Shown: one piece after another, positions 1-64,000 of the stretch
Position numbering within the stretch: position 1 is the first letter of the stretch
Layout: the number at the start of each line of letters is the position of its first letter
Source: Opitutales bacterium
GTDB lineage: Bacteria > Verrucomicrobiota > Verrucomicrobiia > Opitutales > JABSRG01
DNA length: 64,000 nt
Assembly: GCA_049599475.1 (NCBI GenBank)
Contig: JBMYOQ010000005.1
Location: 74,883 to 138,882 of the forward strand
Direction of reading: 5' to 3'
The notes under the pieces: model-generated
Told to the model about the DNA's origin: nothing
The model's input: only the letters and a program-made list of their open reading frames with translations
Database searches by the model: none
Made by a program: the position numbers and the translations under genes

Positions 1-1008
1 AATGGCGATGCAACGGATATTCCATACAATCACGTCCAAGAAGGGGATTACCTCAATCTTGGCTTGTTTGGAAGCTTGACTGCGGCATTTGACAATGGTC
101 TTACCGCGCAAGCCGGTATTCGCGAAGATTATTTCGAAGTCGAAACTGAGGGTTACAGCTTTGGCCCAGGATCCGGTGCCACCAATGAAGATGAGGACGA
201 AGCCTTCTCCTTCAATCTAAGCCTGACTTACGACACTGGCACTGGCCTGTTCCCTTACGTCACGTATGCGGAGTCCAGCTATCTGGAGTTGGGGCAGGGT
301 AGCATTCTTGACCAGGCGCTCATCGGAAATGGTTCTTGGCTCCAGGATTCCGAAGTATTCGAAATTGGTGTGAAGGGGTCGTTCTTCGATAAAACACTCT
401 TCGCGACGATTGCTTACTACGACCAAGAGCGCTCCTTCAACGATTCCAACGCGAATGCATCTGTTTCCTACGGTTCTAAAGGGGTTGAGGCAGAGCTGAG
501 ATGGGTGGTTAATGAGAACCTCTCTTTCATTGGTGCAGCCACCTTTTCTGAAGCAGAATTGGATGCCTTCCCATTTTTCCTAGGTATCCCGCCGGAAGTG
601 CTTGGATATTCATTGGATGATATTTCCGAAATACCTTATGGTGGACGCTTCATCTCGGACGGCAATGCGATCGATCTCGGTATCTCAACACCCGCAGATT
701 GGCCAGCACCTACCGAGACACACTCGCTCACCGCGATCTACTCCATGGACAATGGGCTCGGCTTCTCTTTCGGGGGAACTTACATCGGCTCGACTTTCTC
801 AGGATTCTTCGAAGAGGTAAGCTTGCCGTCTTACATCGAATTTAATGGTTCGATCTCATATAAATATAAGAATTGGAGCTTCAATGCCTCAGTCCTCAAT
901 ATCTTCGAGGAAGAAGGCTATACCCCACAGTTCCTCTTCCAGGAAGTGTTTATTGGACCAAACATAAACGAGCGTCAGTACCAACTGACGGTTGCTTACG
1001 AATGGTAA
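1..1008 (+). CDS. TonB-dependent outer-membrane receptor, C-terminal part (5' end outside window)
   Basis: Frame is open from base 1; amphipathic beta-strand pattern with TBDR-like motifs (EIGVKG, KGVEAE, NIFE) and a terminal aromatic residue (VAYEW). Confidence 0.85.
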   Translation, partial: NGDATDIPYNHVQEGDYLNLGLFGSLTAAFDNGLTAQAGIREDYFEVETEGYSFGPGSGATNEDEDEAFSFNLSLTYDTGTGLFPYVTYAESSYLELGQGSILDQALIGNGSWLQDSEVFEIGVKGSFFDKTLFATIAYYDQERSFNDSNANASVSYGSKGVEAELRWVVNENLSFIGAATFSEAELDAFPFFLGIPPEVLGYSLDDISEIPYGGRFISDGNAIDLGISTPADWPAPTETHSLTAIYSMDNGLGFSFGGTYIGSTFSGFFEEVSLPSYIEFNGSISYKYKNWSFNASVLNIFEEEGYTPQFLFQEVFIGPNINERQYQLTVAYEW

Positions 1009-1016
1009 TCTCAGGT

Positions 1017-1054
1017 CGGCGGGCGAGGCAGAATAGTCTCGCCCGTTGTATTTC
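1017..1054 (+). terminator. Putative intrinsic terminator or stabilising hairpin after the TBDR gene
   Basis: CGGCGGGCGAGGC-AGAATA-GTCTCGCCCGTTG stem followed by TATTTC; the U-tail is weak. Confidence 0.5.
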
Positions 1055-1182
1055 AAGTAGTTGTTTTGTTTGTAGTGTAAATATTGGTTAGATTAGGACA
1101 AACCGCGCATTCTCCGAATGGTGAGATCTTTGGAGAATGCCGGGTTGTTCTAACGGCCTCTCAGAGTTCTCTTACCCATACC

Positions 1183-1752
1183 GTGAACGAATCGAGGAAA
1201 ACAGAAATAGCGCAGAATGTTGTAGCCGCTTTCAAGGGGTACGAAGCCGCATTGGTTTCCAACGACATTGAAGCCTTACAAAGTTACTTTCACCAATCGC
1301 CTGATGCTATTCGCTTCGGAGTGAATGAGCAATTATATGGCTACGAAGCGATCGCTCAGTTTCGCAAAGACCGTGTAATCAATTTTCGTAACCGGACGGA
1401 AAAACGCTTCGAAATCTCGGTTCTATCCGAGACTGTCGCGACCACGATGTACGAATACTCTATTGAGGTAGAGGGCGTGCCGCGAGATGGGAGACAGTCG
1501 CAGACATGGTTGTTCTCCGAGGGTAATTGGAAAATAATTACGGCACATGTTTCCCTACTTCCTGGTCGATCGGAAGTAGCTGACTGGAAACGCTTTGCAC
1601 AGGAAAATGCAGCCTGCCTCGATTTTACTATCGATCCAGCTCATTTGGCAGGCGTTGTGCAACACCTAGAGACCATGGATAAACTTGTGGAGCCTCTGAT
1701 GGATTTTGAATTGCCGGAGGACGTGGAGCCCGCTCCTGTATTTCGCCCATGA
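1183..1752 (+). CDS. AtzH-like (DUF3225/HpxZ) domain fused to AtzG-like (DUF4089/HpxX) domain
   Basis: N-part YEAALVSND, IRFGVNEQLYGYEAIAQFR, GRQSQTW, WKIITAHVS (AtzH/HpxZ type); C-part ends LMDFELPEDVEPAPVFRP (AtzG/DUF4089 type). GTG at 1183 preferred to 1084; ATGA overlap with the amidase. Confidence 0.8.
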   Translation: MNESRKTEIAQNVVAAFKGYEAALVSNDIEALQSYFHQSPDAIRFGVNEQLYGYEAIAQFRKDRVINFRNRTEKRFEISVLSETVATTMYEYSIEVEGVPRDGRQSQTWLFSEGNWKIITAHVSLLPGRSEVADWKRFAQENAACLDFTIDPAHLAGVVQHLETMDKLVEPLMDFELPEDVEPAPVFRP

Positions 1753-3146
1753 GCACACCTTATTATCGCATGCAAGCTGCAGAAATTGCGGCAGGTGTGA
1801 AAACGAAACAATTTTCGGCGGTCGAAATTGTCCAAGCATGTATTGATAGAATAGATACTGTAGGGCAGAAGCTAAATGCATTTACACGGGTCACGCGTGA
1901 GCGCGCACTCGCAGAAGCGGCGGAACTGGATGCTGCGCTTGCTCGAGGCGAAGATGTTGGCCCCCTTGCAGGCGTTCCTTTTGCCGTGAAAAATCTCTTC
2001 GACTTAAAGGGCGAGGTGACTGTTGCAGGGTCCAAAATTAACAGAGATAATGATCCGGCGGAATCCGATGCGACCGCGGTCCAGCGCCTTACTCAAGCTG
2101 GAGCCATTTGCGTGGGCGCACTCAATATGGGGGAATACGCCTATGATTTTGTCACTGAAAATGCCCACGATGGCGCGACGCTCAATCCTTGGGACTTGGG
2201 GCATTCGGCGGGCGGTTCCTCGGGTGGCTCAGGAGCAGCAACGGCGGGTGGGCTTGTGCCCATAACTCTTGGAACGGATACCAATGGATCTATCCGAGTG
2301 CCTTCTTCATTCTGCGGTATTTGGGGAATACGCCCCACCTATGGGCGTCTCTCTCGCGGAGGTTCGTTTGCCTTTGTTGATAGTATTGATACGATTGGCC
2401 CGTTCGCGCGGAGTGTTGAGGATCTTGCTCAAGCCTACGATGCCATGTCAGGTCCCGACGCACGCGATGCCGCATGCTCGGAGTTGCCAGAAACCGCGTT
2501 TGCCCAAACCCTGACTTCGGCTGATACACCGTTTAGGATCGCCAAGCTTGGGGGCTATTTCGCGGAAGGCGGCGATCCCAAGGTGCATGCGGCCGTGGAT
2601 ACCGTCATGGCGGCTTTAGGAGTCAGTGAATCAGTCGAGATCCCTGAGCCAGCGCTCGCTAGAACCTCTGCATTTGTCATTACTTGCGCAGAAGCCGGAG
2701 CACGCCATCTAGACCGAGTGCGCAGCCGTGCTCATGATTTCGATCCGAATATTCGCGACCGCTTTATTGCCGGTACGATGGTTCCGCACGCTTGGGTGGA
2801 TAAGGCCCAGCGCTTTCGCACCTGGTGGCATGGCGAGGTGATGAAGGTGTTTGAATCCGTAGATATATTGATTGCACCGGCGACACCGCTTACTGCTTCA
2901 AAGCTTGGCCAAAAGACTCTGAGCTTCAACGGGGAGCAGTTGCCCCTACGCCCCAATATCGGCCTATTTACGCAGCCCTTGTCGTTTGCGGGTCTTCCTA
3001 TTTTAGCGGCTCCAGTGCATCGCGACGAGCAGATGCCGTGTGCCGTCCAGCTGGTAGCGGCTCCGCATGCTGAAGAAAAATTATTTAAATTGGCTCGAAA
3101 GTTGGAGACGATGGGGGTGTGCACCTCCCCGGTGGCTTCATTTTAA
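1749..3146 (+). CDS. atzE: AtzE-family amidase (1-carboxybiuret hydrolase-like, amidase signature family)
   Basis: GVPFAVKNLFD, GGSSGGS, GTDTNGSIRVPSSFCG (Lys-cisSer-Ser triad); NMGEYAYDF and adjacent AtzG/AtzH domains point to the AtzE subfamily. Confidence 0.85.
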   Translation: MSTPYYRMQAAEIAAGVKTKQFSAVEIVQACIDRIDTVGQKLNAFTRVTRERALAEAAELDAALARGEDVGPLAGVPFAVKNLFDLKGEVTVAGSKINRDNDPAESDATAVQRLTQAGAICVGALNMGEYAYDFVTENAHDGATLNPWDLGHSAGGSSGGSGAATAGGLVPITLGTDTNGSIRVPSSFCGIWGIRPTYGRLSRGGSFAFVDSIDTIGPFARSVEDLAQAYDAMSGPDARDAACSELPETAFAQTLTSADTPFRIAKLGGYFAEGGDPKVHAAVDTVMAALGVSESVEIPEPALARTSAFVITCAEAGARHLDRVRSRAHDFDPNIRDRFIAGTMVPHAWVDKAQRFRTWWHGEVMKVFESVDILIAPATPLTASKLGQKTLSFNGEQLPLRPNIGLFTQPLSFAGLPILAAPVHRDEQMPCAVQLVAAPHAEEKLFKLARKLETMGVCTSPVASF

Positions 3147-3168
3147 GTGTATCCTAAATTAAATTACA

Positions 3169-3849
3169 ATGTCTCCTGCGCCTGTTAATGCCCAGCCTTT
3201 TGAGTTCCATCTGAAGATGGATGAGTGTGCATTCCTCATCATTGATATGCAGCGGGACTTTGTTGAGCCTGGAGGTTTTGGAGAATCTTTGGGAAATGAT
3301 GTATCCTTGCTCCGTTCGACAATATTGCCTACGGCTCGGTTGCTGGCTGCATGGCGCGAAATGGGGGGTAAAGTGATACACACGCGTGAAGGGCATTTGC
3401 CGGATTTGTCGGATCTTCCGGAATCTAAGCGCACGCGAGGCAATCCGGAAATTGCGATAGGGGATACCGGGCCGATGGGCCGCATTCTAATTCGCGGCGA
3501 AGCGGGCCAAGGCATCATTCCTGAGTTAGCCCCCGCCGAGGGTGAGTGCGTGATCGATAAGCCGGGGAAGGGCGCATTCTATAATACGTCTCTCGGAGAT
3601 TATTTGAAGGCGGAAGGGATCACTCAATTGATTGTTGCAGGAGTGACCACTGAGGTTTGCGTGCACACCACCGTGCGAGAGGCCAATGATCGCGGATATG
3701 ACTGCCTCGTATTATCGGACTGCACAGGGTCTTATTTCCCGGAATTTCATGAAATGGCCTTAAAAATGGTCGTAGCTCAGAGCGGCATATTTGGCTGGGT
3801 GTCCGAGAGTGCATCTATCTTAAACGCACTAGATAAATTGAAGGAATAA
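3169..3849 (+). CDS. biuH: Biuret hydrolase (isochorismatase-family cysteine hydrolase)
   Basis: IIDMQRDF, DKPGKGAF, GVTTEVCV give the D-K-C triad; second Lys in KPGK and Gln in AQSGIFG match BiuH specificity residues. Confidence 0.8.
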   Translation: MSPAPVNAQPFEFHLKMDECAFLIIDMQRDFVEPGGFGESLGNDVSLLRSTILPTARLLAAWREMGGKVIHTREGHLPDLSDLPESKRTRGNPEIAIGDTGPMGRILIRGEAGQGIIPELAPAEGECVIDKPGKGAFYNTSLGDYLKAEGITQLIVAGVTTEVCVHTTVREANDRGYDCLVLSDCTGSYFPEFHEMALKMVVAQSGIFGWVSESASILNALDKLKE

Positions 3850-3855
3850 AACGCG

Positions 3856-5430
3856 ATGACTGATTCCACGAATACTTTTAAGCCCAAGCTCTGGGTTCCC
3901 GGAGATTGGAATGCATTTTTTGGATACGGGACAAATATTTTGGTAAATGTCCTCACGCTCACAGGCTTATTGAGATTCGTATTGGGCTTTCCTGACGAGC
4001 TTGTTTTCGGTCGAGTATTACCAGCAGTCGGGTTGATGCTTTTCCTGTCCACTTTTTATTATTCCTGGATGGCGTATCGTCTGGCGAAGGAAACGGGACG
4101 CACCGATGTCTGTGCACTCCCATCCGGGCCGGGAGTGGGGCACATGTTTATCTGTGTGTTTGTGGTCATGATGCCGATAAAAATGGAGACGGGCGATCCT
4201 GTTAAAGCTTGGGAAGCCGGCCTCACCTGGGTGTTTATTCAGAGTTTTGTCCTCGTGATCGGCGCATTCTTGGGGAAGTGGATTCGTAAGATTACCCCGC
4301 GTGCTGCGCTTTTGGGTACTCTCGCTGGGGTCGCGATTACTTTTATCTCAATGCGTCCACTGATGCAGATGTTCCTCACTCCAGCGATTGGCGTGCTGTG
4401 CTTTGTCATCATTATGGCAGGCTGGTTCGGAGGTGTGAAATTCTTCAAGGGAATGCCCGCAGGTTTAGTTGCCTTGTTGGGAGGCACTGCCATTGCTTGG
4501 GGATCTCAATTATTCGGAATGAATCTGGGTGGCTTGTCGCTTGAGGGGGTGACTGACTCTTTGAAATATTTTGGATTTAGCATTCCGATTCCAGCCCTCG
4601 ATCATACGTTTTCGGGCTTCGAGTTTTTAGGTATCCTGCTCGTGACTGCGATTCCCTTCGGCCTGTATGATTTGATCGAAGCGATCGATAATGTGGAGAG
4701 CTCCGCCGCAGCGGGAGACCCATATCCTACCAAAAAAGTGCTCTTGGCCGACGGTGTTGTCAGTATGATCGGTTGCTTGATGGGGAATCCATTTACCTTA
4801 GCCGTTTATATTGGGCATCCCGGCTGGAAGGCTATGGGTGGCCGTATCGGCTACACTTTGGCAACAGGTGTTATGGTGATTCTGTTGTGCTGGTTTGGTA
4901 CAGTCTCTGTGATATTGGCCGTCGTGCCGGTTGTCGCAATATTACCAATACTTTTATATATCGGACTCTTGATTGGCTCTCAGGCATTTCAAGAGACTCC
5001 CGCGCGTCACGCACCCGCAGTGATCATGGCGATGGTGCCGCACATGGCACACTGGGCTGGAGGTATGATCGAGGGTGCGCTCAATGCAAATGGCATTTTC
5101 GAACGCACACCAGAGCTCTACGAGAAGCTCGCTGGGGAAGGTGTATTGCTTCAAGGCCTACACAAAGTCGGAGATGGTGCAGCGCTCTCTGGGATTATTC
5201 TGGCGACGATGACTGTGTTTATCATCGAACGAAAATTACAGTATGCCGCGATTGCTGCCGCGATTGGCGCCGGCCTGACTTATTTGGGCTTAATGCATGG
5301 TCAAAATGTGGGCTGGGCGATGAATCCGAGTATAGCGCTGGGATACTTGATGACGGCTGGGTTTCTTGCCTTGTGCTCACGCCAGAAACTCGATCCCGTT
5401 CCTGAAGACCCACATCACCATGCGTCTTAG
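3856..5430 (+). CDS. NCS2/AzgA-like (xanthine/uracil/vitamin C family) permease
   Basis: Many hydrophobic segments; PGDWNAFFG, NVESSAAAGDPY, VYIGHPGWKAMGGR motifs typical of permeases found beside biuret hydrolases. Confidence 0.75.
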   Translation: MTDSTNTFKPKLWVPGDWNAFFGYGTNILVNVLTLTGLLRFVLGFPDELVFGRVLPAVGLMLFLSTFYYSWMAYRLAKETGRTDVCALPSGPGVGHMFICVFVVMMPIKMETGDPVKAWEAGLTWVFIQSFVLVIGAFLGKWIRKITPRAALLGTLAGVAITFISMRPLMQMFLTPAIGVLCFVIIMAGWFGGVKFFKGMPAGLVALLGGTAIAWGSQLFGMNLGGLSLEGVTDSLKYFGFSIPIPALDHTFSGFEFLGILLVTAIPFGLYDLIEAIDNVESSAAAGDPYPTKKVLLADGVVSMIGCLMGNPFTLAVYIGHPGWKAMGGRIGYTLATGVMVILLCWFGTVSVILAVVPVVAILPILLYIGLLIGSQAFQETPARHAPAVIMAMVPHMAHWAGGMIEGALNANGIFERTPELYEKLAGEGVLLQGLHKVGDGAALSGIILATMTVFIIERKLQYAAIAAAIGAGLTYLGLMHGQNVGWAMNPSIALGYLMTAGFLALCSRQKLDPVPEDPHHHAS

Positions 5431-6355
5431 GCCTTTTTATAGCCTGGTTTTTGCTGCCGTACTGGCGGGGCCGTTGGTGGCACAGCCGGTTTGGCTGGAT
5501 ATGGACCAGCAGGCATTGGATGATGCGTATAATCAGAGTGTATGGGCCGGGAACCTAGAGCAGGTCATTGCTCGCTTCGATTCGAACAGTGATCGCGCCC
5601 GAGCAGCCCTCGGAGCGCCCAAGCGATTCACGTATGGGCAGGAGCCGGATGAAGGTATTGATGTTTATAGGACGTCTGCCGATAACGCACCTATTCATAT
5701 TTTCATACATGGAGGAGCCTGGTTTTTGGGGCGCGCACATGGAAACGCGCATGCGGCTGAGGCCTTCGTGGATGCGGGAGTGCATTTTGTAGTTCCTGAT
5801 TTTTCATCGGTGAAAGATCTTGGAGGCAACCTCGGCGGGATGGTTGCGCAGCTGCGAGCGGCTGTCGCGTGGGTCTATAAGAATGCGGCGACAGAGTTTG
5901 GTGGTGATCCTAACCGAATATTTCTCTCCGGTTTTTCATCAGGAGGCCATCTTGCGTCAGTCCTTGCTACGACGGATTGGCCAGCGTTCGAAAAAGGCCT
6001 GCCATCTCAAATGTTTCAAGGCGCGGTCCTCTGTAGTGGAATGTATGATCTGTATCCCGTCAGCCTGTCGGCCCGCAGAGAGTATGTGAATTTCACAGAT
6101 CAGATTATCGAAGATTATAGCGCATTGAGACAGCTTCATTACCTAAACTGTCCAATCGTGCTGGCTTACGGTGGATTGGAGTCGCCCGAGTTTAAGCGGC
6201 AATCCGAGGTGTTTTATGAGGCACTCACAAAGGCTGAAGTTCCGGTCGAATTGATCGTCGCGGAGCAATACAATCATTTCGAAGTGATAGAGACCCTGGG
6301 GAACCCGTTCGGGCATTTAGGCAAGGCAGCTCTAGCGCAGATTTTCGGGAAATAG
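5420..6355 (+). CDS. Exported alpha/beta hydrolase, arylformamidase (kynurenine formamidase)-like
   Basis: Signal peptide MRLRPFYSLVFAAVLAGPLVA from ATG 5420; HGGAW oxyanion loop, GFSSGG nucleophile elbow, NHFEV catalytic His. Confidence 0.75.
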   Translation: MRLRPFYSLVFAAVLAGPLVAQPVWLDMDQQALDDAYNQSVWAGNLEQVIARFDSNSDRARAALGAPKRFTYGQEPDEGIDVYRTSADNAPIHIFIHGGAWFLGRAHGNAHAAEAFVDAGVHFVVPDFSSVKDLGGNLGGMVAQLRAAVAWVYKNAATEFGGDPNRIFLSGFSSGGHLASVLATTDWPAFEKGLPSQMFQGAVLCSGMYDLYPVSLSARREYVNFTDQIIEDYSALRQLHYLNCPIVLAYGGLESPEFKRQSEVFYEALTKAEVPVELIVAEQYNHFEVIETLGNPFGHLGKAALAQIFGK

Positions 6356-6408
6356 ATCAAAGGCGATCATGATTGGAGTGCCTCTGCCGGGATCCCATGG
6401 CTGAGAGT

Positions 6409-7095
6409 TTATTCGACCTCTTGATACAGGGATTGGCTTATGATCGATCCGTGCTCACTTTCGGAAATAGCCCTTGTGATTGAAGGCTGTGCGTCTAGAG
6501 CCTGGCCGAGCATCTTAAGTCCATCCGTGTTGAAAGAAATTAAGTGGCTGAATGATCCATCTCCGACTTCTACTCGAAACATGTTAATGTAGATGTCTTT
6601 GCTGACAGTTTCTTGAGTCTGGGTCTGCCATCTTTCAAGAGTCTCGAGGAGCTTGGATTCATTTTTTGCGGCTACCCGTAGATTCAGGAGTGTGCCAGGA
6701 GTGTGGGTTCCGTCGAAACGAACTGCTTTTAGATAAGTGTGTGAACCGGACGATTGAAGAGTCCGTGAAAGTGTGTTGCTTGCTGCTGTCCAGTCGGGGT
6801 GTTTCGAGAAAAGATCTCGGTTTGTGAGCAGGGATTCGAACGATAGGGCCGGGATAAGTGTGAAGCCGCCCTGTGTGTCGAGTGACTGATATGCTCGAAG
6901 GAAAAGCGGAATATCATGTTGATCGCTCATCCGCGCATTGATCGCCTGCATCTCCTGTTGAAAGCGTGGCAGGTCGGAAAACGCGACAGGTTCTATACAA
7001 ATTGCCGGCAGGATCTCTGGCGCCTCAGCTTTTATTGCTATAGTTTGTGAGAGTAAAACCGCGAGGCTTAGGCAAAGGATATAAGGTGTGTGCAT
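6409..7095 (-). CDS. Hypothetical exported protein
   Basis: 228-aa ORF with N-terminal signal-like stretch; fills the gap between operons; no family recognised. Confidence 0.55.
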   Translation of the reverse strand: MHTPYILCLSLAVLLSQTIAIKAEAPEILPAICIEPVAFSDLPRFQQEMQAINARMSDQHDIPLFLRAYQSLDTQGGFTLIPALSFESLLTNRDLFSKHPDWTAASNTLSRTLQSSGSHTYLKAVRFDGTHTPGTLLNLRVAAKNESKLLETLERWQTQTQETVSKDIYINMFRVEVGDGSFSHLISFNTDGLKMLGQALDAQPSITRAISESEHGSIISQSLYQEVE

Positions 7096-7293
7096 ATTTG
7101 AGGAAACGAGTTGCGGACGGGTCTTGCGGTCTGAGCATGGTGGGTAGCGAGTGTCGTACCGTGTGCTTGTAGGGGTTGAATCTCTGCTGATTTTATCTAT
7201 CTCTGAACAATATGAGAAAGGACTATCGCCTTTACAGGAATGCCCTTTGCTGCGATACTATTTCGCTTTTTCTAACCGCAACCTATCGCTAAA

Positions 7294-8355
7294 ATGATCG
7301 AAGCACCTGAAACGCCGAGCTTTACGGACGCAGAATTGGATGCAGAGGCTGATCGTATTTTCAAACGCCTCTACACCGTCGAATGCAGTACGGACGTTTC
7401 GTGGTCGTATGAGAAGTGCCGCGAGCTTGCTCCGGTGACTCTCGAGATCGAGCACTGGAAGCGCGAGCGCAATGCGATCGTGTTGGCCCATTCCTATGTG
7501 AATCCGGAGATTATCTACGGAGTTGGGGATCATGTCGGCGATTCATACAAGCTCTCTGTCGACGCGGCTGAAAACAAGAAGCCGATGATCGTCTTCAGCG
7601 GTGTGGTTTTCATGGCAGAGACTGCGAAAATCCTCTCTCCGGATGCCCGCGTCTTAGTGCCAGATATGGGTTCTGGCTGTTCCTTGGCTGATTCTTTGAC
7701 AGGCGAGCAACTTCGTGAGATGAAGGCTGGAATTGAGGGCGATTTTGCAACTGTCTGCTATGTGAATTGCAACGCAGATGTGAAGGCCGAGTGCGATGTC
7801 TGCGTGACTTCTACCAACGTATACAAAATTATCGCGGCCCTCCCGCAGAAGCGCATTCTCTTCGTGCCCGACCGTTTGATGGCGGAAAACATCCGTGTCG
7901 AGATGCGGAAATTGGGGATCGATAAAGAGATTCTGACATCTGATGGCACATGCATGGTGCATGACCAATTTACTCCAGATCTGATCGCTGATGCGCGTAG
8001 CCGCTACCCTGGCTTGGCAGTGGTATCTCACCCAGAGTGCACACGTGAAATCACAGAGCGTAGCGACTTTGTCGGCAGCACGTCTGCGATGATGAAATAC
8101 GTGAAGGAGAGTGATGCGCCTTACTACATGATGCTTACCGAGTGTGGGTTGGTGAGTCGCTTAGAGGTGGAAAATCCCGAGAAGCGCTTTATTGGCTCCT
8201 GCAAGATGTGCCCTTACATGAAGCTCAATACTTTGGAGAAGATTCGCGATGCTCTGAAATTTGTAGATCCAGCTCTCGAGGTCACCTTGGATGAAGATAT
8301 TCGCCTGAAAGCCGAAGCTTCCCTGAGGAAAATGATCGAGATGACCCAGGCCTAA
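7294..8355 (+). CDS. nadA: Quinolinate synthase
   Basis: LAHSY, VFMAETAKILSP, GCSLA, CMVH, HPEC, CPYMK ([4Fe-4S] cysteines). Confidence 0.95.
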   Translation: MIEAPETPSFTDAELDAEADRIFKRLYTVECSTDVSWSYEKCRELAPVTLEIEHWKRERNAIVLAHSYVNPEIIYGVGDHVGDSYKLSVDAAENKKPMIVFSGVVFMAETAKILSPDARVLVPDMGSGCSLADSLTGEQLREMKAGIEGDFATVCYVNCNADVKAECDVCVTSTNVYKIIAALPQKRILFVPDRLMAENIRVEMRKLGIDKEILTSDGTCMVHDQFTPDLIADARSRYPGLAVVSHPECTREITERSDFVGSTSAMMKYVKESDAPYYMMLTECGLVSRLEVENPEKRFIGSCKMCPYMKLNTLEKIRDALKFVDPALEVTLDEDIRLKAEASLRKMIEMTQA

Positions 8356-8382
8356 GGCCATAAATTTCTACCCAAGAGAGTC

Positions 8383-9207
8383 ATGTTTGACGACCCACTT
8401 ATTGATCTAGCGCTCCGCGAGGATGCCGGGCTAGGAGATTTGACCAGCGAAGCGATTTTTAGCAAATCCGACACCGCATCTGGCCGAATCGTGGCCAAGG
8501 AGCCCCTGGTTCTCGCCGGTATGGAAATTGGCGCAAAGGTGTTCGAACGCTGTTCGAAGGACATTGTATTTGAGCCCTTGGCGGAGGATGGCGACAAGAT
8601 CATCCCGGGCGAAACGGTGCTGCGATTCTCGGGGCCCACGATCCCGCTGCTCATCGCAGAGCGTACGGTCCTGAACTTCATGCAAAACTTGTCTGGCATC
8701 GCGACGGTTTGTCGGCGCTACGCAGATGTTGCGACACCCTATGGTGTGAAAGTCGTTGATACGCGCAAAACGCTCCCAGGATTCCGTTCCTTGGCTAAGT
8801 ATGCAGTGCGTTGTGGCGGTTGCTTTAATCACCGTTCAGGTCTGGGAGACCATGTGTTGATTAAGGAAAACCATATAGCGGCTGCGGGGTCGCTCGAGGC
8901 AGCTATTGAACGCTGCCAGGCGCGTGCTCCACATCTCTGCAAAATCGAAGTAGAGGTCGTCGATATCGAAATGGCCGGTAAGGCGATCGCGGCGGGTGCA
9001 GATGTATTGCTTCTCGATAATATGAGCGTAGAAGAGATTGGCGACTACGTGAAGCGCTACAAATACCAGGCGGTGCTCGAAGTCTCAGGAGGCGTCACCA
9101 TGGACACTTTGGAAAGCTACTGTCAGACGGGTGTCGATGTGATCAGTGTCGGTGCTTTAACCCACTCTGTGAAGGCTGCCGACCTGAGTATGCTCTTCGA
9201 TGTATGA
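8383..9207 (+). CDS. nadC: Quinolinate phosphoribosyltransferase
   Basis: LREDAGLGDLTS, DTRKTLPG, NHRSGL, IKENH, EVEV, LLDNM, EVSGG, ISVGALTHS. Confidence 0.95.
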   Translation: MFDDPLIDLALREDAGLGDLTSEAIFSKSDTASGRIVAKEPLVLAGMEIGAKVFERCSKDIVFEPLAEDGDKIIPGETVLRFSGPTIPLLIAERTVLNFMQNLSGIATVCRRYADVATPYGVKVVDTRKTLPGFRSLAKYAVRCGGCFNHRSGLGDHVLIKENHIAAAGSLEAAIERCQARAPHLCKIEVEVVDIEMAGKAIAAGADVLLLDNMSVEEIGDYVKRYKYQAVLEVSGGVTMDTLESYCQTGVDVISVGALTHSVKAADLSMLFDV

Positions 9208-10802
9208 AGGTCCTAGATACAGATTGTCTCGTGCTGGGCGCGGGACTCGCGGGCGCGGCGTATGCATATCATGTCGGTAAGCAGGGGCATGACGTAGTCT
9301 TACTCTCGGCGGATAAGCCCAAAAAAAGTGCAAACTCAAATTGGGCTCAGGGCGGCATTATTTATCATGATAAAGATGATATGGATCGCCTGCGTAAGGA
9401 TATTTTGGATGCGAATGGAGGTACCTCGAATCCGGATGCGGTCGACGCTCTGGTGCAGCATGGCGCTCAGTCGTTGAAGACCTTGTTGCTGGACGAATTA
9501 AATATTGATTTCGACCGGGAGGAGTCTACTGGAGACCTCAAGTTTACTCGGGAAGGTGGACACTCCGAAGCCCGTATTATCTTCGCTAAGGATACCACCG
9601 GGAAAAGCATGTTGGACGGGGTGCACAAAGCGCTGGACGGCCTCGACAGTGTGTCGCGTATCGAGAATTCTGTAGCAATCGATCTGCTCACGCTCTCACA
9701 TAGCTCGACCGCTTACCACGACCGTTTCAAACCGCCGACGGTCTTCGGAGCTTACATCCTGGATACGCAGACACGCGAAGTCTCTGCAATTCGCGCGAAG
9801 AAGACCATCCTGGCCACGGGAGGTCTCGGGCAATTGTATAACCACACGACCAATCAGCGGGGGATATATGGTCATGGCGCTGCCATGGCGTATCGCGTTG
9901 GTGCGCGGATGATGGATATGGAGTATATTCAATTCCATCCTACTGCATTCTGTAAGAAAGGGGCACCCACCTTTTTGCTTACGGAGGCCTTGCGCGGAGA
10001 AGGCGCGATTTTGATCAATGAAGCAGGCGAGCGCTTCATGGAAGGCAAGCATCCTTTGAAAGAGTTGGCCCCGCGTGACTTTGTAGCGCGCAGCATCTAT
10101 GAAGAGATGATGCAAAATGGGGATTTCTCGGTCTATTTGGACATGACTCACTTCGATGCTGAGCACCTCAAAGCCCGTTTCCCCTTTATCTACGAAAAGT
10201 GTCTCGAGTTTGGTGTCGATATCACTCGAGAGCCCGCACCGGTGGCTCCGGCGGCCCACTATCTGTGTGGCGGAGTCTATGCGAGCATGTCGGGGCGTAC
10301 AACGATTGAAAATCTTAACGCGATCGGGGAGTCTGCCTGCACTGGATTGCATGGTGCGAATCGACTGGCCAGCACGTCCTTGCTCGAATGCCTGACGGGT
10401 GCTCAATTGACTGCGGATCTCGACCTGCGCGATCTGAAAAATGAACAATTCCACTTGCCCGAGGTAAAGCCATGGCAAAGCCCGAGCAAAGAAGCGGACA
10501 GTTCGCTGGTGAAACAGGACCTCAAGCTCATCAAGAACACGATGACGAACTATGTCGGCCTGATTCGCTCGGCCGATCGCCTCGAGCGAGCGGGGCGTAT
10601 TTTAAACACGCTTAAAGAAGAGGTCGACGCCTTCTACAAGGACTGCCGCCTGGATGAGAGTCTCCTCAATCTGCGCAATGCTGTTTTATCGGCCTTGCTG
10701 GTGGTGCATGCTGCAAAGCTCAACCGCCAGTCTCGAGGCTGTCACTACCGCGCTGACGCCGTGACAAAAGAAGTCCAAGGGATCGTCGAATATCGGATAT
10801 AG
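9204..10802 (+). CDS. nadB: L-aspartate oxidase
   Basis: GAGLAG FAD site, SNWAQGGI, EGGHS, QFHPT, LTEALRGEG, LHGANRLAS, SRGCHYR. Confidence 0.95.
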   Translation: MKVLDTDCLVLGAGLAGAAYAYHVGKQGHDVVLLSADKPKKSANSNWAQGGIIYHDKDDMDRLRKDILDANGGTSNPDAVDALVQHGAQSLKTLLLDELNIDFDREESTGDLKFTREGGHSEARIIFAKDTTGKSMLDGVHKALDGLDSVSRIENSVAIDLLTLSHSSTAYHDRFKPPTVFGAYILDTQTREVSAIRAKKTILATGGLGQLYNHTTNQRGIYGHGAAMAYRVGARMMDMEYIQFHPTAFCKKGAPTFLLTEALRGEGAILINEAGERFMEGKHPLKELAPRDFVARSIYEEMMQNGDFSVYLDMTHFDAEHLKARFPFIYEKCLEFGVDITREPAPVAPAAHYLCGGVYASMSGRTTIENLNAIGESACTGLHGANRLASTSLLECLTGAQLTADLDLRDLKNEQFHLPEVKPWQSPSKEADSSLVKQDLKLIKNTMTNYVGLIRSADRLERAGRILNTLKEEVDAFYKDCRLDESLLNLRNAVLSALLVVHAAKLNRQSRGCHYRADAVTKEVQGIVEYRI

Positions 10803-10867
10803 CTTTTGGCGAGCTTAGGCTTTCCGGCCTTTACATGCGAACGGGCTCGGATACGGTCTAGGTATCC

Positions 10868-11356
10868 ATGTCGCAGCATCGTAACATTGTCCTTTTTATC
10901 TGCACCGGCAACACATGTCGGAGTCCGATGGCTGAGCGACTTTTGGCGCATGCTCTCAAGGCGGAGGATGCTCCATTGAATGAGCTGGAAGTGCGGTCGG
11001 CTGGAGTCGCTGCTTACGGAGGCGATCCGGCTTCTGAGAATTCGGTGGTTGCGCTGAAGAAGGTGGGTATCGCATTGGATGATCACCAAAGCAGCGCATT
11101 GACGCATCAGCTGCTGGATCAGGCCTTGGTGGTTTTCTGCATGACGGACTCCCATCAATTTGCGATTTCTCAAGCGCTTGACGGTGTCCCGGATGCGCCT
11201 AAGGTTTTCCTCATGCGCGAGCTGATGGGGGCAGGAGTCGATGTCCAAATTCCGGACCCCTTTGGTGGGCCGCTTCCCGCCTACGAAGCATCGCGCGATA
11301 GTATGGTCGAGGCGATCCCGTCCATTATTCAATTTCTCAAAAACGAGCTTTCCTAA
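10868..11356 (+). CDS. Low-molecular-weight protein phosphatase, YwlE-like (probable protein-arginine phosphatase)
   Basis: FICTGNTCRSPMAE P-loop, IPDPFGG; directly upstream of glyA. Confidence 0.8.
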   Translation: MSQHRNIVLFICTGNTCRSPMAERLLAHALKAEDAPLNELEVRSAGVAAYGGDPASENSVVALKKVGIALDDHQSSALTHQLLDQALVVFCMTDSHQFAISQALDGVPDAPKVFLMRELMGAGVDVQIPDPFGGPLPAYEASRDSMVEAIPSIIQFLKNELS

Positions 11357-11383
11357 ACATCCTACTTTTAAACCCAGAACAAC

Positions 11384-12655
11384 ATGCTAACCACAAATCC
11401 AAACCTCTTGTCTACACCGCTAGCCGAACTCGATCCTGCGATCTACGATTTGATCCAGTCTGAGAAGGGCCGCCAGCAGAGCCACATCGAGTTGATTGCA
11501 TCGGAAAATTTCACCTTGCCCGCAGTAATGGAAGCGCAGGGCAGTGTGTTGACGAACAAGTATGCCGAAGGCTACCCAGGCAAGCGCTACTATGGAGGTT
11601 GCGAGTTTGTGGATGAAGTGGAGACGCTTGCTATCGAGCGGGCGAAGGCTCTCTTCGGAGCAGGATGGGCCAATGTGCAGCCGCACTCTGGTAGTCAGGC
11701 GAATGCCGCGGTATATTTCGCTACGATTAAGCCAGGGGACAAAATCCTCACTATGCGTCTCGAGGACGGCGGTCATCTGACGCATGGTCACCCAATGAAT
11801 TTCTCCGGTAATTTCTACGAAGTGGTGCACTACGGCGTGGATCCGGAGACCGGCCTTATCAACTACGACGAGATCGAAGAGATGGCTGAAAAAGAGCAGC
11901 CTAAGATGATCACGGTGGGTGCGTCTGCCTACTCACGTGTTATCGACTTCGAGCGCATGGGTAAGATCGCTCGCAAGGTGGGTGCTTATCTTCTCGCAGA
12001 TATTGCCCACATCGCAGGTCTGGTTGCTGCAGGCGAGCATCCATCACCAGTCGGCCACGCAGATTTCGTGACTACCACGACCCACAAGACCCTCCGCGGA
12101 CCGCGTGGTGGTTTGATCCTTGGAACTGACGAAGAGCTCGGTAAGAAGGTGAACACCTCTGCTTTCCCAGGGATTCAAGGCGGACCGCTGATGCACGTTA
12201 TCGCTGCAAAGGCGACTTGTTTCCAAGAGTGTGCGAAGCCCGAATTCAAGGCTTACCAGGCTCAAGTGAAGCGCAACGCAGCGGCCTTGGCAGGGCGTTT
12301 GGTGGAAAAGGGATACGGTGTCGTCTCTGGCGGGACTGAAAATCACCTCTGCCTCATTGATTTGCGCAAAAATCTTCCAGACCTCACCGGTAGTCTCGCT
12401 CAGAAGACCTTGGACAAGGCGCATATCACGCTGAACAAGAACACCGTCCCGGGTGAAGATCGTAGCCCATTCAAGACCAGCGGTATTCGCATTGGAACGC
12501 CTGCAGTGACCTCGCGCGGGATGGGAGAGGCTGAAATGGTCGAGATCGCCGACGCCATCGATTTAGTGTTACGCGATCCGAAAAATGAATCTGTTATTGA
12601 GAATGCCAAATCAGTAGCTACCCGCTTGGCAACAGCCTTTCCGCTGCCGTATTAG
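11384..12655 (+). CDS. glyA: Serine hydroxymethyltransferase
   Basis: [46 protein letters not shown]. Confidence 0.98.
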
Positions 12656-12671
12656 CGGTATTTTTACAATT

Positions 12672-12703
12672 AGCGCACTCTGTTCTAAAAAGAGGCGCTT
12701 TTT
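12672..12703 (+). terminator. Putative terminator after glyA
   Basis: AGCGCACTCT...AGAGGCGCT stem with one bulge, followed by a T run. Confidence 0.45.
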
Positions 12704-12772
12704 GTTAAAAAGTATTGGCTCTCCTGCCGTTATGATCTTACTCGGAGTATTCTTTAATCCCAAAACTATCCT

Positions 12773-13477
12773 ATGAAGAGAAATTCTAATCTATCCCCAA
12801 GACGCGGTTTTACCCTCGTAGAACTGCTCACTGTAATCGCCGTTATCGGCATCCTGGCTGCGATCCTCATTCCGACGATCGGTGCGGTGCAAAAGACCGC
12901 GCAACAGACACAGTCTTCAAGTAATCTTCGCCAGATCGCTACGGCTTACACATCTTATTCAAACTCAGGTGGCCGTGCGCGTAACATTTCTTCTTCCCAG
13001 GCCTCTGATATGCAGAACTGGGCAGCAGTCCTTGCGGCGAACGTAGGCCTGAACGAGCCGGCGCTCTACATCATCAATTACGCAGATGATGTCGCAGCAG
13101 AAGAAACACTTCCTACGATCATCGTAGACAACTCTGGCAACATTGATGGCGATTTCTCTGGTTTCCCAGTGAGCTACAGCGCTGTCACAGGATTGAGCTT
13201 AAGCTCGCCTGCTTCGACAACTCCACTCATCTGGACTAAAGGCCTTAGTAGTTCAGGAGAGTGGCCAGCGGCAACTAGCCCATGGATTGCAAATGAGGGA
13301 CATATCGCATTCCTCGACACACACGTAGAGTTTTTCCAGGCACAATCAGGTGAAGCTGCAGTGACTCTCGTAGGTCACCCGCGCAACGGTTCTGCTGGTC
13401 AGGAAACGAATGACATCAGTGCTGCGGTTAACGCGTCTGGCACTACAGTTATTCGCGAAGGTCCTGCTCTTCAGTAA
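12773..13477 (+). CDS. Prepilin-type N-terminal cleavage/methylation domain protein (PVC pseudopilin-like)
   Basis: RRG|FTLVELLTVIAVIGILAAILIP class III signal, SNLRQIA, and GHIAFLDTHVE resembling the N.lF.DGHV motif of PVC prepilins. Confidence 0.85.
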   Translation: MKRNSNLSPRRGFTLVELLTVIAVIGILAAILIPTIGAVQKTAQQTQSSSNLRQIATAYTSYSNSGGRARNISSSQASDMQNWAAVLAANVGLNEPALYIINYADDVAAEETLPTIIVDNSGNIDGDFSGFPVSYSAVTGLSLSSPASTTPLIWTKGLSSSGEWPAATSPWIANEGHIAFLDTHVEFFQAQSGEAAVTLVGHPRNGSAGQETNDISAAVNASGTTVIREGPALQ

Positions 13478-13499
13478 GGCTGTTTAGCTAATTTTCCCC

Positions 13500-13529
13500 A
13501 AGCCCGGTTCATAAGAGCCGGGTTTTTTT
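13500..13529 (+). terminator. Rho-independent terminator
   Basis: AAGCCCGGTTC-ATAA-GAGCCGGGTT followed by TTTTT. Confidence 0.85.
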
Positions 13530-13579
13530 GTGCCTGTAGCATTGCTTTCGTATTCAGGCTAGGTCTGATTGATAAACAT

Positions 13580-15610
13580 ATGATCAGTTTACGAGATATG
13601 CCCGAAGAGGCTGTGTCGGTGCCGGATGTGCCGGGATTGGTGTCTCGTATTTTTGGAGAAAGCGGATGGCTGGTCGAAAAGCATGGTTTGGAGTATCGTG
13701 CCGAGCAGGAAGAGATGGCCTTGCGGGTGGCGCATGCCTTCTGTGGGGACCATCCTATTATCTTCGAGGCCGGCACGGGGACGGGGAAGAGTCTCGCTTA
13801 TTTGGTGCCAGGAATCATCCACGCGGTCGCCTTCAAGCGGCCTTTGGTGATCTCGTCGCATACGATCGCGCTGCAGGAGCAATTGAAGCGGAAGGATTTG
13901 GTCATTTGCCGGGAGCTATTTGAGTCGATACCGGAGCTGAATCCATTTGCCGAATTTGAGACAGCCTTGCTTGTTGGGCGCGGAAACTACCTTTGCACGA
14001 CCCGTCTAGCGCGTGCGCTCGGAAATTTATCCGAAACCGTTGAGGATGCGGAGTCGAGTGAGCTGAGGCGTATCGCCGATTGGGCGCAGCATACGGAGAC
14101 AGGGCTGCAGCATGAAATTGTGCCAAGGGTGTCCCCCGAGGTATGGGACATGGTGAGCGCGGATTCCTCGATTTGCTCCCGTAAGAACTGCGACGACTCC
14201 ATTTGTTTTTACCAAAAGGCGAAGAAAGAAATTGCTCGGAGTCACGTGCGAATTCTCAACCACAGCCTCTTATTCGCTCTGCTCAATGCTGGGATGTCTG
14301 CACCTGCTGATAAGCGCGGTATTCTCTTTCCGGAAGATACCTTGGTGCTCGACGAGGCGCATACGATACCATCGATTGCGACGGACCATATAGGGAATGC
14401 TGTGAGTTCCTTTGGTTTCGGTTTGGCGCTGAATCGTTTATACAATCCGCAGAAGGAAAAAGGCTTTTTAAAGAAGCATGGAAACAAGCGTGTAATAGAC
14501 ACGGCGGCCCACGCAATTTTGGCAGTGGATCAGTATTTTTCCGATATCCATACTGGATTGCTGGACGTGAAAAATATTGTCCGAGTGCATCAGCCTGGAT
14601 GGTCGGATATGAGTGAACTCTCACCGGTGCCCCGCCTTGTGGATGAGTTGGGAAGCCTGGAAGGGCGCATTCAGGATGAGAATGCGTTGTCTGAGTTGCG
14701 GGACCATCGCCGACGTCTCAAAAGCCTCTACGAGTCCTTAGTTGCCTGCAATGAGATGAAAGAGCCTGGGCATGTCTTTTGGGTGGAGCGCGCCGGTAAA
14801 CGGCGGACAACGATACATGTGCGCTCGGCTCCGATTGACGTGGCTCCCTATCTCAAAGAATATCTGTTCGATGCTGAGACGGGCTGTCTCATGACGAGCG
14901 CGACCTTGGCGACAGGGAGAAATCTCAATGATTTTGCGAAAAAAGTGGGAGGGCTGGATGCTGACCTCGGGCAGGTGCTGTCTCCCTTTGATTATGACAA
15001 GCAGGTGGACATTCGCGTGTCGAAGAAAGGGTTTCTTGCTCGAGTGCAAGGCCGGGGAGGTTTCCAGACAGACATTTCTGGCCTTTGCCAGGAAATTTTC
15101 AAATCGGTGTCTCTGCGTGAAGGAGGCAGTCTAGTCCTTTTCACCAACTATCGGGATATGCAGCAGTGTGCCCTCGAATCTGAGCGAGCCTTCTCCGATG
15201 CGGGTCGTGCTTTGTTTGTGCAAGGGCAGGATCTATCTCGGAGTGAGATGGTCGAGCAGTTCAAGAAATTGGGGAATGCTGTGATGTTTGGGACGGATTC
15301 CTTTTGGACGGGCATCGATGTGCCGGGCCGAGCTTTGGAGCACGTGATCATCACGAAATTGCCCTTTGAAAACCCATCGCACCCAGTCCAAGAGGCCAAG
15401 GTAGAGTGGGTTGAAAGCCATGGTGGAAATCCATTTATGGAGATATCGATCCCGGACGCGGTCATCAAATTTCGACAAGGGATTGGACGACTCATTCGAA
15501 GCCGAACGGACAGTGGCATCATTACGATCTTAGATAATCGCGTATTGAATAAGCCCTACGGTAAATATTTCTTAGCAGCTCTACCCAAGAAGCAGTACGC
15601 GGTGGTCTAG
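13580..15610 (+). CDS. dinG: DinG/YoaA-family ATP-dependent DNA helicase
   Basis: Q motif YRAEQ, EAGTGTGKS, GRGNYLC with Fe-S cysteines, DEAH, TSATL, FRQGIGRLIR. Confidence 0.9.
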   Translation: MISLRDMPEEAVSVPDVPGLVSRIFGESGWLVEKHGLEYRAEQEEMALRVAHAFCGDHPIIFEAGTGTGKSLAYLVPGIIHAVAFKRPLVISSHTIALQEQLKRKDLVICRELFESIPELNPFAEFETALLVGRGNYLCTTRLARALGNLSETVEDAESSELRRIADWAQHTETGLQHEIVPRVSPEVWDMVSADSSICSRKNCDDSICFYQKAKKEIARSHVRILNHSLLFALLNAGMSAPADKRGILFPEDTLVLDEAHTIPSIATDHIGNAVSSFGFGLALNRLYNPQKEKGFLKKHGNKRVIDTAAHAILAVDQYFSDIHTGLLDVKNIVRVHQPGWSDMSELSPVPRLVDELGSLEGRIQDENALSELRDHRRRLKSLYESLVACNEMKEPGHVFWVERAGKRRTTIHVRSAPIDVAPYLKEYLFDAETGCLMTSATLATGRNLNDFAKKVGGLDADLGQVLSPFDYDKQVDIRVSKKGFLARVQGRGGFQTDISGLCQEIFKSVSLREGGSLVLFTNYRDMQQCALESERAFSDAGRALFVQGQDLSRSEMVEQFKKLGNAVMFGTDSFWTGIDVPGRALEHVIITKLPFENPSHPVQEAKVEWVESHGGNPFMEISIPDAVIKFRQGIGRLIRSRTDSGIITILDNRVLNKPYGKYFLAALPKKQYAVV

Positions 15611-15676
15611 AGTGGATCTGGGAAGGCTTACCGGAGATGGCGAAGCAATGGCGCTGCGTTTAGGCTGATGTTGTCA

Positions 15677-15761
15677 GTAGCGGCCGATCTCCGAGCGACC
15701 GAATGCTGCGTATCAGCTGGGCGAAATTGCTGTCTTCAACCGCTCGGAGATCGGTTGCTAC
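15677..15761. repeat. Inverted pair of GTAG-type REP elements (REPIN-like)
   Basis: GTAGCGGCCGATCTCCGAGCGACCG (15677-15701) and reverse-strand GTAGCAACCGATCTCCGAGCGGTTG (15737-15761); each is GTAG plus an imperfect palindrome; 19 of the first 21 nt identical. Confidence 0.7.
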
Positions 15762-15921
15762 CCCATTTCTTCTCTAAGGGCAGCGCAATTGGAGGACAGC
15801 GTCCCTCCCAGAAGGCTGACGATTACAAATTGAGCTCAATACGAAAACACTTCTGAGAAATGCTCTAGATGCCAAACACTACCCGACGTGGATATATGTC
15901 GCTCTGCTGGTAGTGGATTGT

Positions 15922-16845
15922 TCAGGCAGTCTTCTTTTGCCGAGTCAGTTTGAATAGATAAATAAACAGGCTGATGGTCCGTGAGCACGGGTAGTAAACT
16001 AGGGCTTGGAGGCTCCTAAAAATGGCTCTTCCAATGCGGTAGCTTGTATCGCTTGGGCGGTTTCTAAAATACCATGCGCAGAATTTATATTCGAGACTGC
16101 TCGTCCAGGGGCCCGCGAAGTGTAGGATGGCGGGTTGCTGGAGTCCGTGTTTGTCGACGAATTCGCAGATGTTGGCCTTGGGGTCGAGTCTTACGGGCTT
16201 TATCGCGCGTATCGGTGTTTTCATGAACTTACCCCACGCATTGTAGGCCTCGCGTCCGGCGATTTCCAGGGCGAGTCCATAGACGGTCTCATCATTGGGC
16301 CCTCCCGAGTCGAAGTTTCGAATCTTTAATTCGACGCACCGTTCGTGGATTTGGTGGGCGGTCTCGATGACTTTCTTTGCGAAAGGGCTTCGGTCAAAAT
16401 AGTAGACCCCGCCGTTAAACTTGGCTAGTCGCTCGATCCCAAGAGTTTTGAGGGTGAAATCGAGGTCCTCGAGATAGGGGTCGGACTGGCCCAGGAATTT
16501 AAATCCAGACCAAATCGGAGAGAATCCGTGTTTCCGAATGGCCTCTAGCTGGTCTGTGAAGGGTTTCAGGCACAGGCTGTCAGCGTCGATAAACAGGGTT
16601 TCTTCGAAGGGCGAGTAGGTGTGCAGGTGGAGTTTTTGGACCACGCCACGGCCGAGGCTCTTATCCAGGGGTATGATTTCCTGGAAGTGGGGGTTGCGGT
16701 AATCAGGATTGTCTGTGACGAGCGCGATTGGTAGCTCTGGCATGTGCTCCTTGAGGGAGATCGCTAAATTTTCGGCCTGCTTTATGAAGCGTCTCTTGCC
16801 AAATGCGATCGTGAGGATTCCAATCCGATGCCTGTCTGATTCCAT
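15922..16845 (-). CDS. Glycosyltransferase (GT-A fold, GT8-like)
   Basis: KLHL..YSPFEETLFIDAD (DxD), FNGGV, NDE, ILHFAG. Confidence 0.7.
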   Translation of the reverse strand: MESDRHRIGILTIAFGKRRFIKQAENLAISLKEHMPELPIALVTDNPDYRNPHFQEIIPLDKSLGRGVVQKLHLHTYSPFEETLFIDADSLCLKPFTDQLEAIRKHGFSPIWSGFKFLGQSDPYLEDLDFTLKTLGIERLAKFNGGVYYFDRSPFAKKVIETAHQIHERCVELKIRNFDSGGPNDETVYGLALEIAGREAYNAWGKFMKTPIRAIKPVRLDPKANICEFVDKHGLQQPAILHFAGPWTSSLEYKFCAWYFRNRPSDTSYRIGRAIFRSLQALVYYPCSRTISLFIYLFKLTRQKKTA

Positions 16846-17050
16846 TGTGAGTTTGCTAAATGATCGCGAAACCTATGAACCAGGGAGGAGCAATGGATCG
16901 GTGGATCAAGAGCCGTTAGCCGCAGGCTGAGGGAAGGGAGGCATCGGTCAATCGATTAATTTGCGGCTATCTGAGACTTAAAAAAATCAGAATTAAAGTC
17001 TTGGCAAGTGAGGCGAATTATGAGTTTCTCTTCGCTTTCCAATTTTTCAT

Positions 17051-17146
17051 ATGGGTAATTTAAAGAAGAAACGTCGTCTCAAGATGAACAAGCACAAGCG
17101 CCGTAAGCGGATCAAAGAGAACCGCCACAAGAAGCGCGCTTGGTAA
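17051..17146 (+). CDS. Small basic ribosomal peptide, bS22/mS38 (AURKAIP1/COX24, DUF1713)-like, 31 aa; not in the ORF track
   Basis: Translates as [31 protein letters not shown], matching the M.S..KKRR.KM.KHK.RK family pattern. Confidence 0.85.
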
Positions 17147-17285
17147 TCATCTGTTGAAGAGACGCGCGCGCTTGCCGCGTATTTTCAATTTCCGGAAACG
17201 CCACCCTAATATAGGCTGGCGTTTTTGTGTTTGCAGGAAAGATCCTTTCGCTGTTTGGAACGTTGTCCTGTCTAAACGGAATTCC

Positions 17286-19847
17286 ATGAGCATTTTCGCG
17301 CGAAGATTTTTTGAGCTTTGGATCCTCGTAGGAGTATCCTCGGTTCTTTGGGCGACTCCGCTTGTTGAGGGTGAGGATGTATTAATCTCATCGGAGCCCA
17401 CGGCGGATCTATTGAAGGAAGCTCTGGAGCTCGGTCTGCCGGAAGCGGATGCGTTTCTGGCGGCTGAATTGGAAAAGGAGGGCTTATCCGAGCTGGATAG
17501 GGTCAGCCTCCTGGTGGAGAGAATGGCTTTGGCGATTCAGCTCAATGACTGGACGAAGGCCGCCGCAATCTCGGAGGAATTTCCCGAGGATGGCCCGTTA
17601 CAGACTGTGCGTCGGCTTCTCAGCGCGATGCTTTGGTGGGGTGAGCGCGATGTTGCAGAGGCACAGAAGCTCCTAGGGGAAATCGAAGGGTGGCGCTTAG
17701 GTGCTCGATGGCGCGCATGGTATTGGGTCCTCGATGGGATGATTTCTGAGCATCGCAATGAATTGGCGAAATCAGCGGAGAGTTACGACAAGGCCTTGGA
17801 GCATGCGCGAGAGGATCAATTGCCATTTTTGGAGCTCCTCGTTGAAAGAAACAAAATCCTTATAGATGGCTCATCGGAAGGGGTTGAGACGGATCTCCTG
17901 ATAAGGATGAGGGAGTTCTCTGGGGAGGCGATCGCTCACCAATTTGCGGAGCAGTTGATGTTTTCATATGTGCGCCGAGGCGCATACGACGAAGCATTGG
18001 CTCTTCTAGAGGAACGCCGTGCTTTTATTTTGCTGCCCCGGGATCAGAACTATTTGGATAAATTTAGGCTTTTTGAGGCGCTTGTCTTGGAGGAAAGCGG
18101 TCAGGAAAATGTAGCTGCATTGGTGCAGCTTTTGGGGTCTGGGCAGACGCCGCGAGTGCTTCGTCAGGGGCTGGAGATGCTTTTGGCGCAGAAGGAAGCT
18201 TTGCCTGCGGATGTGGACCTTGCTGCATTGTTGACGCGCTGGTCTGAGCAGCTGCCAGTGCATCCCATTCAGGTTGATATTCTGAATGGCTTGGCGGTGC
18301 TGGCATTGGTCGAAGAGAGGTTTCCCTTAGCTCGGCAGGCGGCTGAGGTGATTATCGAAGAATATCCTGGTTCTGAGAAGGTGGCCTCAGCGATGCAGAT
18401 ATTGGCCTGGGCAGACTGGGATGAAGGGGCTTATCGCTCGGCGGCAGTCTGGTTTGAAAAGCTACGGAACCTAGAAGCGAGAGGTTCAGAAAAAGCCCTG
18501 CTGGCTGCTAAAGTCGCGGATGCTTATTTCCTCGCGGGGGACTATGAGCTTGCGGCTGGAAGCTACGCGCAGGCCTTGCAGAAGCGTTCTGCGGTCGGGG
18601 AAATGTGGCCGACGTTGCAGTATCAGAGGATTTTGAGCTTATTGCGCGCGGATGCGATTGATCAGGCGATCGCAGCTATCAAGGACTATCCCGATGGTTG
18701 GGCGGGCGAAGCAGAGGAACTGCGTTGGCGGTTGGAGTGGAATGTGGCTGTGCAGTTATCACGCGGCGGTAATCGTGAAGATGCGCAGTCGCGGGTTGAG
18801 CGCCTCTTGGAAGAAGGAGGTTTGCCGGAGTCTCTGGGTTCGCGTTTTGAGTGGCTGAATGTGCGCTTGCTGTTTGATCTGGGCCGCTATGAAAGCGTGA
18901 TTGCGCGGGCGGACCGGGTGCTTGGGGGTGCTAATGCAGAATCCGCTTTTGGGCCTGAGGTGAGTGCTGAGCTTATGCTGGTGCGTTCGCGGGCAGAGTT
19001 GCGCACAGGCGAAGATGTGGATGTCGTTATTGCCGAATTGGAATCGATTCGGACTCAATTTCCTGAGACTGAGGCCGCTCCTGAAACGCTCTGGATCGCG
19101 AGTCGGATGCTTTCGCAGCAGGGGCGTTTGATTGATGCAGAGGAGGCCATGAATCAGTTGGCCGCCGAGTATGCGGGCACTCAGTGGTCACGTATGGCTT
19201 TGTTTGAGTCGGCGGATTTGGCGGAGGCTCGAGAGGATTTTGAGCAGGCTGCAAGTCGCTTGGAGGACTTTGTTCAGGAGTCTCCGCAAGACCCATTGGC
19301 ATTTACTGCGCGCTTGAACCAAGCTGATTTGTTGCGAAAGACGGGCGACTTTGATGAGGCGCGCGTGCTCTTGGATTCTGTTTTGCAGGCATTTCCTGGT
19401 CATCCGGAACGTTTCCTGGCTGAAATGATTCGGGCGGACATTTTGGCCGCAGGTTCGGGCGAAAACCGTTTGGAGAGTGCAATCTCTGCCTATGGCCGAC
19501 TCCTAGACCTCCCTGGCTTACCGGCTGACCTCCTCTTGGAGGCTCGGTTTAAGCTGGGTAAAGTGCACGAGCGTCTTGGTGATAAGGAGTCTGCGATTCG
19601 CGAATGGCTAGAGGCTGCGCTGAAATTTGAGGAGGCGACTGACGGAGCATTTGTGAACGGGCCTTATTGGGTCTCTCGCAGCCTATTGGAAATCGCGCGA
19701 ATTTCAGAGGAACAGCAAAACATTGAGGCGGCTAAGGGGGCCTTGGGGCGTTTGATAGCTCTGGGTTTACCTGGAACCGCTGCGGCAAACTCGGCGCTTC
19801 AACGCTTGCGTAGCCCACTTGTAGGGCTCAATTCTGTGTCACCCTAA
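17286..19847 (+). CDS. Exported tetratricopeptide-repeat protein
   Basis: Signal-like N-terminus from ATG 17286; repeated A/L-rich helices ending in YP/FP turns (EEYPGS, TQFPET, QAFPGH); TAATG overlap with the next gene. Confidence 0.8.
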   Translation: MSIFARRFFELWILVGVSSVLWATPLVEGEDVLISSEPTADLLKEALELGLPEADAFLAAELEKEGLSELDRVSLLVERMALAIQLNDWTKAAAISEEFPEDGPLQTVRRLLSAMLWWGERDVAEAQKLLGEIEGWRLGARWRAWYWVLDGMISEHRNELAKSAESYDKALEHAREDQLPFLELLVERNKILIDGSSEGVETDLLIRMREFSGEAIAHQFAEQLMFSYVRRGAYDEALALLEERRAFILLPRDQNYLDKFRLFEALVLEESGQENVAALVQLLGSGQTPRVLRQGLEMLLAQKEALPADVDLAALLTRWSEQLPVHPIQVDILNGLAVLALVEERFPLARQAAEVIIEEYPGSEKVASAMQILAWADWDEGAYRSAAVWFEKLRNLEARGSEKALLAAKVADAYFLAGDYELAAGSYAQALQKRSAVGEMWPTLQYQRILSLLRADAIDQAIAAIKDYPDGWAGEAEELRWRLEWNVAVQLSRGGNREDAQSRVERLLEEGGLPESLGSRFEWLNVRLLFDLGRYESVIARADRVLGGANAESAFGPEVSAELMLVRSRAELRTGEDVDVVIAELESIRTQFPETEAAPETLWIASRMLSQQGRLIDAEEAMNQLAAEYAGTQWSRMALFESADLAEAREDFEQAASRLEDFVQESPQDPLAFTARLNQADLLRKTGDFDEARVLLDSVLQAFPGHPERFLAEMIRADILAAGSGENRLESAISAYGRLLDLPGLPADLLLEARFKLGKVHERLGDKESAIREWLEAALKFEEATDGAFVNGPYWVSRSLLEIARISEEQQNIEAAKGALGRLIALGLPGTAAANSALQRLRSPLVGLNSVSP

Positions 19848-20506
19848 TGGATAATTTTTATCAACTTTGGCAAGCGGGCGGTCCGATGCTCTGGGTAATG
19901 GCCCTGATGAGTATTATCGGAGCATTCTGTTTTTTGGAGCGGTTCCTCTATTTGCGGAAGTGCACCTTGGCTCGTGCGACCTTCACAAGCGGACTGTATA
20001 ATCTGGTTGAAAAAGGGCGCTTGCTTGAGGCTTTGACGGTTTGCCAGGAAAATCCGGGCCCGATTCCTCCGGTGATGCGTGCGGGGTTGTTGAATTTTAA
20101 AGAAAATACTGAGAAGATTGCGGCTTCGATGCGCGAGGCTGCTTTGCTTCAGGTGCCCTTGTTGGAGCGTCGGATTTCAACGCTTAATTGGGTTGCGAAG
20201 ATGGCACCCTTGGTGGGCTTGCTGGGGACCGCGATTCCGCTGGTCAATACGTTTATCTTGATGGGTGCGCAGGGACCTTATGCGAGTAGTGATCTGTTTA
20301 TCGGAGAGGTCGGTGAGGCATTGATCACGACTGCAGTTGGTATCTTTGTCGCGATCATGGCGATGAGCTCCTGGTACTGGGTGGATGGTAAGGTGAAGTT
20401 TCTTCTGCAAGAGATGGAGCTGGCTGCGGCCGAGTTTTTGGAATTTCGCCTCAAGATGGAGTTGCGGTTGGACTCGTTGCCTGAGGAGGCTGCGGTTGAG
20501 GGATGA
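19847..20506 (+). CDS. exbB: MotA/TolQ/ExbB proton channel protein
   Basis: GGPMLW, ERFLYL, APLVGLLGT, EALITTAVG. Confidence 0.85.
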   Translation: MDNFYQLWQAGGPMLWVMALMSIIGAFCFLERFLYLRKCTLARATFTSGLYNLVEKGRLLEALTVCQENPGPIPPVMRAGLLNFKENTEKIAASMREAALLQVPLLERRISTLNWVAKMAPLVGLLGTAIPLVNTFILMGAQGPYASSDLFIGEVGEALITTAVGIFVAIMAMSSWYWVDGKVKFLLQEMELAAAEFLEFRLKMELRLDSLPEEAAVEG

Positions 20507-20976
20507 GTTCTGAACTCCAGATGAGCGTCCGGCCTGTATTGGGGGTCGAGGCGGCTCGCCGGTATCGTAAGCTCGGCTGGAGTTGGCTGGCGATTTTGGA
20601 TTTCGTAGTGATCGGGGGGCTGATGGGATTCGTGCATTCCGATCTGATTTTCGCCCCCGGCCAGTCGATAGAATTGCCGCGATCCGGGAATGTGGAAAGT
20701 CGTCGCATCGAGGCGGTGCTTACAGTATCCGGGGACCTCTATTTGTTTGATGGTCAAGTCTTTCGTGCGGAAAACATCGAGGATGGTTTTAAAGCCTTCT
20801 TTGAAGAGAATGAGAAGTTGAAGGGGCGCTCAACGATTCTAATTAAGATGGATGCGCAGGCGCCCTCTCGTGCGCTGCTGGATGTCTGTGAACAGGCGCA
20901 AACGGCAGGATTTGCTGCGGTGCACGTGGCTGAGAATCCCGAAGAAGAAACGACGAACTCGGTATTTCCCAATTAG
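20503..20976 (+). CDS. exbD: ExbD/TolR biopolymer transport protein
   Basis: TM helix with Asp (AILDFVV), IELP, ILIKMDAQAP...AQTAG; ATGA overlap with exbB. Confidence 0.75.
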   Translation: MSSELQMSVRPVLGVEAARRYRKLGWSWLAILDFVVIGGLMGFVHSDLIFAPGQSIELPRSGNVESRRIEAVLTVSGDLYLFDGQVFRAENIEDGFKAFFEENEKLKGRSTILIKMDAQAPSRALLDVCEQAQTAGFAAVHVAENPEEETTNSVFPN

Positions 20977-20984
20977 GGCGGGGT

Positions 20985-21719
20985 ATGGGTGTCTCAAGGC
21001 GAGTTCTTTGGATTCTGCTTCCTGTGATCCTGGTGGGGCACGGTGCAGCGTTTTGGTTTCTGGCAACCGGCGTAGAGTTCGGAGAGGCTGGGTCTGATGT
21101 AGAGGCTCATGCTGCAGGTGTCTTTTTCGCGTCCGAATCCATGTTTCAGCAGGATGCTGTAGCTCAGGATATTTCAGAATTGTTCGATACGGCGCCTCTG
21201 TTTCTGCCGACGCGTTACAATTATACTACTCAGGCGTTGCAGGTAGATGTTGAGCAGGCGGATGGGGCAGGTTTTCAGGCATACGAGTCTTTGCTGGTCG
21301 AAGGCTCCGAAGCTCAGCCGGATTTCCTCGGTAATTTGGGGCGCGGTGATGTCTGGCTGGATTGGACCGCTCCGCAATGGCCTCGCGGGGGCACTCCATT
21401 GCCGCAGGTAAGTGAGCGTAGTCCTGCATTTCACGTGAAAGTCCTGGCGGGTGATGGGGAAGTTGTCGGAATGCGCGTCGGTTCGGTGGACGAAGCTATA
21501 GAATCAGCATTTCAAGAATCGTGGCGCCCTGTTGTGATTGCCGCGGCTTATGATGAGTTGGGGCCGGTCGGATTTCCGCGTCTTATAGAGTCAAGTGGTA
21601 GCTCTGAGGTCGACCAATGGCTTGTTGAACGGGTGGACCGGACCGCTGCAGACTGGCTTCCGAGGGCTGGAGGATGGCTTCGTTTCGTGGTTTCTCCCTG
21701 GATCGGCTCGGATATTTGA
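20985..21719 (+). CDS. TonB/TolA-like membrane-anchored protein
   Basis: N-terminal TM with His (LVGHGAAFWF) and C-terminal IESSGSSEVDQ resembling TonB_C; follows exbBD. Confidence 0.5.
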   Translation: MGVSRRVLWILLPVILVGHGAAFWFLATGVEFGEAGSDVEAHAAGVFFASESMFQQDAVAQDISELFDTAPLFLPTRYNYTTQALQVDVEQADGAGFQAYESLLVEGSEAQPDFLGNLGRGDVWLDWTAPQWPRGGTPLPQVSERSPAFHVKVLAGDGEVVGMRVGSVDEAIESAFQESWRPVVIAAAYDELGPVGFPRLIESSGSSEVDQWLVERVDRTAADWLPRAGGWLRFVVSPWIGSDI

Positions 21720-21759
21720 CGAGAGCTGACGTTTTAACGGTTTTTGTACCAATTTGATA

Positions 21760-21788
21760 TTGACGGACTTTCCCCCGAAACCCAGATT
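21760..21788 (+). promoter_or_regulatory. Candidate sigma70 promoter of the tRNA-Thr/tuf operon
   Basis: TTGACG-N17-CAGATT ending 32 nt upstream of the tRNA. Confidence 0.5.
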
Positions 21789-21820
21789 CCTACGCTTTCC
21801 CAAATTATCAGCACTTTTCA

Positions 21821-21896
<76 letters not shown>

Positions 21897-21931
21897 GACA
21901 AACTTCTTAAATATAACAACCTCTAACATCC

Positions 21932-23122
<1,191 letters not shown>

Positions 23123-23147
23123 GCTTTTACCGATAGTTACTTTTACC

Positions 23148-23179
23148 AGGCCGGACCTTCCAATTTGGGGGTCCGGCTT
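23148..23179 (+). terminator. Hairpin after tuf (terminator or processing signal)
   Basis: AGGCCGGACCTTC...GGGGGTCCGGCTT stem; weak U-tail. Confidence 0.5.
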
Positions 23180-23202
23180 ACCCTTTCTAAAAGCACAGTT
23201 AC

Positions 23203-23278
23203 AGGAGAGTAGTTCAATTGGTAGAGCAGCGGTCTCCAAAACCGCAAGTTGGGGGTTCGAATCCCTCCTCTCCTGCCA
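23203..23278 (+). tRNA. tRNA-Trp(CCA)
   Basis: Acceptor AGGAGAG/CTCTCCT, anticodon arm GCGGT-CTCCAAA-ACCGC, TTCGAAT T-loop, encoded CCA; 76 nt. Confidence 0.97.
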
Positions 23279-23287
23279 TTTTATAAA

Positions 23288-23491
23288 ATGAAAAACCCAT
23301 TTCAGAGCATCCGCATTTTCTGGGGAGAAATGATCCGTGAGCTTAAGAAGGCATCATGGCCCTCCTTCAAGGAATTGAGAAATAACACCGTAATCGTGCT
23401 GATCGCTATTGCGCTCCTGGGTGTATTTACGAGCGTCTCCGATTTCGCGCTTCTGAATATTGTCGAGTTTTTCACCAATTTAGTCAGCTAA
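23288..23491 (+). CDS. secE: Preprotein translocase subunit SecE
   Basis: ELKKASWP motif plus one TM; lies between tRNA-Trp and nusG; ATG at 23288. Confidence 0.93.
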   Translation: MKNPFQSIRIFWGEMIRELKKASWPSFKELRNNTVIVLIAIALLGVFTSVSDFALLNIVEFFTNLVS

Positions 23492-23518
23492 GGCCTTGGC
23501 CTTAATCCCCATTTATTT

Positions 23519-24088
23519 ATGCCCTTAAGTGGTCCACAGTGGTTTGCCGTTCAGTGCCTTTCTAATCAAGAGGCGAAGGCTAAGAAGTATCTCGATAAGT
23601 TCATCGCCATCGAAGAGATGGGTGAGTTTGTATTCGAGGTCTTGATGCCGGAAGAAACTGTTACTGAAGTTAAGAATGGCAAGAAGACCCAGCGTCGCCG
23701 GAAGTTCTATCCAGGCTACATCTTTGTGCACATGCGTCTGTTTGACGACGATGGCAAGCTCCTCCAAGAGCCGTGGTACTTCGTTCGCGAAGCGCAAGGG
23801 GTGATCAATTTTGTGGGCGGAGAACGTCCGGTGCCTCTAAAAAAGGCAGAGATCGATCGTATCCTCACGCAGGCCCAAGAAGCAGAAGGCAAGGAAGTGC
23901 CAAAGGTCACTTACGAGGTCGGCGAAGAGGTCAAAGTCAACGACGGACCGTTTGCTTCTATGACCGGCCGGGTCGACGAGGTCGAGCCAGACAAGGGCAA
24001 GCTCAAGGTGTCGGTATCTATCTTTGGCCGTTTCACTCCAGTCGAACTCGAATACTGGCAGGTCGAACGCCACATCGAAGAGGAATAA
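23519..24088 (+). CDS. nusG: Transcription elongation factor NusG
   Basis: WFAVQ, FYPGYIFV, KOW motif DGPFASMTG, SIFGRFTPVEL. Confidence 0.97.
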   Translation: MPLSGPQWFAVQCLSNQEAKAKKYLDKFIAIEEMGEFVFEVLMPEETVTEVKNGKKTQRRRKFYPGYIFVHMRLFDDDGKLLQEPWYFVREAQGVINFVGGERPVPLKKAEIDRILTQAQEAEGKEVPKVTYEVGEEVKVNDGPFASMTGRVDEVEPDKGKLKVSVSIFGRFTPVELEYWQVERHIEEE

Positions 24089-24110
24089 ATTTCATCACGA
24101 CTCATTAACT

Positions 24111-24142
24111 TTGGTTTGAGGTCTTTAGGGATTTCAAACCGG
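24111..24142 (+). promoter_or_regulatory. Hairpin in the rplK leader
   Basis: TTGGTTTGAGGTCT/GGATTTCAAACCGG stem with several G-U pairs that only work on the + strand RNA; function not determined. Confidence 0.35.
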
Positions 24143-24159
24143 TCGAGATACAAACCAAC

Positions 24160-24582
24160 ATGTCAAAAAAAATCACAGGAACCATCCGTTTGCAGCTCCC
24201 AGCAGGTGCCGCCAATCCCGCTCCTCCCGTAGGTCCGGCTTTGGGTGCCAAGGGTGTAAACATCATGGGCTTCTGTAAGGAGTTCAACGCGCGGACAAAG
24301 GACCAAGCTGGAATGATTCTTCCGGTAGTCATCACCGTCTACGCAGACCGCTCCTTCACATTCATCCTTAAAAGCCCACCGGCTGCTATTCTTCTCAAGA
24401 AGGCTGCTGGATTGGCTAAGGGTTCAGGCGTTCCAAATCGCGATAAGGTAGGTACGGTTACTAAAGACCAAATCCTCGAAATCGTGAAGATTAAGGAAAA
24501 CGACCTGAACGCTAAGGATCCTGAAGCCGCAGCCCAAATGATCATCGGTACCGCGCGTAGCATGGGTATCGAAGTTGCATAA
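24160..24582 (+). CDS. rplK: 50S ribosomal protein L11
   Basis: [31 protein letters not shown]. Confidence 0.99.
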
Positions 24583-24625
24583 CGAAACACACTGATCCAC
24601 ATCCGGATCTTAAATACTAACGAAA

Positions 24626-25318
24626 ATGGTAAAATTACACAAACGATACCAGAAAGCTCTTGAAGTCGGAGATCTGACTAAGACGCACTCTCTGGAAGAA
24701 GCCGTGTCGCTGCTCAAGCAGATGCCTTCGCCCAAGTTTGATGAGACCATCGAGCTCTCCGCTCACCTTCTGGTAGACCCACGTCAGAGTGACCAGATGG
24801 TGCGTGGCACCGTTTCCCTGCCTCACGGTAGTGGTAAGAAGGTGACTGTGCTTGTCTTCACAGACAATCCAGAAGACGCCCTCGCTGCTGGCGCAGATTA
24901 CGCCGGTCTAGAGGACATGCTCGAGAAGGTCAAAGGGGGCTGGCTCGATTTTGACAAAGCGATCGCTACACCTGCCGCGATGAAGGTCGTGCGCACCGTA
25001 GCTCGGGTCCTCGGACCCCGTGGTTTGATGCCGAACCCCAAGTCCGGCACTGTCACCGACGATATCCCAGCAGGCATTGAGGCTGTAAAGTCTGGCCAAG
25101 TTGAATACAAAATGGATAAGACAGCCAACGTATCGGTAGTCTGCGGAAAGAAGTCTTTCGACGCAGAGAAGATCGTGGCAAACGTGCAATCTGCGATCGA
25201 GTCGATCGGCAAGGCACGCCCTGATGTATTCAAGGGTCGCTATGTGAAGACCATGGCTATCTCTGGATCTATGAGTCCAAGTGTGAAGCTCGAGGCTTCT
25301 ACTTTTAACAACCTCTAA
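24626..25318 (+). CDS. rplA: 50S ribosomal protein L1
   Basis: KFDETIE, VRGTVSLPHGSGK, LGPRGLMPNPKSGTV. Confidence 0.99.
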   Translation: MVKLHKRYQKALEVGDLTKTHSLEEAVSLLKQMPSPKFDETIELSAHLLVDPRQSDQMVRGTVSLPHGSGKKVTVLVFTDNPEDALAAGADYAGLEDMLEKVKGGWLDFDKAIATPAAMKVVRTVARVLGPRGLMPNPKSGTVTDDIPAGIEAVKSGQVEYKMDKTANVSVVCGKKSFDAEKIVANVQSAIESIGKARPDVFKGRYVKTMAISGSMSPSVKLEASTFNNL

Positions 25319-25330
25319 GGATTACTTCTA

Positions 25331-25855
25331 ATGAGACCTGAAAAACAATTTCTCGTAGAAGAGGTAAATACGCAGCTCGATAAGTCTGACTACGTCTTTT
25401 TGACGAACTACAGCCGTATCACTGTGGAAGAGACCGAAGAGCTACGCAGCGCGCTTGCAGCGCACGGTGCTGAGTTCCACGTCGTGAAGAACAGCATCCT
25501 CAATGTAGCCGCTAAGGCACGCGAGCTTCCTGATATGAAGGACTGGCTCTCGGGCCCTACCGCAATTGTTGTCGGTGGAAACAACCCATCTGGAGTTGCG
25601 AAAGCCCTCGGCAAGTTCTTCAAGGACAAGGAAAAGGTAGAGCTCAAAGGTGGAGCGCTTTCTAACCGTTTGTTGAACACGGACGAGATCGAAGAATTGG
25701 CTAAGCTGCCAAGCCTCGACATCCTACGCGCTCAGCTCATGGGACTGCTCAATACACCTGCGCAAAGCATGGTCGGTGTGCTCAACGCTGTGCCAGTATC
25801 CGTCGTCAACCTTCTTCAGGCGAAAGTCGATCAAGAAGGCGGTTCCGACGCGTAA
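25331..25855 (+). CDS. rplJ: 50S ribosomal protein L10
   Basis: VVKNSIL, GPTAI, LAKLPS...LNTP; position between rplA and rplL. Confidence 0.97.
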   Translation: MRPEKQFLVEEVNTQLDKSDYVFLTNYSRITVEETEELRSALAAHGAEFHVVKNSILNVAAKARELPDMKDWLSGPTAIVVGGNNPSGVAKALGKFFKDKEKVELKGGALSNRLLNTDEIEELAKLPSLDILRAQLMGLLNTPAQSMVGVLNAVPVSVVNLLQAKVDQEGGSDA

Positions 25856-25866
25856 CATCATCTTTC

Positions 25867-25915
25867 GAACAAGCAGTGTGGGGAGCCTGCTTGTTCTTTA
25901 AAACAATCTCCCCAT
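25867..25915 (+). promoter_or_regulatory. Predicted H-type pseudoknot in the rplJ-rplL spacer
   Basis: Stem 1 GAACAAGCAG/CTGCTTGTTC (10 bp); loop TGGGGAG complementary to downstream CTCCCCA (25908-25914). Confidence 0.55.
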
Positions 25916-25998
25916 TTCAACAGTCCAAAGAACCCGGCTAGGGGAACACTCCTTAAACATCCCAGACACCTGAGATACCTACCATTCAAGGAAATATC

Positions 25999-26391
25999 AT
26001 GTCAGATATCACAAAAGACCAAGTAATCGACTGGCTCAGCTCACAATCAGTGCTCGAAGTAGCCGGTCTCGTAAAAGATCTCGAAGAGAAGTGGGGCGTT
26101 AGCGCTGCTGCTCCTGTAGCTGTAGCTGCTGCTCCTGGCGCTGCTGCTGGCGGAGGCGACGATGCACCTGCTGCTGAAAAGACTGAATTCGATGTTGTTC
26201 TCACAAGCTTCGGCGAGAAGAAGATCAACGTAATTAAGGAAGTTCGTGGAATCACTGGACTTGGCCTTAAAGAAGCTAAGGAACTCGTTGAAGGAGCTCC
26301 AAAGCCAGTCAAGGAAGCTGTCTCCAAGGACGAAGCGGAAGAGATCCAAAAGAAACTCGAAGCTGCAGGAGCTAAGGTCGAACTTAAGTAA
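25999..26391 (+). CDS. rplL: 50S ribosomal protein L7/L12
   Basis: [30 protein letters not shown]. Confidence 0.99.
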
Positions 26392-26434
26392 TCACCGACT
26401 GTCTTTGCATTTTAAGAACAACTCTTCTTTTTTT

Positions 26435-26560
26435 ACAGCTTTGCGCTCCGGTCAAATGACCGGCGCGCTCTGCTGTTTTTCAGTATCTACGCCCTATAAT
26501 ACCCCGAATCGATGAGATTACAGTGGGCCTCACGGCTCTGCCTAAGCCGTGATGCCCGCT
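26435..26560 (+). promoter_or_regulatory. Structured rplL-rpoB spacer: attenuator-like hairpin with U-run, then a second hairpin
   Basis: ACAGC..GCGC.CCGGTC/GACCGG.GCGC..GCTGT then TTTT (26435-26480); AGTGGGC.TCACGGCT/AGCCGTGA.GCCCGCT (26522-26560). Confidence 0.5.
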
Positions 26561-26599
26561 TTAAGTTCATCTGAATTTATTATAAATACACCAACCATC

Positions 26600-30373
<3,774 letters not shown>

Positions 30374-30397
30374 TACAATCGCAAACGCACACATTTA

Positions 30398-34519
<4,122 letters not shown>

Positions 34520-34548
34520 TCTCAACGAGAACTTCTGAGAATTATTTC

Positions 34549-34583
34549 AAAGCCTCGGACTCTTGAAGAGTTCGGGGCTTTTT
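34549..34583 (+). terminator. Rho-independent terminator after rpoC
   Basis: AAAGCCTCGGACTC-TTGAA-GAGTTCGGGGCTTT followed by T run. Confidence 0.85.
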
Positions 34584-34641
34584 CCTTTGATCAAATGAAC
34601 AGCCATTCATGGTTTAATAAATTGTATAGGACATTCGTTTA

Positions 34642-36531
34642 ATGCCACTCCTTACCTTACGTGACATATCGCTTTCCTTTGGCGGCCCTCCCTTACTCGA
34701 TAATATCTCATTCTCTATCGAGCCGAGGGATCGTATCTGTTTGGTCGGGCGTAATGGTGAAGGGAAATCTACCCTCATTCGCGTCATTCTGCGCGAGCAG
34801 GATGTGGATGCTGGAGAATTTGAAAGCCCTGCATCGGTAAAGACTGCACTGCTCTCGCAAACAATTCCTGAGAGTATCTCTGGGAGCGTATTTGAGGTGG
34901 TTGCTGAAGGTTTTGGTGAATCTGCTAAGACGAGTGCCGCCTATCATCGCGCGGCGCATCGTGTTGCAGAGAATCCCGATGATACAGAAGCCGCTGACCA
35001 ACTCGAAGCACTTCAGTCCGAAATGGATAATACCGATGGCTGGACGGTAAATCATCAGGTCGAGAAATTGCTCAGCCAGACCGAGCTCGATCCCGATGCG
35101 GAATTCGATTCTCTGTCCGGTGGACTCAAGCGCCGAGTGCTTCTTGCCCGCGCGCTGGCGAGCCAGCCGGATATTTTGCTCCTGGATGAGCCGACCAACC
35201 ATTTGGATATCCCCTCTATTCAATGGATGGAGGAATTTTTGGAAAAGCTTGATGTGGCTATCTTGTTTGTCAGCCACGACCGTGTGTTTTCCCAGAAAAT
35301 CGGTCAGCGTATATTCGATCTAGACCGTGGAACTCTGATTATTTTTAATTGCGATTTTAATACGTATTTGGACCGCAAGGACGAACTACTTTCTAACGAA
35401 GTGCGCAATCGTGAGCTCTTCGATAAGAAGCTTGCTGAAGAGGAAGCGTGGATACGGCGGGGCGTCCGCGCGCGGGGTACGCGGAACCAAGGGCGAGTGA
35501 AAGCCCTCAAGGAACTGCGAAAAGAACGTGGTGCTCGTCGCGATCAGCAGGGCTCGGCTCAGTTTCAAATTTCCTCGTCGGGTCAGTCTGGGAACAAGGT
35601 AATTGAAGTAAATGACCTTTTCTTTAGTTGGGACGGCAGTCCGCTATTCAAAGATTTTAGCACGACCATATGGCGTGGAGATCGTATTGGAATTGTCGGG
35701 TCAAACGGTTCGGGGAAAACCACATTGATCGAACTCTTACTCGGAAGGTTAAAACCCGAGTCGGGAACGGTGAATCAGGGAACTCAACTCGAAATAGCCT
35801 ATTTCGATCAACTGCGCGACCAGTTGGACCCCGAGAAGACTGTTGCAGAGAATATCGTAGATGATGGAGAGTTTGTGAGTCTGCCGACAGGGAAAAAGCA
35901 TGTCATCTCGTATCTCGAAGACTTTCTCTTCACGAAAGATCGTGTGCGCTCACCTGCCAATCAACTCTCTGGAGGGGAACGCGCTCGGCTGCTGTTAGCG
36001 AAGCTTTTTCAAAAGCCAGCAAACCTCCTGATTCTGGACGAGCCTACGAATGATTTGGATGTCGAGACCGTCGATTTACTAGAAGAGCTCATTGCTAATT
36101 TCGCGGGCACCATTCTTGTGGTCAGCCACGACCGTTCTTTCTTAGACAATGTAGTTACGGCGACCTTTGTCCTGGAAGGCAAGGGGTGTGTCGGCGAATA
36201 TGTTGGCGGCACCGAGACCTGGCTCGATAGACTCTCTCCGAAGAAAGCAGCCCCGAAACCTAAGGCCGAGAAACCCAAATCAAAGTCTGAAAAGCCGCGT
36301 AAAATGCTCAACCGTGAGCGGCGTGAGTTCGAAGAATTGCCCGGCAAAATCGAAGAACTCGAGACTGCGCAATCTGAACTCGTAGAGGCCATGGCTGGCG
36401 CCGACTTTTACCAAAGTGGCGAAAATACCCTGGAATCCGCCAGTGCCCAACTCGCGGCATTAGAAGAGAAGATCGCCGAAGCCTATGCCCGGTGGGAAGA
36501 GCTTGAAGCCTTAGCTGATGCGAGTGCTTAG
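34642..36531 (+). CDS. uup: ABC-F family ATPase Uup
   Basis: Two ABC domains (GRNGEGKS, LSGG, DEPTNH; GSNGSGKT, LSGGE, DEPTND), WIRRGVRARGTRNQGRV linker, C-terminal coiled coil ending RWEELE. Confidence 0.92.
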   Translation: MPLLTLRDISLSFGGPPLLDNISFSIEPRDRICLVGRNGEGKSTLIRVILREQDVDAGEFESPASVKTALLSQTIPESISGSVFEVVAEGFGESAKTSAAYHRAAHRVAENPDDTEAADQLEALQSEMDNTDGWTVNHQVEKLLSQTELDPDAEFDSLSGGLKRRVLLARALASQPDILLLDEPTNHLDIPSIQWMEEFLEKLDVAILFVSHDRVFSQKIGQRIFDLDRGTLIIFNCDFNTYLDRKDELLSNEVRNRELFDKKLAEEEAWIRRGVRARGTRNQGRVKALKELRKERGARRDQQGSAQFQISSSGQSGNKVIEVNDLFFSWDGSPLFKDFSTTIWRGDRIGIVGSNGSGKTTLIELLLGRLKPESGTVNQGTQLEIAYFDQLRDQLDPEKTVAENIVDDGEFVSLPTGKKHVISYLEDFLFTKDRVRSPANQLSGGERARLLLAKLFQKPANLLILDEPTNDLDVETVDLLEELIANFAGTILVVSHDRSFLDNVVTATFVLEGKGCVGEYVGGTETWLDRLSPKKAAPKPKAEKPKSKSEKPRKMLNRERREFEELPGKIEELETAQSELVEAMAGADFYQSGENTLESASAQLAALEEKIAEAYARWEELEALADASA

Positions 36532-37038
36532 CTCGGGAAAGCCTTCATTATTAGAGAGGTTTTTTGGATGCATGCGGGGCTGACGGCGGGATTTGGCGAG
36601 GGCGCTGACCTCGACCTCTAGACGGTTTCTCAAAATCAATTTCGTAAAGGAGGGAGAGGCATTGTTCTCAATGTCCACTGCAATCGATTCTGCGGACGCT
36701 GAGAACAGTGGACGTAGGCATGCCTCCGTCGAGAACAGAGTCTCTCCCGGAAAACTCACGATCATAATTTGAGCTCCCATTCTTCGAAAGTGTGGATTTA
36801 TCAGAGGGGTCCAATGCTTTTCTAAACGAGGTAGAAACAACCGGAATGTCAATGAACCTTGGAGAAACAGAATATGCTGTCACTGTTGCTTTGAATGAAA
36901 TTTTTTCTGTAAGGATTTGCGTTCGAGAGACACTAGAAGGTGTGCGGAAAACGTATTTCTTCATCGAAGTTGAAACGTTTTATTTTTGTCGGCATTTGTT
37001 TAATTTATCACCAAAGCGATCTGCTCCCCGTATGCGTC

Positions 37039-40031
37039 ATGCAGTTTCGTCCCTCTAATCACCCAATTTACTCTGTCTCTCTGATGCAGCTCACACTTGT
37101 TGCGTTCTGGCGCCATGTTTTCATCCCTAGACGTCGTAGCTGCGTTAAGCTCCTGGCTTGCGCACTGGCTGTTTGTTCAAACACTGTTCGTGGCGAAACA
37201 ATCGATTTTGAGCAGTCGATTCGTCCTATTTTTGAAGCATCTTGTTTTCAATGTCATGGTCCGGAGAAAAAGAAAGGGGTCTACGGCTAGATATACGGGA
37301 GGCTGCCCTTGAAGGAGGCGATAGCGGTGAACCAGCTTTTGTCCCTGGGGACCCTGAATCCAGTGAGCTTATTTTTATGGTGTCCCTGCCCGCGGATGAT
37401 TTCGATTTCATGCCTGCTGAGGGTGACCCGCTGACCAAAGCTCAGATCCAAACCCTGTCAGATTGGATTGAGCAGGGAGCCTCATACGGCACTTATACGG
37501 GCGAGGTTGAACCGAAGGACGTGCAGCCTATAGATGTTCCGGCGCACCTCGCATTTCTTGGAAAGCATTGCTACGATTGTCACGACGGGACACAGAGTGA
37601 GGGAAACCTGAATCTGGAGGCGCTTGGTTTTGACTTTGAAAACCGAGAGACGTTGAAGCGGTGGGAACTGGTGTTTGATCGGATCCATCACGGAGAGATG
37701 CCTCCAGAGCAGAAAGATCGGCCCGACTCTGAAGAAACGGATGCATTCTTGAGTCTCTTGGGGGGAGAGCTTGAAGACGCCGAACGCGCTCACCAGGAAG
37801 TTGACGGTCGCTCTGAATTGAGGCGCCTAAATCGATTTGAATTTGAGAATACGCTGCGCGATACACTCGATGCTCCGTGGCTTATGGTTGCCGACGAGTT
37901 GCCTGCAGATGGCACGTATCAGTTTTTTAGTAAGTCGAGTCGCAGTCTGGAGATATCCCATGTTCAAATGCTGAAATGGCTGGATGTTACGCGCGATGCG
38001 CTGCGCCTTGCTGTCGACGCTGCAGCTTGGCCTTCTGAAACAAAGCGCGTGTATGCGCGCCAAGCTATGCGTCACGACGGTCGAGGTATGCGCGCTAGTT
38101 TGCCCCTTCTTGGCTGGGAGACTGATATCGCGGCAATGACTAAGAAGAAGGGGAGCCAATCTGAGCTTCACGAGCTGGAGGCCGTGGCATCCTTTTATGG
38201 GGCGCACCCTGCCTTGCCGCGACACGATTTTCGAGCTATCCGACCGCCCATCGATGGACAGTATCTAATTCGAGTAAATAGTTATTCGATGGCCGCTGGG
38301 AATAATGGATATCCCGGTAATGGCTTAAACAAGGCAGCTCCTGTTAAGCCTGAGCAAGAGCAGCACCAGTGGTATCGGCCAGACCGATACAATATACAGC
38401 CCTCCGATCGTATTGAACCTGTCACTCTGTACGCTGTGCACTCAAGTGGTGAATCTCGGCCCATCGCCTCATTTGATACGGGGCCCCAGCCGAATATTTC
38501 AGAGAGCTTGGTAAGCATGCGCAGCGAGGAGTACTTGCGACCAGACGGAGCGCGCCTGGTGCGTTTGAGACCCGGATTTGGCGGAAATAAGAATGTGGAA
38601 AATGACCGTATACCTGGTTGGGCGATACGCTGGGTGGAGATCGAAGGTCCAGTCACGGAAACCTGGCCACCTAAGTCTTACAAGGCTCTGTTCGACGACT
38701 TAGACTTTGTCGAGAACGATAAACGCGTGGAGGTCTTGTCAGAGAGTCCAGATGCGGACGCATTAAGGCTAATTCAGCGTTTTGTGAGCAAAGTAAGTAA
38801 TGGGCGTGGTGAAAACTTGGATACGGTCGATTACGGTGTGGCGATCTATCATCAAGCTCGTGATATGGGGCAAAGCTTTACGGATGCAATGTTAGAGGCA
38901 TTCGCGGTTGTAATTTTATCTCCCGATTTTCTCTATCTGAATGCACAACCTGGGAAGTTGGATGGTCCTGCAATGGCAGAGCGCTTATCTTATTTTCTAT
39001 GGAATGGACCTCCTGACGCGGCTCTACTTGAAGGCCTTGCTGGGGGTGCCGACGCGGATGTATTGAAACGAGAAATGGATCGTATGCTAGCAGACGAGCG
39101 CGCGGACCGTTTTATCGAGCACTTTCTCGATCATTGGCTCAACCTAAGAGATCTAGATGATACAGTTCCAGATGTCCTGCTGTATCCTGACTACTTCCTC
39201 GATAGCCATTTGGTGGAGTCGGCTCGATTGGAAGCGCATCTGTTTTTCAAAACTTTGATCGAGGAAAACTTATCTGTGCGGAATTTTGTGGATTCTGATT
39301 TTACCTTTCTCAATGAGCGCCTTGCAGAGCATTATGAAATACCATTTTCGGGCGAATCAGGTGCGCTCGTGCGGACGGAACTGCCGAAGAATTCACCCCG
39401 AGGTGGATTCCTCACGCAGGCTGCATCCTTGAAAGTTTCGGCAAATGGCACCACGACCTCTCCGGTATTGAGAGGGCTGTGGGTGGCTGAGCGTATCATG
39501 GGGCGCCATATTGGGGCGCCACCCTCGGGGATTGAAGCGATAGAACCTGATACGCGGGGTGTGGTCACTATCAAGCAGCAGCTTGGCAAACACGTGGCTT
39601 TTAGGTCCTGTGCCTCCTGTCATGAGAAATTCGATCCCCTAGGCTTTGCCCTGGAATCTTTCGATGTGATGGGAGGGTTCCGGGAAAGCTATCGTTCTTT
39701 GAGTGATACCCGAGAGCCCGTACACGGCTTTGGAATGAATGGGCATGCCTTTAAGTTTAGTTACGCACACGGCGTTGAAAGCGATGCTGTATTGGATGGC
39801 GAATACGCCTTTCAGGACATTCACGAACTGAAAGCGATACTCTTGGAGAAAGATCGCAAGGTCGCCGAAACCTTCCTCCACCGACTCGTAATGTATTCTA
39901 CGGGAGCGCGCGTATCCTTTGCCGATCGTGCTGAGATAAACGCTATATTAGATAAGCATGAGCCTGCCGGTTATCCGGTGAGGGACCTTATGTTTGAATT
40001 GATACAGAGTGATTTATTCGCGCGAAAATAA
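37039..40031 (+). pseudogene. Planctomycete-type cytochrome c / DUF1592-DUF1588 family protein interrupted by a 1-nt frameshift near 37276-37279 (pseudogene or sequencing error)
   Basis: ORF ending 37290 has IDFEQSIRPIFEASCFQCHGPEKKKG; ORF 37242-40031 continues GLRLDIREAALEGGDSG; later CYDCH, LRRLNRFEFENTLRD, SYFLWNGPPD, RGGFLTQA, TSPVLRG, CASCH. Start codon uncertain (37039 or 37084). Confidence 0.75.
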
Positions 40032-40050
40032 TTTTAAACGAATATTTTGT

Positions 40051-41382
40051 ATGACCCCAAAAATTACATCTAACATATCAGGTCGACGCCGTTTTCTTCG
40101 AGCGTCTGGTGTCGTGTGCGCCCTCCCGTTTTTGGAATCCGTGAAACCCTTGTTTGCTGGGCCTGCTTCACTCGCCCCTGATCTGACTCGGGCTCCCAAG
40201 CGATTTATTGGGATATGTAATAATCTTGGGTTTCTACCAGATCGTTTCTTCCCATCATTTGAGGAGGGGGCCTATCAAGCATCTCCCTACCTCGAGCAAT
40301 TCTCGGAGTTGGAAGGACGGTTTACAGTATTGGATGGTGTGTCACATCCAGGGGTAAATGGTTCCCATAGATCCGACGTTTGTTTTTTGACGGCGGCTCC
40401 TGGGCCTGGAACGGGATCATTCCGCAATACCATATCGTTCGATCAGTATTTGGCGGGGCAGTTTGGATCCGAGACGCGGTTCCCCTCGATGACATTGGGG
40501 GTCAATGCGAAGCCAGGTGAGCGCAGTTTGTCATGGACGCAGTCTGGAGTCTTGATCCCGTGTACCTCTATCGCAGCCGATGTCTATCGCAGCTTATTCC
40601 TCAAAGGCAGCGATGCCGAAATTGAGGCAAAAGTGAATGATTTGCGCTTAGGCCGCAGTATGATGGACTTTTTAATGGGGGCTTCGAATCGCTTGAAACG
40701 GGATATCAGCAAACGTGACAAGGAGCGCCTCGACCAATATCAAACCGCGATTCGAGATGTCGAAAAACGCCTAAACGAGAACGAAGCTTGGGCGCGCAAA
40801 CCGAAACCGGTTGCGCCGATTCCTGAGCCGACGGATCCGGAAGATCGCGGTGCTTTTAATGACAAGACACGCTTGATGCTCCAGATGGCCAAGCTGGCCT
40901 TTGAGACGGACTCGACGCGCTCGATCTCCTTGTTGTTGGATGCTAATGGGACTCCAGCGATTTCGGACTTGGAAGAACATCACGTGCAAGTGGATCAAAG
41001 CTATCACAATTTATCTCACCACGGAAAAAGGGACAACAAACTCTCGCAGCTCGAAGCCATCGACAATGCGCAGCTTCGTGAGTTGCGAGATTTCTTGAAT
41101 GACCTGAGCGCTGTCGATGAAGGCGACGGGGATTTGCTCGAGAATACGACCGTGATGTATGGGAGCAATTTGGGGGATGCGAACAAGCATACCACAACCA
41201 ATATGCCCATGCTTGTCGCTGGTGGTCGCTTCAAGCACCAGAATCTCCTCCAATTTGACCGGAAAGACAACTATCCGCTACCAAACATTTTCGTAAGCAT
41301 CCTCCAGCAAATGGGGCTTGAGGCAGATGCGTTTTCTACCGGCAAGAGCACATTGACCGGCTTGGATATTCGGGGCGCGTAG
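40051..41382 (+). CDS. DUF1552 family protein with Tat-like signal
   Basis: GRRRFLRASGVVCALPFLES, NTISFDQ, ETRFPS, YHNLSHHG, GSNLGDANKH; standard partner of DUF1592. Confidence 0.85.
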   Translation: MTPKITSNISGRRRFLRASGVVCALPFLESVKPLFAGPASLAPDLTRAPKRFIGICNNLGFLPDRFFPSFEEGAYQASPYLEQFSELEGRFTVLDGVSHPGVNGSHRSDVCFLTAAPGPGTGSFRNTISFDQYLAGQFGSETRFPSMTLGVNAKPGERSLSWTQSGVLIPCTSIAADVYRSLFLKGSDAEIEAKVNDLRLGRSMMDFLMGASNRLKRDISKRDKERLDQYQTAIRDVEKRLNENEAWARKPKPVAPIPEPTDPEDRGAFNDKTRLMLQMAKLAFETDSTRSISLLLDANGTPAISDLEEHHVQVDQSYHNLSHHGKRDNKLSQLEAIDNAQLRELRDFLNDLSAVDEGDGDLLENTTVMYGSNLGDANKHTTTNMPMLVAGGRFKHQNLLQFDRKDNYPLPNIFVSILQQMGLEADAFSTGKSTLTGLDIRGA

Positions 41383-41405
41383 TGCGTTTTTAACGACGTT
41401 CTATC

Positions 41406-42068
41406 TCAACTCTTCCATGCCACGAAGCGATATGCGCCCATCAGGGTTGAATGGGTTTTCCATGTCCATTGCGTAGGGTCGAGTCCCAACAGCTCAGGTA
41501 ATTCGTCTCCGCGAAAACCGCTTTCTACGCTCACTTTTGCATCGTGGTTAGACACGTAGTTGGTGCCGAGTAGTCGGGTCAAAGGGAGAAGAGTAAGGCT
41601 CAAGCGGCTGCGTGCAGTCTCATTGAAGATTAGCAGACGTGCGTGCTCATTGATTGATTTTCCCACTGCCCGTAGGAGGTCCTCTTCGAATTGATGGAGA
41701 ATCATATTTCCGATCACGATGGGGTGCTCGGCAAATGCGCGGGTCTCTAGGATGTCTTCTTGAATCCACCCCCATGTCTGGGGCCAAGAATCGGGGCGGC
41801 TCCAGAGGTCCAGCCCAGATATGCTGTGCTCAAGGAGTTTAGGGTATCTTTTGGCCAAAAACGCGCCGAAGCTGCCGTCACCTGCGCCCAGCTCGAGTAT
41901 GGGCTCTCCGGCATTCTTGGATTGCTGCAAGGTCTTCGCAACCCAGCTAAAATTGCCCATCAACGCATTGAAGATTCTCAAGTCGCGACGGTTGTGCATC
42001 GCGTCCGGGTGGCCCTCGGGCAGGCTATCGAGGATTTCCGGAGTGAGGGTACGCTTCAGTGTCGGCAT
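41406..42068 (-). CDS. SAM-dependent methyltransferase
   Basis: PEILDSLP...RDLRIFNALMG, ILELGAGDG, NMILHQF. Confidence 0.75.
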   Translation of the reverse strand: MPTLKRTLTPEILDSLPEGHPDAMHNRRDLRIFNALMGNFSWVAKTLQQSKNAGEPILELGAGDGSFGAFLAKRYPKLLEHSISGLDLWSRPDSWPQTWGWIQEDILETRAFAEHPIVIGNMILHQFEEDLLRAVGKSINEHARLLIFNETARSRLSLTLLPLTRLLGTNYVSNHDAKVSVESGFRGDELPELLGLDPTQWTWKTHSTLMGAYRFVAWKS

Positions 42069-42176
42069 ATTTGAAAGCGAAGAAGGGATTCATTATGAAG
42101 GCAAGAATCCTATGTTCTCCCACTATTTTTTACATTTGCTCTGGCTTTGGCCGGGGAGCGGCTGTTGCTTGCGTCT

Positions 42177-42776
42177 ATGCATTGGTACGAAAACGAGATC
42201 CAGGCGCTCGAGCGTGAAAAGAAGCCCCTGATTCGAAACGGCGAAACGGTCGTATTCTATGGGAGCTCGTCGATACGCCTCTGGGATTCGCTGGAGTCTG
42301 AATTTCCCGGCTATCATGTCCTGAATATGGGATTTGGCGGTTCGACATTGGCCGGCTGCGGGTGGTTTTTCGATCGGATGCTCGGGGATGTGCAGCCCAA
42401 GGCATTAGTGCTCTATGCGGGGGATAACGACCTTGGCGATGGCCGCCACCCGGAGGAAATCTATCTCTTTTTCGAGGCGATACATGGCTATGTCCGCGCT
42501 TATCTGCCCGATATGCCCTTCACCTTTATCTCGGTAAAACCGAGTCCGGTGCGTATGCATTTGGTCCCCAAAATGAAAATGCTCAATGAATGGGTCGCTC
42601 AAAGTCTGGAGCCGACTCCGCACGAAACCTTTGTCGATGTCTTCAATCCAATGATGAATTGTGGTCAGAATTTACAAACGCTTTACACAGATGACGGCCT
42701 TCATATGAACTCCAAAGGCTATGATATCTGGAAATCGGTGCTAATGGAGCATCGAAACACAATTTTTGGTGGATGA
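42177..42776 (+). CDS. SGNH/GDSL-like hydrolase
   Basis: FYGSSSIRLW, NMGFGGS, YAGDND, DGLH; ATG at 42177. Confidence 0.85.
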   Translation: MHWYENEIQALEREKKPLIRNGETVVFYGSSSIRLWDSLESEFPGYHVLNMGFGGSTLAGCGWFFDRMLGDVQPKALVLYAGDNDLGDGRHPEEIYLFFEAIHGYVRAYLPDMPFTFISVKPSPVRMHLVPKMKMLNEWVAQSLEPTPHETFVDVFNPMMNCGQNLQTLYTDDGLHMNSKGYDIWKSVLMEHRNTIFGG

Positions 42777-43498
42777 ATCGAGAGTATTATCAATGGCACA
42801 GTAAGTTCCTGGACAGAAACATGGAGCTGCTGATCTTCGGCCATGCAGGAGCCCGAGTTTTAGTCTTTCCTACGCGAATGGGGCGTTTCTTCGACTTCGA
42901 AAACTGGCGTCTTGTCGACGCTCTTGGCGACCATATTCGGAACGGTTGGGTGCAACTGTTCTGCGTCGACAGTGTGGACGAGGAAACCTGGTATAATGAC
43001 TGGGCCCACCCGCGGGGACGCGTCGACCGCCATCTCAACTATGAGAAGTATATCATAGAAGAGGTCCTGCCGCTCACTCGTTATAAGAACCGCGATATGT
43101 CGATGATCGCCTTGGGATGCAGCTTCGGCGCCTTTCACGCCATGAATATTGCACTGCGCCATCCCAAGCACTTTGGCCGTGTGATCGCCTTGAGCGGCCG
43201 CTATGATGTGACTCTCGATGTCGAGGATTTTCGCAACTTGATGAACGGCTACTACGACGAGGATGTGTATCTCAACAATCCAAGCCACTTCTTGCCGAAC
43301 GCCGACGGGAAATACTTGGAAGAGCTGCGCAATCTAGAAGTCACCATTGCCGTGGGTGAGCACGATCCGTTTGTTCACAACAATCATGAGTTCTCGGAAA
43401 TACTCGGGCAGAAAGGGATCCCACATAGTATCGATATTTGGCCAGGTAGGGCGCATCGTGCGCGATTCTGGCGACAAATGCTACCGCACTACATCTAA
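42773..43498 (+). CDS. Putative esterase (alpha/beta hydrolase)
   Basis: FGHAG, GCSFG nucleophile, LSGRY, terminal His in GRAH; ATGA overlap with the previous gene. Confidence 0.8.
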   Translation: MNREYYQWHSKFLDRNMELLIFGHAGARVLVFPTRMGRFFDFENWRLVDALGDHIRNGWVQLFCVDSVDEETWYNDWAHPRGRVDRHLNYEKYIIEEVLPLTRYKNRDMSMIALGCSFGAFHAMNIALRHPKHFGRVIALSGRYDVTLDVEDFRNLMNGYYDEDVYLNNPSHFLPNADGKYLEELRNLEVTIAVGEHDPFVHNNHEFSEILGQKGIPHSIDIWPGRAHRARFWRQMLPHYI

Positions 43499-43574
43499 GG
43501 AAAAACAGGCTTTCCTTCTTATTTTTTTAACGAGGGCTTGACCACCTTCCGATGCGATAGGATTACTTGTCGTA

Positions 43575-44015
43575 ATGGGTGCGAAAAAGACTGCTGTGCG
43601 TCGCCGGAGACCGGTGCAATTTTCAGAATCTGACTTTGAAGTGCGCGATAGCTCGATACCGAATATTGGTAAAGGCCTATTCGCTCTGCGCCTGGTGAGA
43701 CCGGGTGACACGATTGGTTCTTATGTCGGGAAAATCATTGATGACTCCATGGCGGAAGAAGAGCCCTATGTCTCGTCCCGCTATCTGGTCTATGTGTGCC
43801 AAGATTACTGGATTGAGGGGCAGATCGATGGAAACTACACCCGCTTCATCAATCATAGCACGAAGCCCAATGCGGAGCTGGTTACATCCGTGCGCTGGAA
43901 GACCGCTCGTATCAAAGCCCTCAAATTGATCCGCCCAGGGGATGAGATATTCTTCGATTACGGCGAGGATTATTGGGAAGCTTTGGAAAATGAGCTAGAG
44001 CCCGTCGAAAAGTAG
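43575..44015 (+). CDS. SET-domain protein (putative protein-lysine methyltransferase)
   Basis: GKGLFA, YVG, RFINHSTKPN, GDEIFFDYG. Confidence 0.9.
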   Translation: MGAKKTAVRRRRPVQFSESDFEVRDSSIPNIGKGLFALRLVRPGDTIGSYVGKIIDDSMAEEEPYVSSRYLVYVCQDYWIEGQIDGNYTRFINHSTKPNAELVTSVRWKTARIKALKLIRPGDEIFFDYGEDYWEALENELEPVEK

Positions 44016-44133
44016 ATTCTCGGCTGGGTATTAGATTTTATGTTGGTCCAAAGTGAAAAGTTCGGTGCTCTGGAAAAAATAGAGTTAAATCCTGAAAGAA
44101 TTTTGAGTTCGGCGACGTTCTTTCTTTTGAGAT

Positions 44134-45492
44134 ATGGAAGATTCTCAGCGATTCTGGCTTGGTAGAGCGCGCCGATTGGCAGCGCGGGTAAACTTTTTCC
44201 TCTGGGTAGAGGGATGGTTACTGGCCGGTGTTGTTGTTCATATCGCTTATGCCGCCGGAGTCCTCTGGATGCGATCATCGATGGATTATTCGATGTCCTC
44301 AATCTGGTTGGGTTACGCGGGGCTGATTATCGTGCTTGCGATTGCGGCCCTGTGGCGTTGCCGGGGAAAATGGTACACCGTTCAGGCGGCACTCTCGCGC
44401 TTGGAGGTGCATCACGAATTGTATGGTCAACTCAGTGCAGCGAATGAGGGCAAAGCGGAGTGGCCCGCGCGTGGAGAGAGTTCGGGGTCCGTTCAATACC
44501 GATCGACCAATGGGCAGGTTTGGTTCGGCCTCAGTCTTTTATTTTTTGTCATAGCTTTGTGGATACCTATTCAGAAACAGGTGAAAGATGTGTTCGCTCC
44601 GGATATCGAGACTCCGCCCGATATGACGACTGTCGAAATGTGGCTCGAAGTCTTGAAGGATGATCCCTCTATTGACCAAGCGGCGCTTGAGGACATCGAA
44701 GATACTTTAGAGACTCTTGAAAACGAGGACCCCGCATCCTGGTATGATCAGGCGTCTTTGGAAGCGGCCAGTGCTCTGCGCGAGCAATTGGAATATTCTC
44801 TGGATGAACTGCAGGAAAAATTAGATCTCGCCAACTCGGAGCTCGGCAAAGCTCTTGAAAGGATGGAAGGCGATACCCAGCAACTAAGCTTGGGTAAGGA
44901 GGCAATGAATGCTCTCAGTGAACTTCCAAAAGGTGCAATGCCCTGGAGGGATTCAATTCTTGAGCAATTGACCTCGGGGCAGAACCAAGGCCCTATGAGC
45001 TTGGATGCGGAGGCTATGGAGTCGTTGAGGCAAAGCATGTCGCGGAGCCAAAACACAGCTCAAACCCTTTCGGATATTGGCACTATGCGCCGCCTGAGCG
45101 AAGAGGAAATGCAGCAGCTTCTCGCCCAATGCCAATCAACTGGACCCGGCGGGGAAGGGGATTTGCCTGGTAGTGGTGGGGTGGCTCGAGGTCCAGGGAC
45201 GGCGCCGCTACTTTTTCGCCCCGATGACCTCCCCTTCATGCCAGAAACTTTTGAGGGTGTGTCCAACTCTGACTTATCGCGTGCATCCATCGGAGAGACG
45301 ATTGATACGAAAGTTGTATCCATGAATGACCGACAGGACGACGAAATTGAAACAGGCCTCCTGGATAGCAGGTCTGCACTAGACTCAGGTCAGGGGGGCA
45401 CCGCTACGTGGCAGCAGAGCCTGACGCCTGCTGAAGCTCAGCGATTAAAGAAATTTTTCAATCGAGACACTCCGCCCGATCCTAATCCTTAA
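44134..45492 (+). CDS. Membrane-anchored coiled-coil protein, first gene of the MoxR operon
   Basis: Three hydrophobic segments, acidic helical region, Gly-rich GPGGEG...GGVARGPG tail. Confidence 0.7.
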   Translation: MEDSQRFWLGRARRLAARVNFFLWVEGWLLAGVVVHIAYAAGVLWMRSSMDYSMSSIWLGYAGLIIVLAIAALWRCRGKWYTVQAALSRLEVHHELYGQLSAANEGKAEWPARGESSGSVQYRSTNGQVWFGLSLLFFVIALWIPIQKQVKDVFAPDIETPPDMTTVEMWLEVLKDDPSIDQAALEDIEDTLETLENEDPASWYDQASLEAASALREQLEYSLDELQEKLDLANSELGKALERMEGDTQQLSLGKEAMNALSELPKGAMPWRDSILEQLTSGQNQGPMSLDAEAMESLRQSMSRSQNTAQTLSDIGTMRRLSEEEMQQLLAQCQSTGPGGEGDLPGSGGVARGPGTAPLLFRPDDLPFMPETFEGVSNSDLSRASIGETIDTKVVSMNDRQDDEIETGLLDSRSALDSGQGGTATWQQSLTPAEAQRLKKFFNRDTPPDPNP

Positions 45493-45512
45493 GATTGCCT
45501 ATAATCTCTCCT

Positions 45513-46529
45513 ATGAACGATTCCGAAGCCTCCGATTTATCTAAGCGATTTCAGACACTAAGCGAAAAACTTAATCAGCAAATATTGGGACAACCCGAAT
45601 TGATCGAGTCGGTCCTGGTTGCGATGGTCGCTGGAGGGCATATTTTGTTGGAAGGCTTGCCGGGCTTAGGGAAAACGGAATTGATAAAGACCTTGTCTGC
45701 GTTGAGTGGTCTTGAGGCGCGCCGAGTTCAATTTACCCCGGACTTATTGCCGGGCGATATTGTAGGGAGTGCGATCATACAAGAGGTCGATGGTCGAAAA
45801 GTCTTCGAATTCTCAGAAGGTCCCGTATTTACCCAACTGCTTCTTGCTGATGAGATCAATAGAGCTTCTCCCAAGACTCAGGCTGCGCTCTTGGAAGCGA
45901 TGCAGGAGCGATCGGTGTCTGCTATGGGCGAGACCCGTCCACTTCCCAAACCGTTTTTTGTGTTTGCGACTCAAAATCCTGTGGATCTCGAAGGTACTTA
46001 TGCACTTCCAGAGGCACAGACAGACCGTTTTCTCTTTAAGTTAAACGTATTCAAAGCGCCCTCCGACGTTCTCGAAGCGATCATTAATAAGCGATCCGTT
46101 CAGACGCCGGATCTTCCTGACTCGATTCTCGACACCGAGGCTGTGATGGCAGCTATGGCCTCCGCAGAAGAGGTTTTCCTAGCACCGCCGGTCGTATCCT
46201 ACATAGCGCGATTAGTGGACGCGACCCATGGAGATGGGAGTAAGGAGTCCGCGTTTATCCGGTTCGGTGCGAGCCCACGGGCGGCTATCGGTCTTGCGCG
46301 TGCTGCACGAGCGCGTGCTTGGATATCTGGGCGCAAGCATGCGGGCATCGAGGATGTTCAAGCATTGGCGAAGGCAGTGTTGAGGCATCGTCTCGTGCTG
46401 AATTATGAGGCAAGGCTAGAAGGGCTCTCAACAGACGATTTAATCGACCGCATTCTGGAAGCGCTACCCACCGAGAACGCTGCGCTGCCCGAAGCTCTAG
46501 ATGCAGCAAAAATACAAAAAGGTTCATGA
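45513..46529 (+). CDS. moxR: MoxR-family AAA+ ATPase
   Basis: GLPGLGKT, RVQFTPDLLPGD, LLADEINRASPKTQAALLEAMQE, ATQNP, GASPRA. Confidence 0.95.
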   Translation: MNDSEASDLSKRFQTLSEKLNQQILGQPELIESVLVAMVAGGHILLEGLPGLGKTELIKTLSALSGLEARRVQFTPDLLPGDIVGSAIIQEVDGRKVFEFSEGPVFTQLLLADEINRASPKTQAALLEAMQERSVSAMGETRPLPKPFFVFATQNPVDLEGTYALPEAQTDRFLFKLNVFKAPSDVLEAIINKRSVQTPDLPDSILDTEAVMAAMASAEEVFLAPPVVSYIARLVDATHGDGSKESAFIRFGASPRAAIGLARAARARAWISGRKHAGIEDVQALAKAVLRHRLVLNYEARLEGLSTDDLIDRILEALPTENAALPEALDAAKIQKGS

Positions 46530-48283
46530 GGACATTTCGCATAGCTTTCTTTTGCATGGGCCTCTTGGCTCTGGGTAGCTTATGGGCTCAGGTAGCTACG
46601 CTGAAGCCGAGTCTGTCGAGCAAATCACCCTACGATGTGTCGATATATCCTGCGACGAAGCTGATCGTAAACGAAGGGTTTCTGGCTTATTTCGTGGAAA
46701 TCTCTAATACGTCGAGCGATCCGGTTTCCTTCGAAGTCGAAGCCCAATATCAAGCGCGGCATAGTAGCAACAACGCCAATACTGAGTCCAGCCGGACTGA
46801 TGTCTTCACTGTTCCTGCAGGTACGAAGCAGATATTCTCCTCTCAAGTTTTGACTTCCGATAGTTCAGGCGTCGGATGGGGATCGCCTTCTATTCATTTT
46901 CGTGTATCGGGGCCTACCATACGCGGGTCGAATGCGGGCACCGTGAGTGCAAATTATACACGCAATAGGAATCAAGTCGCGTTTATCGGTTTTGTCGGCG
47001 GACTCTTCGCACAAGTCGGTTCTTCACTGGATGATCCCAGCACGCGAGACCTCTTGGTGGAACGATTTGATAAAGCCTATATGCCCCTCGCTGCTACTGC
47101 CTATACGGGCATGGATGCGGTGGCCATAAATGCGAGTATCTGGACTGACCTGGCACCCGAGGCGCGCGAAGCTTTGCTGGATTGGGTGACCCTCGGAGGG
47201 CGGTTAATTCTTCATGTGGCCTCCAGTCGAGACCTGGATCAGCGATTCCTCGAATCCGAATTTCAATTGAAGGGAAACGCTCCATCCGTCGCGATGGGCT
47301 TCGGTGAAATTCACCGTATCAATAGTAAAGAGACAGGTGTTTGGGAGAAATGGATCGATACAAATATCGAGCCCAATAAGCGGCAGCGTTTTTCAAATGG
47401 CCAAACGACATGGCTGGGAGAAGCATGGGAGGACCTGATCGCCGACGATCCGATCAATATGAATGCAGCCTTGGTGTCCTTGTTTATGATCGCCTTTGCT
47501 GTGATCATAGGGCCTGTGAATTTGATCAAGTTTGCGCCCCCGCATAAGCGTTTCAGGATTTTCATTACAACGCCCATTATTTCATTGGTGGCAAGTATGA
47601 TCCTGGTGGGCGTTATCTTGGTCGGAGACGGGGTCGGTGGTTCGTCTTATCAAAGTTCCTTGGCTTACTTAGATGGAGATGCGGGCAAGTATTACGTAGA
47701 TCAACGAGCTGTGGTTCGCAGTAGTTTATTGTTTGATACGAAGGTTGAGACAGATCCAGATAAACGATTGATGCCACTGCTGGTGAACGAATTTGATCGC
47801 AGGGCGGCAAATGCCTATGATCACACGGGGCCTGTGCATGCGGGAGATTTTCTGAGTAATCGTCGTTGGCAGGGCCTTGGATCAGAATACGTCGAGCCGA
47901 CCCGGAGTACTATCGATGTCGAGCGCACCGATGAGGGTGCCTGGGAGGTCTATTCTAGTATCTCGGCACAACTGAGCGAAGTCATGTATGTCGATGAATT
48001 GGGAATCTATTGGAATGTGAGCGACCTTGGTCAGGGCGGGCGAAAAACCATGAGCAAGGCGGAACAGAATACAATTCAGCGTTTTTGGTTGGAGATTGAG
48101 GAGAATTCCAGTGCTGCTCATTATCGAGATGTGCGTAGGTGGAGTCGTCGGAACCGCGGCTTTTTCATAGCGACGACCGAAGCTGTTCAAGAATTACCTG
48201 CACTGGAGTTGCCGGCGATAATTATGCAAGATCAGTATTTGGTGCTTTGTGGCCTTGTTGATGGGGAAGGAGGCATCCAGTGA
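46526..48283 (+). CDS. Exported/membrane protein of the MoxR operon
   Basis: Signal peptide, ALLDWVTLGGRLI, two TMs with IIGPVN motif; ATGA overlap with moxR. Confidence 0.7.
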   Translation: MRTFRIAFFCMGLLALGSLWAQVATLKPSLSSKSPYDVSIYPATKLIVNEGFLAYFVEISNTSSDPVSFEVEAQYQARHSSNNANTESSRTDVFTVPAGTKQIFSSQVLTSDSSGVGWGSPSIHFRVSGPTIRGSNAGTVSANYTRNRNQVAFIGFVGGLFAQVGSSLDDPSTRDLLVERFDKAYMPLAATAYTGMDAVAINASIWTDLAPEAREALLDWVTLGGRLILHVASSRDLDQRFLESEFQLKGNAPSVAMGFGEIHRINSKETGVWEKWIDTNIEPNKRQRFSNGQTTWLGEAWEDLIADDPINMNAALVSLFMIAFAVIIGPVNLIKFAPPHKRFRIFITTPIISLVASMILVGVILVGDGVGGSSYQSSLAYLDGDAGKYYVDQRAVVRSSLLFDTKVETDPDKRLMPLLVNEFDRRAANAYDHTGPVHAGDFLSNRRWQGLGSEYVEPTRSTIDVERTDEGAWEVYSSISAQLSEVMYVDELGIYWNVSDLGQGGRKTMSKAEQNTIQRFWLEIEENSSAAHYRDVRRWSRRNRGFFIATTEAVQELPALELPAIIMQDQYLVLCGLVDGEGGIQ

Positions 48284-49221
48284 GCACTCCGATTATACAA
48301 GCTATGGGCTTAGGAAAGAGCTTCGGCTCTGTTGTTGCTCTGAATGGTGTGTCTTTTGATATTTTTCCCGGGCAAGTCGTCGGTTTTATCGGAGCAAATG
48401 GCGCGGGTAAGACCACGACGATGCGTATCCTTGCCACGCTCGATACGGCGAATCGCGGGTTCGCGAAGGTGTGTGGATACGATTGCCTTTTACAACCTTC
48501 TGAGGTGCGCCGTCGCCTCGGCTGGATGCCCGATGATTATGGCTGTTATAAAAACACGACCGTCATGGAGTATTTGGACTTTTTTGCCCGAGCCTACGGC
48601 TTTAAGGGCTCGGAGCGGACACGACGGGTGAGCAATGTGGTCGATTTCGCAGACTTAGGGCCCCTCTCGGACCGACCGATGACAGGCCTGTCTAAAGGGC
48701 AAGCGCAGCGCTTGTGCTTGGGGCGGACGTTGCTCCACGATCCCGAGGTGCTAATTCTCGACGAGCCTGCCGCTGGATTGGATCCCAAGGCGCGTATCGA
48801 GTTTAAGAATCTCGTGAGGATACTATCAAAGCAGGGAAAAACGCTCCTGATTAGTTCGCACATCTTATCAGAGCTCTCCGAGATGTGCGACCACATGCTG
48901 TTTATCGACGGTGGACGTATCATTAAAACGGGTACTGCGGAATCGATTCAAAACGACGGAGAGTCGGAGACTTCAGATTTCGAATTGCGGTTTGCTGAGA
49001 ATAGTGAAGACGCCATGGCCTTCTTGATACAACGTTTTCCAGAATCGCGTCAGATCGAGACTTTGAAGGATGGTTTTGTCCTGCGAATGCCAGCGCAGGG
49101 CTCAGCCCAGCAAGCCGCGGTCCTGTCGGTGCTCGTGGAGCATGGATACCCCGTTTATAGTTTTTATCGTAAGCAGAAGAAGCTGGAGGATGTCTTTGTA
49201 GACATGCTAGATAAGAAATGA
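48280..49221 (+). CDS. ABC-2 type transporter ATP-binding protein
   Basis: GANGAGKT, LSKG, LILDEPAAGLDP, ISSHIL. Confidence 0.93.
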   Translation: MSTPIIQAMGLGKSFGSVVALNGVSFDIFPGQVVGFIGANGAGKTTTMRILATLDTANRGFAKVCGYDCLLQPSEVRRRLGWMPDDYGCYKNTTVMEYLDFFARAYGFKGSERTRRVSNVVDFADLGPLSDRPMTGLSKGQAQRLCLGRTLLHDPEVLILDEPAAGLDPKARIEFKNLVRILSKQGKTLLISSHILSELSEMCDHMLFIDGGRIIKTGTAESIQNDGESETSDFELRFAENSEDAMAFLIQRFPESRQIETLKDGFVLRMPAQGSAQQAAVLSVLVEHGYPVYSFYRKQKKLEDVFVDMLDKK

Positions 49222-49955
49222 AGAATAAGATGCCAGAGGACGCCGATTGGATAAATCCAATTATGGTGCGCTACTTTAGGACGCGTCTACGGAGTAAGGC
49301 GTTTGTGGTGTGTTATATGGCGCTGATGCTGATGCTTGTGATAGCGGTGTTTGGCGTGATTCATTCAGCCTCAGTGAGTAGCCATGCTGCTCGGAGTGAT
49401 GCGGGCTTTTTGTATTTCCTGACATTTGTTCCCACCATCCTGTTGCCCTTGTCCGCTTATGCTGCCTTCCGGCAGGAGATTTCGGGAAATACACTGGAGT
49501 TACTGTTGGTCACAAATCTACTGGGTAAAAATATAGCCTGGGGCGCGTGGCAGACCTTCTTTTCGCTGGCTGTATTGTGGCAGGCTGTGTTGTTCCCCAT
49601 CTGGGTATTGTTTTATTTCACCCACGGCGCAGATATTGTGGAGAGTTTGGCCACTTCATGTGTGTCCTTACTGGTGGTCGCTCCTTTGATTATGTGTGGC
49701 TTGTGGGCGGGGACGCTTTCAAACGGCTTTAAGCGCTTTTTCGGAGCTGGGTTTTGGTTGCTCGGATACATGCTGTCCCTGGGAATTGGAATGGGTGTCG
49801 CCTTCGATACTATGGGAAGCTCTGCTTCGGAATTTACAGGTTTTATCCTGTTTGGTTTGCACGGATTGGCTGCTACCGCGTTCACCCGCTTTCTCTTAAG
49901 TGATGCCCTCTTATCCACCACGCACGAAGGGTATTACGTATACGATGCCGCTTAA
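49218..49955 (+). CDS. ABC-2 type permease
   Basis: NPIMVRYFRTRLR, EISGNTLELLLVTNL, about six TMs. Confidence 0.7.
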   Translation: MKNKMPEDADWINPIMVRYFRTRLRSKAFVVCYMALMLMLVIAVFGVIHSASVSSHAARSDAGFLYFLTFVPTILLPLSAYAAFRQEISGNTLELLLVTNLLGKNIAWGAWQTFFSLAVLWQAVLFPIWVLFYFTHGADIVESLATSCVSLLVVAPLIMCGLWAGTLSNGFKRFFGAGFWLLGYMLSLGIGMGVAFDTMGSSASEFTGFILFGLHGLAATAFTRFLLSDALLSTTHEGYYVYDAA

Positions 49956-49958
49956 CCT

Positions 49959-51389
49959 ATGGAAAATGTGTCTCAGAATAATTCTATGAAGAAGGATGTC
50001 TTTTCCGATTTAGCGGATGCCCCGGATCGTTTTCACCCATTTCTCGTGAAGGAGCTACGAAGGTCTCTGAAAGGACGCGGCTTTATCATAGGACTTTCGA
50101 TCTTCCTCTTTGTCTTGTCTCTAGCGACTCTTGGCATGATTTCAGAGTCCAGCACCTCTCCCAGGGCGGGTGATGGTATCTGGGGTATCGTGCTCTTTTT
50201 GCAGACCGTATACTTTCTATTGGTTATCCCCTTTACTAATGCCCAAACGGATCATGAAGACGGAGATGATAGCATGGTGGATCTGATACGATTGACGGCG
50301 ATGAGCCCGATGAGTGTCAGTCTGGGGCGATGGATTACGGCCGTGTTCTTTGTCATGATCTACGGGGTGCTCGTCGTTCCTTATTACCTGCTGAGATATT
50401 TTCTCGGGGGCTATAATTTGAGTGAAGGGTTGACCATATTCGGGGTTACTTTGCTGGGCTCATTGATCGCGTGCGCTTGGTCCACTGCATCTACGTATTT
50501 ACTGTCTAAGCGTATGCGGGGCGTCTTCAATGTAGGACTCGTCGTGTTGTCTGTCGGATTCCTGCAATCGTTTACCCTGGCTTTGCGGGGAGTCGGTTGG
50601 GGGTCTGCTTCGCTCGCCGAATGGATTGGAATCGTGTTTTTCGCCTTATCACTCTCTTTGATGTTAGTGGCTTTGGGGGCAAATGGATTGGCTTCGCGCG
50701 CGCAGAGGCGGATGTTGTGGGTGAGGGGGCCGTGGTTCGCGCTTCTCGCAGTCACGTCCATTGCGGGCATTTTCTCTTTGGATGAGTTCTACCTAGCGTT
50801 TTCATTTATCCTCGTATTTGTAGGCCTGTTTTTTATCTGTGTTGAAGAGCCCGCCTTGCCTACAGAATTTGTATTTCCTCGGTCGACGAAATCACGAAGT
50901 ATAAGCTTTTTTAGGAAAGTGTTTGAGTATCCGGGCGTTGGATACGGATTCTGGCTTTGGTTGCTGGGAAGCGTCCTCTTCTTTGGGGCGTTTGCGGCAC
51001 ATTCTAAATGGAATGATGAACTCGAAGAAGTTCTCTGGGTGTTTTTGAGCATTGGGTCGATGATCGTTTGGGCCTACTTTATCGCGCGGAAACTCGTCTA
51101 TCGTTTTCCATATCTCACAGCTTATATCTTGGCTTTCACTATCGTGATTATTTCAAATGTGATTCTGGTTTTTGTTGGGGCTGCAAGTGATAATTTTGGG
51201 CAGGATACGGTTAAGTTTGTTACGGATTTTTTCCCGCTCTCGGTGCTCTTTGATATGAATTCGTATGCCGTAAAGAATTATGCCTATGTGGTATATCTTT
51301 ATACGGGAGCTTCCTTTCTCGCTTTTATGTTTGGAGCTTTCCGAGAGCGTAGCCGTTTGTTCAGCGAAGAGAAAGCGATGCTTTCATGA
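49959..51389 (+). CDS. ABC-2 type permease (extended)
   Basis: PFLVKELRRSLK, DLIRLTAMSP, many TMs. Confidence 0.7.
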   Translation: MENVSQNNSMKKDVFSDLADAPDRFHPFLVKELRRSLKGRGFIIGLSIFLFVLSLATLGMISESSTSPRAGDGIWGIVLFLQTVYFLLVIPFTNAQTDHEDGDDSMVDLIRLTAMSPMSVSLGRWITAVFFVMIYGVLVVPYYLLRYFLGGYNLSEGLTIFGVTLLGSLIACAWSTASTYLLSKRMRGVFNVGLVVLSVGFLQSFTLALRGVGWGSASLAEWIGIVFFALSLSLMLVALGANGLASRAQRRMLWVRGPWFALLAVTSIAGIFSLDEFYLAFSFILVFVGLFFICVEEPALPTEFVFPRSTKSRSISFFRKVFEYPGVGYGFWLWLLGSVLFFGAFAAHSKWNDELEEVLWVFLSIGSMIVWAYFIARKLVYRFPYLTAYILAFTIVIISNVILVFVGAASDNFGQDTVKFVTDFFPLSVLFDMNSYAVKNYAYVVYLYTGASFLAFMFGAFRERSRLFSEEKAMLS

Positions 51390-52270
51390 AGGAGGGCAAA
51401 ATAGATCAAATGTCAGGGGTCTATCGCTCCGTTTTGGCGGAGTCGAAACGGGTGGCAGCTGCCTGGAAGTTGGGTGCCCTGTCTCCACATCCATCGCAGC
51501 GTATGGGTGCTTATATGACAAGCCGAGCTGGCAGCTCTGCGGAGTTTTTAGACCAGCGGCCTTTCTCACGCGGGGATGATATCCGCCATATCAATTGGCA
51601 GGCTTTCGCGCGCACAGAGCAAGTGATGATCAATCTGTTTCAGCAGGAGTCCGCACCGATTTTGGACATCATCATTGATTGCAGTGAATCGATGTCATTT
51701 CAGGAGGATAAATGGAAGGGTGCTTGGAAGCTATGGGCGTTTTTGATGAATTTATCGCAGGATTCGGGATCTCGCGTGAGAGCCTTCCTTGTATGTGGAT
51801 CTGAGTGGGTAGAGGTGCCCTCGGAAGATCCCGAGGCTGGTTTCGTCTTCCTGATTAATGCCGATCCAGGGGCTCCCTCAGGAGTGCTGAAAGTGCCATT
51901 CACCCCCAAATCTTTTCGGGTTTTCATTAGTGATCTCCTGTTTGAGGAATTATCTCAGGAGATTCCGGCCTGCTTCGCCCGAGGCTCGGGCGGTTTTTCG
52001 ATGGTTGCTCCCTTTGTATCAGAGGAGGCCTCGCCCGCATGGGCTGGAAATATCGAATTCCACGATGTTGAGAACGGCCAAAAGCTAACCCATCTGTGTG
52101 ATACAGCATTCATTCAGCGCTATCAAAATAGATATAAGGCGCACTTTAATGCGTGGGACGAAGCGATTCAAAAACAGGGAGGCACACTCTCGCGAGTAGA
52201 CAGTAAAATGCCCTTATCAAAGGCGATATCCGCGAGCCTTGCGCGCTGTGGGATGGTCGTGCCGCGTTGA
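51386..52270 (+). CDS. DUF58 family protein
   Basis: GSSAEFLDQRPFSRGDDIRHINWQAFART, DCSESM, ISDLL. Confidence 0.9.
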   Translation: MKEGKIDQMSGVYRSVLAESKRVAAAWKLGALSPHPSQRMGAYMTSRAGSSAEFLDQRPFSRGDDIRHINWQAFARTEQVMINLFQQESAPILDIIIDCSESMSFQEDKWKGAWKLWAFLMNLSQDSGSRVRAFLVCGSEWVEVPSEDPEAGFVFLINADPGAPSGVLKVPFTPKSFRVFISDLLFEELSQEIPACFARGSGGFSMVAPFVSEEASPAWAGNIEFHDVENGQKLTHLCDTAFIQRYQNRYKAHFNAWDEAIQKQGGTLSRVDSKMPLSKAISASLARCGMVVPR

Positions 52271-52274
52271 TCGT

Positions 52275-54029
52275 ATGTGGGTGTTTTTGTCAAGCTGGGC
52301 CTTGTGGGGATTGCTAAGTGTCCCGATTCTAGTGGCTATCCATTTTTTTCGCAGGCGAGCGAGACGCGTTGAGGTGTCTACGCTATTTTTGCTGAAGGAA
52401 AAGGAGAGGGTGACTCGACGAGGGGCTGTGTGGACTCGATTTGAAAATTCATGGCCATTCTTTTTTCAATTGTTGGCCCTGATTCTTGCCATCTTGTTGG
52501 CGTCGCGTCCCATGTTGATTCAAGACGATACTCAGTTGCGGCTCGCGTTTGTGTTGGACGATTCGGTATCCATGAGAGCATACAAAGGCGAAGTGTCTGA
52601 AGCCGTTTCTGAATTATTGGATAGTGTGCCGCGAAGTATGTCTTTGGACTTGGGTTTATTTACGTCTGCGCGGACGTCCGCAAATTTGGGCTACTACGCA
52701 TCCTCACAAGAGGTTCGCAAAGCTCTTGAGGAGTCCTGGAATCCCTCCTCTGGTATCCACGATTCGCGGGGCCAGATCGAGGCAGCCTCCCGTTGGGCGG
52801 GGGAGCAGGGCTATGTCATCTGGATCTCAGATCATACGGGCACGCAATCCGGTGCAAATTTGAATATATCCGTGGGACTACCAAAGGAAAACGTAGGGAT
52901 TACCGGAATCGATTATTTCGAAGACGGCCGCTGGGAGGCTCGTATCAGTAATTTTACCGACTCCAGCCAAAGTCGGGAATGGTGGGTGGCCTACGAAGGA
53001 GGGTCTACTGAGCCAATGGAGTTGTCCCTCTTGCCTGGGCAATCGCTGCGTGTTTCTGGATTGTCGTTTGAGGGTCTGAAACGGCCTTACTTGAAGCTTT
53101 CCGCGGATGCTTTGGATATAGATGACGTCGCACCGCTCCTTCGCCCAAAGACGGAGCCCGTGAGCTTATATGTGGATTTGGTCGAAGAGAATCGTGAAGT
53201 CTGGGACAAACTCGCGGTTGGACTGCGCGATTGGACCCAGCTTGCACCGATGGAGTCAGCCCATCTCACTGTGACGGATAAAGCGGAAAATGTATCTGGA
53301 CGGGCAATACGATTTTTGAGCCCTGAAGCGGAGGTCCTGAGTGAAGAGTGGAGCCGCGGACCCTTCCTGCGCGGAGAATATGCTTTGAGTGATGGTTTGT
53401 CTTTTGGCGGCTTGTTGGCTCGCTTTGGCTCGGTAGATACTCCTCCTGGAAGTCGTGCCTATTTTCGCTTGGGAGCGGATCCCATCGTCTGGCAGCCTCC
53501 GGGGCCTCGAGGGCAGTTAAATCTCCAATGGGCCCCCGCCTACTCAAATATGGATCAGCATCCAGGCGCTCTACTGGTCTTGGACCGCTTTTTGCGCGAA
53601 GCTCAAGTGGAATCGGGACTGGTCCGATCTGAAAACTACTACTATGGAGAGTCTTTGAAAGCAGGGCAATCGCGTGCTCCTGCACTGATGCGAGTTTGGA
53701 GGCCTGGAGAGCCTCAAGCGATTGACCGGAAAATGGAGCGGATCCTTCTTCGGCAGGCTCCACGGGAGGTTTGCTTCTTTCAATTGCTCGGCAATGATGA
53801 GGAGATTTTGCACGAAGGTACGAGCCATTTTTGGGAGATTTCCGAACTCGATCTCCGTGATCGAAATAGTGAGGCGTTCACAATTCCTGATTGGACCGAA
53901 AATATACGGAACGACTTAAGGCCTCCGCCTGGAATTGAGTTGATTCCAGCTTTGATCCTGGCGGCGCTACTTGGCTCCTGGTGGACAACCCATCGGGGTG
54001 AAAAACCTAATTTGTCACAGAATATTTGA
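52275..54029 (+). CDS. BatA-domain / vWA protein
   Basis: LWGLLSVPILVAIHFF, STLFL, LLASRP (BatA N-terminus); DDSVSM MIDAS; ATG at 52275. Confidence 0.8.
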   Translation: MWVFLSSWALWGLLSVPILVAIHFFRRRARRVEVSTLFLLKEKERVTRRGAVWTRFENSWPFFFQLLALILAILLASRPMLIQDDTQLRLAFVLDDSVSMRAYKGEVSEAVSELLDSVPRSMSLDLGLFTSARTSANLGYYASSQEVRKALEESWNPSSGIHDSRGQIEAASRWAGEQGYVIWISDHTGTQSGANLNISVGLPKENVGITGIDYFEDGRWEARISNFTDSSQSREWWVAYEGGSTEPMELSLLPGQSLRVSGLSFEGLKRPYLKLSADALDIDDVAPLLRPKTEPVSLYVDLVEENREVWDKLAVGLRDWTQLAPMESAHLTVTDKAENVSGRAIRFLSPEAEVLSEEWSRGPFLRGEYALSDGLSFGGLLARFGSVDTPPGSRAYFRLGADPIVWQPPGPRGQLNLQWAPAYSNMDQHPGALLVLDRFLREAQVESGLVRSENYYYGESLKAGQSRAPALMRVWRPGEPQAIDRKMERILLRQAPREVCFFQLLGNDEEILHEGTSHFWEISELDLRDRNSEAFTIPDWTENIRNDLRPPPGIELIPALILAALLGSWWTTHRGEKPNLSQNI

Positions 54030-56545
54030 TGCAGTTTTCCAATCCACAGTGGTTTTTGTTTTTAGCGGTTTGGGGAGTGCTCGCTTGGAAATTGCGTTGG
54101 CTACATTTGATGACTCCGAGGCGCGTTGTTGTCGTATTGCTCATTTTTTTAGGATGGACTGGTTTGGAGTTTAAACTGCCAGACCGTTCTATGCATTTAT
54201 GGGTGATGATGGATAAGTCCGATTCCATCCGCGAGCTGACGTTCCGAGGTGAGTCTGAATGGCTTGATCTACTGGAAAGCAACCGCCCTGAAGATGGTAC
54301 CCTGCATGTCTTAGACATAGGTTCTTCGATACAGGAGCGTAGTCAGGAGGCTCAAGTGTTTCCCGAAGAACGGGGTCGTGAGACTCGTATTGCTGGGGCC
54401 CTCGAGCATGTGATCGCACGTGCGGATAGCTCGGCATCCCACCGCGTATTATTATTTTCAGATGGATACGCAACGGATGATCCATCGCGAATGAAGGCGC
54501 CCCTTGTGGAGTCTGCTATCGTCGTGGATTATCGCTGGGTCAGTCCGCCTGAGCAGCGAGATGCGTGGATTATCAATCTCGGAGGCCCGCCCACAGCCCA
54601 GCTACGTGAGGCTATTGTAATTGAAGGGCGTATCGGAGGGCCGGTCGGGGCATCGGTTTTTTACGAATTGCTCAGAGATGAGAGTGTGGTCTCGGAGGGA
54701 GAAATTGTATTGAACGAACCGTCACAGGTCGTTCGGTTTGCAGATAGGCCCCCTTCCGGCGGAGCTTTTCATTATAAGCTTAAAATTGTCATGGAGGGCG
54801 ATCAGGTGCCTGGTAATAACGAGAAAGCGTTTTGGGTACGGGTGGAGGATGCACCTCGGATATTAGTGCTCAGTAGCTATCGAAATGACCCCGTGGCCAC
54901 CTTGCTGAAACAGTTTGGATTTGCAGTCGACCTAGCATTAACGGGCAGTATTCCCGATGCGGGTAAATTGACGGGGTATCGATCTGTTATTCTAAATAAC
55001 ATTGGAGCTCCGGCCTTGGGAAATGCATACCTCGAGGATCTCAAATACTGGGTCGAATCGCAGGGAGGGGGCCTTTTGATGATCGGTGGGCGCCGTAGCT
55101 TTGGCACGGGCGGTTATTTTGAATCACCGATCGACCCCATCCTTCCTGTTTCGATGGAAACGCGGGAGGATCACAAGCGCTTAGCAGTGGCTATGGCCAT
55201 TGTGATGGACCGCTCGGGTAGCATGGGGATGACTGTCGCCGGTGGCAAAACTAAGATGGATCTGGCCAATGTCGGTGCCGCTGCAGCAGCGGATTTACTC
55301 AGCGATTATGATGCCTTGACTGTCTTTGCCGTGGATAGTGAGGCGCACAATGTTTTGCCACTAACACAGGTAGGACCGCATCGTGACGAGATCGTGCGTC
55401 GTGTCCGTTCCATTACATCGATGGGGGGCGGGATTTTTGTATTCAACGGATTAGACGCGGCATGGAAGCAGTTGCAGGCCAGCGAGGCGGGTCAGCGCCA
55501 TATTATCCTGTTTTCAGATGCAGCAGACTCCGAACAGCCGGGTGCTTACAAAGAGCTAATCGAAGAAATGAGGGCGGGTAAGACTACGGTGAGCGTTATC
55601 GCCTTAGGTTCTGAGAGTGATCCAGATGCCGGTTTCTTGAAGGATATCGCGCAGAGAGGTGAAGGGCGTATCTTTTTCAATACAAATCCGGGAACCCTTC
55701 CTGCGATTTTCTCGCAGGAGACAGTGGCTGTAGCACGGTCTGCGTTTGTCGAGGAATATGTACCGGCTCAAGGATTTCCGGCTTGGTTGGAGTTGGCTCA
55801 GACTCAACTCGTGTGGCCTGAAATAATCTATGGTTATAATTTGTCCTACCTACGAGATGGGGCCAGCCTTGCCGCAAATAGTATGGACGAATATCAAGCG
55901 CCTTTGGTCGCCTTTTGGAGAGCAGGTACTGGGCGAACAGCGGCTATCACCTTTCCGGTCGATGGGGAAATCGGCACTTTCAATCAGGGGTGGGGTCAAT
56001 TGCCAGAACTGTTGGTCACCCTGACACGTTGGTTGCAGGGTGAGCGTCAGCCCGAAGGCTTACAATTGAGATCTCGGCAGGTCGGGAATCTGTGGAATAT
56101 CGATCTGTTTTACGATGATACTTGGGCGGAGAAAATTGATAAGCAACTTCCCGCGCTTCAGACACGCTCTGTCGGAAGTGAGGCCCCGGTGGTGCACGGG
56201 TGGTCCCGGGTCGGTATAGATCATCTTCAGGCGAGCATTCCGATTCCGGTGGGTCAAACACAGACCGGAGCCGTCCAGATAGGCGATATAGCCATGCCCC
56301 TCGGTCCGGTTTCGTCTGGGGAAGATGCAGAGTGGGTGCGCGATCAAGTGAGCCGAGGGAATATTGAGGAGCTGTCTGTGGCAACGGGCGGAGTCCAGCG
56401 ATTGCGTCTGGATAAGGCCTGGGAGACCAAAACAGAAGCACGCTGGGTAGATGTTGGAAAATACTGTATCTTCGCCGCGATCTTCTTAATCCTCTATGAC
56501 GCCTTACTCACCCGTATCGGCACATGGCGAGCATTTAAGGGTTGA
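54029..56545 (+). CDS. Double vWA plus GATase1-like domain protein
   Basis: DKSDS and DRSGSM MIDAS motifs, GGGLLMIGGRRSFGTGGY; TGATG overlap with the previous gene. Confidence 0.8.
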   Translation: MQFSNPQWFLFLAVWGVLAWKLRWLHLMTPRRVVVVLLIFLGWTGLEFKLPDRSMHLWVMMDKSDSIRELTFRGESEWLDLLESNRPEDGTLHVLDIGSSIQERSQEAQVFPEERGRETRIAGALEHVIARADSSASHRVLLFSDGYATDDPSRMKAPLVESAIVVDYRWVSPPEQRDAWIINLGGPPTAQLREAIVIEGRIGGPVGASVFYELLRDESVVSEGEIVLNEPSQVVRFADRPPSGGAFHYKLKIVMEGDQVPGNNEKAFWVRVEDAPRILVLSSYRNDPVATLLKQFGFAVDLALTGSIPDAGKLTGYRSVILNNIGAPALGNAYLEDLKYWVESQGGGLLMIGGRRSFGTGGYFESPIDPILPVSMETREDHKRLAVAMAIVMDRSGSMGMTVAGGKTKMDLANVGAAAAADLLSDYDALTVFAVDSEAHNVLPLTQVGPHRDEIVRRVRSITSMGGGIFVFNGLDAAWKQLQASEAGQRHIILFSDAADSEQPGAYKELIEEMRAGKTTVSVIALGSESDPDAGFLKDIAQRGEGRIFFNTNPGTLPAIFSQETVAVARSAFVEEYVPAQGFPAWLELAQTQLVWPEIIYGYNLSYLRDGASLAANSMDEYQAPLVAFWRAGTGRTAAITFPVDGEIGTFNQGWGQLPELLVTLTRWLQGERQPEGLQLRSRQVGNLWNIDLFYDDTWAEKIDKQLPALQTRSVGSEAPVVHGWSRVGIDHLQASIPIPVGQTQTGAVQIGDIAMPLGPVSSGEDAEWVRDQVSRGNIEELSVATGGVQRLRLDKAWETKTEARWVDVGKYCIFAAIFLILYDALLTRIGTWRAFKG

Positions 56546-56661
56546 AACACGCTCCGAATCTCAAGCAAACCTAGCAGGTGGCAAACAGCCCTCAAATGCT
56601 GGTGTTCCGAAAGCGCCTCTGAGACTGACCTGAAAAATACGACTCCTACGAGAATAGCCGA

Positions 56662-57330
56662 TTACCCATTGTCTGTTCCATGACGGCTGGGCGTCCATTT
56701 CTGATACACCGGTGCTTCATGCTGAAACACATCTGGATCTTCTACAGATCTGAGGAAATCCGCTTGCTTAAGTAAGATTTGCGGGAGGGATTCGATTGAA
56801 TATGCAATCGCTTGGGCATCAGCGGGAGGTGCCTGCCAGGACTTTCGCTGAGATAGGTAGAGTAAAGAGTTGTTTGCTTTTACCGAAAGCTCCTCGGAAG
56901 TTATCGCCGATATGTTTGCTTGGTCGAAAGGCATATGGTGCCAGGTGTTGCGTTTCCAATCTGCAATAATATCGAAAGCTGTACCAGGGTTTTTAAATGC
57001 ATATGACCTCCGAGCTAGGTCCAGAGATGTGTATGTGTATAGCGGCGTGTTTCCATGAATGCCTCTCCAAGTCTTGATCGCCATTGCGGATAGTCGGATA
57101 CCGAGCATCGAGCCAGGCCCTGAGCAGTGTATATATCCTGATATATGACTCAAGTTTAGGCCTGTTTCGTGGAGACAGTCTTGAGTGTATCGAAAAATCG
57201 AAGACAAGGCCTGCTCCGTTCCCGAGGCTCGAGAAAGCCATCCGTGAGTGCCTAAGATGCCGACCTCCACCTGAGGGTGGCTAGCATCCAATACGAGCCA
57301 AGGGCCCTGATCTGTTCGCTCGTTTTGCAT
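56662..57330 (-). CDS. tsaB: tRNA threonylcarbamoyladenosine biosynthesis protein TsaB (YeaZ)-like
   Basis: LVLDAS at the N-terminus and SGPGSMLGIR (variant of GPGSFTGLR). Confidence 0.75.
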   Translation of the reverse strand: MQNERTDQGPWLVLDASHPQVEVGILGTHGWLSRASGTEQALSSIFRYTQDCLHETGLNLSHISGYIHCSGPGSMLGIRLSAMAIKTWRGIHGNTPLYTYTSLDLARRSYAFKNPGTAFDIIADWKRNTWHHMPFDQANISAITSEELSVKANNSLLYLSQRKSWQAPPADAQAIAYSIESLPQILLKQADFLRSVEDPDVFQHEAPVYQKWTPSRHGTDNG

Positions 57331-58010
57331 TACGGTTCTTCAGAGAGTTCAAAGAGTTCGAGCGCATTTCCATACAAATCTCGATTGCTCGCGTTGAATT
57401 CAAACTTTAGCCCACACTCGAGATCGTAAAGATCGAGAAGGCGTGCACTCACTGCGCGATAAGTATCTGCTTCGGGTTCCTCCAGCTCGAAAGCTACCAG
57501 TAAATGTGATGCATCGCGGGTGATTTTGGGATCCTTGGATGGAGAGAGGTAAAAGGTGCGCATTGTCGAGTGAGCCGTGCGCGCGTTAAATGTTTTTACT
57601 TCGAGATAGTAAGCACGCCCTTCCTTGACGAACGCAATATCTGGATAGCCAACGCTGCGACGTTTGCCGCTTTGGGTTTTCGGGATTTGGGCATCAAAAC
57701 CATGAGCTCGCAAATGCTTGATAAGCACCTCCTCGACTTGCAGGCCGGCCTCGTTGGCGCGTCGAGCGTTCATCTCTTCCGCTTTGAGCTCAGAAAGTGC
57801 CGCTTGAATCGCTTCCTTGAGTGGCTCGATGTCTTCGAGCGTGGGTCTCAGCACCTTGTACCCGGTGAGAGTGGGAATGAGTGCGTGGAGAGGGCTGTCC
57901 TCTGTAGACTGGAAAAAGGGCTTCAGATTCTCGATCCCGCTTTGACCATTCGCGAGGCCAAGCAACGAGAAGCTGATGGAAAGGATTGATGAGAATTTAA
58001 GGGCTCTCAC
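57330..58010 (-). CDS. PD-(D/E)XK nuclease-fold protein (restriction endonuclease-like) with predicted signal peptide
   Basis: NEAGLQVEE...GYPD-x12-EVK; GTG start at 58010 overlaps the nif3 stop (GTGA) and gives MRALKFSSILSISFSLLGLANG. Confidence 0.65.
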   Translation of the reverse strand: MRALKFSSILSISFSLLGLANGQSGIENLKPFFQSTEDSPLHALIPTLTGYKVLRPTLEDIEPLKEAIQAALSELKAEEMNARRANEAGLQVEEVLIKHLRAHGFDAQIPKTQSGKRRSVGYPDIAFVKEGRAYYLEVKTFNARTAHSTMRTFYLSPSKDPKITRDASHLLVAFELEEPEADTYRAVSARLLDLYDLECGLKFEFNASNRDLYGNALELFELSEEP

Positions 58011-58765
58011 AAGGGACAGTCTGTTTCGATAAACGTCCAAGGCACTCCGAGCTCTTCTGAAAGCTTAGAAGCGAGGGCACACACACCAAAGGTCTCTGTT
58101 GCGTAGTGACCACAAGGATACAAATTGAGTTCTTCTTCTTGAGCCTGGTTGTAGTGGTTTTGTTTGAGTTCCCCAGTGATGAGTGTATCCACTCCATTAG
58201 ACTTGAGTGATGAAATGGCGCCTGCACCGCTTCCCGTGAGAATGGCTACTTCACTGGGAGACTCAGAGCCGAACTCGATAGCGGTAAAGGTCTCAGGGAA
58301 TAGCTGTTTCAGGCGCTTCAAGGTTTCTGCAAAGGGTTCGTCTACCTTGGCAATGATACCGATATCCTTACCCTCGTAATTGAGAAAGGTGCGGCTGATT
58401 TCGAGTCCTAGATTTTTCGCGAGTAAGGCGTTGTTCCCAATTTCAGGATGGGCATCTAGGGGCAAATGTGCTCCGTAGACGGCCAGGTTGTTGTCGAAGG
58501 CGACCTTGAGCTTTTGGTAGTTGAAACCTGTGATCGGCACGGGGGGTGTCCAAAAAATACCGTGGTGAACGATTAAGAAATCGACGCCGGCCTCCACTGC
58601 TTTCTGAAAGGGAATCAGACCTCCGTCCACGGCTGCACCGATCTTCGTGATGGTGCCGTCGTTCTCAATTTGGAGGCCATTCTCTGAACCTTTAAAATCT
58701 CTGAATTCAGAACGAGACAGGGTTGTGTCGCAGAAGTTGATGGCTTGGGTCAGTGCTGTATTCAT
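58007..58765 (-). CDS. Nif3/YbgI-family dinuclear metal centre protein
   Basis: NGLQIE, VHHGIFW, HLPLDAHPEIGNN, ITGE, GHYATE. Confidence 0.93.
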   Translation of the reverse strand: MNTALTQAINFCDTTLSRSEFRDFKGSENGLQIENDGTITKIGAAVDGGLIPFQKAVEAGVDFLIVHHGIFWTPPVPITGFNYQKLKVAFDNNLAVYGAHLPLDAHPEIGNNALLAKNLGLEISRTFLNYEGKDIGIIAKVDEPFAETLKRLKQLFPETFTAIEFGSESPSEVAILTGSGAGAISSLKSNGVDTLITGELKQNHYNQAQEEELNLYPCGHYATETFGVCALASKLSEELGVPWTFIETDCPL

Positions 58766-58969
58766 GGGGCAATTAAAGACATTAACGAAACCACGAATGG
58801 GCGCGAATGAACACTCATTTTTTATCTTCGACGCCTAATTGTGTTTCGAGGCATTTTTGTCGATGCGGGAAACTCCGTTTAAACGGCTTTAAATTCGCTT
58901 AATCGTGTTCTGACGGGGTCCAAAAATTCTCTCAATACCGCGGCGCTTTCGGGCTCTTCCCGGATCCCG

Positions 58970-60295
58970 TTATTCCTCCCAAGGCTCCTTCTTGGCGCTT
59001 GCTCGGGCTTCCACGATAGCCGGGCAAAAATCGGTGTATTTATCCCGTATCCTATCGGCTAGCCGCGCCTCAATGTAATAACCATTATCCTCGATGCGCT
59101 CGGAGATGATCCCACCCTCGCGGTAAAGCTGAGAAACCAAATCATAGCGGCTGTGCGGGATCACGAGTTGCATTTCTTCGAAACCAGCGGCGATCATATC
59201 CAGCATGCGATCCTGAAGGATGTCTAGGCCCAGCTTCTCGGCAGCTGAGATAAATACAGCCTCGGGATATTTCGCCTTTAGGCCGTTGATCAGGGTGGGG
59301 TCATCGACTGCGTCGATTTTGTTGAAAGCAATGATGGTGCGCTTGTGTTGTGCTCCTAATTCGAGCAGCACCTTCTGAGTTGTCTCAAAATGCTGTTCGA
59401 AATCGGGGTTGCTGATATCGACGACGTGGACGAGGAAATCGGAAATGATAGACTCCTCGAGGGTCGCCTTAAAAGCCTCGACCAAGCGGTGAGGAAGTCG
59501 GCGCACGAATCCTACTGTGTCGGTGAGCACGATTGTTTGCCCGTTGTGCAGCTTGGCACGACGCGAAGTGGGATCCAGCGTCGCAAACAGTTTATCTTCG
59601 GCGAGGACCTCGGCACCCGTGATCGCGTTCAACAGGCTCGATTTTCCTGCATTAGTATAGCCTACGAAAGCGCCTGAAGGCACAGGTTTCTTCAAGCGTT
59701 GCTTGCGCTGGGTTTCCCGCTGTTTGACAACGCTTGTGAGCTCTTTTTTGAGCCTCGAGATGTTCTCACGTACCATCCGTTGGTCGAGCTCGAGCTGCGT
59801 CTCACCAGCGTCCCGCTGAGTTGAACCCCCGCCGCGTTGACGGCTCAAGTGCGTCCACGCTCGCTGCAGGCGAGGCAGGTTATACTCGGCTCGAGCCAAT
59901 TCTACCTGCAGCACTGCCTCACGCGTCTGCGCGCGCAGATTAAAAATGTCCAAAATGATCTCCTGACGATCGATCACCGCGATCTTCTCAGCCTGGGCTT
60001 CCCAATTGCGCTGCTGGCTCGGGGTGAGTTCGTTGTCGAAAATGATCACATCGCACTTTTTGGCTTTGGCCAGACCAATGATCTCCTCCGTCTTGCCAGT
60101 GCCCAACAAAAGCTTCGGATGGTGCTCGCGAGCCTTCACGAGTTCCTTGTGGGCAATCCCGATGCCCAGAGTCTCCACGAGCTCCTCCAGCTCGTCCAAA
60201 AGCTGCTCACCAAGTTCCATAGACTCACGCGGAAACACCGCACCGACCAGCAGCGCGCGCTCCACCATCTTAGGCTTCTCCTTGACTTCAAGCAT
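58970..60295 (-). CDS. hflX: Ribosome-splitting GTPase HflX
   Basis: ELTPSQQRN, LQVELA, GETQLELD, GYTNAGKS, LFATLDPT, DTVGF, NKID. Confidence 0.96.
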   Translation of the reverse strand: MLEVKEKPKMVERALLVGAVFPRESMELGEQLLDELEELVETLGIGIAHKELVKAREHHPKLLLGTGKTEEIIGLAKAKKCDVIIFDNELTPSQQRNWEAQAEKIAVIDRQEIILDIFNLRAQTREAVLQVELARAEYNLPRLQRAWTHLSRQRGGGSTQRDAGETQLELDQRMVRENISRLKKELTSVVKQRETQRKQRLKKPVPSGAFVGYTNAGKSSLLNAITGAEVLAEDKLFATLDPTSRRAKLHNGQTIVLTDTVGFVRRLPHRLVEAFKATLEESIISDFLVHVVDISNPDFEQHFETTQKVLLELGAQHKRTIIAFNKIDAVDDPTLINGLKAKYPEAVFISAAEKLGLDILQDRMLDMIAAGFEEMQLVIPHSRYDLVSQLYREGGIISERIEDNGYYIEARLADRIRDKYTDFCPAIVEARASAKKEPWEE

Positions 60296-60539
60296 CCGAT
60301 CATTGAACCGCGTCCACCAATCTTTTCAATGCTTGAATTTTTGGGAAAGAGTTCAGCCATCTATTTCGTCGTTCCGTGGACTTGAAATTTCGGTTCACTC
60401 CTGCGTTTCAAACTTACACTCGATTATAGGCAGCGGATGGTGTCTCGAGCGTACTGGCCTGTTGCTATGTCTTGGTTTGTCGAGTTATTGCAAGCTGTGA
60501 TGTTGCCTTGATATCGCTGGTTTTGCAAGGTGTTGCCTG

Positions 60540-62852
60540 ATGCGGTTTTTTTCTGGTTCGATAGTTATTGGGTTAGTTGTTCTTGGAGTTATATTTGGGG
60601 CTTTGGTTTGGGTCTGGAATGGGGCGTGCCGCGGGGGAACTTTAGGGGTAGATGTGGAAACGACCACTTCTGTGGAAAAGACGAAAGGCAATCTGGAGCC
60701 TCAGCCTCGCCTCGGTGAAGTTTGGAGCAAATATGAGGAAGCGTTTGCACGCCGAGGGGCTTTCGAGCGTCAGAAAACGATAGTTCTCAGCGTTGCTGAG
60801 ACGCCTCCGGCGTATTTTGATGACATCTTCGAGAGATTAAGTTTGGAAATAGATGATGAAACCCCGACGATGCAACACGCTGAGATGGCGCGAGGGCTAT
60901 TGGTTGATCGATGGGCTGTGGAGGATCCTGAAACAGCGTTTGAGTGGGTTCTAGATGCCTACAAACGGGTAGCTGCACATCGAATAGATCTCTTTTCTCG
61001 TGACGTGCAATCGGCTAGGTTTGATGTTGCGGCCCGTTTTATGAATGAATTCATAGCGCAGGATCCTACGTCTGCGTTTATCAGAATTCAGGAATTAACG
61101 CAGGCTGAGAGCACTCGGTTTGGGGCGTTTATGGCTGCGGTGATCGGGGACCCTTCTAGTGTTCAGGGAGATATATCGGAAATATATGAAGGCTTGAAAA
61201 ACGTGAACCCAGCGGTAGCCCAGCAGTTGGGTATTTGGGTCTTTAGAGAGAAATTGAATCTCGGGTTGAAGCCTGCAATTGAATTTCTTGCAGAAAATTC
61301 GGATGCAGAGTTCTACGGTTTGAATCCAATGAATCGATACGGAGAGATGGGTCATTGGGAGAAAATGAAAGCACTTGTGATAGAGTCTCCAGAGGAGACT
61401 TTAACTGTGCTTAAACAGTTGGACGATGAACAGTTGCGAACTGGCTTCGGAAGGCACATCTTGAGAATATTCGAATCTGCGAATGACCTCGAATCTGTGG
61501 AAAATTTAGCCCTCTTGTTTTTACAGCGTAGTTTCAAGAACATACACGAATACTCCGGGGTGTCGGATCCGTTTGCCCCGCCTTCCCGTTATTCACAAGG
61601 ATCGAAGGAGTTGGTCAGAGAAACAGTCAAAATTGTATCCGCTATCGATGTTGACCGGGCATTGCACTTGGCGGACTTAGTCGATGACCCCATTTTTGCT
61701 GATGATATTCGTGGAGAGGTGGCGACGTTTCTAGCAAAGACAGATCCGGAAAGAGCAATGGGGATTTGCCTTGGCTTGGATGATCAGGTGGGAAGCCGTT
61801 ATCTTGGGAGTGTCGTGAGCGAGTTTATGTTATCGTCTCCTGATAGCGCCGGTGAAATTTTGGATCAGTTTGATCCTGCTGGCTGGGCCCTCGATCAGCA
61901 GAGCACTGTTCTGAATACTCTCTGGGCGATCGATTACATGGATGCTATCGATTTCTTGAACGATACTGAATTTCATCCGGAGCTCCGTTCAACGATTGAA
62001 AGGAAATTGCATGATTTTGTCGCGGATGGAAAATTTGAAGAATATGCGAGGGTGATCGAAGCGTTACCTCCAATGAATTTGGATGATTCATTTCGTGACC
62101 AAAATTTTGCAAGAAAATGGGCACATTCAGATTTCGAAGCTGCTTTGGGCTATGTTTTGCATTTGCCCCTGGGAGAACGTCGAAGTCGACTCGTTGAGCA
62201 GCTCGTCCAGGTTCATGCGCGAAAGCCACAGAACTCTCTACCTGAATTAGCTTATGAATCTGAAGAATTCATGAAAGCATATAAAATGAATAACATGTAT
62301 TCTGATATTAAGTTGAATCCGATTAAAGCGATCGAAACTTGGGGTGAGGAAAAGGTAGTCGCTGTTTGGGCCTCTCGCGATCCAAGTGCAGCATATGAAT
62401 ACTTGGATAATATAGACGACCCAGGAATGCGCGCTGTAGTGATAGATAGATTTGCAAATTCTGGGGCATCTTCAGCAAATTTTAGTGAAATTTCCTCAAT
62501 TCTGGACACGCTTCCAAACTCTAGTGAAAAAGAGACCGCTGTTCGAAACTTAGCGGATCGGTGGGCAGCAACCAACCCGTCGATGGTTGCTGAATGGGTC
62601 GACGCTATGCCCGCCAGCGATGCAAAGGACTCTGCTATATATGCTTTGACTGAGCATTTGGTAGAGCATGACTATGAATTGGCTTTTGATTGGAGCATGG
62701 GGATTGGAAATGATGATCGGAGGGCTTGGATCTCCGAATCAATCGTGAGTAAGTTTGCGAAAGCTGACCCCTCGGGTGCTCGGGAGATGGTTGAGGCTTA
62801 TCGTATGGATTTTGAAGAGCGGAAGCAGCTTTTGGAGGCCATAGGTGAATAG
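60540..62852 (+). CDS. Membrane-anchored helical-repeat hypothetical protein
   Basis: N-terminal TM; recurring W/F-A-x-x-D/N-P-x-x-A units (WAVEDPETA, WASRDPSAA, WAATNP, FAKADPSGA). Confidence 0.7.
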   Translation: MRFFSGSIVIGLVVLGVIFGALVWVWNGACRGGTLGVDVETTTSVEKTKGNLEPQPRLGEVWSKYEEAFARRGAFERQKTIVLSVAETPPAYFDDIFERLSLEIDDETPTMQHAEMARGLLVDRWAVEDPETAFEWVLDAYKRVAAHRIDLFSRDVQSARFDVAARFMNEFIAQDPTSAFIRIQELTQAESTRFGAFMAAVIGDPSSVQGDISEIYEGLKNVNPAVAQQLGIWVFREKLNLGLKPAIEFLAENSDAEFYGLNPMNRYGEMGHWEKMKALVIESPEETLTVLKQLDDEQLRTGFGRHILRIFESANDLESVENLALLFLQRSFKNIHEYSGVSDPFAPPSRYSQGSKELVRETVKIVSAIDVDRALHLADLVDDPIFADDIRGEVATFLAKTDPERAMGICLGLDDQVGSRYLGSVVSEFMLSSPDSAGEILDQFDPAGWALDQQSTVLNTLWAIDYMDAIDFLNDTEFHPELRSTIERKLHDFVADGKFEEYARVIEALPPMNLDDSFRDQNFARKWAHSDFEAALGYVLHLPLGERRSRLVEQLVQVHARKPQNSLPELAYESEEFMKAYKMNNMYSDIKLNPIKAIETWGEEKVVAVWASRDPSAAYEYLDNIDDPGMRAVVIDRFANSGASSANFSEISSILDTLPNSSEKETAVRNLADRWAATNPSMVAEWVDAMPASDAKDSAIYALTEHLVEHDYELAFDWSMGIGNDDRRAWISESIVSKFAKADPSGAREMVEAYRMDFEERKQLLEAIGE

Positions 62853-63022
62853 CCTTATGAATTTTCGGCTCCGCATTCGGTAATTGCGATAGACCCTATC
62901 GCCATTGTTTCCGAAACATACTAAAATACGAAGCCGCGTTACTCCCCGAAGTCAAAGCACGGAAATGAACCGAAGCTATTCGGGCCAAACTGCCGCGATA
63001 ACCCTAGCAACCAATCTCGACG

Positions 63023-63260
63023 AAAGTGTCCGTATAACGGGAAAAATCCCCCAAAAACGGACAACAAAAACCTCAACCACACGCCCCAAAAACCAAAAAA
63101 GTGTCGCATAAAAGGAAAAATCCCCATTATCAGGACACCCTAAAAAGTGTCGCTTTTTGGGAATTCAATCTGATAAGTTTCACCCATGAACCCGCATCAT
63201 TACTCAAAACCCACGAAAACCCATTTCCCAAAAACGGACACAAAGTGTCTTATATAGGAC
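63023..63260. repeat. Array of AAAGTGTC and GGAC(A) boxes upstream of the cassette array
   Basis: AAAGTGTC at 63023, 63098, 63144 and 63242, each answered downstream by an inverted GGAC(A); units 1 and 2 also share GGAAAAATCCCC. Confidence 0.7.
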
Positions 63261-63268
63261 TGTTGTGC
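63242..63268 (+). other. Putative integron attI-type recombination site, crossover G|TT at 63262/63263
   Basis: GTTGTGC (63262-63268) is the exact reverse complement of the R'' box GCACAAC of the downstream attC; no attC-style arm seen upstream. Confidence 0.6.
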
Positions 63269-63948
63269 GAAAGATGAAAAATATATTCAGTCTGGGTTTA
63301 TTACTGCTCGTATGTTTGATGTCCGGTTGTATTTCTGGTTTGAGTAAGGTTTCGATGACTGATGGATATCTAGTCAGTTTCGAAGAACTTGATTCATATG
63401 ATGGTGATGGTGGTAGCCTTAGCACTGTATGGTATCTTGGTAGTGATGAAAAATACCATTATTTCAATCATCTCGCAAAGATCAGCACAAAGTATAAGGT
63501 CTATAAGGAGGAGCTTATGGTTCCGGTCGAATTCCCTGTTGGTAGTCAGAGGAGTGTTTATGTTTTATTCGAAGAGCTTGATGGAGTAAGACAGGCAGTG
63601 AGCGGTGCTCCCATTGGAGGGCCTCTGCGGTATGCTCCTTTAGATCTTGAGTAAGTAGCGCCAGGTTTAATGAAATTTCGCGGAGGCAAATAGTACCTGA
63701 TCGTTGAAAGAGAAGAGCTTAGGTTCTGAAAAGGCCCAGTGTAAGAGTTGATATTATGGGAGGATGCTAGGCTTAGATTCAGCAGAGGGTCCTCGGTTGG
63801 GATGCGTTCGTGGGGCAAGTCAAAGAGGCACAACAAGTCGGGAGAGGTGACGTCGATATCTGCCGCGTGGTTAACTGTTTTGGGCAGGGGATAAGGCGTT
63901 TGGTTGCAAGTCGCATTTTTCTTCCATCGCCGCCACCTCCCCTATACG
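63263..63948 (+). mobile_element. Integron gene cassette 1 (686 bp) carrying a lipoprotein gene
   Basis: Bounded by G|TTGTGC and G|TTCAAG; ATG 11 nt after the crossover; AT-rich ORF; ends in attC. Confidence 0.75.
63274..63654 (+). CDS. Hypothetical lipoprotein (cassette cargo)
   Basis: MKNIFSLGLLLLVCLMSGC lipoprotein signal with lipobox-like MSGC; no family recognised. Confidence 0.7.
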   Translation: MKNIFSLGLLLLVCLMSGCISGLSKVSMTDGYLVSFEELDSYDGDGGSLSTVWYLGSDEKYHYFNHLAKISTKYKVYKEELMVPVEFPVGSQRSVYVLFEELDGVRQAVSGAPIGGPLRYAPLDLE

Positions 63949-63954
63949 TTCAAG
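63828..63954 (+). other. Integron attC site (127 bp)
   Basis: R'' GCACAAC, 5-nt spacer AAGTC, arm GGG[A]GAGGTGACGTCGAT pairing with ATCGCCGCCACCTCCCC (15/17 plus one extrahelical base), 5-nt spacer TATAC, R' GTTCAAG. Confidence 0.8.
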
Positions 63955-64000
63955 TAGAGATAAATAAATTGATGGTTTGTCGGGTAGATCCAGTTGGGAG
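63949..64000 (+). mobile_element. Start of a second gene cassette (truncated by the window edge)
   Basis: Follows the attC crossover; R' tail (TTCAAG) does not match the cassette-1 R'', as expected if it belongs to the next cassette; possible ATG at 63972 open to the edge. Confidence 0.5.

Follow-up and report, generated by a model that had tools for sequence, protein, structure and literature searches.

Which enzyme, if any, loads an integron cassette array that opens with an attI-like head but has no integrase gene beside it? In the standard picture there is one attI per integrase, and arrays without an integrase are leftovers or donors; clusters of attC sites lacking a neighbouring intI (CALINs) are more abundant than intI-bearing integrons. 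We analysed an integrase-less array at the end of contig C5 of an Opitutales bacterium (GCA_049599475.1; 4.68 Mb in 146 contigs, 96.6% complete, 0.04% contamination). The window, a stretch of 64,000 nucleotides, is the last 64 kb of this contig, which terminates at 64000. Sequence comparisons made it probable that the locus is a satellite attI platform loaded in trans by the integrase (IntI) encoded on another contig, C120. The satellite would be a copy of the attI head of the single chromosomal integron, lodged between hflX and the HAD/mlaEFD genes and heading an array of its own.

Cassette 1, its attC site and the attI head

The preliminary description, made from the DNA letters alone, had recognised a complete attC site and the footprint of a circular cassette; the attC architecture, the complementarity of the R'' box and all coordinates proved correct (Table 1). 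The site at 63828-63954 is an imperfect palindrome in the order R''-spacer-L''...L'-spacer-R', with an extrahelical base and a G|TT crossover. The motif GTTGTGC at 63262, 12 nt ahead of the ATG at 63274, is the exact reverse complement of the R'' box GCACAAC, that is, the start of cassette 1 is complementary to its own R'', as a cassette circle leaves it. Exact R'/R'' complementarity was found in 7/7 closable cassettes of the three arrays of this genome. A leave-one-out HMM built from six other attC sites of the genome detected the 127-bp site with E = 2.6e-12 genome-wide; it replaces covariance model R1, which was trained including the window's attC and whose score there is circular. The bottom-strand fold of the site gave z = -1.8. 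A generic attC scan returned 13 matches in the genome vs 5 in a shuffled genome, so attC architecture and folding by themselves are modest evidence. These results confirmed that 63828-63954 is a true attC and that cassette 1 is seated at an attI-type G|TT; excision of cassette 1 by IntI as a 686-bp circle is predicted.

Table 1 Features of the C5 locus (positions in the window)
Feature	Position	Strand	Remarks
hflX	58970..60295	-	left chromosomal anchor of the insert; TIGR03156 over cut-off
770-aa protein gene	60540..62852	+	absent from the site in G001; no attC, hence not a cassette; single copy in genome
5' extension of head	62888..63026	+	~140 bp; common to the integrase-less heads on C5 and C77
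intI-attI intergenic head copy	63027..63264	+	238 bp; probable promoter and accessory-site region; 92% copy
AAAGTGTC repeats in head	63023, 63098, 63144, 63242		four copies
attI core	63245..63264	+	crossover G|TT between 63262 and 63263
Cassette 1	63263..63948	+	predicted 686-bp circle; contig depth 22.2 = single copy
Cassette 1 gene	63274..63654	+	126 aa; lipoprotein-like signal LMSGC (by eye)
attC of cassette 1	63828..63954	+	127 bp; belongs to the genome's 127-128-bp attC family; aligned with six other sites
R'' GCACAAC	63828-34		followed by 5-nt spacer AAGTC
L'' GGGAGAGG	63840-47		pairs 7/7 with L' CCTCCCC (63936-42), A at position 4 (63843) bulged out
R' GTTCAAG	63948-54		preceded by 5-nt spacer TATAC after L'
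Cassette 2 start	63949..64000	+	cut by contig end; depth 40 vs 22.4 for the chromosome (run X1)

The 126-aa product of cassette 1 matched no family in Pfam or NCBIfam, its gene had no paralogue elsewhere in the genome, and no protein-level relative of it was found at the loci of the relatives G001 or G003. Comparison of the other cassettes of this genome with the same loci gave two protein-level relatives, of genes on contigs C39 and C55. In Rfam the window produced three chance-level matches only.

The head ahead of cassette 1 duplicates the DNA that separates intI from the first cassette on C120, the predicted attI. Over 63027-63264 it was identical at 214 of 233 positions both to C120:6526-6759 and to a third copy on C77, which heads another integrase-less array; the C77 and C120 heads matched each other at 229/233. 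The 20-mer attI core occurred exactly three times in the genome, with no further occurrence at up to 3 mismatches (<=3). Homology among the three heads stopped at G|TT, where a different first cassette began at each. This bears on the possibility that the cassettes entered a secondary genomic site (attG) and so formed a SALIN or small CALIN. According to the accessible text of 10.1101/2022.09.11.507474, IntI also places cassettes away from its own gene by attG insertion, which is efficient in E. coli and is proposed as a source of SALINs, but attG and attI sites are unlike in both sequence and structure. The C5 insertion site, by comparison, is a 238-bp, 92% copy of the cognate attI region and not an unrelated site, and this head homology refutes attG insertion here.

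The 5' extension at 62888-63026 was identical to C77 at 109/134 positions and to C120 at 44/133, and is absent from the intI-linked head; no other long copy of it was found in the genome. It was rejected as a dispersed repeat, having two short look-alikes only, and as an intI remnant, there being no tblastn match and no match to C120. A sigma-70 consensus scan of the head gave two 9/12 matches vs 0.7 expected, and found no promoter above chance. The intI-linked heads of relatives end in a similar ACTG|TT or CTTG|TT. The head of this genome, searched in 60 relatives, gave a single marginal match of 37 nt, so heads are lineage-specific. A dispersed short palindromic repeat was observed at C115:79-2566 (tandem units of ~190 bp), C57:9662-9689 and C77:13431-13468, and one copy of it lies directly upstream of the C77 head.

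One integrase gene and the insertion site

A genome search returned a single IntI over the TIGR02249 cut-off (G000:C120:5184-6110, 349 bits vs a cut-off of 265). The protein aligned with VchIntIA (2A3V; E = 2.3e-63) over ~300 residues and in this alignment keeps the catalytic R, K, H-x-x-R, H and Y as well as the IntI-specific insertion; it has an extra N-terminal region of ~125 aa. Its gene heads an ordinary array of at least 4 cassettes. The earlier statement that no integrase lies beside the C5 head was borne out. None of the genome's 6 PF00589 matches is on C5, 14 IntI queries detected no intI remnant there, and neither C5 nor C55 has a PF00589 or IntI-like match that would place intI next to attI. 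IntI searched in the genome-contig collection gave 0 matches. The proposal that the array head is served by an integrase elsewhere is supported, the sole IntI being on C120 and the head being a copy of its attI region.

The upstream context was likewise confirmed, with a 409-bp gap ahead of cassette 1, preceded by the 770-aa ORF and then hflX. The 770-aa protein matched no family in Pfam or NCBIfam; its nearest Atlas clusters are unnamed Verrucomicrobiota proteins, and it has an N-terminal hydrophobic stretch. Gene content at the locus differed in a relative: in the sister species G001 the site is empty, with hflX ~270 bp from the HAD hydrolase and mlaEFD genes and no insert. The G001 spacer maps in two pieces, to 60255-60347 of the window and to C55:3316-3487, so the insert consists of the 770-aa gene, the head and the array. 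One full attC was found on C5, and two weak attC matches on C55, the probable far end, at positions 1138 and 2461; an IS end and cassette-like genes whose attCs are decayed lie within C55:1-3300.

No intI was found in C55:1-3487, which disfavours the earlier suggestion of an integrase at the far end of the array; a gap of unassembled DNA remains between C5 and C55, within the insert. It is very unlikely that a second intI lies in this gap or that a rearrangement split the array from its integrase. The assembly, with its 146 contigs, a gap after 64000 and an IS of ~30 copies that ends many contigs, gives room for either event. However, intI is normally the neighbour of attI, whereas the 409 bp of head on C5 come after an unrelated gene; a complete head is still present in the intI-linked array, which makes the C5 head a copy and not a moved half; and four closed single-intI genomes have the same layout.

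The IS has TG...CA ends and internal repeats, occurs at 58 contig termini and interrupts arrays; we take it to be IS21-like. Target-site duplications gave no join of C55, C77 and C39 across the IS. Behind an IS end, C39:1-3600 (L017) carries cassette-like genes with decayed attCs and is probably the distal portion of the array on either C77 or C120. On C77, an IS4/IS5-type transposase lies inside cassette 4, and the product of cassette 3 (C77:15749-17548; L015:4750-6549) is a NACHT NTPase of 599 aa that weakly resembles the anti-phage models DS8 and EruA, far below cut-off, which makes cassette 3 a candidate defence cassette.

Cassette sharing and read depth

The 53 available nt of cassette 2 were identical (53/53) to the first nucleotides of cassette 4 in the intI-linked array (C120:8802-8854), and the sharing between C5 and C120 rests on these 53 assembled nt. 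This stretch is common to both contigs, which explains why both break there. The shared cassette start stands behind a different attC in each array, and one attC family spans all three arrays of the genome. As the heads are 8% apart but the cassette start is identical behind different attCs, cassette traffic came later than head copying. A cassette common to two arrays does not give the direction of transfer, and it could also have been excised from the satellite, a step for which the satellite attI need not work.

No attC-like site with CTTGAAC, the R'' predicted for cassette 2, was present among the 20 CTTGAACAA[GA] matches listed from the assembly, in which C5 ends at 64000, and cassette 2 or the head searched in metagenome contigs gave 0 matches. 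In sequencing run X1, loose ends at 63832 and 63947-63951 showed the attC joined to different sequence on either side, and another attC preceded a variant of cassette 2. From these loose ends, further cassettes exist outside the assembly.

Read depth in run X1 was 22.4 for the chromosome, 73.1 for the piece common to all heads, 40.9 for the C77/C120-type head and 22.2 for the C5 head with cassette 1; this run may be the source sample, so it tests stoichiometry and not independence. Because the depths are ~3x, 2x and 1x, the three head copies share one genome. The idea that assembly or binning merged strains or neighbours with different arrays draws on the metagenomic origin of the contigs and on the break of both C5 and C120 at the same 53 nt, but it is largely refuted by several results. 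A 30-kb contig of run X1 leads from hflX into the head at a depth of 22.4, the depths rise by whole multiples, contamination is low, a C77-type head together with the flank proper to it was seen in a second study (at loose ends 62888 and 62927), and the layout recurs in closed genomes. In run X2, of depth ~3, the flanks were covered and cassette 1 (63346-63858) was not, a hole that was not counted as evidence; runs X3 and X4 contributed no sequence.

In the mechanism that we propose, IntI from the C120 gene would diffuse and excise cassettes (attC x attC), and the circles would insert at the G|TT of any cognate attI copy (attC bottom strand x attI). The cell would gain several first positions instead of one, and cassettes would move between loci. 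Less firmly, the head would also carry the cassette promoter, and a whole integron would have been duplicated, lost its intI and then been copied further. The accessible literature states that IntI recombines the folded attC bottom strand with double-stranded attI at G|TT (PMC8946536, PMC4889954), that attI sites are matched to their own integrase (PMC8946536), and that laboratory assays routinely supply IntI in trans to attI sites carried by a different replicon (PMC9668308).

Satellite heads in relatives and known systems

In the order, 94 of 351 genomes (including the present one) carried an IntI at E <= 1e-85. From these relatives 14 were hand-picked, not at random, for closeness or for few contigs and a single intI, G001 being included although its IntI scores below cut-off, and each was searched with its own DNA between intI and the first cassette. 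Integrase-less copies of the attI head were found in 10 of these 14 and in 4/5 closed single-contig genomes; judged by such copies, putative satellite attI platforms are common among the relatives tested. G001 has 3 copies of its own head (69-95%), and G003 has 17 head matches on 14 contigs, equal to 16 satellites. Distant head copies were also present in G186, G212, G314, G259, G244, G226, G027 and G054. In G212 and G226 the BLAST match covered 46 and 22 internal bases, with an attI core and a concordant cassette just downstream by eye. No extra head copy was found in G004, G262, G129 and G059 by this own-head search, which could miss very short copies.

The 17 head matches of G003 comprise 13 that terminate in G|TT, two that do so in G|AT, a degenerate one and the intI-linked head, which a contig end truncates; two G003 heads checked by eye were closed by a matching attC. 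Degenerate copies occur at G001:C213, G003:C76 and at 0.99 Mb in G244. Cassettes starting at G|AT were also found in G259 (L152), G212 (L161) and G226 (L157), and in G259 and G212 such a start is closed by an ATC-type R'' instead of GTT/AAC. The view that a G|AT core is a 'broken' site was rejected as a rule given these pairs, and non-canonical crossover triplets seem to be tolerated in this order.

Cassette sharing between main and satellite arrays was also seen in relatives. In closed G314, intI and the satellite are 1.2 Mb apart and only ~25 nt of head are common to the two arrays, but the first cassette of the satellite is 99.4% identical over 505 nt to the first-position cassette of the main array. 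That main array (L153:1688-3141) opens with three tandem copies of this 0.49-kb cassette; the satellite has one. Sharing reached 92% over 194 nt in G027 and 92% over 370 nt in G186.

For the origin of the satellite heads, we searched the DNA around each of them for intI remnants, mostly 1.5 kb a side and less at contig ends. The G054 satellite adjoins an internally deleted intI (aa 1-75 plus 398-444), intI 3' remnants lie beside 2/16 G003 satellites, and a 15-aa N-terminal remnant lies at one of the two satellites in G027. No remnant was found at the satellites of the present genome (2), G001 (3), G186, G212, G226, G244, G259 and G314. The remnants in G054, G003 and G027 show one route to satellites, in which an integron is duplicated and its intI then lost, and the C5 satellite was probably born in this way. 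The 5' extension is present in satellites and absent from the intI-linked head in the present genome, G001 and G003, and this common extension suggests further copying from satellite to satellite. Ectopic recombination, IS activity or IntI itself may make the copies.

The same remnants are what one would expect of a duplicated integron that was loaded while intI was still adjacent and whose head is now inert, at most a cassette donor. The decayed distal attCs on C55 fit such a frozen array, and intI loss is a listed route to CALINs in the accessible part of PMC4889954. Nevertheless, this history is unlikely for C5. All three copies in the genome keep the attI core without a single change while the rest of the head drifted by 8%, the C5 locus has no trace of intI, the cassette common to C5 and C120 is younger than the head divergence, and G314 has its 99.4% identical cassette in first place at both main and satellite sites. 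The preliminary description had offered an array that lost intI and kept its insertion platform as an alternative to service from elsewhere; as the likely origin this part stands, given the remnants in three relatives, but it is not an alternative to service in trans. The three satellites of G001 may be frozen: its only IntI (C319, L074:345-1472) seems to have lost the first catalytic box within an in-frame internal gap of ~70 residues.

A bolder extension of the satellite reading, which we consider doubtful, is that the attI heads form a self-spreading family which one integrase both serves and multiplies. Tandem attI x attI, or attI x attC, recombination would release head-bearing circles, and these would re-insert into arrays and new loci. 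The 5' extension common to satellites of the present genome, G001 and G003 would fit this. In G003, with its 16 satellites, there are tandem heads within arrays on three contigs, and on C60 and C66 a head-bearing element of 500-600 bp starts directly after a cassette R'' box; attI x attI recombination is documented in the accessible text of PMC8946536. If this distributed integron were real, many CALINs would be live capture points, missed since attI is not generically searchable. At G003 loci L086, L090, L092, L114 and L115, heads were observed inside a mosaic non-coding repeat of 500-600 bp, which can begin just behind the R'' box of a cassette and pieces of which also occur headless.

Compared with known systems, the C5 array agrees with the complete sedentary chromosomal integron on C120 in its attI, attC family, cassette footprints and polarity, but lacks the intI that stands beside attI in such an integron. 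Neither a complete integron nor an attG insertion, it would go by the name of SALIN or CALIN, the latter having at least two attC sites with no intI nearby. The accessible texts of PMC4889954 and 10.1101/2022.09.11.507474 describe CALINs and SALINs as attC sites without neighbouring intI, as at C5, report that half of CALINs are in replicons encoding an IntI, and propose mobilisation in trans. There CALINs are treated as cassette donors or remnants, whereas the C5 array keeps its cognate attI and could be a recipient. Cury et al. list four CALIN origins and state that attI cannot be searched for, the attI option of IntegronFinder being exact class 1-3 matches (PMC4889954, as far as accessible). 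The accessible portion of PMC3607928 states that there is only one attI per integron; we counted three heads per integrase in the present genome and as many as 17 in one relative. Alteromonas (PMC4119200) has three arrays and one integrase, and its main text as available, supplements aside, describes no attI copy at the integrase-less regions. In Xanthomonas (10.1101/2025.06.18.660453), deleted or decayed intI genes occur with arrays in place, and CALINs at conserved second loci; attI was sought only via the IntegronFinder option, and the portion available describes no dispersed cognate attI copies. No description of such copies was found in the accessible full-text literature, to which subscription papers mostly do not belong, and a prior description is possible.

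The chemistry would be ordinary integron chemistry, and the cargo at C5 is one small protein without a known family. If spare attI copies work in trans, new cassettes could be captured and expressed without older ones being displaced from a single promoter, and some CALINs would be active recipients. The own-head search is cheap and general, and makes the origin and liveness of CALINs directly testable.

Two further observations concern integrases of relatives. In G006 (G006:C5:80591-87952), of the same family, intI lies in pieces ~6 kb apart, with stop codons. By eye, a lineage-specific inverted repeat stands near the intI start in heads L014, L150, L153, L156 and L157, and its motif seems to recur beside attI in L014, L150, L153 and L156; the IntIs of all five loci carry an extra N-terminal region of ~120 aa. 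The head inverted repeats are possibly co-evolving accessory binding sites.
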